Shown here: piece by piece, positions 1-64,000 of the stretch
Numbering within the stretch: position 1 is the stretch's first letter
How the letters are laid out: each line of letters opens with the position of its first letter
Assembly: GCA_019358915.1 (NCBI GenBank)
Contig: JAHHIM010000013.1
Span: 1 to 64,000 of the forward strand
Direction: 5' to 3'
From: Trichormus sp. ATA11-4-KO1
GTDB taxonomy: Bacteria; Cyanobacteriota; Cyanobacteriia; Cyanobacteriales; Nostocaceae
DNA: 64,000 nt
Made by a program: the position numbers and the translations under genes
Notes under the pieces: generated by a model
Databases searched by the model: none
Told to the model about the DNA's origin: nothing
The model's input: the letters and a program-made list of their open reading frames with translations, nothing else

Positions 1-68
1 TAATGTTCCAGATTGCATTGTGCTGTGGACGGTTTGCTGATTTTTCTGATTGTCCGATACCTATTCAT
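1..68 (-). CDS. N-terminus of IS701-like DDE transposase, running off the left edge
   Basis: Manual translation from ATG at 68: MNRYRTIRKISKPSTAQCNLEH. Resembles the KPSTAQCNL N-terminus I recall for cyanobacterial IS701-family transposases. Lies just inside a terminal repeat. Confidence 0.6.
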   Translation of the reverse strand, partial: MNRYRTIRKISKPSTAQCNLEH

Positions 69-125
69 TGGATGATACTTTTTATCAATCCACTCTTTTG
101 CCACTTTGTCAATGCGTAAGTCCTA
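1..125 (-). mobile_element. End of an insertion sequence; terminal repeat TAGGACTTACGCATTGACA at 107-125
   Basis: Terminal motif shares AGGACTTACGCA with both ends of the MITE at 11469-11631 and is followed by a transposase-like ORF. Confidence 0.65.
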
Positions 126-340
126 ATATCATTAAAAAATTTTATCTGTGCCGTTTCTATACTTGGAATATTCATGAAAAATAAGTAACTTAGTATACTA
201 ACACTATCTAGTATAAATGTGATTACGCATAAAAAAATTACTATTTTTTAATAAATAGTCAGATAAATAAATACTATTTAAGTAAGTTTACGGTAATAAA
301 TCAAATTATGTTAAGTAGGTAAAATTAATAAAATGATTTC

Positions 341-385
341 ATAGTAAGGGCTTTAGCTATTTTTTATAACTAAAGTCTTCACTAC
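341..385. repeat. Degenerate REP-like inverted doublet
   Basis: atagtaagggctttagctat...ataactaaagtcttcactac; same family as 11730-11783 and 43979-44089. Confidence 0.55.
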
Positions 386-597
386 AAATGTTTAATAATT
401 TATACATTAATATTTAATGTATAAATTATTTTCACTCTCATTCTCAGTACACAACATTCTGCAAGCAATAAAAAAATTGCACATACCCAATATCAGAGCG
501 CATATCTAGCCTCAACTGTCCAGTTAAACTTGTGATAAACATTTGTCAGATGCTACCGTCTACAAATCGATATAGGAGTTAAAGGGTTTCTCTAACT

Positions 598-2655
598 ATG
601 AAGCGTAGACACAAAGTAGCTTACAGCTTGACATCACTGATTATATCTACTTACCTCGCACCTCAATCTGCTATTGTTGCTGCACCACCGAGAAACCCAG
701 ACAAAACCGTAAATTGTGAGATTTTAGTTGTGGGTGGTGGACTTTCAGGTGTCGCCACAGCTTATGAGGGGTTACTCGCAGGACGCAGAGTTTGCCTCAC
801 GGAAATTACCGATTGGTTGGGAGGACAAATTTCTTCTCAAGGGACATCTGCATTAGACGAACGACCTACCCAGCGCAGTCGGCAATTTTATTCTCGCGGC
901 TACTTGGAATTGCGCAACCGTATTGAACGCAAGTACGGTAAACTTAACCCTGGTGATTGTTGGGTCAGCGATTCCTGCTTTCTTCCTCGTGATGCTCATA
1001 CCGTTATGAATCAGATGCTCAAAGACGCTGAAAGAAGGGGCAGGGGTAAGCTAGAATGGTTCCCCAACACGGTAATTAAGGATTTAGAAATTACACCTTC
1101 AACTGTAGAAGGTGGTGGACAATTAATTAATAGCGCGAACCGACAGGTCAGCGAAGCTATCGCCATTCAACACCAACCAGCCAAAGGCGCACCACCTCTT
1201 AATACCTTCACGTTAGCTCAAACCATTGAAGATGCTTATCGCTACGAAAACTCATCTCGGTTTACCAAAAACATTATTCGCTTAGTTCCCCAGCCCAGCA
1301 AAGGCAATGCGCCTAGGTGGTATGTTGTAGATACCAGCGAAACCGGAGAAATTATTGCCCTAGCTGATGTTCCTTACCGATTGGGTATTGATGCTCGTTC
1401 CTACCTGGAACCTTCTTCTTCCAGCGCCCAAAATGACCCTTATTGCACTCAAGGCTTTACCTACACCTTTGCTATGGAGGCAACTAAGGAAGCGCAACCA
1501 CAGACAATGCCCCCATTTTATTTACAATACTCGCCATATTTCAGTTATGAATTACAGCGACTGGCTAATTTTGGCTTAGTTTTCACCTATCGCCGCATTT
1601 GGAGTCCGCAACAAGGGCAACCTGCAACCTTCGGCGGTGTGAGGTTTTCTGCGCCCACGCCAGGGGACATCTCCATGCAAAACTGGACTTGGGGCAACGA
1701 TTACCGCCCTGGCACAGCCAAGGATAACTTGGTTTATACTCGCCAACAATTACAAGCTACTAAGCAGTTGCAACCTGGGGGTTGGATGGGGGGACTGCGA
1801 ACAGAAACCCTCCGTAAAGGTGAGGAAAATGCACTGTCGTACTATTACTGGCTGGTAGCTGGAACTACAGATTCCCAACTAGGGAAGGGTATCAAGCAGC
1901 AACAAACAAATAATCGCTTTCTTTCGGGGTTAAATTCCCCCATGGGTACAGCGCATGGCTTATCGAAATATCCTTATATGCGCGAAGGACGGCGCATCAT
2001 TGGCCGCCCTAGTTGGGGACAACCGGGAGGTTTTACCATTTGGGAAATTGATATTTCTCGCCGCAACTATAATGATGAGTATTACCGCAAGACGCTACCT
2101 GCTGCAATGTACCGCAGATTACAAGGGGCACTCGCCGGCTTAGAAGCAGTATCTGTAATTACAGGGAAAAAGCCTCCTGAACAGGTAACGCGGCGGACTC
2201 GTTCTACCATCTTCCCCGATGCTGTGGGTATCGGTCACTACGCCATCGACTTTCATCCTTGCATGGAGAAAAGCCCTCCCGAAGCACCTGGGAATAGAGA
2301 ACGTCCGGGAGAAAGACGTGGAGCGGGGCAGGCTTATCCTTTCCAAATAGCTTTAAGGGCAATGATTCCGCAAAAAATTGATAATTTAATCGTCGGAGGT
2401 AAAAGCATTGCCACCAGTCACATTGCTGCCGCCGCCTATCGGGTACACTCCTTTGAGTGGTCTGCTGGTGCTGCTGCGGGAACTACTGCGGCTTTCTCCT
2501 TGAAAAATGAGGTTGCACCTTACCAACTTGTAGAAAATTTACCCAAACCAGCACCGCAACTACAAGCGCTTAAGCGTCTATTAGAGCAAAATGGCAATCC
2601 TACCGCTTTCCCTGATACTTCAATTTTTAACGAAAACTGGGATAATTGGCGTTAG
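598..2655 (+). CDS. FAD-dependent oxidoreductase, probably exported
   Basis: Signal-like N-terminus, ILVVGGGLSG Rossmann motif, YMREGRRIIG and GKSIATSH motifs. Confidence 0.85.
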   Translation: MKRRHKVAYSLTSLIISTYLAPQSAIVAAPPRNPDKTVNCEILVVGGGLSGVATAYEGLLAGRRVCLTEITDWLGGQISSQGTSALDERPTQRSRQFYSRGYLELRNRIERKYGKLNPGDCWVSDSCFLPRDAHTVMNQMLKDAERRGRGKLEWFPNTVIKDLEITPSTVEGGGQLINSANRQVSEAIAIQHQPAKGAPPLNTFTLAQTIEDAYRYENSSRFTKNIIRLVPQPSKGNAPRWYVVDTSETGEIIALADVPYRLGIDARSYLEPSSSSAQNDPYCTQGFTYTFAMEATKEAQPQTMPPFYLQYSPYFSYELQRLANFGLVFTYRRIWSPQQGQPATFGGVRFSAPTPGDISMQNWTWGNDYRPGTAKDNLVYTRQQLQATKQLQPGGWMGGLRTETLRKGEENALSYYYWLVAGTTDSQLGKGIKQQQTNNRFLSGLNSPMGTAHGLSKYPYMREGRRIIGRPSWGQPGGFTIWEIDISRRNYNDEYYRKTLPAAMYRRLQGALAGLEAVSVITGKKPPEQVTRRTRSTIFPDAVGIGHYAIDFHPCMEKSPPEAPGNRERPGERRGAGQAYPFQIALRAMIPQKIDNLIVGGKSIATSHIAAAAYRVHSFEWSAGAAAGTTAAFSLKNEVAPYQLVENLPKPAPQLQALKRLLEQNGNPTAFPDTSIFNENWDNWR
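1138..1158. repeat. 21-nt small dispersed repeat (SDR5-like) inserted in frame into a HIP1 site
   Basis: GCG|AACCGACAGGTCAGCGAAGCT|ATCGC; removing it restores GCGATCGC and the peptide NSAIAI. Confidence 0.75.
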
Positions 2656-2783
2656 ACGCTAGGAACTGTTTTCCAACACCAAAAGCCTTCAGGCTAAAGC
2701 CTGAGGCTACACAAACAAAGCCTGCCTACGCAGGCTCAAAATCCTGAATTATTCAAGCCTCCGGATTCATCTGTGGGATCTTC

Positions 2784-2808
2784 AATTTTTAATTTTTAAT
2801 TTTTAATT
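2784..2808. repeat. Heptamer tandem repeat (AATTTTT)x3.5
   Basis: Seen directly in sequence. Confidence 0.8.
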
Positions 2809-2923
2809 CCCTAAAGGGGCTGACTATTTTGCTTTTCTCATCCCCATTCCCCAGTCTCCAGACAATAGACTAAACTAGTTATCTATAGTGTAGTTTTGTA
2901 AAATCCTGTTGGCTAACTGTTTT

Positions 2924-3250
2924 ATGATTACAAGACTTTCAGCAGCTGTTTACGGAACGGGTACAGCACCAACTGTAGCTCCTGAACGGTCTAATCAAGT
3001 TACCCGCAAGCCCTATCCAAATTACAAGGTGATTGTTTTAAACGATGACTTTAATACTTTTCAACACGTAGCTGAGTGTTTGATGAAGTATATTCCAGGA
3101 ATGACAGGTGATCTGGCGTGGGATTTGACCAATCAGGTACATTATGAAGGACAAGCGATCGTCTGGGTAGGCCCTCAAGAACCAGCCGAACTGTATCATC
3201 AGCAGTTGCGTCGGGCTGGTTTGACAATGGCTCCTCTGGAAGCAGCTTAA
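2924..3250 (+). CDS. clpS: ATP-dependent Clp protease adaptor ClpS
   Basis: YKVIVLNDDFNTFQHV and VHYEGQAIV motifs; first ATG at 2924. Confidence 0.93.
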   Translation: MITRLSAAVYGTGTAPTVAPERSNQVTRKPYPNYKVIVLNDDFNTFQHVAECLMKYIPGMTGDLAWDLTNQVHYEGQAIVWVGPQEPAELYHQQLRRAGLTMAPLEAA

Positions 3251-3255
3251 TTATT

Positions 3256-3576
3256 ATGGGCAAAGCTAACAAAGACCCTAACAAGGCGGCTGCTCACAAA
3301 GATGGCAGATTAGTTTGGAATCACTCAACTCATATTGCGGGTCTCATCCCCATTTTAGAACGTCTCTGTCGGCAGGATGGTATTCAAACTGTGACGCCTG
3401 GCGTGATTGGGCGAGTAAAAGGTCATAGTCCGAAAATGCAACTACGCGTGTCTGTACCTATTCGGGGTGGTTACAAAGTAATCGCCCGACAGGGTAAGAC
3501 TGTACAAGAGGTGTTTATCCTGACCACTTTGGATCAGGATAAATTTAAAGAGGTGTTAGCCAAACTCCTGCCATAG
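3256..3576 (+). CDS. DUF2103 family protein
   Basis: LVWNHSTHIAGLIPILE, TPGVIG and ARQGKTVQEVF motifs. Confidence 0.8.
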   Translation: MGKANKDPNKAAAHKDGRLVWNHSTHIAGLIPILERLCRQDGIQTVTPGVIGRVKGHSPKMQLRVSVPIRGGYKVIARQGKTVQEVFILTTLDQDKFKEVLAKLLP

Positions 3577-3645
3577 AGAGCTAACAATTACTATGAAAAG
3601 TTAATCAGCTTAATAGTTTATTGTTCGTAGTTCATCGACTGTTGA

Positions 3646-3966
3646 TTATTCTTCAACACGATGTACTGCCAATTTATGCAGTGGCAGGCTAAGAATACAA
3701 GAAAAAGTTAGAAAATAAGACAAAGCAGTAGTTATTTTCAAAGTCATGAGTAGATTTTCCCAATCGGGTAAAATCATCTTCTCAATGCCAAAAGCAACAC
3801 AGTAAACGAGCCAGTAAGAAAAACTCATTCTAAAGAGAATTTGCTCTGTTTCTTCAAGATTATCTTTTGGTTGCTTGACGTTCCACAGTAATAGTAGACC
3901 AACAATACAAGCAACAAAGGATACAGCAACTACAAATTCGTGACACAATACATTTATTGAATGCAT
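3646..3966 (-). CDS. Hypothetical small membrane protein
   Basis: 106-aa ORF with three hydrophobic segments. Confidence 0.65.
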   Translation of the reverse strand: MHSINVLCHEFVVAVSFVACIVGLLLLWNVKQPKDNLEETEQILFRMSFSYWLVYCVAFGIEKMILPDWENLLMTLKITTALSYFLTFSCILSLPLHKLAVHRVEE

Positions 3967-4200
3967 TTGCGTTGATCCTAAAATATTTTTGAATTGAAAT
4001 TCAGTCTAAAGGAATATTCCTCCGTCCTCCAAAAAATATTTACAAACTGCAATAGAACACTGCAATTAATTTAAAATCTTGCAACAAACACCCTGAATTT
4101 TACTCAGTGTAGATATTTTTAATAATTTTTAATTTAAATTACAGATTTTTGTAAAGTAAGCGATCGCCAGAAAAATTGCTGAGTAAAAAACACTAGTTTG

Positions 4201-6159
4201 TTATTTCAGTAATCTTAAACCACTTAAAGTCACCAACACCGTCGAACCTTCATGACCAATTACACCGATGGGTAGGTTAATATTACCTAAAAAGTTGCCG
4301 ATTAAAAGTAACAGAATGAACCCTAGAGCTACAACTATATTTTGTTTAACTATCACTTGCGATCGCCTGCCTAATTCTATCGCTGCGGCTAGTTTCTCTA
4401 GTTTATCTGCCATTAAAACTATATCTGCTGTTTCTAATGCGACATCGCTACCCGCAATCCCCATGGCAATCCCCACAGAAGCCTGAGCCAGGGCTGGTGC
4501 ATCATTAATGCCATCCCCCACCATTGCCACTGTTTGATACTCTCGCTGAAGCTGACGAATCACATCTAGCTTATCTTCCGGTAAGAGTTCCGCATACACC
4601 CGATCAATTCCCACTGCTTGAGCCACACTATCAGCCGTGCGTTGGTTATCCCCGGTAATCATCACGATTTGCTCAACTCCCAACTTCCGCAACCGGGTAA
4701 TCGTAGTGACTGCTTCTGTTCTCAGCAGGTCTGCAATCGCGATCGCACCCATTACAGAAAATCGGGTAGTTATTGTTGAATCTCCCCTTCTCCTTGTTTC
4801 TCCATCCCCTTGTCCTTCCCGCGCTACCCAAACAACCGTTTTCCCTTCATTTTCCAAAGATTGCGCCAAATTCTGTAATTCTTCTGGGAACTGGTTAACA
4901 TATTGCTGTACAAAAGCTGCATTTCCCACAATCACCTTTTCATCGTGGGCAAAACCGATAATTCCTCGTCCGGGTATGGCTTGCACATCAACCCCACGTA
5001 CCCAGCCTTCGCCAGCCGCCTGGACAATTGCCTTACCAATGGGATGTTCTGAATAGGATTCCAAAGCTGCTGCTACTTTTAACACTTCAGCCTGCGAATA
5101 TTCACTACTAACAATAACCTGAGATACTTGTACCTGTCCTGTAGTTAAAGTACCAGTTTTATCTAAGGCGATCGCTCGCACTTTGCCAATCTTCTCTAAC
5201 TGCGCTCCATTTTTAAATAAAATCCCTTGTCTGGCACCATTGGCAATTCCCGACAACAGCGTGGGCATAATTGCTGCCATCAGCGCACAGGGAGAGGCTA
5301 CCACCAAAAAAGTCAGGGCGCGATAAATTGTTGTTTCCCAATTCCAGCCCCAAATAAAGGGCGGCAAAAATACCAGCAATATCCCAGTTATAACAATTAC
5401 CCGTGCATATATCCGTTCAAATCGCTCAATAAACTGTTGAGAAGGAGGCGCTTCCGTCTGTGCTTGTTCTACCAATCGAATCACACGTTGAATCAAGCTG
5501 CTTGACGCTGGTTTGTGTACTTGCAACTTTAATGCCCCATAACCGTTGAGCGTACCTGCAAAAACTTCATCACCTACTGTCTTTTCTATAGGTAAAGACT
5601 CACCCGTAATCGCCGCTTGGTTGAGGGTGCTGTAACCAGATAAAATCATGCCATCAGTAGGAATTAGCTCCCCTGGTTTGACAACAATTTCATCCCCCAC
5701 CTTCAGTTGAGTGATGGGAAGCATTTCTTCTTTTCCCTGAAATAAAACCCTAGCTGTATCTGGTGTCAAACTCATCAAACTGCGGATACTGCGCTCAGTT
5801 CGCCGCATCGCGTAGCCTTCTAGTGCGCCACTAATGGCAAAGATGAGAATCAAAATTGCCCCATCAATAATTAGATAATATTCCCTACGCCATAAGCCCA
5901 GACTCGCTGCACCCAGGGCTGCCACAATCATTAACAAATCTACATCTAATTCTTTTTCTTTAATCAGAGTAGTCAGTCCCTCACGGGCACTTGCGTAGCC
6001 ACCAATCACATAAGCAGCAGGTAACAGCAGCAGCGCCCAACCTAACCAACCAAGATGCAAGGCGAACCATCCCAGAAATAACAGTATTCCACAAAGCAAG
6101 GCCGCGAAGGTTTCTGCATGTTCTTGAGTAAATTGGCTAAAACGCTGGGGGTAGAGCAT
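4201..6159 (-). CDS. coaT: P1B-4 heavy-metal P-type ATPase, CoaT-like Co2+ exporter
   Basis: TGES, SPC, DKTGTLT, HP, GDGINDAP and HEGST motifs; no N-terminal CxxC domain; MerR-type operator upstream; CoaR-type regulator nearby. Confidence 0.85.
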   Translation of the reverse strand: MLYPQRFSQFTQEHAETFAALLCGILLFLGWFALHLGWLGWALLLLPAAYVIGGYASAREGLTTLIKEKELDVDLLMIVAALGAASLGLWRREYYLIIDGAILILIFAISGALEGYAMRRTERSIRSLMSLTPDTARVLFQGKEEMLPITQLKVGDEIVVKPGELIPTDGMILSGYSTLNQAAITGESLPIEKTVGDEVFAGTLNGYGALKLQVHKPASSSLIQRVIRLVEQAQTEAPPSQQFIERFERIYARVIVITGILLVFLPPFIWGWNWETTIYRALTFLVVASPCALMAAIMPTLLSGIANGARQGILFKNGAQLEKIGKVRAIALDKTGTLTTGQVQVSQVIVSSEYSQAEVLKVAAALESYSEHPIGKAIVQAAGEGWVRGVDVQAIPGRGIIGFAHDEKVIVGNAAFVQQYVNQFPEELQNLAQSLENEGKTVVWVAREGQGDGETRRRGDSTITTRFSVMGAIAIADLLRTEAVTTITRLRKLGVEQIVMITGDNQRTADSVAQAVGIDRVYAELLPEDKLDVIRQLQREYQTVAMVGDGINDAPALAQASVGIAMGIAGSDVALETADIVLMADKLEKLAAAIELGRRSQVIVKQNIVVALGFILLLLIGNFLGNINLPIGVIGHEGSTVLVTLSGLRLLK

Positions 6160-6186
6160 GAAAATTAAAGCAACAAGGACTTTCTC

Positions 6187-6218
6187 ACCTTAAACCTTGA
6201 CATTGATGTCAAAGTCAA
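6187..6218 (-). promoter_or_regulatory. MerR-type (CoaR) operator-promoter of the ATPase
   Basis: Minus strand TTGACT - 20 bp - TAAGGT, with the dyad ACCTTGACAT-TG-ATGTCAAAGT (6194-6215) across the long spacer. Confidence 0.85.
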
Positions 6219-6245
6219 CCCTTGCGTACCTCTGCGTTTAAAAAC

Positions 6246-8435
6246 TCATTTTGCAACCTGCTGTTTGACAGGCAATTGAATCACAAACTCCGTCCCTTGA
6301 CCAGGAATCGAAAAACACTCCAACTTGCCACTGTGTTTTTCAGTGATAATTTGATAACTAATTGCCATACCCATACCCGTACCCTTACCTATAGGTTTAG
6401 TTGTAAAAAAAGGATCGAAAATACGGTTTTTCACATTGTCTGGTATTCCCGCCCCATTATCAGCGATCGCTATTTCTACCCATTGCGATTTGATTATGGA
6501 AGTGCGAATAGTAATCAAACCGGAATATTTTTCTGTAACATTTACTTCATCCAAAGCATCTATTGCATTGATTAAAACATTCATTAATACTTGATTGAGT
6601 TGCCCAGGGTAGCATTCCACCTCAGGCAAATTACCGTAGTGACGTATTACTTGAATTGCCGGAGATTCTGGCTTGCCTTTCAATCGATGTTGCAAAATTA
6701 GTAGCGTACTTTCAATTCCTTCATGAATATCAACCGCTTTGAATTCCGCTTCATCCATGCGCGAAAAATTCCGCAGTGATAACACAATATTACGAATGCG
6801 TTCTGTTCCCATTTTGATGGAAGACAGCATCTTCTGTAAGTCTTCAATTAAGAATTCCAAATCAATTTCTGCTGCTAGTGCTTGCACTTCCAGGTCATTA
6901 CTGGGATGGCGTTCCTGATAAAGCTGAATCATCCGCAGCAAATCTTGTGTGTATGTGTTCAGATGGGTAATATTACCGTGAATAAAGTTGACCGGATTAT
7001 TGATTTCGTGAGCTATACCTGCAACTAATTGACCCAGGCTAGACATTTTTTCACTTTGAATAACTTGTGCTTGGCTACGCTGTAACTCCCCAAAGGCGTT
7101 TTTGAGTTCGGTGGTGCGTTCTTCTACTCTGTCTTCTAATTCTGCCTTACTATTTTCTAATGCAGCAAAAGATTCGCGCAATTGCCCTGCCATGTAATTA
7201 AAAGAATGAGCAAGTGTGTTGAGTTCCCAAATATTAGTTAAGTCTAGCGCTTGGTCTAAATTACCAGATGCCATTGCCTGACTAGCTTTGTTAATTCGCC
7301 CAATCGGACGAGTAATCCGACGGGAGGTGAAGTAACCCATAATACTGGCAATTACTAATGCTCCTAAACAAAGTAAAATTGTTGTCTGGGTATTAGCGTT
7401 GATTTGAGCCATAAAAGCTTGTTCTGGCACACTAACCACCACCAGCCAATCAAGTCCATACTGGTCACGCCAAGGAAGTATCTGTACATGATAAGTTTCC
7501 CCTTGCCAATTCAGTTGCAGTTTTTGAAGTGTGGTAATTGACTGGAAACCGTTAAAAGTTCGCTGAATATTTTGAGCAATACCTTGGATAGTCGCATCAG
7601 GGCTATCTGTAGCTTGTAATCTCTGAATTTCATCCTTGACGACAGCAAAAGGTTTTTGAGTACCAGAATTGGCAATTAGCAGTCCGTTTCGCTCTAAAAT
7701 GAAAACCTTACCAGTAGAACCTATATCTAATTGTTGTAAAAACTCGCTCAACTTTAAGAGATGGATATCTGCGCCAACCATCCCCAATAAACGATTTTGG
7801 GTGTCATAAATAGGACGACCAGCAGAAGCACTAATATAGGAATTATTAGCAGAATTCCAAATGTAGATTCTTGACCAGATAGGTTTACCTGCTTTCATGG
7901 TTTCTGTATACCAGCTTTCTTGGAAGTTACTCCAATCATAAGTATCAGTTACACGAGTGCGGTTACCTTGGTTGTCTGTGGCGTAAGTAGTACCATTATT
8001 TTGCGACGCGGCATTCCAATCATCAATTGTCAGAGTTTTGCCATCATAACGACCAGCTCCTGCTCCTTCACCAGTAGTCAGTCCCATGCCGATGTAAGAT
8101 AAATCATACACCTGCATTTGTTTCCAGAAATACTTGCTGATGGTTTGGCGATCGCGCACATCTAATAATCCCATGGCGATCGCCTCAGCATTTAGCTGGT
8201 TAATTTGGTGAGGAATGGACAAATAAGAATTCAGGTGCAGAGTTACCTTAGCGCGGGTTCGATCCATTAATTGTGCTGCTAGGTCGTTCACAGCTTTCTG
8301 TCCATTTTTGAAAGATAGGTAACCAACTAAACTTACTGCTCCAAAAATTTGCAATAAAAAAGGAACAATTAGCACAAGCTGCAATGGGAAAGCTTTAACT
8401 TTGCGGAAATAATGCTTCTTCGTTAGTAGATTCAT
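6246..8435 (-). CDS. Membrane sensor histidine kinase (Cache-HAMP-HisKA-HATPase)
   Basis: Two TM segments around a Cache-like domain; HAMP; AHEINNP H-box; FDPFFTTK and GTGMGM. Likely start 8435 (ORF open from 8516). Confidence 0.9.
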   Translation of the reverse strand: MNLLTKKHYFRKVKAFPLQLVLIVPFLLQIFGAVSLVGYLSFKNGQKAVNDLAAQLMDRTRAKVTLHLNSYLSIPHQINQLNAEAIAMGLLDVRDRQTISKYFWKQMQVYDLSYIGMGLTTGEGAGAGRYDGKTLTIDDWNAASQNNGTTYATDNQGNRTRVTDTYDWSNFQESWYTETMKAGKPIWSRIYIWNSANNSYISASAGRPIYDTQNRLLGMVGADIHLLKLSEFLQQLDIGSTGKVFILERNGLLIANSGTQKPFAVVKDEIQRLQATDSPDATIQGIAQNIQRTFNGFQSITTLQKLQLNWQGETYHVQILPWRDQYGLDWLVVVSVPEQAFMAQINANTQTTILLCLGALVIASIMGYFTSRRITRPIGRINKASQAMASGNLDQALDLTNIWELNTLAHSFNYMAGQLRESFAALENSKAELEDRVEERTTELKNAFGELQRSQAQVIQSEKMSSLGQLVAGIAHEINNPVNFIHGNITHLNTYTQDLLRMIQLYQERHPSNDLEVQALAAEIDLEFLIEDLQKMLSSIKMGTERIRNIVLSLRNFSRMDEAEFKAVDIHEGIESTLLILQHRLKGKPESPAIQVIRHYGNLPEVECYPGQLNQVLMNVLINAIDALDEVNVTEKYSGLITIRTSIIKSQWVEIAIADNGAGIPDNVKNRIFDPFFTTKPIGKGTGMGMAISYQIITEKHSGKLECFSIPGQGTEFVIQLPVKQQVAK

Positions 8436-8499
8436 TGATGATACTGCTTGATAAATAGGAACTTGAATGACCAACTCAACTTCCTGAAAGGATATGCCT

Positions 8500-8508
8500 A
8501 GTATTCCC
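8500..8508 (-). promoter_or_regulatory. Candidate SigJ/SigF-type -10 box GGGAATACT
   Basis: Exact match to the recalled Nostoc J-box, 65 nt upstream of the kinase ATG at 8435. Confidence 0.45.
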
Positions 8509-8736
8509 ACCATCAAAATACAATCAACATCAAAGTCATATCTATAGTTGGTTAGACTGTATTATTCTGAAAAACCTCTGCGTTGAAAAACGCTAAAATT
8601 TTAGACCAATTAGAAAATTATCCAAAACCTTAGTAATTCGCAATTATAAAGGATGTTAAATGGCGGAAATTACTGTAAACTATCTCATTATCAAGGCTAC
8701 AGTAATTCTACTTTCATCAAAAATTTTGAACTCATT

Positions 8737-10281
8737 ATGCTAGTTAAAAAAATTACTAATCATATTTCTGTGTCATCTTTCAATGTTGCTTGGTTGATTA
8801 TCATGACTTTTTCAATACTGGGTTTAATAGGTATTCTCAACCATTCGATGTGGCGAGATGAACTAAATCCCTGGCTGATTGTTAGAGATAGTCAATCTTT
8901 TGGAGATTTAATTGCTAATATTCGTTATGAAGGACATCCTGTTCTGTGGTACTTTTCTTTGGCAGTGCTAAGGAAAATTGCTGATAATCCCATTATCATG
9001 CAAATTTTACATTTAGCTATAGCAATAACTTATGTGGCTATTTTTTGCTTGTATAGCCCTTTTAATTATAAACAAAAATTACTTTTTTCCTTTGGTTTTT
9101 TTCCTTTCTATGAATATCTTTTGATTTCGAGAAATTATGCATTTAGTATGCTGTTTGTTTTTGGTTTTTGTACAGCTTTTGCATCCAGAAAAAGAACTTA
9201 TGCTTACTTAGCAATTTTATTAGGATTACTGGCAAATAGTAGTGTTTATGCTTTATTTATATCATTTTCTTTATCATTAACTTTGTTAGTCGAATTTTGT
9301 TTTGATCATGAACATCGCAAGCAGTATTTTAGGCAAAGCCCAAAATATGATTTATTTTTAAGTATTTTTATTATCGTGTTTTCTTTTATTTTATCCATTT
9401 ATATTATTACTCCTCCGACAGATAGTTATCTTCATGGTGGGTTAAATAATGGATGGGTAATTCAATTAGATATTCGTAATTTCTTAAGAAGTATCGGTAG
9501 ATTATTTGGTAGTTATCTGTTAATCATACCATCAAGCAAAAGATGGCTGGATTTAATTGTTTGTGATTTAATTGTTCTATTTATCGTAGCTGTAACTTTA
9601 ATCAAGTTATCTAAGAAACCATTTGCTCTCTTTTTCTATATTACAGGAAATTGCGTGATATTGGCATTTACATACTTGAGATTTGCAGGTGTGCATCGAC
9701 ATTTTGGTCATTTGTATTTAGTTCTAATAGCAGCATTATGGCTGGGAAGTTATTATCAAGATTCTCCGTTTTTAATCAACAAATTTTCTATTAAACCTAA
9801 TTTATTTAAATTTGCTCAGAAATGGCAACATATTGCCTTGATGTTAATCCTTTATATCCAGTTCTTTGGAGGAATTTATGGATTCACTAAAGATTTAGTT
9901 ATCCCCTTTTCTGCAAGCCGTGAAACTGCTCAGTATCTGCAAAAATATCAATTAAGTAATGAATTTATTGTTGCTAGTCGAGATGCAAATATGGCTGCAT
10001 TATCGGGTTATCTCAATCGTAAATTTTATTATCCTGAACTGCAAAAAATGGGAAGCTTTACCTTATTTAATCAAAATCGCCAAAGTGTCGAACAACCCGA
10101 AATATTAAACCAAATTAATACTCTATTAAACAGTCAAAATCACAGAAACAGAATTTTGCTGATTTTACATAAACAACTGAATGCAAACCACAATGATTTA
10201 AAGATTACTCCTATCAAAAATTTTGAGAGGTCTTGGGTGGATAGCGAACGATATTATCTTTATTGGGTACATAAACAATAA
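8737..10281 (+). CDS. Polytopic membrane protein, possible GT-C fold glycosyltransferase
   Basis: More than 10 TM segments; WRDE and YEGHP after the first TM; RNYA motif; very AT-rich. ORF open from 8653. Confidence 0.6.
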   Translation: MLVKKITNHISVSSFNVAWLIIMTFSILGLIGILNHSMWRDELNPWLIVRDSQSFGDLIANIRYEGHPVLWYFSLAVLRKIADNPIIMQILHLAIAITYVAIFCLYSPFNYKQKLLFSFGFFPFYEYLLISRNYAFSMLFVFGFCTAFASRKRTYAYLAILLGLLANSSVYALFISFSLSLTLLVEFCFDHEHRKQYFRQSPKYDLFLSIFIIVFSFILSIYIITPPTDSYLHGGLNNGWVIQLDIRNFLRSIGRLFGSYLLIIPSSKRWLDLIVCDLIVLFIVAVTLIKLSKKPFALFFYITGNCVILAFTYLRFAGVHRHFGHLYLVLIAALWLGSYYQDSPFLINKFSIKPNLFKFAQKWQHIALMLILYIQFFGGIYGFTKDLVIPFSASRETAQYLQKYQLSNEFIVASRDANMAALSGYLNRKFYYPELQKMGSFTLFNQNRQSVEQPEILNQINTLLNSQNHRNRILLILHKQLNANHNDLKITPIKNFERSWVDSERYYLYWVHKQ

Positions 10282-10302
10282 ACTAGAAAAGCACTAATAC
10301 AA

Positions 10303-11418
10303 ATGAATACTGGTTTATTCACGATTAAAGAACTTACTGATGCCGTAGGTGGCGGGATTACACCACGTATGGTGAGACATTACCATCAATTAGGATTATT
10401 ACCACATCCAGCGCGATCGCCTAGTAACTACCGCCTCTATACAGATACAGATGTCATCAGGTTACAGCGAATTGTGGCACTGAAACAACAAGGGTTCCAA
10501 CTCAACCACATTCGCCACATTTTGGAAGTGGAACCAGAGACAGACACAACTAAAACCCTGACAGCACAACTCCAGCAGCAATATCGCACCGTGATGCAGC
10601 AAATTTCCCAACTGCGGCAAACAGCATCAGCATTAGAAAATTTATTAGGACGCGATCGCCATTGTCAAATTATGCAAGCTGAGGTGCTATCCCAACTCAA
10701 GTTACTGGAAGTAGAAACCCAAGTTGGACTGGGAGGACTAGAACAACTGTGGAGTGGCTTGGATGCGGAAGTCCATAATCATGCAGAAGCTTTTCAAGAA
10801 TCTTTACAACGCTTACTACCTGATTTATCTCACCGTTCGGAAATTGAACAACACCTAATTGCACAGTTGGTATTAGCTTGTGGTGATGTGAGTTTGGTGT
10901 CCTTTGTCAACTTGAATCCAGGCGCGATCGGCGCTAGTCGGGCAGCCCTCAAAGCAGGCTGTGATATTGTTGTAGATATACCCACAGTGGCAGCTGCTTT
11001 AGATCAGACAAGACTAGCTCACCTAGGCTGTCAAATTTTCACCTTAATTGATAACCCTCATGTCACCACCGCCCCAGAGGCTGAAATAGAATTTTGGCAA
11101 CGTCAGCAATGGCAAGAAAAAGTGCAACAAGTCAGCCCAGGTTCTGTACTAGTAGTTGGTTATGCGCCCTCAGTATTACTGGAAATCTGTGCAGCCATTG
11201 AACAGCAATATATTCAGCCTGCTTTAGTCATTGGGTTACCCATTGGTTTTAGCCATGCACCCGCAGCCAAACGTAGATTAATGCAACAAAAAATACCTTG
11301 GCTCACTGTTGAAGGAACATTAGGAGGTGGCTTACTCGCAGCTACAGCCCTAAACGCTTTAGTTGAGTCGTTAATTGATAAACCAGATTGCCATTGCTAT
11401 CTCAGCAGAGATATTTAA
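10303..11418 (+). CDS. coaR: CoaR/CorR cobalt sensor (MerR HTH + precorrin-8X methylmutase-like domain)
   Basis: MerR N-terminus (VRHYHQLGLL, NYRLY); CbiC/CobH-like domain (VGYAPS, IGLPIGF, GGGLLAA); C-terminal Cys-His-Cys. Confidence 0.88.
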   Translation: MNTGLFTIKELTDAVGGGITPRMVRHYHQLGLLPHPARSPSNYRLYTDTDVIRLQRIVALKQQGFQLNHIRHILEVEPETDTTKTLTAQLQQQYRTVMQQISQLRQTASALENLLGRDRHCQIMQAEVLSQLKLLEVETQVGLGGLEQLWSGLDAEVHNHAEAFQESLQRLLPDLSHRSEIEQHLIAQLVLACGDVSLVSFVNLNPGAIGASRAALKAGCDIVVDIPTVAAALDQTRLAHLGCQIFTLIDNPHVTTAPEAEIEFWQRQQWQEKVQQVSPGSVLVVGYAPSVLLEICAAIEQQYIQPALVIGLPIGFSHAPAAKRRLMQQKIPWLTVEGTLGGGLLAATALNALVESLIDKPDCHCYLSRDI

Positions 11419-11468
11419 TCATTGAAAAAACTAACCACAGATAAGAAGTTATAGCAAAGTGCTGAGTA

Positions 11469-11631
11469 TAGGACTTACGCAAGAACTCTCTGAAACCCTC
11501 TTTCCTTCGTGCTCTTCTCTTCGAGACGCTGCGCGGTAAGCGAAACTATGCCGAAGGCTTTACGTGTCCTTCGTGGTATGTGCTGCGCGCAAGCTTCGCG
11601 AACGTTTTTTCATTATTTTGCGTAAGTCCTG
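11469..11631. mobile_element. MITE with AGGACTTACGCAA terminal inverted repeats and GAGTA target duplication
   Basis: Left TAGGACTTACGCAA, right TTGCGTAAGTCCTG; GAGTA at 11464-11468 and 11632-11636; contains nested short repeats. Confidence 0.85.
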
Positions 11632-11729
11632 GAGTATAAACCCAGTTAATTTTGAATAATTTCATCGCCATTTAGGGGACTTCCAGAAAATAAATTATCC
11701 AATAAGTAGAACAGGGTAAATAATTAAAG

Positions 11730-11783
11730 GTTTGTAGTGAGAACTTTAGTTCTCAAATCAGGACTAAAGTCCTGACTACGAAC
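11730..11783. repeat. REP-like inverted doublet (GTAG...CTAC)
   Basis: GTAGTGAGAACTTTAGTTCTC...AGGACTAAAGTCCTGACTAC. Confidence 0.7.
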
Positions 11784-11899
11784 TGCGCAATCGCTTCGTT
11801 GATGCGTGAGACAAAAAAGTGTTTGCTTATGTTGCAACCAAGAACGGAGTGACACAGCAGACGGTAAACTGACAACTAGATAGCATTTCTCATGAAAAG

Positions 11900-12637
11900 A
11901 TGTCATTTACTCCTAGTCCCTCGCTGCGTGAGCAACAACATACCCTAATTCACCAACTAGCTGACTGTATTGAAGCAACATGGCACAAGCATTTGGATCT
12001 GTCACCTTACCATTTGCCTGCTGAGTTGGGATATGTAGAAGGTAGACTAGAGGGCGAAAAACTGACCATAGAAAATCGCTGCTATCAAACACCCCAGTTC
12101 CGGAAAATGCACTTGGAACTAGCAAAGGTGGGAAATATGTTGGATATTTTGCATTGTGTCATGTTTCCTCGCCCAGAATATGACCTGCCGATGTTTGGCT
12201 GCGATTTAGTTGGAGGTAGAGGTCAAATTAGCGCGGCGATCGCCGACCTATCTCCTGTTAACATAGAACGTACCTTACCGGAATCCTATAATACTCAACT
12301 TACAGCACTTACAGCACTGAACTTTTCCCAACCCCGTGAATTACCAGAATGGGGTCATATATTTTCCGATTTTTGCATCTTTGTTCGTCCCAGTTCCCCA
12401 GAAGAAGAGACAATATTTCTCCTGCGTGTGCAAGAATTTTTAGACATTCACTGTCAGCAGGCGATCGCTTCTAGTCCTGTTTCACCTGAAAAGTCGCTGC
12501 AAATTTTAGCTGGACAACGCAACTACTGCACCAAACAACAACAAAACGACAAAACCCGACGAGTACTAGAAAAAGCCTTTGGTCAAGATTGGGCAGAAAA
12601 TTACATGACCACAGTATTATTTGACCTACCCAACTGA
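11900..12637 (+). CDS. pcyA: Phycocyanobilin:ferredoxin oxidoreductase
   Basis: [25 protein letters not shown] and [16 protein letters not shown] motifs. Confidence 0.96.
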
Positions 12638-12649
12638 AGAGTGCTTTTG

Positions 12650-12674
12650 GAGTGCTGAGTGCTGAGTGCTGAGT
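12650..12674. repeat. STRR (GAGTGCT)n
   Basis: 3.5 tandem copies; same unit near 21097, 36453, 48792, 52820 and 52926. Confidence 0.85.
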
Positions 12675-12715
12675 AAAGAGTTATTAATCTCCCCCACTCC
12701 CTCATCTCCCCATCT

Positions 12716-12757
12716 GTAGGTTCTGTTACGTTTTTCCGTAACTGATGAATGTAGAAT
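12716..12757 (+). promoter_or_regulatory. NtcA-activated promoter of devBCA
   Basis: GTA-GGTTCTGT-TAC (12716-12729), 22-nt spacer, TAGAAT (12752-12757); canonical GTAN8TAC-N22-TAN3T. Confidence 0.85.
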
Positions 12758-13346
12758 TTATTCAACGAGAGTTTAATGGAGTTAGACAACAGTAGTCAGG
12801 TTTTTGGATTAAATATCCAAACTATATAAATCAAGGCAAACAAACCTACAAATCGGTTGACCACAAAGTTAAGGAAACTGTGATGTTAGGAACGCTCTAT
12901 TTGATATACATTTGTAGTTGGTCGCTGACTGACTGAATACTCGCTGCCAAAGCAAGAAAGTTTTTGAGACTGTTTGGTATAGCTGCTCAAAAATTCGGCA
13001 GAAAGTTATCTAATGTTTGAGAAAATGCTTGTGAGGTTGTACTCACAAATACTTGTGTGCGTGATTATATTTACTAAATTTATACCAGGTTGCCAACAGA
13101 AATAGTATTTGGGTGATGTAATTCTCAATTTTGAACCCTCTTAACTTTGTGTCCTTTGTGCCCTTTGCGGTTAGTTTATTCAATCTCTGGGATACGTTAC
13201 AATCCCATGTTTAAATAAACTTGCACATTTGGGATGCTCCCGCGATTATCAGCTTGCTATTTACTAAAAACTGTTTGACTGAATCTAATTACCCCTAATT
13301 CGCTTTTTTCCTTCCATCAGCACAATTCAAAAAGTGGGCAATAACC

Positions 13347-14786
13347 ATGTCAAGGGTGACTGAGAAGCCAAGCTCAAGAGAGCTGCTACTTGATCCGGAA
13401 CAACCTAAGATTTGGTGGGGTATCGCTGTAGCCCTGCCAATTGTTATCGCTGCTGGGCTACTAACTACAGCTAAAGTTGAACAGCTGAAAAAACTAGGCC
13501 CGTCTATACCCGTAAAACCAGTTACCAACAGTATTAGTGCTGTAGGACGTTTGGAACCACGAGGAGAAGTCTTGAAACTGTCTGCTCCTGCGGCTGGATT
13601 GCAATCTGCGTCACGAGTTCAGCAAATCTTTGTGAGAGAGGGAGAGCGGGTACGAAAAGGCCAAGTGATTGCAATTTTAGATAACCATGATACCCAACTA
13701 GCAGCATTGGAAGAAGCAAAAGCCAGACTGCAAGAAGCTCGGGCTAATTTCGCCCAAGTAAAAGTTGGCTCACCAAGAGATATTGAAGCTCAAACAGCAA
13801 TTATTGCCCGTATACAAGCCCAGTTAAACGGAGAAAGGGATGCTCAACAAGCAATGATTGCTCGGATAGCCGCTCAGTTAAGTGGAGAAAAACTGGCTCA
13901 ACAAGCAACAGTGAATCGCTTAGAAGCTGAACTTAGAGGACAACAAGATAGTTTAAGAGCAACAATTACTCGCATCCAAGCCGAACAGCGCAATGCTCAA
14001 GTTGATGCTGGACGCTATGAAATGTTGTACCGAGAAGGTGCTATTTCTCAGCAAGAACGGGACAGAAGAAGACTCAGTGCAGTAACTTCTAATCAGCAAG
14101 TTATTGAAAGTCAAGCCAACCTGAGGCAGGTACAGGCAACTCTAAGACAGCAACTCGCCGAAGCTAGAGCCAACCAAGTAGCAACTTTAGCCACTTTGCA
14201 ACAACAGTTAATTGAAGCCAGAGTTAACCGTGATAAGACTCTTGCAACTTTGCAAAGGCAAATTGACGAAGAAAAAGCCAGACTGAACCGACTTGTAGAA
14301 TTTCGTCCTACTGATATGCAAAGAGGACAAGCTCAAGTTAGTAATGCGATCGCTAATGTCAAACGAGCAGAAGCAGAACTAAAATTAAGCTACGTCCAAG
14401 CACCAATTGCTGGAGAAATTTTAGCAATTCACACCAAATCAGGAGAAGCTATCAGTCCTAATGGTATTGTTGAAATCGGCCAAACTGACCAGATGATGGT
14501 CATTGCTGAAGTTCCTGAAGATAGTATTTCTCAAGTACGTATAGGTCAAACTGCTACCATCACCAGCGAGAATGGGGCATTTAGCGGGCAATTAAAGGGA
14601 ACTGTTACCGAAATTGGCAGAAAAATTGGCAAAAAAGATGTATTGAGTATAGACCCAGTAGCAGATATAGATGCCAGAGTCGTAGAAGTCAAAATTGCCT
14701 TGCTGGCAGAAGATAGCCAGCGAGTTTCTGGTTTCACCAATGCCAAGGTAATTGCTGAAATTAATAGAGAATTAAATTCCAATTAA
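13347..14786 (+). CDS. devB: Heterocyst glycolipid exporter membrane fusion protein DevB
   Basis: HlyD/MFP fold with long coiled coil; SAVGRLEPRGEV and DARVVEVKI; first gene of an ABC operon after pcyA. Confidence 0.9.
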   Translation: MSRVTEKPSSRELLLDPEQPKIWWGIAVALPIVIAAGLLTTAKVEQLKKLGPSIPVKPVTNSISAVGRLEPRGEVLKLSAPAAGLQSASRVQQIFVREGERVRKGQVIAILDNHDTQLAALEEAKARLQEARANFAQVKVGSPRDIEAQTAIIARIQAQLNGERDAQQAMIARIAAQLSGEKLAQQATVNRLEAELRGQQDSLRATITRIQAEQRNAQVDAGRYEMLYREGAISQQERDRRRLSAVTSNQQVIESQANLRQVQATLRQQLAEARANQVATLATLQQQLIEARVNRDKTLATLQRQIDEEKARLNRLVEFRPTDMQRGQAQVSNAIANVKRAEAELKLSYVQAPIAGEILAIHTKSGEAISPNGIVEIGQTDQMMVIAEVPEDSISQVRIGQTATITSENGAFSGQLKGTVTEIGRKIGKKDVLSIDPVADIDARVVEVKIALLAEDSQRVSGFTNAKVIAEINRELNSN

Positions 14787-14812
14787 GCAGTAACACCAAT
14801 TTAACTTCCCGT

Positions 14813-14844
14813 AATTACGAATTACGAATTACGAATTACGAATT
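14813..14844. repeat. STRR (AATTACG)x4
   Basis: Seen directly between devB and devC. Confidence 0.9.
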
Positions 14845-14868
14845 GTAATAGCCTATCAAAATGAGAAA

Positions 14869-16023
14869 ATGACTCGTAAAATTCCTTTGTCGTGGCTACA
14901 ATTGACGCGAGAAAAAACTCGCCTAGCCGTGGCTCTGGCAGGAATTGCCTTTGCCGATATTCTGATGTTCATGCAAATTGGTTTTCGGGATGCACTTTAT
15001 TATAGTAACGTGCGGTTACATAGTAGCTTAAAGGGTGACATTGTTTTAATTAATAGGCAATCCAACGCCGTGCTGGCAATGGAAACTTTTTCTCAAAGGC
15101 GGTTGTATAAAGCCTTAGAATTACAAGCAGTCAAATCAGTACATCCCATATATTTGGATTATACAAGTTGGCGAAATCCGGTAACAGGTCGCCCTCGTAG
15201 CATTCTCATATTTGGGATTAATCCAGAAGATAATCTGTTTGATTTGCCTGGAGTTCAGGAGAATTTATCCAGATTAAAACTGCCGGATGTAGTTTTATTT
15301 GACCGTTCCTCCAGGCAAGAGTATGGCCCAATTGCTGCTGAATTAGATCAGGGAAAAACCTTAACAGCAGAAGTAAGAAGAAGGCGAGTTAGAGTAGAAG
15401 GATTATTTACTTTAGGTGCATCTTTTGGGGCGGATGGTAATTTAATTACCAGTGATATTAATTTTTTGAGGATATTCACTGACCGTCAGCGCGGATTAAT
15501 TGACATTGGACTAATTAGATTAAATCCTGGAGCTAATCCTTATATTGTCGCCCAACAATTGCGGAATTATTTACCCCAAGATATCAATGTTTTAACTAAG
15601 CAAGAGTTTATTGACTTTGAGCGGAATTATTGGGCAAGTAGCACAGCTATTGGATTTATTTTCACTTTAGGGACAATCATGGGTTTCATTGTAGGAACAG
15701 TGATTGTTTATCAAATACTTTATACGGAAGTTTCCGATCATTTATCTGAGTACGCTACTTTAAAGGCAATAGGTTATACACAACAATATTTATTAATTGT
15801 CATACTCCAAGAAGCATTGTTGTTAGCCTGCTTAGGATATATTCCTGGATGGCTTTTTTCAATGCTTATGTATTCTAGGGCTAGAGAAGCTACATTACTA
15901 CCAGTTTTCATGAGTTTTAGTCGGGCACTAACCGTGTTAATTTTGACAATAATTATGTGTTTTGTCTCTGGTGTTATTGCTGTACGTAAATTACGCTCTG
16001 CCGATCCAGCAGATATCTTTTAA
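14869..16023 (+). CDS. devC: ABC transporter permease DevC
   Basis: IPLSWLQL, LMFMQIGF, EYATLKAIGY and ADPADIF. Confidence 0.92.
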   Translation: MTRKIPLSWLQLTREKTRLAVALAGIAFADILMFMQIGFRDALYYSNVRLHSSLKGDIVLINRQSNAVLAMETFSQRRLYKALELQAVKSVHPIYLDYTSWRNPVTGRPRSILIFGINPEDNLFDLPGVQENLSRLKLPDVVLFDRSSRQEYGPIAAELDQGKTLTAEVRRRRVRVEGLFTLGASFGADGNLITSDINFLRIFTDRQRGLIDIGLIRLNPGANPYIVAQQLRNYLPQDINVLTKQEFIDFERNYWASSTAIGFIFTLGTIMGFIVGTVIVYQILYTEVSDHLSEYATLKAIGYTQQYLLIVILQEALLLACLGYIPGWLFSMLMYSRAREATLLPVFMSFSRALTVLILTIIMCFVSGVIAVRKLRSADPADIF

Positions 16024-16151
16024 TTAATATTAAACAATTGATTTTAATTAATTTAATTTCAGCAATGTAAAATATTACTTTAGTTAGTATTGAAGGCTTT
16101 AGCTATATTTTAAGGATCGAATTACTCACTTGTAACCAAGAACACTTAATC

Positions 16152-16865
16152 ATGAACCAAGAACCTGTAATTGCCATTAAAAATCTCAACCACTACTACG
16201 GCAAAGGCGCACTAAAAAAACAGATTTTATTTGACATTAACCTAGAAATTTATCCGGGAGAGATTGTCATTATGACTGGGCCATCAGGTTCAGGTAAAAC
16301 AACATTACTGAGTTTGATTGGTGGTTTGCGGTCTGTACAAGAGGGAAGTCTGAAATTTTTAGGTGTAGAACTGTTTGGCGCTAGTCAGAATAAATTGGTG
16401 CAAATTCGGCGTAATATTGGTTATATTTTTCAAGCTCACAACTTGTTGGGATTCTTAACTGCTACGCAAAATGTGCAGATGGCAGTGGAATTAAATAACG
16501 ATATCACTCAAAATGAAGCGATCGCCAAGTCAGAAGCCATGCTGGGGGCTGTTGGTTTAGAAGAACGAGTTAGTTATTACCCAGACAGTCTTTCTGGCGG
16601 ACAAAAACAAAGAATAGCGATCGCCCGCGCCCTAGTCAATAGTCCCCCACTGGTGCTAGCAGACGAACCAACGGCAGCTTTGGACAAACAATCGGGACGC
16701 GATGTTGTGGAAATCATGCAAGGTCTGGCGAAAGAACAAGGAACTTCTATCTTGTTAGTCACTCACGATAACCGCATCTTGGACATAGCCGATCGCATCG
16801 TGGAAATGGAAGATGGTATTTTAGTGCGTAATTCCCAAAGTGCCATTATCAGCGAAAAACCATAA
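16152..16865 (+). CDS. devA: ABC transporter ATP-binding protein DevA
   Basis: GPSGSGKTT, LSGGQKQR and LADEPT. Confidence 0.92.
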   Translation: MNQEPVIAIKNLNHYYGKGALKKQILFDINLEIYPGEIVIMTGPSGSGKTTLLSLIGGLRSVQEGSLKFLGVELFGASQNKLVQIRRNIGYIFQAHNLLGFLTATQNVQMAVELNNDITQNEAIAKSEAMLGAVGLEERVSYYPDSLSGGQKQRIAIARALVNSPPLVLADEPTAALDKQSGRDVVEIMQGLAKEQGTSILLVTHDNRILDIADRIVEMEDGILVRNSQSAIISEKP

Positions 16866-16949
16866 TTCATCACCCATAACTATTAAGTATTCAAACAGAA
16901 CTAATTACACAAATGATTTTTCTGTCACCTGTCACCGTTCGGACTTCGG

Positions 16950-16978
16950 CGTGTCGAACGCTGACGCTCACGCCGAAG
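16950..16978. repeat. GC-rich hairpin / small dispersed repeat between convergent genes
   Basis: CTTCGGCGTG...CACGCCGAAG arms, flanked by CCTGTCA-type heptamers. Confidence 0.55.
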
Positions 16979-16999
16979 CCTGTCACCTGTTCCCTACCC

Positions 17000-17803
17000 T
17001 TACCTTTTACCTCCAGAAGGCTTCTGCTGTGCGGCAACATTTGCTTGGCGACTCGTGCGAAAAGTTACATTTACACCTTCATTAGATTGTTCCAGCACCA
17101 GTAAGGGCGTAGGCTTAGCCTTTTGATCCCAATGCATATAGGCAATTCTTCCTTGAATTGTTGGTTGCCAAGTATCCTCACCTTCAATCGGGCTAAGATA
17201 AGTTTCAATACAATCAATAATTTGGCTGATGGTGGCAGAAGTTGCTTGTGTAGGTAACTTCATTAACCGGATTTGAATGCGAAACAGCACTCGTTTAGCT
17301 GCATTTGCACCAGCGCCGGTCTCATATTCTACATCAAAAATTTCATCTACCTGCCGTCCAGTGCTGCTGGCAATGCCGACAATTCCTTGCTGGGCTTGAT
17401 TTGGACGCAATGCTTGAGAAATTTTATCTTTAACCTTAATTTTCATTTGATTGACGATCGCAAAATGAAACACCTCTTCTGACATCCGCATCCGCAGATA
17501 GTCTAAGTTAAAGTCCCGTGAGTTTACCAAGTCGGGATTCGTTTCCATTTTGCGAATAGTTTCCAGCGCTAGTTTAAATTTTTTCTCTAGTTCTCGCGTC
17601 CGGAATTGTTCAAATTTAAGTTTTTTCTCTAATTTATCTAGCTGAAGTTTGCTACATATAATTAAACCAATCACCGCTAAAGCCAGTCCACCAGAAGTCA
17701 TCACCAAAAGTGGTGGTAATTGAGATTCATTAGCGATAATTTGTTGGGAAATCTTTTTTGTCTGCGACCCAGAGGATTGGGCAAGAAACATGGAAGTTAG
17801 CAT
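17000..17803 (-). CDS. Hypothetical protein (one TM plus coiled coil)
   Basis: Long ORF (open from 17857); TM followed by heptad region; no family recognised. Confidence 0.75.
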   Translation of the reverse strand: MLTSMFLAQSSGSQTKKISQQIIANESQLPPLLVMTSGGLALAVIGLIICSKLQLDKLEKKLKFEQFRTRELEKKFKLALETIRKMETNPDLVNSRDFNLDYLRMRMSEEVFHFAIVNQMKIKVKDKISQALRPNQAQQGIVGIASSTGRQVDEIFDVEYETGAGANAAKRVLFRIQIRLMKLPTQATSATISQIIDCIETYLSPIEGEDTWQPTIQGRIAYMHWDQKAKPTPLLVLEQSNEGVNVTFRTSRQANVAAQQKPSGGKR

Positions 17804-17916
17804 GGTTGGTAAATATACAAACAGAAACAGTTGATTTATTATCTTTAGGATGCCCAAATCCTGAATGCCATTTAGCTGTAAGATGATTATTTTTTACAGC
17901 TTTATGGAAACTGTAT

Positions 17917-18180
17917 ATGTATATACACAGAAATTTTCCTGTTCTCAGACAACTTACTCAAGCCGCATCTACCGACTTGAGTAATATCCGCCTAGTTGCC
18001 ACAGATATGGATGGTACGCTAACTCGCAGAGGTAAATTTTCGGCGGCGTTGCTGCAAGCGTTAGAAGATTTAGCCGCAAATGATATTAAAGTATTGATTG
18101 TTACCGGGCGTTCTACTGGGTGGGTGAGTGGACTAAGTAATTTGCTGCCAGTTGTCGGTGCGATCGCAGAAAATGGCTGA
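17917..18180 (+). pseudogene. Truncated HAD-IIB (Cof-like) hydrolase
   Basis: Motif I ATDMDGTL and motif II VTGR present; stops at AIAENG after 87 aa; cap domain and motifs III/IV missing. Confidence 0.8.
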
Positions 18181-18418
18181 AGGGGAAGGATTTTGTGAGC
18201 TATCTAGTTATATTTTACAAAGCTTGCAAATACAGCACAAAATTTAGACTTAATACTCGCCATCCTTCAGTAGTCATAAGTTTCACTGGTCTCTGTGAAG
18301 GTATCTATTTCTGTCTTTTGCAGGGTTAATCTTTGATAGTCAATTGATTAAATTTTATAAAGCAGGTGCTAATAAATGACATAAGCAACTGCTAATGTAG
18401 ACAGCCATCGGAGATTTT

Positions 18419-18874
18419 ATGACCTTCACTACCAATGAAACAGCAAGAAAATCTGTAGAACAATTTCGACGTTTTGATGTCGATACTCAGTTAGGTTTAC
18501 TGTGGTACGGCTATCTGGATATCAAAGATAATTTGATCCCCACCAATCAACCATCTGTACAAGAAACCGCAGCAGCTTTAGTTGATCAAATTGAGGCAAT
18601 GCCCAAAGAACAACAACTGCAAGCACAACGTGACATCGTTGCTTGTGCAAATACTGATATTAGCCGCACCTATAATGCTTTAAGTTCTAGCGCTAAGTTA
18701 GACGTATGGCTCAGACTAGCTCAAGGGATGGAACAAGGTACGATTATCCAAGTACCTTCTGACTATCAATTACCATCTGAAACAGACAACTTTGTGAATA
18801 CAATCAAAGGATGGGAGTTTGAGCAAAGGGTTGATTTCTTGCGTAGTGCAGTGTTTGAGATGGGTGCTAAGTAA
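18419..18874 (+). CDS. Helical carotenoid protein (stand-alone OCP N-terminal domain)
   Basis: DTQLGLLWYGY, QLQAQRD, KLDVWLRLAQGM and VPSDY motifs; 151 aa. Confidence 0.88.
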   Translation: MTFTTNETARKSVEQFRRFDVDTQLGLLWYGYLDIKDNLIPTNQPSVQETAAALVDQIEAMPKEQQLQAQRDIVACANTDISRTYNALSSSAKLDVWLRLAQGMEQGTIIQVPSDYQLPSETDNFVNTIKGWEFEQRVDFLRSAVFEMGAK

Positions 18875-18883
18875 TCTTTCACC

Positions 18884-18912
18884 CAACCACTTCCCCACAA
18901 GGGAAGTGGTTG
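18884..18912. terminator. Hairpin, putative terminator after the HCP gene
   Basis: CAACCACTTCCC-CACAA-GGGAAGTGGTTG, perfect 12-bp stem. Confidence 0.65.
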
Positions 18913-19020
18913 AGGTTAAGTATATTAATGCTGAGAGTTTTCTTTGAGGATGGGCATTTCGCCCGTTGGTGCAGGCTGCAAAAGTTATTTCTCATATACA
19001 TGTCCTGCGGGAAGAAAATA

Positions 19021-19938
19021 TCACTCTTCTACCATTTTTACCCCAGCCAAATCTAAAATTTGGGGAATCAAATCTTCCCGCTTGACTGCCATCATGTGGA
19101 CACCCTGACATAATTGCCGTGCAATTTGTACTTGCTCGGCGGCAATTTTCATTCCTTCCTCAAGGGGGTCTTTTGCCTGTGCCAACTTATCAATAATATG
19201 CTGGGGAATATTGACACCCGGAACACACCGATTAATAAACTGAGCATTCTTGGCCGATTTCAACAGAAAAATTCCTGCCAAAATCGGTTTTTTATGAACA
19301 GAAGCTATCGTATCCATAAACTTTTCTAGCCGCTCAAAGTCTGTAATTAATTGACTTTGAAAAAACTGCGCTCCTGCTGCAATTTTGCGTTCAAATCGAC
19401 TTTGTAAGCCTGACCAACTAGCACATTGCGGATCTACCGCCGCACCAGCAAATAAATCTGTCGCGCCATCTGTCAAGGATTTCTCATTACAATCAACGCC
19501 CTGATTCATCTTCCGAATTAGTTGCAATAGTCGCACAGATTCCAAGTCAAACACACCTTTAGCATCTGGGTGATCGCCTGCTTTCACTGGGTCACCAGTC
19601 AAAGCTAATATATTACGGATACCCAAGGCATGAGCGCCCATGAGGTCTGCTTGTAGACCAATGCGGTTGCGATCGCGGCAAGCAATCTGACAAATTGGCT
19701 CAATGCCATTTTGCAATAAAATCGCCGATGCTACTAAAGAAGACATCCGCATTACGGCGCGGCTACCATCGGTAATATTGACGGCATGAACCCTCCCCTT
19801 AAGGGTCGCCGCCATGGCAATCATATGAGCGGGGTTTCCCCCTTTCGGGGGTGCTACTTCGGCAGTCACTAAAAATTTACCCGCTTGCACGGCTCTACGA
19901 AAGTAATTCGGGGCTGTGACACTTTGGGTTTCCTGCAT
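19021..19938 (-). CDS. metF: Methylenetetrahydrofolate reductase
   Basis: TAEVAPPKG, NITDG, CRDRN, LALTGDP and FFQSQ. Confidence 0.9.
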   Translation of the reverse strand: MQETQSVTAPNYFRRAVQAGKFLVTAEVAPPKGGNPAHMIAMAATLKGRVHAVNITDGSRAVMRMSSLVASAILLQNGIEPICQIACRDRNRIGLQADLMGAHALGIRNILALTGDPVKAGDHPDAKGVFDLESVRLLQLIRKMNQGVDCNEKSLTDGATDLFAGAAVDPQCASWSGLQSRFERKIAAGAQFFQSQLITDFERLEKFMDTIASVHKKPILAGIFLLKSAKNAQFINRCVPGVNIPQHIIDKLAQAKDPLEEGMKIAAEQVQIARQLCQGVHMMAVKREDLIPQILDLAGVKMVEE

Positions 19939-19997
19939 AAGATTAATGTCTGGGTTTTTTAAAAGGGTATAACGAATTACACCCAAAAGCGAAAACC

Positions 19998-21005
19998 TTA
20001 TAGAGGCGTAGAATAGCCCAAAGCGGCTTTTACTTGTGCCAGAGTTTGATTAGCGATCGCCTCAGCTTTTTTTCGTCCATGGCGTAATACAGACTCTAGA
20101 TAAGCTTGATCCTCCATAATTGACTGATATTTTTCTTGGATGGGCTTTAATGCATTAATTGTTGTTTCTATCAACAATGGTTTAAATTGTCCCCAGCCCA
20201 TATCCTGACATTCTGCGGCTACTGCTTCCTTGGTCTTCCCAGATAGCAACATATACAGCGTTAACAAGTTATTACACTCTGGACGCTCTGGATCATCAAA
20301 AGTCAAACCCCGAACTGGATCAGTTTTACAGCGTTTAATTTTATATTGAATCTGCTCTGGTGAGTCTAGTAAATTAATGCGGCTTAAATCAGAAGGATCA
20401 GACTTAGACATTTTGCGTGTACCATCCGCCAAACTCATCACCCTTGCCCCTTCCTTACGAATTAAAGGGTCTGGTAACTTAATTATTGGCTGGTCTTTAC
20501 CAAACAAGTGATTAAACCGGGCGGCAATATCCCTTGTTAGTTCCAAGTGTTGCTTTTGGTCTTCACCTACTGGTACTTTATCGGCTTGATACAGCAAAAT
20601 ATCAGCAGCCATTAGCACTGGGTAGTCCAACAAGCCAACATTTACATTTTCACCTTGCTTGACGGCCTTTTCTTTGAACTGGATCATGTCTTCCAACCAG
20701 TTTAAAGGTGTAATGCAGTTAAACAACCAGGTAAGTTCGCTGTGGGCAGAGACGTGAGATTGCACAAAAATAGTGGAGTGATTTAAATCCAGTCCACAAG
20801 CTAGATAAAGCGCTACCAAGGTATAGGTATCAGACGCTAACCGTGTGGGGTCGTGTGGCACTGTAATCGCGTGTAAATCTGCCACGAAGAGGTAATTTTC
20901 GTATTCGCTCTGACCTTCCACCCAGTTGCGAATGGCTCCCAAATAATTGCCTAGATGATAATTACCCGTTGGTTGAACTCCAGAAAGAACACGCTGCTTG
21001 CCCAT
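19998..21005 (-). CDS. trpS: Tryptophanyl-tRNA synthetase
   Basis: SGVQPTG, HLGN, VPVGEDQKQHLE and KMSKS. Confidence 0.97.
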   Translation of the reverse strand: MGKQRVLSGVQPTGNYHLGNYLGAIRNWVEGQSEYENYLFVADLHAITVPHDPTRLASDTYTLVALYLACGLDLNHSTIFVQSHVSAHSELTWLFNCITPLNWLEDMIQFKEKAVKQGENVNVGLLDYPVLMAADILLYQADKVPVGEDQKQHLELTRDIAARFNHLFGKDQPIIKLPDPLIRKEGARVMSLADGTRKMSKSDPSDLSRINLLDSPEQIQYKIKRCKTDPVRGLTFDDPERPECNNLLTLYMLLSGKTKEAVAAECQDMGWGQFKPLLIETTINALKPIQEKYQSIMEDQAYLESVLRHGRKKAEAIANQTLAQVKAALGYSTPL

Positions 21006-21072
21006 AAATTTCACTTTAGTCATCAGTCAGTAGTCATTAGACATTAGCGCTTTTGCTAACTCTTTAAATCAT

Positions 21073-21219
21073 AACTGGGTAGCTTTTACCTTACTCAGTG
21101 CTGAGTGCTGAGTCAAAAGAAGAAGAAGGAAGGACTTTCGCACTCGGTACAAGCCCCGTCCCTTGTGGTCACTGAGCCTTGCCGAAGTGTGGGCGGTTTT
21201 TTAACTCAGCACTCTTCAT
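21073..21219. repeat. Dispersed MITE-like element with inverted STRR arms, copy 1
   Basis: Reverse-complement match to 52799-53008. Confidence 0.75.
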
Positions 21220-21334
21220 AGCAACGCGCATCTTTTTCATGAAGCGGCTGTGAAGTTGCAAATGAGAGGTTTTCCCGATGTCTGGATGAGAAATTCGCCG
21301 CATGGTGGAATTAAACATCTACATCTAAATTTCG

Positions 21335-21661
21335 ATGCATCCTGTAATTCTCATTTTCTGGGTATTGCTCATGTCATTCACCTTGTGGCTGGCTTTTCTG
21401 GTCTTACAAGGTAATAAAACTCAAGGACGCTACTACACCACCAGAAAGAAATCAATACACCAACACAAACCCAGGCAAAGGCACAAGTATCAAAACAACA
21501 TCCCCAAGACAGGCAATTGGCATAAACTTTTGACTCTAGTTCACGGTGATGCCGCCGCAGCAGAGAGATTGGTGAAATATGAACAAAACCGCAATCCCGA
21601 TCGCAGCGTTGATTGGTGCGTAGAAAAAGCACTCTGGCAACTAAAACGCGATCGCCGTTAA
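21335..21661 (+). CDS. Hypothetical protein with N-terminal TM
   Basis: C-terminal LVHGDAAAAERL...W.VEKALWQLKRDRR motif typical of small cyanobacterial proteins. Confidence 0.75.
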   Translation: MHPVILIFWVLLMSFTLWLAFLVLQGNKTQGRYYTTRKKSIHQHKPRQRHKYQNNIPKTGNWHKLLTLVHGDAAAAERLVKYEQNRNPDRSVDWCVEKALWQLKRDRR

Positions 21662-21727
21662 GCTCAATCCTCACTGGTGAACTTTATTTGCGCCGACCTA
21701 CTTAGGTGTTTTAAATTTGCAAGAGAA

Positions 21728-22351
21728 TTACCCACGCAACAAGTTTCTTAACCACCTAATAGCTTCACTGGTTGTTTGTTCATTGGCAATTTGGAAGCAT
21801 TGCTGCACAATTTCGGAAACATGAGAAAAGTAACTGCTTTGTGTAATTACATAATTTTCACCCTGCAATCTATAAACTAACAACTGCTTATTTTTTAACA
21901 GCCAAACCTCTGGCACTTTGTAAGGGAGATAGTCATGAATATCAGTATAACTAGTAACATCAACCTCAATCACTAAATCTGGTGGAGGGTCATTTTGCCA
22001 ATCGATACGGTTCTTACCTACTACGGCTCTCCAATTTTCAATATAAAAACAATAGTCAGGCTCAATGCCGCTAACCAGAGGCAAACTCATGGTAATAGGT
22101 GTAAATGAGTCATATCTTTGCTCTAAATTATCCAACAACACCTTCGCAATATCCGCCAATAAACTCGCATCTCTTCCATGTTCTGGTAGCGGTGCCATCA
22201 GCAAAATCTCTCCAGGTCGATACTTGATCCGGGGACAGGCGCGATCGCCTAGTTGCTGACTCAGTACTTGATAATCTTGCCAGTTTCCCAAAAGTTTTAA
22301 CACCGCACCTGGTGGCATCTCGATTTTTTCAGGTGTAATTACCGTATGCAT
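21728..22351 (-). CDS. Uma2/DUF820 family putative endonuclease
   Basis: IEPDYCFY, PPDLVIEVDVTS and VPEVW. Confidence 0.9.
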   Translation of the reverse strand: MHTVITPEKIEMPPGAVLKLLGNWQDYQVLSQQLGDRACPRIKYRPGEILLMAPLPEHGRDASLLADIAKVLLDNLEQRYDSFTPITMSLPLVSGIEPDYCFYIENWRAVVGKNRIDWQNDPPPDLVIEVDVTSYTDIHDYLPYKVPEVWLLKNKQLLVYRLQGENYVITQSSYFSHVSEIVQQCFQIANEQTTSEAIRWLRNLLRG

Positions 22352-22541
22352 ATGCGTCTGCTGTGAGAAAATCCATCCAAACTGGAGAGGAAATTAAAGA
22401 GGGCGATCGCCACTTTCTTCATCATACGAGCGTGTTAACTAGAAACATGACAACCTGTTGTGAAATTTGGTAATTGCTATATTCTTTCCAAAATATTTTA
22501 TAAAGAAATGTGATAATAAGAACGCACATAAATAAACAGTA

Positions 22542-23339
22542 ATGAAATTTATTGGCATTGATTTAGGCTGGAAATCGCAACCAAGCGGTTTATGCTGCTT
22601 AGAACTAATCGCAGGAAAACTACAAATACTAGATTTAGACCGTTTAGAATTTATTGCAGACATCCTCACTTGGATTGATCAAAGGGTACAACCAGAAGAA
22701 CCTGCCCTCATTGCCGTAGATGCACCCACCTTGATCCCCAACGCTACAGGGAGTCGTCTCCCCGACAAACTCACTCACAAATACTTTGGTAAATATCACG
22801 CCGGATGCTACCCAGCTAATCAAAATCTCCCCTTCGCAGAACGCACCATCAACTTTGGCTTAGAATTAGAATCTCGTGGATTTGCCCATGCACCTGTCAT
22901 TGATCCCCAAAAACCAGGCAGATATCAAATAGAAGTTTTTCCCCATCCCGCAATAGTAAATTTATTCCACTTAGAACGTATTCTCAAATATAAAAAAGGA
23001 CGCCTCAGTGAGCGTCGCTTAGAATTAATTAAACTCTACAATTTCATTGTTGATATTCTGCCATCTCTGACTCCCCCTCTGTGTCACGCCACTTGCTTTA
23101 TGCCGGGGAACCCGTCCACCGCAGTGGCTCCTCTGCGCCTCTGTGGTTCCTTTAATTCCGAGATCCCCACCACAGGCGCAGCACTCAAAACAGCCGAAGA
23201 CAAACTAGACAGCCTCATCTGCGCTTATGTCGCCGCCCATTGGTGGTACTGGGGTGAACAACGTAACCTAGTACTAGGCGATCGCACCACTGGTTACATC
23301 GTCATTCCTCAGAAAATAGGGAGTAGTGGGAATATCTAG
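22542..23339 (+). CDS. DUF429 family protein (RNase H-like fold)
   Basis: FIGIDLGW, AVDAP, IEVFPHP and DKLDSLICA; carries a 15-aa repeat-derived insertion. Confidence 0.85.
   Translation: MKFIGIDLGWKSQPSGLCCLELIAGKLQILDLDRLEFIADILTWIDQRVQPEEPALIAVDAPTLIPNATGSRLPDKLTHKYFGKYHAGCYPANQNLPFAERTINFGLELESRGFAHAPVIDPQKPGRYQIEVFPHPAIVNLFHLERILKYKKGRLSERRLELIKLYNFIVDILPSLTPPLCHATCFMPGNPSTAVAPLRLCGSFNSEIPTTGAALKTAEDKLDSLICAYVAAHWWYWGEQRNLVLGDRTTGYIVIPQKIGSSGNI
23086..23130. repeat. 45-nt dispersed repeat inserted in frame
   Basis: ACGCCACT...AGTGGCTC with inverted ends; removal restores CCTCTGTGTCCTCTGCGCCTCTGTGG. Confidence 0.7.
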
Positions 23340-23390
23340 ATTCCCTACTCCCGTAACCTTCGGGACGCTTCAAGAACAACTACACTTATC

Positions 23391-25955
23391 TCATTCTGCC
23401 CAAGCAATTAACCTAGGCTCATAGGGACTAGACAAGTGTTGATGTTGTGGTAGCACACGTAAAGACAAACCTTGTAAACCAGAGGTAGTGTAGGTGATGT
23501 TAGCCGTGTAAACACTCAATCCTTGTGCATCCTGTCCTTGGTAATCCATGACTACTGGCACAGCATTGACAATTTCACCATTGGCATCAATTGCACCTTG
23601 GTAGAGCTCAACGCGGATATCATCATTTGTCAAAGTTGCTAAGTCAACCTTGGCTTTAACGGCCACGGTTTGGTTAACTTCAATATCGGCATCTGTCGAT
23701 ACATCAATATCTTTGATTTTAATGTTGAACCAGTGTTCGCTCAGTTTTGCTTTCCAAATAGCTAATTCTTTAGCTGGGGCATAGTTATCAGCAGTCAGGA
23801 TATGATAGCGATCGCTGGCGGGGAAATAAGCCCGTTGTGCATAATCCCTTACCATGCGGGCTGTATTAAAGAAAGGACAATTCAAGCGAATTGCATCTTT
23901 CATTTTGGCCACCCATGATCTAGGCAAACCATCAACATCCTGATGATCATAAAACAGAGGTACAACTTCCTTCTCTAGCAACTCGTAGAGAGCGTTAGCT
24001 TCTACCTCGTCTTGATAATTAGGATCGTCGTAATTTTCACCGTGTCCAATTGCCCAACCAGTGCGGACATAATCAGCTTCATCCCACCAGCCATCGAGAA
24101 CGCTTAAATTTGGTAGTCCATTCATGGCTGCTTTCATCCCACTGGTACCAGAAGCTTCCCGTGGACGACGTGGTGTATTTAACCAAATATCACAACCAGC
24201 TACCATCAACCGAGCAATGTGGATGTCATAGTTGGGAACAAACACTACTTGTTTTTCCAAGTGATGTTCGCGGATAAAGTGATTGATGTCGCGGATGAGT
24301 TCTTTCCCTGGAATATCTTTAGGGTGAGCCTTACCAGCAATCACAAATTGCACTTTTCGGTTTTTATTACTCAATAAAATCCGCTTAATGCGTTCCAAAT
24401 CACGCATCCAGAGAGTGGCGCGTTTGTAAGTGGCAAAACGCCGAGCAAAGCCAATGGTTAAAACGTGGGGATCTAGCACTTCTTGAGCTTGATCAATTTC
24501 CAAGGCGGAAGCACCGCGATCGCGTAAATGTTTGACTAAATGCTCTCGCACATACAAAATCATATCTAAGCGGCAGCGTTCATGATTCCGCCACAACTCT
24601 TCATCGGGGATCGCATCCATCCGCTCCCACAATGGGCTATCTGGTGGTGCTGATGACCAATTGGGCCCCAAGTAGCGATCGTATAACTCCTGTGTTGACT
24701 TAGCGACACAACTACGGGCATGGACACCGTTGGTAATAGCGGCAATTGGTACTTCCTCTACTGGTACCTTTTTCCATAATCCCTGGAACATCTGCCGCGA
24801 CACAACACCATGCAACTGAGCTACACCATTAGAAAATGTTGCCATCTTCAAGGCCAATACAGCCATACTAAAGGGCGCTGATAAATCACCAGTATTTTCT
24901 CGTCCCAGCCCTAAAAATTGTTCTTTGGGCAAGCCGAAGATTTCGGCATAGTAACCCAAATAATACAAAATTTTATCGGGAGCAAACAAGTCAATTCCTG
25001 CTGGTACTGGCGTGTGAGTGGTAAAGATATTGCTGGAAGCTACCACTTGTTTAGCTTGGGCATAACTCAACCCTTCTTCCTGAATCAGGATGCGGATACG
25101 CTCTAAAGCCGAGAATCCCGCATGACCTTCATTCATATGATAGGCGGTGACATTATATCCCAATGCTTTCAACATCTGGACACCACCGATTCCCAACATG
25201 ATTTCCTGGTGAATCCGCATATCGATATCACCACCATACAATTGGTCTGTGATGTCGTGGTCGTAAGGATTATTCGGTTCAATGTTGGTGTCCAGCATGT
25301 ATAGCGGCACCATTCCCACTTGTACACGCCAAACTCTGGCATACACTTTGCGTCCTGGATAATCTACGGCAATCCGCAGTTCTGAACCATCGGGATTGCG
25401 TTCCAGGTGCAGAGGCATATTATAAAAATCATTGATGGGGTAGCGTTCCTGCTGCCAGCCATCTGCATTCAGGTATTGGGCAAAGTACCCTTGCTGATAT
25501 AGTAAGCCCACACCCACAAGCGGTAACCCTAAATCGCTAGCAGATTTCAGGTGATCCCCCGCCAAAACACCCAAGCCACCAGAATAAATTGGTAAACAAT
25601 CTACCAATCCAAATTCAGCTGAAAAATAGGCATAGCATTCTTTGGGCTTTTGGCTGCGTTGTTTCTGATACCAAGTACGCTCTTGCAGATAATCTTCTAA
25701 CTGACGATCAGCTCGATCCATTTGGGCTAGGAAGCCTTCATCTTCGACAACTTCCAAAAGCCGCCCCTGACTGATAGTACCCAGCATCAATACGGGGTTA
25801 TGACGGCTAGAATCCCACAAATCGGGGTCTAAACGACGAAATAAATCTTTAGTCTCAACGTTCCAATCCCAGTGCAAGTTATATGCTAGTCGCCGCAGAG
25901 GTTCGAGTCGCTGCGGTAGTGAAGGAGAGACGTTGAAGGTGCGAATTGGCTGCAT
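23391..25955 (-). CDS. glgP: Alpha-glucan (glycogen) phosphorylase
   Basis: YSGGLG, HMNEGH, ARRFATYKR and EASGTSGMK (PLP lysine). Confidence 0.96.
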   Translation of the reverse strand: MQPIRTFNVSPSLPQRLEPLRRLAYNLHWDWNVETKDLFRRLDPDLWDSSRHNPVLMLGTISQGRLLEVVEDEGFLAQMDRADRQLEDYLQERTWYQKQRSQKPKECYAYFSAEFGLVDCLPIYSGGLGVLAGDHLKSASDLGLPLVGVGLLYQQGYFAQYLNADGWQQERYPINDFYNMPLHLERNPDGSELRIAVDYPGRKVYARVWRVQVGMVPLYMLDTNIEPNNPYDHDITDQLYGGDIDMRIHQEIMLGIGGVQMLKALGYNVTAYHMNEGHAGFSALERIRILIQEEGLSYAQAKQVVASSNIFTTHTPVPAGIDLFAPDKILYYLGYYAEIFGLPKEQFLGLGRENTGDLSAPFSMAVLALKMATFSNGVAQLHGVVSRQMFQGLWKKVPVEEVPIAAITNGVHARSCVAKSTQELYDRYLGPNWSSAPPDSPLWERMDAIPDEELWRNHERCRLDMILYVREHLVKHLRDRGASALEIDQAQEVLDPHVLTIGFARRFATYKRATLWMRDLERIKRILLSNKNRKVQFVIAGKAHPKDIPGKELIRDINHFIREHHLEKQVVFVPNYDIHIARLMVAGCDIWLNTPRRPREASGTSGMKAAMNGLPNLSVLDGWWDEADYVRTGWAIGHGENYDDPNYQDEVEANALYELLEKEVVPLFYDHQDVDGLPRSWVAKMKDAIRLNCPFFNTARMVRDYAQRAYFPASDRYHILTADNYAPAKELAIWKAKLSEHWFNIKIKDIDVSTDADIEVNQTVAVKAKVDLATLTNDDIRVELYQGAIDANGEIVNAVPVVMDYQGQDAQGLSVYTANITYTTSGLQGLSLRVLPQHQHLSSPYEPRLIAWAE

Positions 25956-26034
25956 AGATTGGCAAAACTCCAAGTGTAGATACGGTTATTGTTTACTGTC
26001 TTTACCCAATGTTGCCAATTCTTTCTACTGTGTT

Positions 26035-26052
26035 TGTAAAATTGCGATGACT
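26035..26052 (-). promoter_or_regulatory. Putative NrrA binding site upstream of glgP
   Basis: Minus strand AGTCATCGCAATTTTACA vs recalled consensus TGTCATCNNAANTTNACA (1 mismatch); glgP is a known NrrA target. Confidence 0.65.
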
Positions 26053-26599
26053 TTGTTAAGCATTGAGAGTGATTCTTTCCATCGCTGGTAAAGTTTACAC
26101 TAAGGGCATTTCTAAGTCTATGCGTTCCCCTCAGGTATATACTGAGTATATGAAAATTTAATCATTATCTAGCATGTAATATTTAACTAAATCTCAACAA
26201 TTTTAATTTCACTGGCAACTTCAGCTAGCAATTACCGTGAAAACTCAGCTACCGCATAACTTCCCTGCCCGGGAAGAGCTACTGCTTCAGAAAAAAGCTT
26301 GATATGTTTAAGTATTTTGGACAATTTTTTAATTTTTTCTTAAGCTTTTTGTGATTTAAGCTACACAATTTACCTAATCATGTAAATTATAACAGTAATT
26401 AGCTTCACTTTTTTGACATAAACAAAGTGAGGCAACAAGCAATTTAAGAATAGGCGATCGCTGGAGGCAAAAAATTAAAGAAATAAGTATTGATTGTATC
26501 TATATTCAGGGGTACTTGGAGATATACTTCTGTTTGATCGTCTATCTCCAAAAGCACAAGCCGAATGCCCCTAATTACCTTAGCAAATCTAATATATTT

Positions 26600-26917
26600 T
26601 TACGTGCCTAAAGAAGGTTGATCTTGCTTATTTTGAGGCATCGTTAGCGCAACTGCTGCGGCAAAAGCAATCTCTGCTGCTATTTGATAAGCAAGTTTGA
26701 TATTGGATGCAGTATCCTTGCTGTGGGATGAGAGTTTTTGAGTACGTGACTCTTGTTTAACATCACCAGCTACGACAGCTCGCTGCAAGATAATAAAGGC
26801 ATCTAAATCATCTGAATCGTAACTAGCTTGAAGTAACACTTGCATCTGGTTTTGGGCTGCAACACTCAAATAGCCAGTATTTAAAGCTTGTTGGACAATT
26901 TCTTTAATTAAAACCAT
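26600..26917 (-). CDS. Small conserved cyanobacterial hypothetical protein
   Basis: IKEIVQQALNTGYLS...YDSDDLDAFIILQ...G.V.QESR core plus an Ala-rich C-terminal extension. Confidence 0.75.
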   Translation of the reverse strand: MVLIKEIVQQALNTGYLSVAAQNQMQVLLQASYDSDDLDAFIILQRAVVAGDVKQESRTQKLSSHSKDTASNIKLAYQIAAEIAFAAAVALTMPQNKQDQPSLGT

Positions 26918-28591
26918 AATTTGAACCAAGTGTATGAGTTTGGTTTCGTCGTGTAGAGTGATCCCCGATGCAAGGTATGTCTAGAGTTTCTCCAAAATTT
27001 ATAATGGATAGTGTCGAGTACACATCACCCATTTGGATCACCTGATCGGGTGATTTACAAATTTCGGATTATTAGGTAAAAGCTCATTCAAAACTTTAAA
27101 ATTTTTAGCTGTTTTAGAATATAGTTGAGGAAAAGTATCGCAAATTTCATTTTGAGTATAACCAATACCTGTGGCAAACAACTCCCTCAAATCTTGTATC
27201 ATGACCAACAACCGCCATAGATTATAAACCTATGACTAATAGTAAAAGTCCTTTGATGGCAGATTGTCAGTCCATTGAGTGGACTTCAGCTATTAACCAA
27301 TAAATTAATTTATTGTTGGGAAATTGGGCAGATATAAGATTTGAGCCTGATGCTTCATATTAATAGGCATACACTCCGGAAATATATATCTAGAGCATGA
27401 AATAATATATCAGTTTTGCTTATTGATATCACTAAACAGAACTTTGCCCGATTAGTTAAATTAATTCAGTATCAGCAATTTTTACCAATTGTATGTATTA
27501 GCATTTGCTACCACTGTTTGATTACAAAATAACTTAAAAGATGAGCATCAAATCCAAGGAACTAAATTAGTTATGGCTGAGAGTAAAATAACTAGCTCCA
27601 GTATAAAATTCTCATAATCGGAGATAAGGTAGCAAGTTTTTTCAGTAAAGCGATCGCTTGGTAAATATCTATAGTATGTACCAGAAATTAGCTCATATTT
27701 AATTTAATATTATGTATTTTTTTTTATAAGTATTAAAACATTTGATTGTGATTAGTACGCAATTAATAATGTCGTTTTAATTTTGAATTTTTCATGGCAA
27801 GCAAAATTGCCTAAAACTTGCTGATTAAAAGTGTTCCAATAAAAATAAATTGTGTTAATGTTAGAAACAACTGTCACGAAAAATCATTCATGTAATTGGA
27901 ATTGTGATTTGGTTCGCCTGTAACTCATCGGTTTGCAACATGATTAGCGCAGCATACTCTAGAAATTCGTTGCAAGAAAGTCGTCATCGCAGTCGAGGAA
28001 GCGCTTACTTGTTTGCACCGATGGTGAACTTTAATGCGATGGCTGAAGTTGGTGATACTCCACCTTAATTTTGATTTGCTTGTATAACAACACAACTAAG
28101 AACTCAATAATTAGAGGAATGCCAAAAGCGGTAAGCAAAGCCATTCTCGTAAAGGCTTTACGCAGGTTTTAAATAGTCGGCAAAGGCGGTGATTCCAGCG
28201 CTGCATCCGTTTGACTCCGAGCAAGCAACTGGCCTTAGCACCAAGCGTGTTCAGTCTGGCAAATAGCAACATTTTTGCTGAATCTGATCCAGAAAAATTA
28301 GTACAAGGTTTTTTATTAGCCACCGCAATTGATGTGCCGGGAAATCGAGTCACATTATGCATATCAATGTCATGCGATCGCCTCAAGTTAGAGAATTTCT
28401 AACTTACTCAAACCTCGATCTGAGTTTTCTATTCCCTGAAAAGACTATCTAAACAATCGCGGAAAGTTTTGTATCCGTAAAAACCACATTTATCAATTTT
28501 AAAATATCAGGATAATTAGCACTACCAGAAGTCAGGATACATTCCCAACATATCTTCGATCTGAAATACTTTATCTGAGAGCTATTTAATC

Positions 28592-29281
28592 ATGAATAAC
28601 CAGCGATACTCCTCAAAATGGCAGCGATTCCAAGAATTATTGCTCACCACTTTGTTAGGGGATATTCCCACAATTGCTCTTGGCCCTAAACTACGTAATC
28701 TGGTATATCGTAGGCTTTTTGCTCGGATGGGTAGCTCAGTTTATATCCAAAATGGTGTGGAATTCCTGGGTACTTCTGCCATTGAAATTGGCAGTGGAGT
28801 GTACATTTTCAAAGGTGTACGTATAGATGCCCAAGGACATCAAAATAATAAAATTTATCTGGGAAATGGAGTGGCAATTGAGCGTTACGTTGATATCGGT
28901 TGTTTAGAAGACACTTGCCTATACATTGATGATGCAACATTCATCGCTCCTAATGTCTGTATTGCTGGGCCTGGAGATATCAAAATTGGTAAGCACTGTA
29001 TGATAGCAGCCCATACAGGAATATATGCTAATGCCCATAAATTTACTGACCCGACAAAACCCATGAGATTGCAAGGAGTAACTCGTAAGGGAATTGTGAT
29101 TGAAGATGACTGTTGGTTAGGGCATGGGGTGACTGTACTGGATGGTGTTACTATCGGCAAAGGCAGCGTCATTGGCGCCGGAACGGTTGTCAACAGAGAT
29201 ATTCCCCCGTTTTCTGTGGCTGTAGGTGCGCCTGCACGAGTCATCAAAAGCCGAATTAGCAAGAATTTAGTAGCATCATAG
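28592..29281 (+). CDS. Hexapeptide-repeat (LbH) acyltransferase
   Basis: IVIEDDCWLG, GVTIGKGSVIGAG and GAPARVI. Confidence 0.9.
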   Translation: MNNQRYSSKWQRFQELLLTTLLGDIPTIALGPKLRNLVYRRLFARMGSSVYIQNGVEFLGTSAIEIGSGVYIFKGVRIDAQGHQNNKIYLGNGVAIERYVDIGCLEDTCLYIDDATFIAPNVCIAGPGDIKIGKHCMIAAHTGIYANAHKFTDPTKPMRLQGVTRKGIVIEDDCWLGHGVTVLDGVTIGKGSVIGAGTVVNRDIPPFSVAVGAPARVIKSRISKNLVAS

Positions 29282-29612
29282 AGCTAGGGAAATCTTGGTG
29301 GCAATTTGGCGAACAGAAATGGCAGACTGTAGAGAAAAACAATAGTGATGGGAAACTTCCCCCGTGAGTAAACGTCACAAGAGTAACCAGTCAACAATAA
29401 CTTAGGGGCATTGACCAGTTAAGCAAACCTCAGCACTAGATACATAGCCAACCTCGCTGCGATCTCCATGAGGATTCAACGAGGTAGTTATCTACTCTTG
29501 CCAGAGTCATCTCAAAAAGGGTCGAGATTTCGGTAATATAAAGTAGCTATCTTTTCTGCATGGCAGATACTGAGAGAGAAGCTTTTTTCTCACACCCTTT
29601 GGAGATATTTCT

Positions 29613-29729
29613 ATGCTGGCTTTAAAAATCACTGTTTATATTGTTGTTGCCTTCTTTGTGGCTATTTTCGTCTTCGGATTTTTGTCGAACGATCCAGCTC
29701 GTAACCCCGGACGTCGGGATTCAGAGTAG
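29613..29729 (+). CDS. psbI: Photosystem II protein I
   Basis: Manual translation [45 protein letters not shown] upstream; below the ORF-track cutoff. Confidence 0.96.
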
Positions 29730-29896
29730 GATTTTGACAAATTATCCATCTACAACTGCCGGAAGACGGAAAACACCGAACCTCCTTCTTTTGGCAGCTT
29801 GCTACATGTAGGCAGACAGCAAAAGTCGGAAGGCAAAAGGTAAATTCATCCTTCCGGCTATCAATTGGCTATTTGTTTAGCTCGATTTGCCCAGAT

Positions 29897-32518
29897 ATGC
29901 TTCATCCAGTTCTGCCACCTGCACCACTTCCTGCGCTTGAACCAGTACAATCAGCAAATTCTATTGCATACGTTAGTAAACCGCAGTTTCACTCAGTTGT
30001 AGAAACTCATACTGTTACCCAAGAGCCACAACGGGAAACGCCACAAATCTCAAATGTGGGAGAGAGTGAAGGTTCTTTGCATCTGTCAATTCCCATCAAT
30101 GCCACTAAGGATAACTTAGTATCTGCCAAAACTCTAGCCACACCCAGTACACCAGAAACCTTCCCAGCAGAATTTTCTCCCCTCACTAAAAGTCGGCAGA
30201 AAGCCTATTCTTCTCAGGGGAGCGAGGGAAAGCAATCCGCTAACTTGGGTCAAGTAGCGTCATTGGATGCGGAAAAAACTCCAATGACGCTACTTGCCCC
30301 ATTGACTATGCCCGCGTCCGCTCCATTATTTCAGGGTAGAGATGAGCTTACTGCCTCTAAAAGTGCCGCAAATTTGGGTCAACCCCAGAAAGTTGGTCAT
30401 TCCATGCAGCAGGTTGACCAGCCCAAAACCATACCCACTGGGCAAGTCGTAGCGCAACAAGTAACCCCACAAACACAGCAAATTCCCGAAAGCATCAATC
30501 TTATCGGAGATAATCCCGATTATGTACCGAGTTCGCAACCAGTACAAAATACTATAGAGTTCAAGTCTCGCAACTCCACAAACGAAACATCCACTCCTAC
30601 CACTATTGAGTTTCAATCACCCACCCCACAAGCTCAACAGCCAACACCGACACCGCCAGTAAGAGAAAGAATTGTCGAAGTCATCTCAGATAAGCAAGAG
30701 TATGACGAACAAAGGCGAATTATCACTGCTGAAGGTAATGTGGTGGTGCGATTTGATGGAGCTGTAGTAGATGCCGATCGCCTGCAAGTAAATTTAGACA
30801 ACTTGATCGCCGTCGGCGAAGGTAACGTGGCATTAACACGTGGGGATCAAATATTGCGGGGACAACGCTTTACCTATAATTTCATCCAAGATAGTGGAGA
30901 ACTGGAAAATGGCAGTGGGGAAATCTTCGTACCCTCAGCCCAAACAGACTTGGCTTTTACACCTAATGAGTTGACAGCAGGTGGAGTACCCCCGCGTCCA
31001 CTAAGCGATCGCGTCAGAGCCAATCAGCCTCTGACTGGGATCAGCAGTCCAGGGGGAATTGACTTTACCACAGGTGGTACAGCAGGCGCTAGCAATGTCC
31101 CGGCACCAACAGCTGGGGGTGAAGTCAGGCGGCTAAGATTTGAAGCTGAACGGATTGAGTTTTATCCGCGAGGTTGGCAAGCAGAGAATGTGCGGATCAC
31201 CAATGACCCATTTTCACCGCCAGAACTAGAGTTACGGGCATCCAAAGTAACTTCGACCCGGGAGTCCCCTTTAGTAGAAACCATCACTACACGGGGACAA
31301 CGTTTAGTATTTGACCAAAAATTCACCTTACCCATTCCCGTAGATCGACAAACCATTGACCGTTTTGAACGGGATGCCTCACCATTTATCGTTTCCCCCG
31401 GCTTTGACGGGGATAGGCGTGGTGGTTTGTTTGTCGAACGGGGCTTTACAGCAATTGATAACGAACAGACACGTTTGCGAATCACGCCACAACTATTTGT
31501 GCAAAAAGCCTTTCAAGAAGGTACCAGTGATGTAGCTGCGTTATTTGGTGTGACTACAAGGCTCAATGCTGTTTTAAGTCCACGCGCCACACTCCAAGGT
31601 GCTGGTGAATTAACCAGTTTTGACTTAAACAAAGTAGACGAGAATTTGCGGGCAAGTTTGCGATTGCGCCAGGAATTAGGCGATATTAATCCCCACATCT
31701 TGAATTTAGAATACAGCTACCGCGATCGCCTTTATAATGACAGCCTTGGCTTTCAAACCGTCCAGAGTAGTATTGGCGGTCTAATTAGCTCTCCTGTAAT
31801 TCCTATAGGTGACAGTGGCGTGAACCTCCGCTATCAAGCAGGCGCACAATATATCAACGCCAACACTGATCGCTTGGACTTGCTAGAACCAGACCGGGCA
31901 AACGATCGCATTTCTCTAGGTCGTCTACAAGGTAGTGCTAGCCTCAGTAGGGGCTTTTTACTGTGGCAGGGAAAACCATTACCACCTACTGCCACTAAGG
32001 GTTTAAGATACACACCAAACCCTGTAGTTCCTTACCTACAGACCTTTGCTAGCATCACAGGTACTACCAGTCATTACACTAATGGCGATAATCAAAGTAC
32101 CTTGACTGGTACAGTTGGCTTAGTCGGGCAAATTGGTCATTTTTCTCGCCCCTATCTAGACTATACCGCTTTCAATGTCAGTTATTCTCAGGGCTTAAAT
32201 AGCGGATTATCGCCCTTTTTGTTTGATCGCTCTGTTGATAACAAAGTATTGAGTGCGGGAATTTCACAGCAAATTTATGGGCCATTTCGTTTAGGCTTTC
32301 AAACATCAATTAACTTGGATACAGGTAGAGAAACTAGCACCGACTATATTTTGGAATATAGCCGCCGCACTTATGGAATCACCTTGCGTTACAATCCAGT
32401 ACTGGAATTAGGTGGCTTCAGTATTAGAATTAGTGACTTTAACTGGACTGGTGGTACTGATCCATTCTCTGGTGGCGAAGTTAGGCCAGTTGTCGATGGT
32501 GTGCGACAGGACAATTAA
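29897..32518 (+). CDS. DUF3769 / LptD(OstA)-like outer-membrane protein
   Basis: Low-complexity N-terminus, OstA-like AEGNVVVRF region, beta-rich C-terminus with YSRRTY. Confidence 0.8.
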   Translation: MLHPVLPPAPLPALEPVQSANSIAYVSKPQFHSVVETHTVTQEPQRETPQISNVGESEGSLHLSIPINATKDNLVSAKTLATPSTPETFPAEFSPLTKSRQKAYSSQGSEGKQSANLGQVASLDAEKTPMTLLAPLTMPASAPLFQGRDELTASKSAANLGQPQKVGHSMQQVDQPKTIPTGQVVAQQVTPQTQQIPESINLIGDNPDYVPSSQPVQNTIEFKSRNSTNETSTPTTIEFQSPTPQAQQPTPTPPVRERIVEVISDKQEYDEQRRIITAEGNVVVRFDGAVVDADRLQVNLDNLIAVGEGNVALTRGDQILRGQRFTYNFIQDSGELENGSGEIFVPSAQTDLAFTPNELTAGGVPPRPLSDRVRANQPLTGISSPGGIDFTTGGTAGASNVPAPTAGGEVRRLRFEAERIEFYPRGWQAENVRITNDPFSPPELELRASKVTSTRESPLVETITTRGQRLVFDQKFTLPIPVDRQTIDRFERDASPFIVSPGFDGDRRGGLFVERGFTAIDNEQTRLRITPQLFVQKAFQEGTSDVAALFGVTTRLNAVLSPRATLQGAGELTSFDLNKVDENLRASLRLRQELGDINPHILNLEYSYRDRLYNDSLGFQTVQSSIGGLISSPVIPIGDSGVNLRYQAGAQYINANTDRLDLLEPDRANDRISLGRLQGSASLSRGFLLWQGKPLPPTATKGLRYTPNPVVPYLQTFASITGTTSHYTNGDNQSTLTGTVGLVGQIGHFSRPYLDYTAFNVSYSQGLNSGLSPFLFDRSVDNKVLSAGISQQIYGPFRLGFQTSINLDTGRETSTDYILEYSRRTYGITLRYNPVLELGGFSIRISDFNWTGGTDPFSGGEVRPVVDGVRQDN

Positions 32519-32575
32519 TTAGGGTTTGCTGAAAAAGAAAGAAACAAGGGAAACTTTTTTAGATCATCTCCCCAC

Positions 32576-34084
32576 TCAGGAAGGAAGCACTTTCAAAGGC
32601 AAAGTAACAGTGAATGTCGTACCGACACCAACTTGACTGGTGACACTGATTGTACCCTGGTGAGCTTCAACACACCTTTTAACGATCACTAACCCCAGTC
32701 CTGTACCCTGAATTGATTGAACATTTGAGGCTCGATAAAATGATTCAAACAGTCGAATTTGATCTACTTCCGGAATACCAATTCCGTGGTCTTGAATCCG
32801 AAAAATGGCTACTTCTGCAATAGAATCACAGGTTAAATCAAAATGAATATTCTCCCCTTGAGGAGAATACTTAACTGCGTTAGAAAGTAAATTAATCAAT
32901 ATGTAATGTAAGAGTCGCTCATCTATCAAAGTATCTGTGCATTCACCATAACAAGTAAAAATTACTTCATGTCCATTACTTTTATGATTAATCGCAGAAA
33001 ATTCTGCAATTATTTCTCTACATACTTGCTCTAAGTTTAGTAGATGTGGGTGGCACTCAATTTTTCCTACATCTGACTTACCCATAAACAGCACATCTTC
33101 CATTAACTGTTTCATGGATTCTATAGCACCTTTAATTCGTCGTAAGTAGGTGTTTTTTTTTGCTTCTGTTAAACGCTCTCCTTGGAGTTCTATCAGTTCT
33201 ACTGCTGTTTGAATAACAGTTAGAGGATTACGAAATTCATGAGAGACTGTAGAGATAAATAGGGATTTGAGATTGTTGAGTTCGCGCTCTTTATTCAATG
33301 CTTGCTCTAGCAATTCTGTTTGACGGCGTTCGCTGAGATCCCAAAAAACCACCACTACACCATTTATTTGGTCAGGTCGCCGCATGATAGGTGAAGCACT
33401 ATCTCCAATGGGAACTTTTTTTCCGTCTTTGGTAATTAAAGATGTGAATTCCCCTAAATAGACAACCTGTTGTTCTCGCAGCACCTTGATCACTGGATTT
33501 TCCAGTGAAGCTTGTGTCACTTCATCAATAATATGAAAAATTCTGGATATGTGCTTTCCCAGAGCATCTGCTTGCTGCCAGCCAGTCAATAATTCTGCTG
33601 CGGGATTCATAAATGTCACCATTGCTTGCTCATTGGTGGCAATTACAGCATCACTCATTGAGTTTAAAAGAGTTGCTAACCGATCACGATTCTCCCGCAA
33701 GTCACGTTCTAGTTGATGTTTTAATAGACCGATTTCAACAGCTATTCTTAAATCTTTAGAAGTAAATGGTTTAACAACATATCCAAAGGGTTGAGTGAGT
33801 TTCGCACGTTGCAGAGTATTCTCATCACCATAAGCGGTGAGAAAAATTACGGGAATATCCAATTGCTCACGAATATAAGTAGCGGCGGCAATACCATCCA
33901 TGTCACCTTTCAGGATAATATCCATTAAAACCAGTTCTGGTTTAATTTCCGATGCCTTGGCGATCGCTACTTTTCCAGAAGAAGCCGTGCCTGTAACCAT
34001 GTATCCTAATTGATTCAGTTGGCTGGCAATGGTTCTTGCTACAATCACTTCATCTTCAACGACTAAAATTCTCACTTGACCCAT
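32576..34084 (-). CDS. Hybrid kinase (receiver-PAS-HisKA-HATPase)
   Basis: ILVVEDE, LMDI and KPF receiver; SHEFRNPL; NAVKYS; GTGLGL. Confidence 0.92.
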   Translation of the reverse strand: MGQVRILVVEDEVIVARTIASQLNQLGYMVTGTASSGKVAIAKASEIKPELVLMDIILKGDMDGIAAATYIREQLDIPVIFLTAYGDENTLQRAKLTQPFGYVVKPFTSKDLRIAVEIGLLKHQLERDLRENRDRLATLLNSMSDAVIATNEQAMVTFMNPAAELLTGWQQADALGKHISRIFHIIDEVTQASLENPVIKVLREQQVVYLGEFTSLITKDGKKVPIGDSASPIMRRPDQINGVVVVFWDLSERRQTELLEQALNKERELNNLKSLFISTVSHEFRNPLTVIQTAVELIELQGERLTEAKKNTYLRRIKGAIESMKQLMEDVLFMGKSDVGKIECHPHLLNLEQVCREIIAEFSAINHKSNGHEVIFTCYGECTDTLIDERLLHYILINLLSNAVKYSPQGENIHFDLTCDSIAEVAIFRIQDHGIGIPEVDQIRLFESFYRASNVQSIQGTGLGLVIVKRCVEAHQGTISVTSQVGVGTTFTVTLPLKVLPS

Positions 34085-34091
34085 TGGAAAT

Positions 34092-36389
34092 TTATTGATG
34101 CAAAGTTAACTGCGGAAATTGAATTTTGAACACTGTTCCACGGTTACGTTCTACAGTCATACTACCTTCTAGTTGTTCTGTAACCAAGTCAGAAACTAAG
34201 GAAAGACCTAAAGAATCTGTATTACTCCAATCTAAATTATTTGGTAACCCAATGCCATTATCTTGAATAATCAACTCAATAGCATTACTAATATTGCGTA
34301 AATTAATCATAATTTTACCTGTTCGTTGCTGGGGAAAAGCATGTTTGAGAGCATTGGAGATTAATTCATTGATGATCAGCCCACAGGCAATAGCTTGGTC
34401 AATATTTAAACTAATGGCATCTATATTAGTTTCTAGCTCAATCTGACTAGGTACTATCTGATAAGAAATGAGGATACTAGTTGTCAAATTCTGTATGTAG
34501 TCAGCAACATCCAGTTGCCCAATATTAGATGAAGTATATAAGTTTTTGTGAATTAAAGATATAGAGTCAATGCGATTTTGGCTGTCTCGAAAAACTTTGA
34601 TAATTTCTGAATCTTTGAGTGTTTGAGACTGGAGTTGTAATAAACTTGATACAATTTGTAAATTATTTTTAACTCGATGATGAATTTCTTTTAAGAGAAC
34701 TTCTTTTTCTACTAACGCACTTCTTAAATTCATTTCAGCTTTCTGACGTTCAGCAAGTTCATTCTGAGCTTGCTGAAATATGCTGGATTGTTGAATGGCG
34801 ATCGCAATTTGCACTGTCAGTTGATCTAGTAAGTCCAATTGATTTTCTGACCACTCGCGGGGACCAGAGCATTGGTGCGCGACGAGTAAACCCCACAAGC
34901 TAGAACCAACATTGTCTCCACCTACTTCTAAAATAATAGGCACAACTAAATTAGCTTTAACCTCAAACTGTTCTAGCAATTGCAGATGACAATCACTAAG
35001 TTTAGCTTCATAAATATTGGCGATCGCTTGTTTGCGTCCTTGATGATAATCCAATCCTGCACCAGTCTGAAAACATGTATCTTCAATCTTGACACCTAAA
35101 GAAACTGTCCATCCTGCCTCTACTGACTCTGCGACAACTTTGCCACTCATATCTGAGGCAAATTGATAAACTACAACTCGGTCAACCTCTAGCAAATCTC
35201 GCACTTCTTTGACTGTGGCATTGAGAATATCTTGCAGATTCAAAGATTGACGAATCCTCTCGGCTACAGTTCGCATCAATTGCTCCCGTTCAGCTTGAGC
35301 TTTGAGAGCTAGTTCAGCTTGCTTGCGTTCTGTGATATCCTGCCCAATGCCGATAATTTGACCATCTCGAAGGCTAACATTAGTCCAAGACGTATCTATT
35401 ACCCGACCATCCCGCGCCTGAGTTTTAAAGTCACCCCAAGTGCGTTTTGCAGATTGAATAAACTCGATTACATACTGACGATATTCAGAATTAGGGTATA
35501 GCTCAGTTAGAATATCGCGGTCTTGAAAATCTTGCAACTGCCAACCGAAAACACTTTCTAATTCTTGGTTCACCCATTGGAGTTTACCTTCAGCATTGAT
35601 TAATGTAATCATCAATGGGATGCGAGCAAAAATACTTTGCAGAAACTCATTTTGTTCTTGGAGTTTTGCTTCCGCATTTTTGCGTTCAGTAATGTCTGAC
35701 AATACAGCTAATATTGCCGATTCACCGTTAAAAGTTAAATACTGAAGTGAAGCGATCGCCCAAAAAGAAGTTCCATCTCCTCTTTTGAGTGGGAGTTCAT
35801 AATTTTGCAGTGAGCCATGCTGGGAAAGAGCTTCTAAAACTACTTTAGCTTCAGCTTTATCGTGATATAAATCTAAAGCTAGATAATTAATTAAATCCTC
35901 TGACGAAAAACGAAATGTTTGAAAGAATTCTGGGTTAGCATATAAAATTAAACCATCAGATAAGCGCGAAATTATTAATGGTACAGGAATAGCTTTAGAA
36001 ATTGCTCGAAATCTAGCTTCACTCTCCTGGAGGTTTTTTTCTATTTGTTTACGCGCTGTAATATCTTTGATATCTACTAACTGGGCATTACATCCAGCAT
36101 AGTTTATTGGCTGTGTAATCGTTTCTACATCAATAATTTTTCCATTCTTTTGACGATGTTGCCATTCTTGCGATAAGTTTAATTCAGTTTTTTTTTCGGT
36201 TAAAGATTCCAGCAATCTAGTGATATCTTCTGGCGAGTAAATGTCAGTAATTCGCATTTGTAAGAACTCTTCACGAGAGTAGCCATATTGGGAAACAGCA
36301 GCTTCATTGACATCTAAAAATTTTAAAGTATTTTGGTCATATACCCACATGGGGTGAGGATGACTCGCAAAAAGGAGACTAGAATTCAT
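34092..36389 (-). CDS. PAS-PAS-PAS-GAF HisKA_2 kinase with a DXCF cyanobacteriochrome GAF
   Basis: [16 protein letters not shown] and ANLVVPI in the [14 protein letters not shown] kinase motif. Confidence 0.88.
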
Positions 36390-36531
36390 ACGGCTCTCTT
36401 GAAGGAAGAATTTATTGCCAATGCAAAGGATTGGGGACTGGGGATTAATGAAGAGTGCTGAGTGCTGAGTAAGGTAAAACCTATTTCTTCTTTCTCCTCC
36501 GCCTCTTTGCCCCTCTGCTTCTTCTATGCGC

Positions 36532-38064
36532 TCACCTTGGCCTTCCCAACGTGGTGACGTAAATCACAGCTTCATCAGCAGGAATGCCTAAAACTTCATT
36601 TACTTGGTCATCAAAAAAGCCGCCAATACCACTGACACCTAAATTTAGATGAGTTGCGGCTAAATTCAGCCGTTGTCCTAAATGTCCGGCATCCATATGT
36701 AAGTAACGGTAAACGCGATCGCCGTACTGAGCGATCGCGGATTTTAAATCGGCTGTATGAAAAAGCACGGCGGCTGCATCCCTTCCTAAATCCTGCCCCA
36801 AGCAAAGGAAGTGTAACTCGCGCCGGAAGTTTTTAAATCGAATTTGTCGTAATTCTTGAGCTTTGGGTGCGTAATAGTAACAGCCTGACTCTAAGCCTGT
36901 CACGCCACTGACAGCAATAAATGTTTCAATTAAATTTAGGTCAAAGTAGTCTGGAGAACTATCTAAACTTTGGTCAATATAATTTTGTGGTTGATAGGTG
37001 AAATCGAGTAAAGCTTTGAGTTCATCAAAGGTTAAATTATCGCCACTGTAAGCGCGGGTAGAACGTCGCTTATACATGGTGATTTCCAAATCTGACAGTT
37101 TTTCTCTCCAGTAAATGGGCGTGGTAGTCGTGGGGATTTTTAGACAGAAAGGAAAATTATATTTATCCTCCAAAGACTTTTCTTGTTTGACCGTTGGTAA
37201 ATTGAGTTTACCTGTGATTCCTGGTTGAATCTGGGTGTGGCGATGAAAATATCTTAGCAATTCCCCGTCTGGGATGGGTGGATAATTAGTTTCGGTAGCT
37301 GAAGGTAAAGCAGTACATCCCAGTGGTAAATTTTGTTGGATATCTAATAAGTCTGCCAGAGGCAGGATAGCGATCGCTCCTTCTTGTTGCGAATCGATAT
37401 AAAGTAAATCGTTGATGGCTTCATCGATAAAACCGCCAATCAAATGCGGGCGATAATCATTAATCGCCGCAGCTAACTCGATGTTACCCAACAAATGGCC
37501 TGTATCTAGAAATATTCGGCGGTAAGCCCTATCTTCATATCGCCACGCTGAACGATAGAAAACCCCAGTAATAATAATTGCTAATTGAGTACTTTCCAGA
37601 ACGGGATGCCAAAAACAAGCTTCTTGCAAAGCTTGCCAAACGTCACTTTCCCAATAATGCATCAGGGAGTGAGTCCGACATTGGTAGTTATACAATCCAG
37701 GTGGTAATAACGGCGTACCACGAGAAACTACATACACTTCAGCAGGATACAACCCCCCAGCACTGGGGGCAGCCCGTAAATATACTGTACTACCCATAGA
37801 AGGCATTCTTGCCGTCAGTCCGTAGCTGCGAAACAGTAACCGCGAAAGTCTTTGCCACCACTGCGCATATGGGTTATTAGCAAAGGCGGCTGGTGTTTCT
37901 TGAATGTAGGGTTTTAGATCAAAAGTCGAGCCAATTTTGTAGTCTTTAAACGGCACTGGCTGTTTAGCCCAGTCTAACCCCTGACTTTTAGCAGCAAGAG
38001 TTTCAGGGTGGTATTTAGTACGTTCGTGATAGTGTTGAGCAATGGATTGGTGTGTTTCTGGCAT
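36532..38064 (-). CDS. SagB/ThcOx-family nitroreductase-like dehydrogenase
   Basis: [18 protein letters not shown] and DAGHLGQ; two nitroreductase domains. Confidence 0.88.
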
Positions 38065-38315
38065 ATTAATTTAAATACTCTTGGAGCATCCTTATTTTGA
38101 TCTTGGCATTCATCAGCCTCATTATTTCGTATTAATAAGCACAAACTTCCATCTCATTATGTGGTGTTTAGTGATTGCCATTGGATATCTGATTATGACT
38201 TGATGCGGATGTTAACCAAGGGTGTGATATTTTGCCATGCATCTGACTCAGTTTTGAAATGTCAATAGCAAAATGTCAGTTTAAGGAAAACCATTGAAGA
38301 AATCGAGTTTGTTAA

Positions 38316-39236
38316 CTAATCAGAATTAGCTGATTCTGGTGTCTGTGTCAAACTTGGCGAATGAGTGCATCGCCAACGGATAAAACCATAGACACTAGCA
38401 GCCAAAATTAATAATAAGGGACTATAAACCATTAACCAAATACCCAATTTGAGTAAGCCAATAATAAATGTACCCAATGAGTTAGTGGAGTTATTCCAGG
38501 TTTCTTGAACTTGGGAACCTAGGGTACGCTGTGGATTGCTGCTAGACACGGCTGCTTCTAGGTTTAGCGTAATCGTGGAATATGCAACTTGATTTTGTAA
38601 GTTTTTCAATTGGGCGTCAATTTGTTCGATGGATTGCCGGACATTATTCAGTTCTTGGGCAACACTCAGCACATCTCTGATGGAACCCGCCCGATCCATA
38701 ATTTTTTGTAAATTGGCTTCAGTTTTCCGCAAGTTAGTTAATCTGGCTTGGAAATCCACTAAGCGATCGCCTACATCTTCCGCCGTAATATTACGATTAT
38801 TCACAGTGCCTAATTTAGCTAATTGCTCTAAGGTAGGCTCTAGTAAGTTTTGCGGAACTCGTAGTGTGATCGATGCCATATGACGGCCATTGTCTGTTGT
38901 TGGTTGACGTTCGTTTAACTTAATCAAATCTCCTTGCTGTTGATTAATCACTTGTGAGACAGCATCGATACTCTGACTTACAGAGTTGACAATTACAGTC
39001 ATTGCGGCCTTTCTAATCAGTTGAGGACGCGCACGGGGTATTGGTGCATTTTCTGTTTGTTGAGGGCTACTTTCACTCACCGCAGGTGCTGCTGCTTGAT
39101 TGGCCAGGCGATCGCCTGGAGGTAATCCCTGATGTGATGATGGCTGCACAGAAGCACAACTGGTGAATATTACCCCTCCCAGTAGCGCACTGATCAACAA
39201 AGTAGATTGGCGTGGTAATTGAGTTGAAACGTGCAT
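38316..39236 (-). CDS. DUF4349 domain lipoprotein
   Basis: FTSC lipobox, ITLRVP, AEDV, coiled coil, YSTITL and a C-terminal TM. Confidence 0.85.
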   Translation of the reverse strand: MHVSTQLPRQSTLLISALLGGVIFTSCASVQPSSHQGLPPGDRLANQAAAPAVSESSPQQTENAPIPRARPQLIRKAAMTVIVNSVSQSIDAVSQVINQQQGDLIKLNERQPTTDNGRHMASITLRVPQNLLEPTLEQLAKLGTVNNRNITAEDVGDRLVDFQARLTNLRKTEANLQKIMDRAGSIRDVLSVAQELNNVRQSIEQIDAQLKNLQNQVAYSTITLNLEAAVSSSNPQRTLGSQVQETWNNSTNSLGTFIIGLLKLGIWLMVYSPLLLILAASVYGFIRWRCTHSPSLTQTPESANSD

Positions 39237-39525
39237 AATCTACCCCCAGATAGATGAAGTTAATCTCAGTATGGCTGGGGGAAAAACTTAAAGTTGGGAT
39301 TGTTGCAATATATGTAACAAAGGCGATTTGCGATTTGCAGTGGGATGGCCAGTTCCTGGCTCGGCAGTAAACTAGCATATGGGCTTGTGATTGGTTTATC
39401 CAATTACGCAATGCATTAGAAATATTAAAAGCGACAGTTGCTAGAGAAACCTCTCTATAGATGAATTGTCAAACAATCCTTAACCCGCTACTAAATAATG
39501 GTGACTGCAAACTACAGCTAAAAGC

Positions 39526-40395
39526 ATGGAAACCAAACAGCTAGGAAATACAGGTGTCTTTGTCAGTGCAATCGGTTTGGGTGGGATGCCCATGTCAATT
39601 TATCATCGTCCTCCTGAATCTCAATCAATTCCAGTAATTCATCGTGCTTTGGATCTGGGCATCACCTTCATTGACACTGCTGACTCTTACTGCAAAGATG
39701 AGTCAGACAAGCACCATAACGAGCAACTAATTCACCAAGCACTTGCCAGTTACAAAGGTGATATTAGCCAAGTCATTGTAGCCACCAAAGGCGGTTTAAT
39801 GCGTCCTCAAGGTAACTGGACACGCAACGGTAACCCGGAACATTTGCGCCAAACAATTCGCGAAAGTTTTGCGGCTTTGGGTGGTGACAAACCCATCGAT
39901 GTTTGGCAATATCACGCCCCTGATCCTAATTACACCATTGCTGAATCCCTCGCAGCTGCCAAGGCCGCCGTAGAAGCGGGTTTGATTCGATTTGTGGGAG
40001 TTTCTAACTTTTCTGTAGAACAAATCAAGCAAGCGCGGGATGTGGTGAATATTGTCTCAGTGCAAAATCAATACAGTCCTTGGGAAAGACAGCCAGAAGT
40101 GGATGGTGTCTTACAATATTGTGAACAAGAAAAATTGACATTTTTACCGTGGAGTCCCTTTGGTGGGATGCGTCGCCATGAAAACTTGCAAGATATTCCC
40201 GCGATCGCGCAGTTAGCTCAAGAAAAAGGCGTATCAGTATACTGTATTGTGTTGGCGTGGTTGCGTTCCAAATCGCCTTGTATTTTGCCGATTCCGGGCG
40301 CTAGTAAAATTTCTAGTATCGAAGACTCAGTACGTGCTGTCGATGTGAAACTATCGGCGGAAGAAGTACAAAAAATTGATCAAGCAACGTCATAG
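39526..40395 (+). CDS. Aldo/keto reductase
   Basis: IGLGGM, IDTADSY, GVSNFS and PIPGAS. Confidence 0.93.
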   Translation: METKQLGNTGVFVSAIGLGGMPMSIYHRPPESQSIPVIHRALDLGITFIDTADSYCKDESDKHHNEQLIHQALASYKGDISQVIVATKGGLMRPQGNWTRNGNPEHLRQTIRESFAALGGDKPIDVWQYHAPDPNYTIAESLAAAKAAVEAGLIRFVGVSNFSVEQIKQARDVVNIVSVQNQYSPWERQPEVDGVLQYCEQEKLTFLPWSPFGGMRRHENLQDIPAIAQLAQEKGVSVYCIVLAWLRSKSPCILPIPGASKISSIEDSVRAVDVKLSAEEVQKIDQATS

Positions 40396-40505
40396 AAATT
40401 TTAGATTGCAGTCTAGCCAAAATTGTTTTCCCATTCCCTATTCCCTACTCCCCACCCTTTTAAGGTACAATCAAAAGCCTGCCAATTAATGACGATGCTT
40501 GCTGA

Positions 40506-41513
<1,008 letters not shown>

Positions 41514-41637
41514 TCAAGAAGGGAACAGAGGACAAGCCTCGCCGTGAGCGTTAGTTGAACTGGAATAGGGAACAGAGTTTTTGCTTTCTATTTTCTCTTT
41601 GGAAGTAAGAGATTCCCAATTCTGCAAGTGACAGGTT

Positions 41638-41664
41638 TTGGATGGGGTATAAATCCCCATCCAA
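41638..41664. terminator. Hairpin between convergent ilvC and dapL
   Basis: TTGGATGGGG-N7-CCCCATCCAA. Confidence 0.65.
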
Positions 41665-41673
41665 CATTCTCTG

Positions 41674-42909
41674 TTAAAGTTTAAACTTCTCAGTAATCCG
41701 TTTCATTGCTTCTTCCACATTTTCCCGGCTGTTAAATGCCGAAATGCGGAAGTAGCCTTCACCCGCAGCACCAAAGCCAGAACCAGGTGTACCCACCACA
41801 TTGACAGTGTGTAGCAACTTATCAAAGAATTCCCAACTAGACAGATTATTAGGAGTTTTCACCCAGACGTAAGGTGCATTCACTCCACCGTACACAGCCA
41901 ATCCGGCGGCTGTTAGTTGTTCACGAATAATTTTGGCATTTTCCAGATAAAACCCAACTAATGCCTGAATTTGTGCCTGTCCTTCCTCAGAATAAACCGC
42001 TTCGGCTCCCCGTTGCACGATGTAGGACACGCCATTAAACTTGGTAGACTGGCGGCGATTCCACAGCTTCCACAGTTCCACATCAGAACCATCGGCGGCT
42101 TTGGCTGTCAGTGTCTTAGGTAAGACAGTTAACGCACAACGAGTTCCTGTAAAGCCTGCATTCTTGGAAAAAGAACGAAATTCGATCGCACATTCCCTGG
42201 CACCGGCAATTTCATATATAGAATGGGGAATCGCCGGATCTGTGATATAAGCTTCGTATGCAGCATCAAAGAAAATGATCGAGTTATTAGCCCTAGCATA
42301 ATCCACCCATGCTTGCAAGTATTCTTTGGTAGCAGTCGCACCAGTGGGGTTATTGGGGAAACAGAGGTAAATTAAATCAACTTTCTTGGAGGGAATTTCG
42401 GCGGTGAAGTTGTTTTCAGCCGAAATCGGCAGATAAACTAAACCCTCAAACTCACCTTGCTCATTGGCAGAACCAGTATTACCTGCCATAACATTTGTGT
42501 CCACATATACGGGGTATACAGGGTCAGTAACAGCGATAATATTGTTTTTGCCAAAAATGTCGAGAATATTGCCAGTATCGCACTTAGAACCATCGGAGAT
42601 AAAGATTTCCGCAGCGTCTATCTCAGCTCCCCGTGCTTGGAAATCTTGGGCAGCAATTTTTTCCCTTAACCAAGCATAACCTTGTTCTGGCCCATAGCCT
42701 TTAAAGGTGGAGCGATCGCCCATTTCTTCCACAGCTTTGATCATAGCTGTGCGGCAAGCTTGGGGTAGAGGTTCGGTGACATCACCAATACCCAGGCGGA
42801 TAATCTGAGCATCAGGATTGGCTTCGGCAAAGGCATTCACCCGCCGGGCAATTTCGGGAAACAGATAACCAGCTTTTAGCTTCAGGTAGTTGTCGTTAAT
42901 CGTTGCCAT
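41674..42909 (-). CDS. dapL: LL-diaminopimelate aminotransferase
   Basis: YLFPEI, GYGPEQG, PNNPTG and [10 protein letters not shown]. Confidence 0.96.
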
Positions 42910-43012
42910 AGTAAAGTTGAAAAAACGGCCTAGATAAAACAGCTTACTGCTAATTGATATATGCAATAGCGTGATTTTTTAAGAAAATTAAATATGCGTT
43001 TTCCATAACCCT

Positions 43013-43041
43013 TGTGGAGACATTACATGTAACGTCTCTAC
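43013..43041. repeat. Palindromic REP-like repeat
   Basis: TGTGGAGACATTACATGTAACGTCTCTACA, an imperfect palindrome. Confidence 0.6.
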
Positions 43042-43213
43042 ATTCTGTTCATAGCCGTGGGATGAGTTAATTGCGGTCTACATCAAAAAAAGTAGTAACA
43101 ATGCAAATATTCCTTGAGGCTATCTATAATTAGTTCCGATGGCAGATTTAATGCCAAGGTGTGAATTGTTAATCTATGAATGTTCTGTAAAAATATTTAC
43201 TAAATTAAAAACA

Positions 43214-43486
43214 ATGAACATTCTTGCTTGGATTGTTTTAGGTTTAATTGCTGGTGCCATTGCTAAGGCTATCTATCCCGGTCATCAAGGTGGCGGTATT
43301 TTAGGAACAATTTTACTAGGAATTATCGGTGCATTTATTGGTGGCAGCTTGGGTGTATTTTTCAGTACAGGAACCTTTGCCTTAGCCGCACCTACCCTGA
43401 GTATTACAGGTATCATATTAGCGATTATTGGCGCGATCGTTGCCATTTTCTTATGGAACTTGCTAACTTCTCGTAGTGCTGTGTAA
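43214..43486 (+). CDS. GlsB/YeaQ/YmgE family stress membrane protein
   Basis: ILAWIVLGLIAGAIAK, LGIIGAFIGG and AIIGAIV. Confidence 0.9.
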   Translation: MNILAWIVLGLIAGAIAKAIYPGHQGGGILGTILLGIIGAFIGGSLGVFFSTGTFALAAPTLSITGIILAIIGAIVAIFLWNLLTSRSAV

Positions 43487-43555
43487 CAAGTTCAATTGCG
43501 GTTAGTTAGGTAATACTTAATTAAAGTCTGTTTCTACTTTTAAGAGGTAGATCCA

Positions 43556-43915
43556 ATGGATGTGGATAAATTTTTGCAGCGCTATGCTTCTGGAGAACGA
43601 GATTTTTCCCAGGTCGATTTGAGTAGAGCCAATCTGGGTGGAGCGATTTTACATCAAGTTAATCTCAGTGGTGCAAATCTCAGTAAAGCTAATCTGAATA
43701 AAGCACATCTTGAAGAAGCAAATCTCAGTAATGCAGATTTGAGTTCAACCTATCTAACAGCAGCAAATTTACAACGTGCTAACTTGCAAGGAGCTAACCT
43801 GCATAAAGCCGATTTAGATCGTGCCAATTTACGCTCAGCCAATTTGAAAAACGCTAATTTGGACGGAGCTAATCTGCGAAATGCTACGCTCCCTGATGGT
43901 AAAAGCTCAGATTAG
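43556..43915 (+). CDS. Pentapeptide repeat protein
   Basis: GERDF followed by A(N/D)LXX repeats. Confidence 0.92.
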   Translation: MDVDKFLQRYASGERDFSQVDLSRANLGGAILHQVNLSGANLSKANLNKAHLEEANLSNADLSSTYLTAANLQRANLQGANLHKADLDRANLRSANLKNANLDGANLRNATLPDGKSSD

Positions 43916-43978
43916 AGATCGTTTGCGGCAAATTTTTACTTAAGTAGTGTACGAGTAGGATAGCGTAAATAATTACAA

Positions 43979-44089
43979 GTTTGTAGTGAGAACTTTAGTC
44001 CTCTCTATCTCCTGTCAGAGACGCTTCGCGGTAAGCACAGCTATGCCCGCAGGGCTTTACAAAAAAGGGCTAAAGCCCTTACTACGAAC
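43979..44089. repeat. REP-like inverted doublet with nested short repeats
   Basis: GTAGTGAGAACTTTAGTCCTC...AGGGCTAAAGCCCTTACTAC; interior contains GAGACGCTTCGCG and GTAAGC...CTTTAC units. Confidence 0.75.
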
Positions 44090-44246
44090 TATTTCATTGT
44101 TTTAATTATTACTTACTCCGTTATCTTTCATCGCAGAATAATTAAATTCCCTGATTTTTTACAACTAGATTAATTCAAAGAGTTGGGGATAGGAGAAAAG
44201 AGGTTTCATAGTCCCCAATCTTCAATCCCCTTGAATGATAAACGGA

Positions 44247-44798
44247 TTAGCGAGACTTACCAGAAGTAGAACCACCAGCAGACTTAGCCTCCTGAAGTAG
44301 CTGTGGCATACATTGTTCAATCTTTTGGGCTGTCTGTTCTTCTTGCTGCAAGTTTTGCTGTAGCAACTGCACAACCTGATTTTGATTCATCTGCTCGGCA
44401 ACCTTAATCATGCCACGGTAACAGGCAATCTCTAAGTTTTCGACCTTGGCCTGCGCTCCTGTTAGTGCCAAGTCCAGAATTTTAGGATTATCGGCAGCCA
44501 ACAACATAAGTTTTTGACCGTCACTGACAAGCCCAGCTGCACTATCACAATTCACTCGTTGTGGTTCCTGTCCCAAAATTTTGAATACCTGTTCCAGGTT
44601 CTGTATTTGCTGTTCTGTTTCGCGAATATGTGTCTCCATCAAAGACTTTAACTGGTTATTTTGACAACATTGGCACATCATCTGCATCGCTTCTAAAAAG
44701 CGATTTTCAGAATCGTACATTGCCCCTAATTCATAAGTGAATTTCTGTTGTAAGTTGGTAATTTTTTGTGTACCTGGACGTTCGCTGAGTTGAACCAT
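44247..44798 (-). CDS. YciE/YciF (DUF892) ferritin-like protein
   Basis: MYDSE, HIRETEQQIQNLEQVF, KVENLEIACY and LQQEE. Confidence 0.85.
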   Translation of the reverse strand: MVQLSERPGTQKITNLQQKFTYELGAMYDSENRFLEAMQMMCQCCQNNQLKSLMETHIRETEQQIQNLEQVFKILGQEPQRVNCDSAAGLVSDGQKLMLLAADNPKILDLALTGAQAKVENLEIACYRGMIKVAEQMNQNQVVQLLQQNLQQEEQTAQKIEQCMPQLLQEAKSAGGSTSGKSR

Positions 44799-45069
44799 TT
44801 TAATCTCCTAAAGGTTTGACCCTGTATTCGACAGTCATACCTTTAACCTAAGTCCATCACCTGCGTCTTCTCTTCATACCTGAGGCACAGCTAACTGTTA
44901 ATTATGTCTGCTAAATCAGATACATTACTTAGTATCTGGGTTAGGTCAATTTTTTTGATTGACCATCGTGTCGTTCCGGAATACCACTACACTCCTACGT
45001 CACTATGATGACAGCCTCATCAGGGAATCAGTTAAAGTAAAGATACGTAAAGAAAGCGCTTTGAATTAA

Positions 45070-45750
45070 ATGGTTGCTCCACGCTTAGATGAAATATCTA
45101 CTCAGTTAGAAAGTCCGGATTTGCGCGATCGCATGGTAGCTCTTGCTAGTTTGCGTCATGTATCCCCTGAAGATGCTGTACCTTTAATTAAAAAGGTATT
45201 GGATGATGAATCTCTGCAACTGCGCTCAATGGCAATATTTGCCCTAGGAATCAAGCCAACAGCAGAATGTTATCCAATTTTGGTAAAGATTTTGGAAAAT
45301 GACCCAGATTATGGTATCCGTGCTGATGCCGCCGGAGCCTTAGGCTATTTGGGTGATGCTAGAGCATTTGAAGCACTGGCACGGACTTTTTATGAAGATA
45401 CTGATTGGCTAGTACGTTTTAGCGCAGCTGTTTCCCTGGGTAATATTAAAGATCCACGTGCCCGTGAAATTCTCATTCAAGCTTTAGATAGCAACGAAAC
45501 AGTGTTGCAAGAAGCAGCAATCTCCGCACTGGGAGAAATTCAAGATATTGAGTCTGTCGATAGTATCCTGCGCTTTGCCCAATCATCTGATTGGTTAGTC
45601 CGGCAACGTCTTGCAGAAGCCTTGGGAAATCTTCCTACTCCTAAGAGTATTTCAGCTCTAAAATACTTAGAAAAAGATAGCCATACCAATGTTGCTCAAG
45701 CAGCGAGAATTTCCCTCAAGCGACTTGAGGAAAAAGGCTATCAAGCCTAA
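45070..45750 (+). CDS. PBS-lyase HEAT repeat protein (NblB-like)
   Basis: Repeated VR..AA.ALG motifs; upstream of cpcS. Confidence 0.85.
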   Translation: MVAPRLDEISTQLESPDLRDRMVALASLRHVSPEDAVPLIKKVLDDESLQLRSMAIFALGIKPTAECYPILVKILENDPDYGIRADAAGALGYLGDARAFEALARTFYEDTDWLVRFSAAVSLGNIKDPRAREILIQALDSNETVLQEAAISALGEIQDIESVDSILRFAQSSDWLVRQRLAEALGNLPTPKSISALKYLEKDSHTNVAQAARISLKRLEEKGYQA

Positions 45751-45821
45751 TCTCAGCGTCTCCTGCTACCTTTTAATAATAAGTAGGATTTGTAGCATTT
45801 TCGTGCAGGGTAATTTCATTC

Positions 45822-46388
45822 ATGAATATTGCAGAATTTTTTGAGTTAAGTGCTGGTAGATGGTTTTCCCATCGTACTAGTCACCATTTGGCTTTTAAGC
45901 AAGCTGAAGACGGTAAGTCAGACATTGTAATTGAGATGCTGGCTGCCGATCATCCAGAGGTAATTAAACTGTGTCAGCAGTACGAAATTACTCCTGACTC
46001 CGCCTCCTGCGGCGCTAGAGTTACCTGGAACGGTACCATGGAATGGGATGAAGAAAAACACAGTGGCTCAACTGTGTTGGCTTCAGTTCCTGATGCCGAT
46101 AATCCTCATGAAGGCAAGTTACTGCGAGAAATGGGTTATGCCGAGAAAGCCCCTGTTGCTGGACGCTACAAGATGGGTAGCGATGGCGCTTTGACTTTAA
46201 CGACCGAATACGAAACCATGTGGTCTGAAGAACGTTTATGGTTTGCTAGTCCTAATTTACGGATGCGGGTAAGTATCCTCAAACGCTTTGGCGGCTTTAG
46301 TATGGCTTCCTTCACTTCGGAAATTCGGATGGGTGGTAGTTCATCAGCTACAAAAGTGTCAGAGGCGGCTAATTCCGTGTCTAGTTAG
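45822..46388 (+). CDS. cpcS: CpcS/CpeS phycobiliprotein lyase
   Basis: [35 protein letters not shown] and ASFTSEIR. Confidence 0.92.
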
Positions 46389-46488
46389 TGGAAGTGGGGA
46401 GTTGGAAGTGGGGAACAAGGGAAAATTATCAAAGTAATTTCGCCTCATTCCCCTCATCTCCTGCATCTCCCTGTTTTCACAGCATCAT

Positions 46489-47961
46489 TTAAATTTGCAA
46501 CCAATTAGCGATCGCCTGCGGTAGTGGTAGCACAATGATCACTAACAGTGCCATTGCCATTAATCCTAAAATGTCACGTCCATTATCTAATTCGGTGACA
46601 TCGTTTAAGGCAGGTTCATCGATCAAGGGGATAAATAATAAAATAATCGCCCAGACAAAAAATCCTGACTGCACTAAAGAAAGTAGTAACAGTAATAAGC
46701 GGGAAATTTGACCAATGACCATTGCTGTTCTTTGCCCAAACATTGCATGGACAATGTGACCTCCATCGAGTTGTCCCACAGGCATCAAATTCAAAGCTGT
46801 GACGATTAGCCCCAAAAAACCAGCTATGGCTATGGGATGCAGGTTAATCGCTGATGTTGCCGTTAACTCGCTCCCTAATGCTAACTTCGCAACCAACGCT
46901 AATAAAATTGAATATTTAGGATTGAGTGCTTCAGGATTCAATAGTCCTGTTTGGTCACTCATGGGAACCACTTCCGAATTAGCCAAACCCCAGATTAACA
47001 AGGGTAATGTGACAACAAAACCTGCAATTGGCCCAGCAATGCTCACATCAAATAAAGCTCTGCGGTTGGGAATTGGACTCCGCATCTGAATAAATGCGCC
47101 AAATGTGCCTAAGAAAAAAGGCAGAGGAATAAAATAAGGAAGTGTTGCCCGAATTTTGTAGTACCGCGCTGTTAAATAGTGCCCCAGTTCGTGGATACCC
47201 AAAATAGTCATCAGCCCTAAAGCATAAGGCAATCCTTGCAACAAGGTAATTGGGTCAGATGCTAGTTGTTGCGGATCAAAACCAGCGATTGTTGCTCCCA
47301 CTAACGTTGTCGTCACCAAAGTAGCTACTAGCAAAAATAAAGCTAATCCTGGTCGTGTTACCTGTTCTGGTTGACTGGCATTTTTAGCTGCTTGAGTGTT
47401 AGGAACTAGCACAAAGAAAGGTTTGCCATTGAAACCCTCTTGAAAAATCAGCAAAAAGCGATCGCCAAATTGTGCTTCAATATTTGCCTTAATCTGCTGA
47501 TAAGCTCTAGTAGGTGTGGTTCTAATCTGACCTCTACAGATCACAGCCTGCGGTCTGTACTCAATATTTTGAATGTAGTAAACAGACCAGGGAAAACAAT
47601 TTCGCAGCTGGGTTTCTTCCGTTGGTTCAATGGGACGCACTGGTACTGGTTCTGCGGTAGGATGGATAGCCGATTGTGATTCAATAGCTTGGGGTTCAGT
47701 TTGTGGATCTCTTGGCGCTCGACGACCCCACTGAAACAACAGCCAGTATAACAGAAGGCAAATAATTGAGGGCCAAATGATCAGTAACGGCGGCGGCGGT
47801 TGTTTTGCTCCATAAATCACTGTCCACCCGCTTAATATCAATGCTGGTGTCATTAACACCAGCCACAACAACCAGACTGGTGTCCGGGTGATATTAGCGA
47901 CGCTGCGCTGCACCATCAAATAAGTAGCTAGTCCCAGTAGGAGGAGAAACCAAAATGTCAT
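46489..47961 (-). CDS. Site-2 protease (M50)
   Basis: HELGH, AGP and NLMPVGQLDGG. Confidence 0.92.
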   Translation of the reverse strand: MTFWFLLLLGLATYLMVQRSVANITRTPVWLLWLVLMTPALILSGWTVIYGAKQPPPPLLIIWPSIICLLLYWLLFQWGRRAPRDPQTEPQAIESQSAIHPTAEPVPVRPIEPTEETQLRNCFPWSVYYIQNIEYRPQAVICRGQIRTTPTRAYQQIKANIEAQFGDRFLLIFQEGFNGKPFFVLVPNTQAAKNASQPEQVTRPGLALFLLVATLVTTTLVGATIAGFDPQQLASDPITLLQGLPYALGLMTILGIHELGHYLTARYYKIRATLPYFIPLPFFLGTFGAFIQMRSPIPNRRALFDVSIAGPIAGFVVTLPLLIWGLANSEVVPMSDQTGLLNPEALNPKYSILLALVAKLALGSELTATSAINLHPIAIAGFLGLIVTALNLMPVGQLDGGHIVHAMFGQRTAMVIGQISRLLLLLLSLVQSGFFVWAIILLFIPLIDEPALNDVTELDNGRDILGLMAMALLVIIVLPLPQAIANWLQI

Positions 47962-48150
47962 TTGCTCTTCAGTAATTTGGAAAAAATGTCTCACTAGTGT
48001 GTCGGCACCACAACCTACTCTACTAGACAGACTCTAAACCCCAATTTGTCTACAACAGTTAACAGAACTTATTAATTCTCAAGTGTTAATTCTTAAGAAG
48101 TTCAACTCTGTAAACCAATTTTTACCACTCCTCAGTTACGGTTTTTACTC

Positions 48151-48807
48151 ATGTGCCCCTTACCTCAACAGCCAAGTCATACAGCTAAGCAACCACGTCC
48201 GGTGCTAGATAATATCTTTGCTTTTCCACCAAATCGGGACACATTGGGGGGAACCTCTTACCTTATTGTAGGAAATGAAGGCAATATCCTGATAGATTGC
48301 CCAGCCTTAGAACAAACAAATCTGGACTTTTGGCGCTGTCATGGCGGCGTGCGTTGGTTATTTCTCACTCATCGGGGTGCTATTGGTAAAACAGCAGAAA
48401 TTCAGCAAACTTTGGGCTGTGAAATTCTCATTCAAGAACAAGAAGCCTATTTATTACCTGGGTTAACTGTAACTACCTTTGCCCAGGAATTCACACTCAC
48501 TACTACAGCAAAAGTTATTTGGACACCAGGCCATTCCCCTGGTTCCTCTTGTCTATACTACAGTGAGTTGGGAGGCGTGCTGTTTACTGGTCGCCATTTA
48601 GTCCCCAATCCCCAAGGCGAACTATTACCACTACGAACAGCCAAAACATTTCACTGGCCAAGGCAAATTAAAAGTCTTCAATTACTCAAAGAACGCTTGA
48701 CACCAGAAACACTCCAGTACATTTGTCCCGGTGCGAACACAGGTTTCCTCAGAGGTAAACGTGTCATAGATAATGCTTACCAGCGACTTTTGAGTGCTGA
48801 GTGTTGA
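48151..48807 (+). CDS. MBL-fold metallo-hydrolase-like protein
   Basis: LIDCP, FLTH and TPGHSPGS; metal motif degenerate (THRGAIG). Confidence 0.85.
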   Translation: MCPLPQQPSHTAKQPRPVLDNIFAFPPNRDTLGGTSYLIVGNEGNILIDCPALEQTNLDFWRCHGGVRWLFLTHRGAIGKTAEIQQTLGCEILIQEQEAYLLPGLTVTTFAQEFTLTTTAKVIWTPGHSPGSSCLYYSELGGVLFTGRHLVPNPQGELLPLRTAKTFHWPRQIKSLQLLKERLTPETLQYICPGANTGFLRGKRVIDNAYQRLLSAEC

Positions 48808-48898
48808 GTGCTGAGTGCGCTTGCCCTGAGCGAAGTCGAAGGGAGTGCTGAGGGGAGATGAGGAGTATTTTGGTTCTTGTCCCCTTGTCCCCCACTCC

Positions 48899-50152
48899 CT
48901 ATTCCCCACTCCCCACGCCCGCCAAAACAGAATTTGTCTTCAACAATTCCAATGCTGCTTGATATTGCAGATCGGCTGCTGTGGCAATTTGTTCGCGGGT
49001 AATTGATTCTTGGGAAATTACTTGGTCTGGCTTAATGCCTAATTTGTTAATATCCCGATGGTTAGGAGTTTCGTATTTAGCAATTGTGACTGCCAAACCA
49101 GAACCATCTGATAATTCAAACAAGGACTGGATTAAGCCTTTACCAAAAGTAGTTTCACCTACTAACTGGGCACGACCATTATCTTGTAGCGCCCCAGCAA
49201 GAATTTCACTGGCGCTGGCAGTTCCTTGATTGACTAAAATCACTAAAGGATCGTCCGTTAAGGCAGGGCCAAATGATTCAAAACTACCCTGAATTCCTTG
49301 GCGATTTACCGTGTAGACGATAGTACCGGAATTTAACCACAGGCGGGCAATTTCCACTCCTGATTGTAATAACCCACCAGGATTATTTCGCAAATCTAGA
49401 ATATAGGCAGCAGCGCCTTTTTTCTCTAAACTAGAAATAGCGTGTGCCAATTCCATAGAGGCGTTAGCGTTAAATTGAGTGAGGCGAAGGTAGCCAATGG
49501 GCGTGCCTTGTGGTGAAAAACGCAAGTCGGCTACCACAGGGTTTAGCTCAATGCGATCGCGCATGATGCTAACTTCTTTTTCTCCTTCCCCATCTCGTTC
49601 AATCACCAGGGTGACCAAACTACCAATAGGCCCCCGCATTTTGGCGGCGGCTTCGTCAAGGGTCAAATCATCTGTGGCAATGCCTGCGATTTTGAGAATG
49701 CGATCGCGTGGTCTGATTCCTGCTTTATCTGCTGGTGAATCCATGATGGGAGTCACTACCTCCAGCTTTCCCGTCTGGGGATTTAGGGCAATTTGCAAAC
49801 CCACCCCAGTCAATTCACCAGAAGTATTTACCTGCAAACTGCGGTACTGCTGCGGGTCTAAAAAGCGGGTAAAAGGGTCGCCTAGAGTCTTAAGCATCTT
49901 CTGAATTGCCTCATAAGCTGCCTGATTGTTTCTCAGAGGCTTTTCCAGCGCCTTTTGCCGCGCCATCGACCAATTTTGATGATTAAACGTCTCATCTAGA
50001 TAGGTACGATTGACAATTCGCCAAACTTCTGAAACTAGCTTTTGCTCATCTGTCAAAGCTGCTGCTGGTGGAATGAGAGCGCCCAGCGCCAACCAAAACG
50101 CCATTAGCAATGAAAATCCTAGCCGAAAAACCTGTTTGTGCATGAACCCCAT
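48899..50152 (-). CDS. ctpA: Carboxyl-terminal processing protease
   Basis: PDZ domain, DLRNNPGG, TASASEI and TFGKG; divergent from petB. Confidence 0.92.
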   Translation of the reverse strand: MGFMHKQVFRLGFSLLMAFWLALGALIPPAAALTDEQKLVSEVWRIVNRTYLDETFNHQNWSMARQKALEKPLRNNQAAYEAIQKMLKTLGDPFTRFLDPQQYRSLQVNTSGELTGVGLQIALNPQTGKLEVVTPIMDSPADKAGIRPRDRILKIAGIATDDLTLDEAAAKMRGPIGSLVTLVIERDGEGEKEVSIMRDRIELNPVVADLRFSPQGTPIGYLRLTQFNANASMELAHAISSLEKKGAAAYILDLRNNPGGLLQSGVEIARLWLNSGTIVYTVNRQGIQGSFESFGPALTDDPLVILVNQGTASASEILAGALQDNGRAQLVGETTFGKGLIQSLFELSDGSGLAVTIAKYETPNHRDINKLGIKPDQVISQESITREQIATAADLQYQAALELLKTNSVLAGVGSGE

Positions 50153-50518
50153 ATCCAATGTCACCTGAACCCAAATTACCTAGAAATGCCCATTTACCTC
50201 GTTATTGATGAAATCTATATCTCAACTATGTTACTTTTTTTATAGAAGTGGTGCATTGCTCTCATCAACTTGTAGAAAGAACTGATGCGGTGCATCCCAC
50301 TCAACAAACGATAAAACCCACTTGGTATCCAGCATTTTTGATGTTGGCTTGCAAAGAGAACGCAATATATTCCATATTTACAGAGTGTTAAGTTTCTGAA
50401 AACTCTTATCACTCTGAAGGCTCAAAAGCAAACGAACAAACTCCCCTTTTTGAAAATCCCAAAAATCCTAATTGGGAGATTGATCAACCGCAACTGATTT
50501 TTAGGAACTTGAGATTGT

Positions 50519-51166
50519 ATGGCCAACGTTTACGACTGGTTTGAAGAGCGCTTGGAAATTCAGGCGCTTGCTGAGGACGTGACTAGCAAGTACGTCCCTC
50601 CCCATGTAAATATTTTTTACTGTCTGGGCGGAATTACCTTAACTTGTTTTCTCATCCAGTTTGCCACTGGATTTGCGATGACGTTCTACTATAGGCCAAC
50701 AGTTGCTGAAGCTTACTCCTCTGTACAGTACATCATGAATGAGGTGAACTTCGGCTGGCTGATTCGCTCCATCCATCGCTGGTCTGCCAGCATGATGGTG
50801 TTGATGATGATTTTGCACGTCTTCCGGGTGTACCTCACAGGTGGCTTTAAAAAGCCCCGCGAGTTGACTTGGGTAAGTGGTGTCATCCTAGCTGTAATCA
50901 CCGTTTCCTTTGGTGTTACAGGCTACTCCTTACCTTGGGACCAAGTAGGTTACTGGGCCGTGAAAATCGTGAGCGGTGTACCAGAAGCAATTCCCGTCGT
51001 TGGCGTTTTGATTTCTGATTTGTTGCGTGGTGGTTCTAGTGTTGGTCAAGCTACACTAACTCGCTATTACAGCGCTCACACCTTTGTACTGCCTTGGTTA
51101 ATTGCTGTCTTCATGCTGTTCCACTTCTTGATGATCCGCAAACAAGGTATTTCCGGTCCTTTGTAA
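50519..51166 (+). CDS. petB: Cytochrome b6
   Basis: [18 protein letters not shown] and [10 protein letters not shown]. Confidence 0.99.
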
Positions 51167-51409
51167 TCTACAAATTCAGCCAAAATGCAAAAAGGCAACA
51201 GCTTTCAGTTTCCAGATGGAGTTGTTTGTTTTAAACTTATGGGAAATCAGAAATAAATAACTCATAAGTGACAATAAGAACAAACAATTTATTTTAAGCT
51301 GAAAGCTGTAAACTCCCTCCGGGCTGCTTGCCGCAGACCAGGGTTGCCTTATAGCTGATGGCTTTCATCAATACTTTAACTGAACTTGAGCAGGAGAGCG
51401 CATTAAACA

Positions 51410-51892
51410 ATGGCAACGCAAAAAAAACCCGATCTGAGTGATCCTCAGTTAAGAGCCAAACTCGCCAAAGGCATGGGTCACAACTACTATGGCGAACCTG
51501 CTTGGCCTAATGACCTACTGTATGTATTCCCTATCGTGATTATGGGTTCATTCGCTTGTATTGTGGCTCTAGCTGTGCTAGACCCCGCAATGACAGGTGA
51601 GCCAGCAAATCCTTTTGCCACACCGCTAGAAATTTTACCGGAGTGGTATTTGTATCCTGTATTCCAGATTTTGCGATCGCTTCCTAACAAACTTTTAGGA
51701 GTGTTAGCAATGGCCTCAGTACCTCTGGGACTGATCCTCGTTCCCTTCATTGAGAACGTCAATAAATTCCAAAATCCCTTCCGTCGTCCAGTTGCGACCA
51801 CAGTGTTCCTATTTGGCACACTTGTCACCCTCTGGCTAGGTATTGGTGCTGCTCTCCCACTAGATAAGTCTTTGACCTTGGGATTGTTCTAA
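51410..51892 (+). CDS. petD: Cytochrome b6f subunit IV
   Basis: [12 protein letters not shown] and PEWY. Confidence 0.99.
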
Positions 51893-52189
51893 ATTAGTCA
51901 CCAAAAAACCTTTGACGCCTGTCGTTTCCAGAGCACATACCATGGTTAGCAGTTTTTTGCAGGGTTTCCCTGATTCAAACTGCTGGCTAGTTCCCCAAAC
52001 AAGTATCCTCCGAAAGCAGCTGATACTTTTGGCAGATGAACTTTTGCAACTGACAGGCGTCAATTTTAGTATTCCAGGTAGCTACTAGGATATTTAGTTT
52101 TGGATAAAAACGGTATTCCAAAATCTAAAGTCACCAAAATACAAAAAATACAGACATTTTTTACTAATCTTATATTCAAGTCAAGGTCA

Positions 52190-52630
52190 ATGCTTAGCAT
52201 AGTGCAGCACGACCATCTGACGGTGAAGAGCGAACTTAAGCTCCTAAACTACGTACAACAATGGTTTGAGCAATTTTGTCTAAAATATTTATCTCAACTT
52301 GGCTGGTCAGAAGGCCAACTTTATCGCCTCAATTTAGCATTAGCTGAGGGTTTTACCAACGCAGTTCGTCACGCTCATCGTGCTTTACCACCGGAAACAA
52401 CTATAGAGATTGAAGTTAGTTTGTGGATTAACAGACTAGAGATGAGAATTTGGGATCAAGGAAAACCCTTCAATCCTGATGCCATCACTGAGCCACAGCC
52501 AGGTACTCTGCAAGTAGGGGGGTATGGATGGTTTCTTTTGCGGCGTTTAGCTGACCGTGTTGTCTACGAACGCAGTGCAGATGGGAGAAATTGTCTACTA
52601 ATTGTTAAATATGCCCAAGAAGGTCATTAG
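52190..52630 (+). CDS. Anti-sigma factor / RsbW-like Ser kinase
   Basis: LALAEGFTNAVRHA, IWDQG and GGYGW. Confidence 0.85.
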   Translation: MLSIVQHDHLTVKSELKLLNYVQQWFEQFCLKYLSQLGWSEGQLYRLNLALAEGFTNAVRHAHRALPPETTIEIEVSLWINRLEMRIWDQGKPFNPDAITEPQPGTLQVGGYGWFLLRRLADRVVYERSADGRNCLLIVKYAQEGH

Positions 52631-52798
52631 TACTGAGTTCTGAGTCTCATTTAATGTAAATAGTAAAAAATCAATATTTGTTGTATAAAAAAAACTACTC
52701 AATCTAGTAAAGTCAGCATACGAGTTATACTTGCTACTTTGTTACGATTTGGCAGCAGAAATGTTAGAAGTAGTAAATTTTGCCATAGCGTACTCATA

Positions 52799-53008
52799 AT
52801 GAAGAGTGATGAGTTGAAAGTGCTGAGTGCTGAGTTAAAAGACCGCCCACACTTCGGCAAGGCTTAGTGACCACAATTCGCGTTGCATTTACCGAGTGCA
52901 AAAGTGTTTCCTTCCTCTTGTTATTACTCAGCACTCAGCACTCAGCACTGTGTAAGGTAAAGTGTTTCCTTGCTGCGCTTATAGCCCGTGCTAAGTATAA
53001 ACCCAGTT
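52799..53008. repeat. Dispersed MITE-like element with inverted STRR arms, copy 2
   Basis: Reverse complement of 21073-21219, with a longer right part ending AAACCCAGTT. Confidence 0.75.
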
Positions 53009-53039
53009 GCTTCATTGCTCTCTTGTATCAACACTGTCC

Positions 53040-53170
53040 TCAACTATGTGACTACTGCTATAAAGAAAAATTATCTGGGTTGGGAACCTCAAGTTAGCTT
53101 TAAGGAACTATTAAAGAAAATGGTACAGGCAGATATAGAGCCGTGGCAAAACGGTAAAATTGCAACCTGC
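53040..53170 (+). pseudogene. 3' remnant of a GDP-mannose 4,6-dehydratase-like gene
   Basis: LGWEPQVSFKELLKKMVQADI resembles the Gmd C-terminus; no N-terminal part present. Confidence 0.6.
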
Positions 53171-53204
53171 CACTCTACCCTCTCTGGGAGTATAAACAAT
53201 ATAA

Positions 53205-54368
53205 ATGCTGATTGATACAGTCGGAGAAAACCTCAATTCAGGTAAAAAGGTTAATAAACAAGCTAACCATGTCTTCGTGTTTTTAGAGATTTTTGCCTGC
53301 GAAGGTGGTATTCAATCCTATGTCAAGGATATTTTTCGTGCTTATGCAGAATTAAATGCTGGCTGTAAGGCAGAAGTCTTTTTGTTGCGAGATAATTATG
53401 ACCACTCAAATCCTTTTGAGTCTGATAGTTTAAAATTTCACTACTTTCAAAATAAGTTACCCCAAATAGGTAGATTGAAAATGGCGGGGGCTTTGTTGAA
53501 GTTCCTCTTACAAAAACGCCCCCAGCAAGTTTTTTGCGGTCACATTAATCTGGCAGTCCTGATCCAAATACTTTGCCAGCCGTTAGGTATTCCCTACACA
53601 GTCCTGACTTACGGCAAAGAAGTTTGGGAACCACTGAAAAATAGCGAAAGACGCGCTTTAGCATCAGCAAATGCCATTTGGACAATTAGTCGTTACAGCC
53701 GCGATCGCGCTTGTGCTGCCAATGGTTTAGATGCTAAAAAAATCAAGATGTTACCTTGTGCCATTAATGGCGATAAATTTACACCTGGTTCTCAGCAACC
53801 AGAATTAGTCGAAAAATATGGCTTAGGTGGTACTAAAGTATTAATGACCGTGGCGCGACTATGGTCAGGGGATATTTATAAAGGTGTCGATGTGACGATT
53901 CGCGCACTACCCCAAATCGCTGAGGCTTTCCCAGAAATCAAATATTTGGTAATTGGTCGCGGCGATGACCAACCACGATTAGCCCAACTAGCACAAGATT
54001 TAGGTGTGAGCGATCGCGTGGTTTTTGCGGGTTTTGTGCCTACAGAACAGTTAATGGCCCACTATCGCCTTGCTGATGCCTATATTATGCCCTCTCAAGA
54101 AGGCTTTGGGATTGTTTATTTAGAGGCGATGGCTTGTGGTGTACCAGTGCTATCCGGTGATGACGATGGATCGGCCGACCCCTTGCAGGATGGTAAATTG
54201 GGATGGCGAGTACCACACCGTGACCCAGAGGCGGTAGCAAAAGCTTGTATAGAAATTTTGCGAGGGAATGACCAACGTTGTGATGGACAATGGCTAAGAG
54301 AACAAGCGATCGCCACTTTTGGTATGGAAGCCTTTCGACAACGTTTACAAGAACTACTTTTGTCCTGA
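53205..54368 (+). CDS. Glycosyltransferase family 4
   Basis: GGIQSY, YKGVD and EGFGIVYLEAMACG. Confidence 0.93.
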   Translation: MLIDTVGENLNSGKKVNKQANHVFVFLEIFACEGGIQSYVKDIFRAYAELNAGCKAEVFLLRDNYDHSNPFESDSLKFHYFQNKLPQIGRLKMAGALLKFLLQKRPQQVFCGHINLAVLIQILCQPLGIPYTVLTYGKEVWEPLKNSERRALASANAIWTISRYSRDRACAANGLDAKKIKMLPCAINGDKFTPGSQQPELVEKYGLGGTKVLMTVARLWSGDIYKGVDVTIRALPQIAEAFPEIKYLVIGRGDDQPRLAQLAQDLGVSDRVVFAGFVPTEQLMAHYRLADAYIMPSQEGFGIVYLEAMACGVPVLSGDDDGSADPLQDGKLGWRVPHRDPEAVAKACIEILRGNDQRCDGQWLREQAIATFGMEAFRQRLQELLLS

Positions 54369-54490
54369 GTCGTAAGCCAATAGTCCCAAGGTGAGATTAA
54401 TATTTCTTGACTTTTGGTAGTTGACTGTAGGCTTTTGTCTCTCAACTAAAATCGCTATCCTAGAGGGAGAGGAAGACAATATTTTATAAA

Positions 54491-54868
54491 ATGAGCCTTA
54501 AATCTTTGCAATTGAGTATTGAAAATCTTCGCCCTTGGCTCACTCTGTTAGCAGTTTTTTGGTTGCTAGCATCATTAGGCTTAGGGTGGTTGGTGAATTC
54601 GTTGTTAATCATCTTTGGTTTGCTGTTGTTGACACCTGTTGTAGCTTTCTTCGGGTTTCGCTGGTGGCTACAACACAATTTAGTTACTGATCAATGTCCT
54701 GTCTGCCGCTATGAATTTACAGGTTTAAATAATAGTCAGTTGCAGTGTCCCAACTGTGGAGAGTCACTGTCAGTCAAACAGGGACATTTTCAGCGCTTTA
54801 CACCAGAAGGCACAATTGATGTTACAGCAATTGAAGTACCAGCCAAATCACTGGAAGAAAAAAGTTAA
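54491..54868 (+). CDS. Membrane protein with zinc ribbon
   Basis: Two TMs, CPVC...CPNC and TIDV. Confidence 0.8.
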   Translation: MSLKSLQLSIENLRPWLTLLAVFWLLASLGLGWLVNSLLIIFGLLLLTPVVAFFGFRWWLQHNLVTDQCPVCRYEFTGLNNSQLQCPNCGESLSVKQGHFQRFTPEGTIDVTAIEVPAKSLEEKS

Positions 54869-55096
54869 CACTGCTGTTATAGTATAATTACTGAGATAAT
54901 AACTAGCGATTACCCAATATGTAATGTATTTTTCTTGGGGTCTTAGTGACTTAGTGGTTAAAAAAATGACTTTTGCACCACAAAGGCACTAAGACACTAA
55001 GGTGGAAAGCCTAAAACTGGACAAAATTTTAAGTAGTTTTTACCCACCTTGATTTCTTTGTATAGCCCCACCCTGTCAGGGTGAGGTCTATTAAAG

Positions 55097-56572
<1,476 letters not shown>

Positions 56573-56670
56573 GTAAATTGTACCACCTTGATTATGAATG
56601 CGGATGAGGTGTTTACAATTTATGAGGAGTGAGAAGAGCTTATTCTCCGCTTTATTGCACTTTATTTTAA

Positions 56671-56790
56671 AAGTAACGGTTGTACTGCTGACAAGAAGCC
56701 AATTGTTGTTAGCTTGCTTCACTTCTGGGCTGCAATACATACAACGAAGGCGATTGTTTTTGGGGTTGTCAGTGCAACAGCAATGCTTGA
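56671..56790 (+). other. Degenerate long attC-like hairpin
   Basis: TAAC followed by GTTGTACTG(CTG)ACAA pairing with TTGTCAGTGCAAC; expected GTT core reads GCT. Confidence 0.45.
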
Positions 56791-56840
56791 ATCAAAGCAG
56801 CCATTGAGATACGCTATAACCCAGCATTTACAGCATCTTC

Positions 56841-57143
56841 ATGAAGTTTGAAATTTTTACGCCTCTCGGATTTATGGTTAGAACATCCGAAGAGTATTGG
56901 CAACGGTTGATCATCAAGCATCCTGATATTGAGGAGTTAGAGGAGCTAATTCGATTAGCTCTTGCCATACCGGACGAAGTTCGACACAGTAGCCGAGATG
57001 CAGAAGTATTATTGTTTTATCGGGTACGGGGAGAAGAACGTTGGGTTGTTGCGGTTGCACGGCGCTTAAATGGAGATGGATTCCTCATCACAGCTTACCA
57101 AACTGATGCGATTAAGGAGGGAGAAACAGTATGGCTCAAATAA
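56841..57143 (+). CDS. Putative toxin (DUF4258-like, RelE/BrnT-like fold)
   Basis: KHP, PDEVR and GFLITAY; overlaps the next gene by 13 nt. Confidence 0.65.
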   Translation: MKFEIFTPLGFMVRTSEEYWQRLIIKHPDIEELEELIRLALAIPDEVRHSSRDAEVLLFYRVRGEERWVVAVARRLNGDGFLITAYQTDAIKEGETVWLK

Positions 57144-57367
57144 AGGTGTTTTACGAGCCGGAGACAGAGCTATTAAGCGTATTTTGGCAAGTTCCAAGAA
57201 AAAATCAAATTAGTACTGAGCTTGGAGATGGTGTGATCTTGATAAAAGATGGGGCAAGTGGTGAGCCAATTGGGTTAGAGGTTTTGTCCTACCGTCCTGG
57301 GGACGACCGCTTTGATACTGTGAGTGTTGAGTTGGGGCAAATAAGTTCGATGCAACCAGCCAGCTAA
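57131..57367 (+). CDS. DUF2283 family putative antitoxin
   Basis: YEPETELLSV, ELGDGVILIKD and GEPIGLEVL. Confidence 0.75.
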   Translation: MAQIKVFYEPETELLSVFWQVPRKNQISTELGDGVILIKDGASGEPIGLEVLSYRPGDDRFDTVSVELGQISSMQPAS

Positions 57368-57448
57368 CAACCCGGTTGGAGCGGATTGACACAGAATCTT
57401 GGTTGGGCTGCAAAAGCTGCTAGCAACCGCAAAACTTGACCGTTGGGC
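57362..57448 (+). other. attC-like recombination site
   Basis: AGCTAAC overlaps the stop codon; GTTGGGC core (GTTRRRY); inner GCGG/CCGC arms; 87 bp. Confidence 0.6.
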
Positions 57449-57511
57449 TGCTGCGTTCGGCTTGACTCAGGTGCAAGTTTTGAACAGCTTAAACAGGTAA
57501 GAGGGCGAGTT

Positions 57512-57997
57512 ATGGAAATGTCGAAAGGTGAACTGACCTTTGTATTTTTGGCGGACAGACAAGATGCAATCCCAACTGTAGCACAATGGTATTATGAAGA
57601 GTGGGGCAGAGTTCCTGACAATTCGGTTGAGCAAACGATTGAACGGATAAAAGGCAAACTCAACTGCGATAAACCTCCTTTTCACATTCTGGCAATTTCA
57701 AAGGATAGCGTTCTGGGGGTTGCTCAATTTAAGCTACGCGAGACGAGCATCTATCCAGAAAAAGAGTTTTGGCTTGGAAGTCTTTTTGTTGCTCCTAAGT
57801 TCAGAGGTTGTGGTATCGGGTCAGCTCTAGCAGAAGAAATTGCTGTCATTGCCAAAGGTTTCGGGGTCAAATATCTTTATCTGCAAACGGATGCTTTGGA
57901 TGGAGGTTTGTATAAGCGTCTTGGCTGGAAAATCATCGAGACAACCGAATACAATAGCGTGCGAGTGGCTGTCATGGTAAGGCAACTGGTTGGGTGA
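57512..57997 (+). CDS. GNAT family N-acetyltransferase
   Basis: LFVAPKFRGCGIGSAL acetyl-CoA motif and LYKRLGW; ATG at 57512. Confidence 0.9.
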   Translation: MEMSKGELTFVFLADRQDAIPTVAQWYYEEWGRVPDNSVEQTIERIKGKLNCDKPPFHILAISKDSVLGVAQFKLRETSIYPEKEFWLGSLFVAPKFRGCGIGSALAEEIAVIAKGFGVKYLYLQTDALDGGLYKRLGWKIIETTEYNSVRVAVMVRQLVG

Positions 57998-58080
57998 TAG
58001 ACCGAGCAGAAACACACCAACAACAGCAGAAAACCTTGAACTTTCACCGATAGACTCTTTATATTTGGTTTTTCCTGTCA

Positions 58081-58698
58081 ATGCGTAAGTATTATAAATA
58101 TATTATTTTTTACAAACCCTATGGAGTTCTCAGCCAATTTACACAGGAAAGTCCCAAACATATCACCTTGAAAGACTATATCCAGGTTGCCGATGTTTAT
58201 CCTGTAGGACGTTTGGACTGGGACAGTGAAGGTTTATTGTTGTTGACGAACGATGGAAAATTACAACATCGCCTCGCCCATCCTCGATTTGGACATCAAC
58301 GAACTTATTTGGTGCAGGTAGAGCGCATTCCTGATATAGATGCTATAAACAAGTTACAAAATGGTGTGGAAATTCAAAATTACCGCACTCAGCCAGCCCA
58401 AGTACGACTATTATCAGCAGAACCGCAGCTACCTGAACGTAATCCGCCAATTAGATTTCGGAAAAATATCCCCACAGCATGGTTGGAGATGACATTAACC
58501 GAAGGAAAAAATCGCCAGGTGCGGCGCATGACTGCGGCGGTAGGGTTTCCCACTTTGCGACTAGTCAGGGTAAGCATAGCCCATCTAAATCTCAATGGTC
58601 TACAGCTAGGTCAGTGGCGCGATCTCACGCCATGTGAACTGAGACTTCTGCATAAATTGCCTCAAAACTACAAAAGAGTTTCTAGCGCTAGGACATAA
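58081..58698 (+). CDS. Pseudouridine synthase (RsuA/RluE family)
   Basis: [22 protein letters not shown] and [10 protein letters not shown]. Confidence 0.93.
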
Positions 58699-58908
58699 AG
58701 CGGCTTTTTAGTTAAATTTCACAACAGAAGCAATATATTTTCATGTTGACAAACGTAATTAGATGTAAATAAACGTAATTTTGAGCCAAAAGGACTATAT
58801 AAGTTTTTATTTGCCTCTTTTTGGCGCAAAATCAGCCAAAAGGATTATAATAATCTTTTTTTATTCCTGACCAGTTAACACCAGCCCTTGGGTGCAAGTT
58901 TAAGTCTT

Positions 58909-60339
58909 ATGAGCCTTAATCAGCGATTGCGCGGAGCGCAGCGCCAGAGGCGATCGCTCTGGCATCAAACTCACCAACAACAAGATATCTTGTCTGCAAA
59001 ACCTGTATGCTTGGAATTTGTACCCGAACGAGCTTCAGATTTAGAACTTTGCACGGTAGCAGAAACGCTGCGTCGTACCCAAGAGGAACTTCAATGGTAT
59101 CGCCAGCTTTATGAACATACCCCTGCTATATATTTCAGCTTGGATACAACTGGAATAGTTCTGTCTGTGAACCAGTTCGGAGCAACCTGTCTTGGTTACA
59201 CGCCTGAACAATTGATTAACCAGCCTGTATTTAACTTGTTTGCAGCATCAGACAAACAAAGGCTATCTGATACATTCACACGGTTATTAACGGCTGCACA
59301 TCAAAGCGAAATTGTCCATAGGGAGTTTCGCTTAAACTGCCCTGCAAGTAAGATTGCATGGGTAAAAGTCGTAATGTGTTTATTACCTGGTGGGAATAAG
59401 CACTGTTCTTTGGAAGAAAACCAACAGCTACTTACCAACCAGGCGGAAACCTCTACATTACAGTCTGATCAAATAGATTCGGTAATTCTCATGGTGTGTG
59501 AGGATATTACTGCTTACAAGCAAACAGAAACTAACTTAAAAGAATTAGCACAAGCAGTTTTAAAACAGAGCCAAATAGCAGCACAGGCTCATTTAGAGGA
59601 AATGGATCACCTCAATCGCCTCAAAGAAGAATTTTTGAGTACGGTTTCCCATGAACTACGCACGCCACTAACTAATATGAAAATGGCGATTCAGATGTTG
59701 GGAATCACGCTGCATCAAGAGCAGAAGTTTTTGTCGGAAATGGCAAAACCACAAGCAGAACGATCAAAAGCATTTCGCTATTTTGAAATTTTAGATAACG
59801 AATGTGAACGAGAAATTAACTTAATTAATAACTTCCTGGATTTGCAACGGCTAGATACAAGTGCTAAACCCTGGGTGCTAGAAACAATTCAAGTGCAACA
59901 ATGGCTTTGGCGCGTTGTAGAGCTATTTAAAGCGCGCCATTATACCTCCTGTCAACAAAAGTTGCACCTTAGCATAGCTGCTAATTTGCCCCCGTTGGCG
60001 TATGATCCGTTGAGTCTAGAGCGCATCTTGGTGGAACTTTTGACAAATGCCTGTAAATTCAGCCCCTTAGATGCCGAAATTACCATTTCCGCCCAATTGA
60101 AATCTCATAATATCCAATTTCAAGTCATCAATTCCGGCGTAGAAATTCCTAGTTTTGAATTACCACGCATTTTCGACAAATTTTATCGTATTCCTAGTAA
60201 TGATCCACGAAAGCAGGGAGGAACGGGGTTAGGACTGGCACTAGTACAAAAACTTACTAAGCACTTAGGCGGAACAATTGCAGTGGAAAGTGGAGCAAAT
60301 CGGACTTGTTTCACCATCCTACTAGCGCTGAAGAGTTAG
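58909..60339 (+). CDS. PAS domain histidine kinase
   Basis: PAS, SHELRTPL, NACKF and GGTGLGL. Confidence 0.9.
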   Translation: MSLNQRLRGAQRQRRSLWHQTHQQQDILSAKPVCLEFVPERASDLELCTVAETLRRTQEELQWYRQLYEHTPAIYFSLDTTGIVLSVNQFGATCLGYTPEQLINQPVFNLFAASDKQRLSDTFTRLLTAAHQSEIVHREFRLNCPASKIAWVKVVMCLLPGGNKHCSLEENQQLLTNQAETSTLQSDQIDSVILMVCEDITAYKQTETNLKELAQAVLKQSQIAAQAHLEEMDHLNRLKEEFLSTVSHELRTPLTNMKMAIQMLGITLHQEQKFLSEMAKPQAERSKAFRYFEILDNECEREINLINNFLDLQRLDTSAKPWVLETIQVQQWLWRVVELFKARHYTSCQQKLHLSIAANLPPLAYDPLSLERILVELLTNACKFSPLDAEITISAQLKSHNIQFQVINSGVEIPSFELPRIFDKFYRIPSNDPRKQGGTGLGLALVQKLTKHLGGTIAVESGANRTCFTILLALKS

Positions 60340-60581
60340 GGAGTGGGGAGATGAGGGGGAATTGAAAATGCCCCATTCCCCATTCCCCAAAATATTATGA
60401 AGAATTGGCAGCCAATATCTGAAATATTTAGCTAATATGCGTCACAATTAATACGGCCACCAAAATTCACTGGTGAAACCACAATTTATTGTACGTCTAC
60501 TGGAGGCAGGGGCAGCCAATTGTGGCACTGGGGATATTTAGTGGCTAAGCACCTTGGAATGGGAATTAAGGAACTTCCACC

Positions 60582-62624
60582 ATGCTGATTTGCCCTCAGT
60601 GTACATTTGAAAACCCCGACACTAACAAATTCTGTCAAAACTGTGGTGCGTCCCTGACCCACAAGGTCTGTCCTGAATGCAGTACCGATGTCCCTGTGAA
60701 TGCACAACTTTGTCATAACTGTGGTGCGGAATGCGGCACAGTTTGGCAGGCAATTATTACCCAGGATGAGACTAGAGACTGGGAACTAGGGAGTGGGGAA
60801 GAAATAGCAGAGAAGACCACAGAACAAGAAAATCAAGAAAACTCACTCCCTCTCGCCTCAACTCTAGAGGAGACTTTGAAGTCACCTATCTTGGCAACAC
60901 AACTCACAGCAGGCTCTTATTTAGACCAAGAACAGCGTTATCAATTATTAGAACTGCCATCAGCCCCAAGGAAAAACGTTGCCAAAATCGAAGTGTGCGT
61001 GAGAGTGTTAGACTGCCAGCCTTATCAAATATCACCTGTTGAGGCAATACTAACCAATCAGCAACAGGGACTAGTAGTGCCATCAGTGGAAGCAGGTGGA
61101 ATTCCTAGCCTTGCTAAGGCTTATATCGATTTACAATCTTTAATTCATCCAGGAATACCACCAATTCATGATGCTTGGCAGCAGGATGATATGCAGGTGG
61201 TACTAATTGAAGACCGATCGCATTGGCAGTCTTTACTCGATTTGTGGCGAGATGAAACAACAGATTCGTTACAAATTTTACATTGGTTATATCAAATGAC
61301 CCAACTCTGGGCTGTACTGGAAACAGTAAATTGTCGACAAAGTTTGTTGGATTTGGCGAATTTACGAGTGGATGAAGACCAGACATTAGCGCTACAGCGT
61401 TTGTATGTGGAACCATTGAATAAACAGCCGGCGATTCCTGCGGATAACTTGGCTAATGCATCGTCTGAAGATGAAGAAAAAGAAACATTTACAGGTTTTG
61501 GGCAAACTTTCACTATCCAAGCTTTGGGACAAGTTTGGCAGGAACTATTTCGTCAGTCTCAACGCACTCAATTTGGTTCTATAGTGCAGACTTTGGAGGA
61601 TGTGGAACTTGGTAAAATTCAGACGGTTGAGCAGTTGCGATCGCGTTTAACTCAAATCGCTGCTGAACTAGAAACACCCATCACAGCAACTTTTCATCCA
61701 ATGGAAGAAAAAGATCCTGTTACACCTACCATTCTGCAATTAGATGAGTTAGAAGATTCTGCGGTCAAACCAGATGATCTGCCTACAGTTGTACTGTCAA
61801 TGCAATTGAGCAGCTTAGAAGACGCAGGACGCACTGATGTTGGCCGTCAACGTAATCACAATGAAGACTGCTTTGGGATTGAAACCAAAATCGAGAAATT
61901 GGAATTACCCAAAAACCGAGTCATACAAGCCCGTGGTTTGTATATTCTCTGCGATGGTATGGGCGGACATGCAGGTGGTGAGATAGCCAGTGAGTTGGCA
62001 GTTAAGACTGTGCGGCAATACTTTCAAGAACATTGGATTACCAACCAAATGCCCACATCAGATAGTATTCGTGAGGCAGTTTATTTAGCTAATCAGGCAA
62101 TTTACGAAACTAATCAACAAGATGCCCGTTCTGGTATCGGGCGCATGGGGACTACTCTAGTTATGCTTTTAATTCAAGGCACTCAAGCAGCAGTTGCCCA
62201 TGTAGGGGATAGTCGCCTTTACTGCTTGACACGCAAGCGCGGACTGGTACAAATCACGGTGGATCACGAAGTCGGTCAACGAGAAATTTCTAGAGGAGTG
62301 GAAGCAAACATCGCTTACGCCCGTCCAGATGCCTATCAATTGACTCAAGCTTTAGGGCCTCGTGATCAAAACTCAATTAATCCTGATGTGGAGTTTTTCG
62401 AGATCAATGAAGACAGTCTCTTCATTTTGGTTTCAGACGGTTTATCAGATAATGATTTACTAGAAATTCATGGGCAAACCCATCTAATTCCCCTGCTGAG
62501 TTCTGGCGCCAATCTGGAACAGGGGGTTATGGAATTAATTGATTTGGCTAACCAATACAATGGTCATGACAATATTACTGCTGTACTTATCCGGGCAAAA
62601 GTCCGCCCAAATATGGACAGTTAA
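60582..62624 (+). CDS. PP2C Ser/Thr phosphatase with N-terminal double zinc ribbon
   Basis: Four CxxC pairs; RNHNED, CDGMGGH, HVGDSR, SDGL and HDNIT. Confidence 0.92.
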   Translation: MLICPQCTFENPDTNKFCQNCGASLTHKVCPECSTDVPVNAQLCHNCGAECGTVWQAIITQDETRDWELGSGEEIAEKTTEQENQENSLPLASTLEETLKSPILATQLTAGSYLDQEQRYQLLELPSAPRKNVAKIEVCVRVLDCQPYQISPVEAILTNQQQGLVVPSVEAGGIPSLAKAYIDLQSLIHPGIPPIHDAWQQDDMQVVLIEDRSHWQSLLDLWRDETTDSLQILHWLYQMTQLWAVLETVNCRQSLLDLANLRVDEDQTLALQRLYVEPLNKQPAIPADNLANASSEDEEKETFTGFGQTFTIQALGQVWQELFRQSQRTQFGSIVQTLEDVELGKIQTVEQLRSRLTQIAAELETPITATFHPMEEKDPVTPTILQLDELEDSAVKPDDLPTVVLSMQLSSLEDAGRTDVGRQRNHNEDCFGIETKIEKLELPKNRVIQARGLYILCDGMGGHAGGEIASELAVKTVRQYFQEHWITNQMPTSDSIREAVYLANQAIYETNQQDARSGIGRMGTTLVMLLIQGTQAAVAHVGDSRLYCLTRKRGLVQITVDHEVGQREISRGVEANIAYARPDAYQLTQALGPRDQNSINPDVEFFEINEDSLFILVSDGLSDNDLLEIHGQTHLIPLLSSGANLEQGVMELIDLANQYNGHDNITAVLIRAKVRPNMDS

Positions 62625-62685
62625 GGGAAATTTTCCTCTAACCTCTAGCCTCTAATTCCTTTGTTCAGTTTATGCAGGTCGTATT

Positions 62686-63957
62686 GTGGTTATTCTGACT
62701 CTGTTAGAACCGCAACAAAAAACGCCACTCAAGCAATGGTGCTTTGAAAACTCCTCCGTAATTCGGATTGGTCGGGCGGCGGATAATCATGTTGTTTTAT
62801 CTGATAGTTTGGTTTCGCGGCATCATCTAGAACTGAGGCAGGTCAATCCTGCCAAAAATATTGGTTCTTGGCAGGTGATTAGTCAAGGCACAAATGGCAC
62901 TTTCCTCAATGGTATCCTGGTGATTCAGAGTTTGTTGCCAGATAATTCCTTGTTGCAATTGGCACAGGGAGGGCCGATATTACAATTTCAACTCCAGGAA
63001 ATACCGGATACTTGGTTGCGATCGCCTGAAGGTGGCGAGATACCAGAAAACACTGCTGCATCAGTCTTTTCCGCTAGCACCCCTGCCAGTTTATCTGCCA
63101 GTTGCAATCACGAAGGTAACTCGCCTAATAATCTATTTTGTATCCACTGCGGTCAACCTCTGTCGGTGCAACAAACCATTCGTCAATATCAGGTGTTGCG
63201 AACTTTAGGACAGGGAGGGATGGGGACTACTTATTTAGCTTGGGATGCAGCAGGCATAATTGCCGGAAAACCACAATTGTTGGTATTAAAGCAAATGAAT
63301 GCTGATATGGCGAAAATTGCCAAAGCCCAAGAATTATTTGAACGGGAGGCGTATACTCTCAAATCCCTTAACCACTCTGGGATTCCCAAGTATTACGATT
63401 TTTTTGTTGTGGGTGGTAAAAAATACTTGGCCATGGAATTAGTTCATGGACAAGATTTAGAAAAAAGAGTTTATGCTACTGGGCCAGTAACGCCCAGCCA
63501 GGCGATCGCTTGGATGATTCAAACCTGCGACATCTTACACTACCTCCATAGCCAAGATCCGCCACTGATTCACCGTGATATTAAACCCGCTAACCTGATG
63601 GTGCGAAATTCTGATAATCACGTAGTAGTATTAGACTTTGGTGCCGTCAAGGAGATTGGTACGACCCCAGGCACTCGTATTGGTGCAGAGGGTTACTGTG
63701 CCCCCGAACAAGAACGGGGACAACCTTTAACTCAATCCGATTTATATGCCATTGGGCCAACACTGATTTTTCTGCTCACAGGCGAAAACCCTTTTAAGTT
63801 CTACCGTCACCGGGGGCAAAATTCCCGGTTTGATGTCACCAAGGTGCCGACAATTACTCCTAAATTAAGAGAAATTATTGAACGCGCTACGGAGCAACTG
63901 CCACGCGATCGCTACCAAAGTGCTAAAGAACTGGCTGTAGCATTAGCTAGTTGCTAA
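62686..63957 (+). CDS. FHA-domain Ser/Thr protein kinase
   Basis: IGR/VSRHH/TNGTF FHA motifs; GQGGMG, HRDIKPAN, DFG and APE. Confidence 0.94.
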   Translation: MVILTLLEPQQKTPLKQWCFENSSVIRIGRAADNHVVLSDSLVSRHHLELRQVNPAKNIGSWQVISQGTNGTFLNGILVIQSLLPDNSLLQLAQGGPILQFQLQEIPDTWLRSPEGGEIPENTAASVFSASTPASLSASCNHEGNSPNNLFCIHCGQPLSVQQTIRQYQVLRTLGQGGMGTTYLAWDAAGIIAGKPQLLVLKQMNADMAKIAKAQELFEREAYTLKSLNHSGIPKYYDFFVVGGKKYLAMELVHGQDLEKRVYATGPVTPSQAIAWMIQTCDILHYLHSQDPPLIHRDIKPANLMVRNSDNHVVVLDFGAVKEIGTTPGTRIGAEGYCAPEQERGQPLTQSDLYAIGPTLIFLLTGENPFKFYRHRGQNSRFDVTKVPTITPKLREIIERATEQLPRDRYQSAKELAVALASC

Positions 63958-64000
63958 GTATAGGTTGGGGGAATTGTGATTAGGCTGTGCCGTGAGCGTC

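Follow-up and report, generated by a model that had tools for sequence, protein, structure and literature searches.

Introduction

Single attC sites that lack an integrase (SALINs) and the insertion of cassettes at attG sites are described in bioRxiv 10.1101/2022.09.11.507474, the accessible part of which reports 3400 SALINs in 2469 of 21,105 genomes. CALINs, in which attC cassettes lie away from intI, are treated in PMC4889954, whose available text requires at least two attC sites. Cyanobacteria are named as integron hosts in the accessible parts of PMC4889954 and PMC8618304, and a cyanobacterial attC model is found in those of PMC8352920. In the full-text literature, which leaves subscription journals outside it, no paper devoted to integrons in this cyanobacterial family (Nostocaceae) was found; the tables of IntegronFinder and of attC models may already list such sites.

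The window analysed here is the whole stretch of 64,000 nucleotides from Trichormus sp. ATA11-4-KO1, and the locus under study is the interval in it from the gene that we take to be thiC to a pseudouridine synthase gene (PF00849). The locus is read here, with a probability of about 0.7, as an orphan, decaying pair of integron cassettes, which in the terms of IntegronFinder is a SALIN (a single attC lacking an integrase).

With the SALIN and attG cases the locus shares one attC with cargo, the lack of an integrase or a second attC nearby, and a cassette start at a host GTT, which fits GWT; it differs from the cases in the accessible part of that preprint in that two cassettes lie together, the last attC is destroyed, the remaining site is decayed and a later exchange between genera is apparent. 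As in CALINs, attC cassettes lie away from intI, and a two-site CALIN is present elsewhere in the genome (contig C73), but the window holds one significant attC match where a CALIN needs at least two (PMC4889954), so that a CALIN of two or three attC sites, as proposed in an earlier note made from the DNA letters, was not found. The family to which the attC here belongs has the canonical R and L boxes, the two extrahelical bases 6 bp apart and the 5-6 nt spacers of published attC sites, whereas the first extrahelical base on the bottom strand is C in 20 of 20 sites of this family and usually G in the accessible text of PMC5027507. It is likely that this site family is the published cyanobacterial attC family of PMC8352920. 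Like the hotspots of gene transfer in PMC5635113, the locus is a variable interval between conserved genes with no integrase at the spot; unlike those, which are within species in the text available, it has apparently been exchanged between genera, with neighbouring genes 79-89% identical, and its cargo is integron-derived. It is also like the toxin-antitoxin cassettes of chromosomal integrons (PMC13108822) in that two genes behind a long leader (133 nt) form one cassette, which persists where its neighbour is lost, the toxin-antitoxin role being putative here; unlike the cassettes in the accessible part of that paper, the leader gave no promoter in a simple scan.

Results

Gene content and setting of the locus

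The genome comprises 5.97 Mb in 73 contigs, with 41.7% GC and 4922 HIP1 sites, and the window is on contig C13. Three small ORFs, all on the same strand, lie in the interval, as had been noted earlier and as was borne out by the ORF list and the PF00849 and GNAT matches. They encode a putative toxin of 100 aa (56841..57143, plus strand; BECR/RelE/BrnT-like fold by structure model), a DUF2283-like putative antitoxin of 78 aa (57131..57367, plus strand; PF10049 E 0.014, under the cut-off) and a GNAT of 161 aa (57512..57997, plus strand; Pfam match). A TPP riboswitch was found 5' of the presumed thiC (56477-56573, minus strand, 62.8 bits, over the Rfam cut-off), and it was the sole scoring family in the Rfam scan of the stretch; Rfam contains no family for attC-type sites. 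GC content along the stretch showed no clear step. The absence of HIP1 sites, pointed out in the earlier note, is true but uninformative, since 33% of 20,000 random 1360-nt windows of the genome also have none, and it was dropped as evidence. No TIGR02249 match was obtained on contig C13 and no intI or attI is adjacent to the locus, so the locus is not a complete integron. The same allele is also present in Cyanocohniella sp. LLY (L126).

The attC site at 57362-57448

An attC site of 87 bp with 6/6 spacers was located at 57362..57448 (plus-strand coordinates, the bottom strand fitting the model). Detection was done by using an HMM and a covariance model (CM; our own model R1), with this site left out of the training set. 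The CM gave 65.2 bits on the bottom strand versus 5.9 bits on the top strand, with a genome-wide CM E value of 4.9e-13, and the HMM E value was 3e-13. The stop codon of the DUF2283-like ORF sits inside the R'' box, and GTT is at 57442. The R'' (AGCTAAC) and R' (GTTGGGC) boxes are each one base off the consensus RYYYAAC and GTTRRRY, respectively, and the length is within 57-141 bp. Two of the nine L-box pairs are broken, while the geometry with two extrahelical bases 6 bp apart is present.

The earlier note had placed here an 87-bp hairpin from CTAAC to GTTGGGC and taken it as an attC. The attC was recovered by the CM and the stable hairpin was not, the bottom-strand fold having a z of 0.02 (no better than shuffles) versus -1.85 to -3.18 in three sites of the same family. 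The lowest-energy fold is a non-recombinogenic one, and pfold is 1.6e-3, under all 20 family sites (8e-3 to 0.89). In the accessible part of PMC5371416, excision was absent between attC sites of pfold 3e-3 and 8e-6. On the model matches the site is a real attC that is now decayed, and efficient recombination at it today is unlikely from the predicted folds. The right arm of the site in G045 resembles the subtype with a 5-nt spacer, and the site is perhaps a hybrid of two attC subtypes.

The attC family in the genome

By Blast and iterated HMM searches, the site belongs to a cyanobacterial attC family of 84-88 bp. In this genome the family has 10 sites or fragments at 8 loci by HMM, of which the CM recovers 9, and the loci are two broken integrons (C5 and C25), the two-site CALIN on C73 and five single sites. 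Family sites adjoin intI relics on C5 and C25, with two attC on the opposite strand in the latter, and the genes beside family sites include BrnT, VapBC, GNATs, a cupin and a phosphorylase. Similar sites are thus present next to other variable small genes, as would be expected if the earlier note was right about a cassette origin.

The CM alignment consisted of 20 full family sites from this and related genomes, without the site under study. Because these were gathered by an HMM seeded with four sites, including the one under study, and then filtered for L-box pairing, the percentage of paired L boxes is partly circular. The alignment folds to the attC shape, with R box, spacers, L box and two unpaired bases 6 bp apart; two-sided changes are found in 7 of 14 pairs, and covariation is 0.432 versus 0.125 in shuffled and at most 0.065 in slid alignments. 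The spacers are 6/6 in 14 sites, 6/7 in one and 5/6 in five. The 6/6 spacer was considered as an unusual trait and dropped, five to six bases being normal according to the accessible text of PMC5027507.

A genome-wide geometric attC scan gave 52 matches, where two shuffles gave 46 and 45, and a second size class was not seen among the 9 of 52 matches listed (those with no mismatch or with the family L'' ending); the two attC size classes that had been suggested were therefore not recovered. A 78-nt piece is common to C47 (G000:C47:14683-14765) and C15 (53917-53994) with 98.7% identity, the attC being cut at the same point and followed by the same downstream bases, which suggests a recent duplication of a truncated site.

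Left boundary and cassette 1

A second hairpin (56671..56782, plus strand), opening on TAAC ahead of the small genes, had also been proposed as attC-like. It gave no HMM or CM match across its full length, the part 56671-56714 alone matching weakly (CM E 0.06); its folds had z values of 0.09 and 0.49, and in its best attC geometry 6 of the 9 L-box pairs are mismatched. Neither of the two sites folded stably on the bottom strand, a check that the earlier note had advised. The left arm of the 56671..56782 hairpin falls in the relic of a GmrSD_N (PF03235, DUF262) gene (56633..56703, plus strand, identified by homology), which contains a short insertion; the TAAC of the hairpin overlaps an Asn codon of the relic, and its right arm (56766-56778) is within a cassette leader homologous to that of L133/L135. 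From these sequence relationships the hairpin is read as a chance one that spans the relic and the cassette leader, and not as an attC. A weak alternative is that 56671-56714 would be what remains of a collapsed attC and not of host origin.

The relic reads EELILRFIALYFKSN...KKP and matches an intact gene beside thiC in G002, G187 and G046; its KKP stretch is identical to L208 at 11 of 14 nt, and it is common to the congener G001 up to 56664. Cassette 1, toxin-antitoxin-like (56708..57442, plus strand), runs from the crossover between G and TT to the G of its attC at 57442, and the orthologous cassette of the L135 array aligns from the same GTT. Of the 11 nt at its 5' end, 10 agree with the reverse-complemented R'' of the same cassette, for which the chance is about 0.001 per 177 nt; in a control, 16 consecutive array cassette pairs gave 4-11 of 11 matches. 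The host relic ends within 5 nt of the cassette GTT. About 5 nt before this GTT match neither the relic nor the cassette side, which counts against a clean insertion, and neither a readable pre-insertion GWT in the intact DUF262 homologues nor an empty allele with GWT was found. For an attG-type junction, with the crossover after the G of GWT, the left junction fits and the right one is destroyed. A simple promoter scan of the cassette 1 leader found nothing.

The putative toxin-antitoxin cargo

The 100-aa and 78-aa ORFs overlap. The 100-aa protein has no Pfam or NCBIfam match, and its best Atlas match is a cluster named DUF4258 (score 0.97), which may be the one that the protein itself belongs to. 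Its structure model (pLDDT 92) best matches toxin-antitoxin toxins and BrnT, and RelE and CDI toxin domains are also similar, with Z up to 6.8 and an rmsd of 3.5-3.8 over 75-81 residues, a middling score; a Foldseek search with the model returned nothing at E<=0.001. A toxin-antitoxin role of the overlapping pair, as predicted from the model, is likely, and the pair would probably be kept as an addiction module. Among 69 metagenome loci carrying the antitoxin gene (not counting L128, apparently the contig of the window itself), an attC match lies directly behind the gene in 6, and because of this low share the pair is taken to occur mostly outside cassettes.

The toxin-like gene is interrupted by an in-frame stop in the array copies L133 and L135, as is the antitoxin-like gene in L135; four homologues with in-frame stops (L133, L135, L159 and L165) were excluded from the toxin protein alignment. 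The same pair, whole or partial, is also found directly after a gene that we take to encode the ATP synthase gamma subunit in seven loci (L110-L114, L116 and L117; genomes G104, G170, G224, G202, G278, G240 and G214). In L110-L114 the pair is followed by a duplicate of the 3' end and terminator of the gamma-subunit gene, and in five of the seven loci a degenerate attC left arm gives weak HMM matches (E 0.02-0.24). Judged from their arrangement, loci of the L110-L114 type may represent a second, non-integrase way to fix cassette cargo.

Cassette 2 and the right boundary

Cassette 2, with the GNAT gene, extends over 57443..58034 (plus strand), as deduced from orthologous array cassettes, and of its own attC just an R'' remnant is left (about 58024-58034). 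An orthologue of the GNAT in L124 (Leptolyngbya sp. FACHB-36), 81% identical, lies between attC sites in an array of 6; the leader of the L124 cassette is homologous from GTT onward, and the tail of cassette 2 aligns with L123. Both cargo units thus occur as cassettes elsewhere, in the arrays L124, L133/L135 and L132. For the truncated third site suggested at CACCAAC after the GNAT stop, the motif is present at 58015, but the orthologues L123 and L124 place the R'' remnant about 10 nt farther right, at 58024-58034.

The remnant is fused to what is probably an inverted piece from the centre (VTS) of another attC (58025..58057, minus strand), which agrees with a family site at 26 of 33 nt, and at 27 of 33 in the G103 allele, the best of 3000 random 33-mers having 22; the boundaries of this piece were chosen after the match was seen, and it has no significant HMM or CM match. 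Next comes the end of a dispersed repeat (58061..58090, plus strand) of the IS701-group/MITE-type terminal repeat kind, fused to the start of the pseudouridine synthase gene. Its 12-mer has 144 genome matches when one mismatch is allowed, and the motif occurs in the terminal repeat of ISPlag1 (PMC2464740, in the accessible text). The first codons of the pseudouridine synthase gene (58081-58090) are repeat end, replacing the start seen in G001.

The repeat end is a reason to consider that the cassettes, though real, were placed otherwise than by IntI at an attG site, either as a piece of an array carried by an IS/MITE or by illegitimate recombination, or as the remnant of an array with a collapsed upstream attC. 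The inverted attC fragment and the weak CM match at 56671-56714 would also suit such a history, and in L110-L114 the same pair is accompanied by a truncated attC arm and a second copy of the end of a host gene. Against such a history, the left edge coincides with the GTT of the cassette itself, no more than 5 nt from sequence of host origin, and no matching repeat end was seen on the left side of the stretch. This explanation is the strongest of the alternatives and is nevertheless an unlikely one.

Variation and probable exchange among relatives

A comparison of the interval in relatives, as the earlier note had recommended, showed it to be variable. In 18 of 23 family genomes of other genera, namely those in which the two flanking genes are adjacent, the interval is 83 to 4836 nt long, with unrelated cargo and no attC match. 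In the congener G001 the sequence after 56664 is a different two-gene unit with an attC on the opposite strand, BrnT/BrnA-like as judged by likeness to the pair on C25. The cassette of this congener (G001:C21:1-790 and C149:1-520; L055 and L056) is on the strand opposite, and its attC end abuts, head to head, the R''-like end of an antitoxin-like gene fragment on the plus strand; the BrnT-like gene is split by a contig break.

Of 388 other family genomes just two matched the attC-GNAT part, namely G045 and G103, both of the genus g45; in each of them the locus and the right junction of the module are those of the window. Divergence at fourfold sites of the two small genes is 7/69 (G045) and 6/71 (G103), versus 295/758 and 294/768, respectively, in five neighbouring genes (Fisher p 4e-7 and 5e-8), a divergence about 4 times lower in the module than in the genes beside it. 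In g45 the GNAT tail is a pseudogene and shows 4 and 8 differences in about 170 nt, and the thiC leader has 4-6 differences per 100 nt versus 23-32 in the next intergenic region. The low divergence of the module relative to its flanks points to a lateral exchange of the allele between genera, and the exchanged tract probably includes the thiC leader, because its divergence is also low.

The shared locus and right junction in G000, G045 and G103, and the restriction of the module to two other genomes of one genus, could likewise come from a single insertion in the common ancestor of both genera and vertical inheritance thereafter. This reading was dropped as very improbable, since divergence at the synonymous sites of the module and in the GNAT tail is several times lower than in the flanking genes and the next intergenic region.

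The GNAT deletions in g45-type alleles have their ends at 57403/57926, 57407/58013 and 57448/57927, none of them at the crossover. These three different deletions are carried by g45-type alleles in three further sequencing runs, the two-gene pair being kept in all; two of these runs match the G103 and G045 alleles and are maybe not independent. The one run that contains the whole stretch, perhaps the source of the window itself, showed no joint, but it consists of contigs, from which excision could not be seen; no RNA run with the stretch was listed. The window lineage is suggested as the place of insertion, since the most complete version and the host relic are kept there; the gene-start sequence can be read the other way, and the exchange may have run in either direction.

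Integrases and the survey of the family

Three copies of the integron integrase family TIGR02249 were found in the genome, on C5, C25 and C37, and all are broken. The C5 intI is without residues 1-98, the C25 intI without 42-241, and the C37 copy is a frameshifted C-terminal relic. No stretch matching IntI residues 42-98 (of 320 aa) was found in the assembly, in whose 73 contigs an intI could be hidden. A recombinase encoded elsewhere, as the earlier note supposed, therefore exists in the form of TIGR02249 genes on other contigs, all three of them broken. In place of the separate dispersed cyanobacterial cassette-exchange system supposed there, an ordinary integron system is seen, for which a cyanobacterial attC model has already been published (PMC8352920, in its accessible part).

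An attC CM match (E<=0.001) was obtained in 111 of 149 other family genomes and a TIGR02249 match (E<=1e-30) in 25 of 149, seven full-length without stops and one full-length with a stop, where related genomes do not count as independent and either search scored a subset of the candidates in each genome; 150 of 589 family-wide attC matches are among the matches listed. All 25 intI-bearing genomes fall among the 111 attC-bearing ones. From these counts, integron cassettes would appear to be much commoner across this cyanobacterial family than intact integrases.

Upstream of intI in three genomes (L002:1160-1385, which is G000:C25, L044 and L045), several conserved copies of an imperfect palindrome lie beside an apparent attI crossover, and from their position they are possibly candidate binding sites of the integrase or of a regulator. 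In G012 (C14:49825-50760; L042) an intact intI of a more distant type is present, 62% identical to the C5 relic. No family attC was found near it in the flanking loci L087, L105 and L106, and the element is In0-like.

The view that the locus is a CALIN, its two or three attC sites belonging to two size classes, within a dispersed system served by a recombinase elsewhere, has in its favour the dispersed attC copies and intI-family genes of the genome and the other attC-bearing cassette of G001 at this locus; since the first site fails every test, no new class is seen among the 9 of 52 scan matches listed and all intI copies are without residues 42-98 of the 320-aa protein, it has very little credibility. 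That the attC is a chance palindrome at a stop codon, as a fold energy no better than shuffles (z 0.02) would allow, can be practically dismissed in view of the bottom-strand-specific CM match at 4.9e-13 and the homologues inside integron arrays.

Discussion

The reading as an orphan, decaying cassette pair can be set out as a history of three steps. In the first, which we consider fairly probable, an IntI, once intact in the lineage or passing through it, would have inserted a toxin-antitoxin-attC-GNAT unit; the target would have been a non-attC GTT (an attG-type site) in the GmrSD/DUF262 relic between the presumed thiC and the pseudouridine synthase gene. In the second, the allele would very probably have moved between the window's genus and g45 by homologous recombination at the conserved flanks. 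The third is decay without an integrase, the traces of which are seen directly as the L-box mismatches, the loss of the last attC and the three GNAT deletions in g45-type alleles.

As an orphan cassette relic the locus is ordinary and of a known kind. Its value is that of a case in nature of a route demonstrated for the most part in laboratory work, from a host GTT junction through decay to lateral allele exchange. The excess of attC over intact intI across the family, together with the exchange between genera, adds modestly to what is known beyond this type of relic.

For the family as a whole, we tentatively propose, at a little short of even odds, that cassettes spread mostly without integrases: rare and short-lived integrons would seed variable intergenic spots, the alleles would then travel between genera at conserved flanks, and the toxin-antitoxin cargo would outlast the attC and the neighbouring genes. 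The locus would accordingly be a recurrent landing place, with three or more distinct attC-bearing arrivals, namely the pair in the window, the inverted attC fragment and the opposite-strand cassette of G001.
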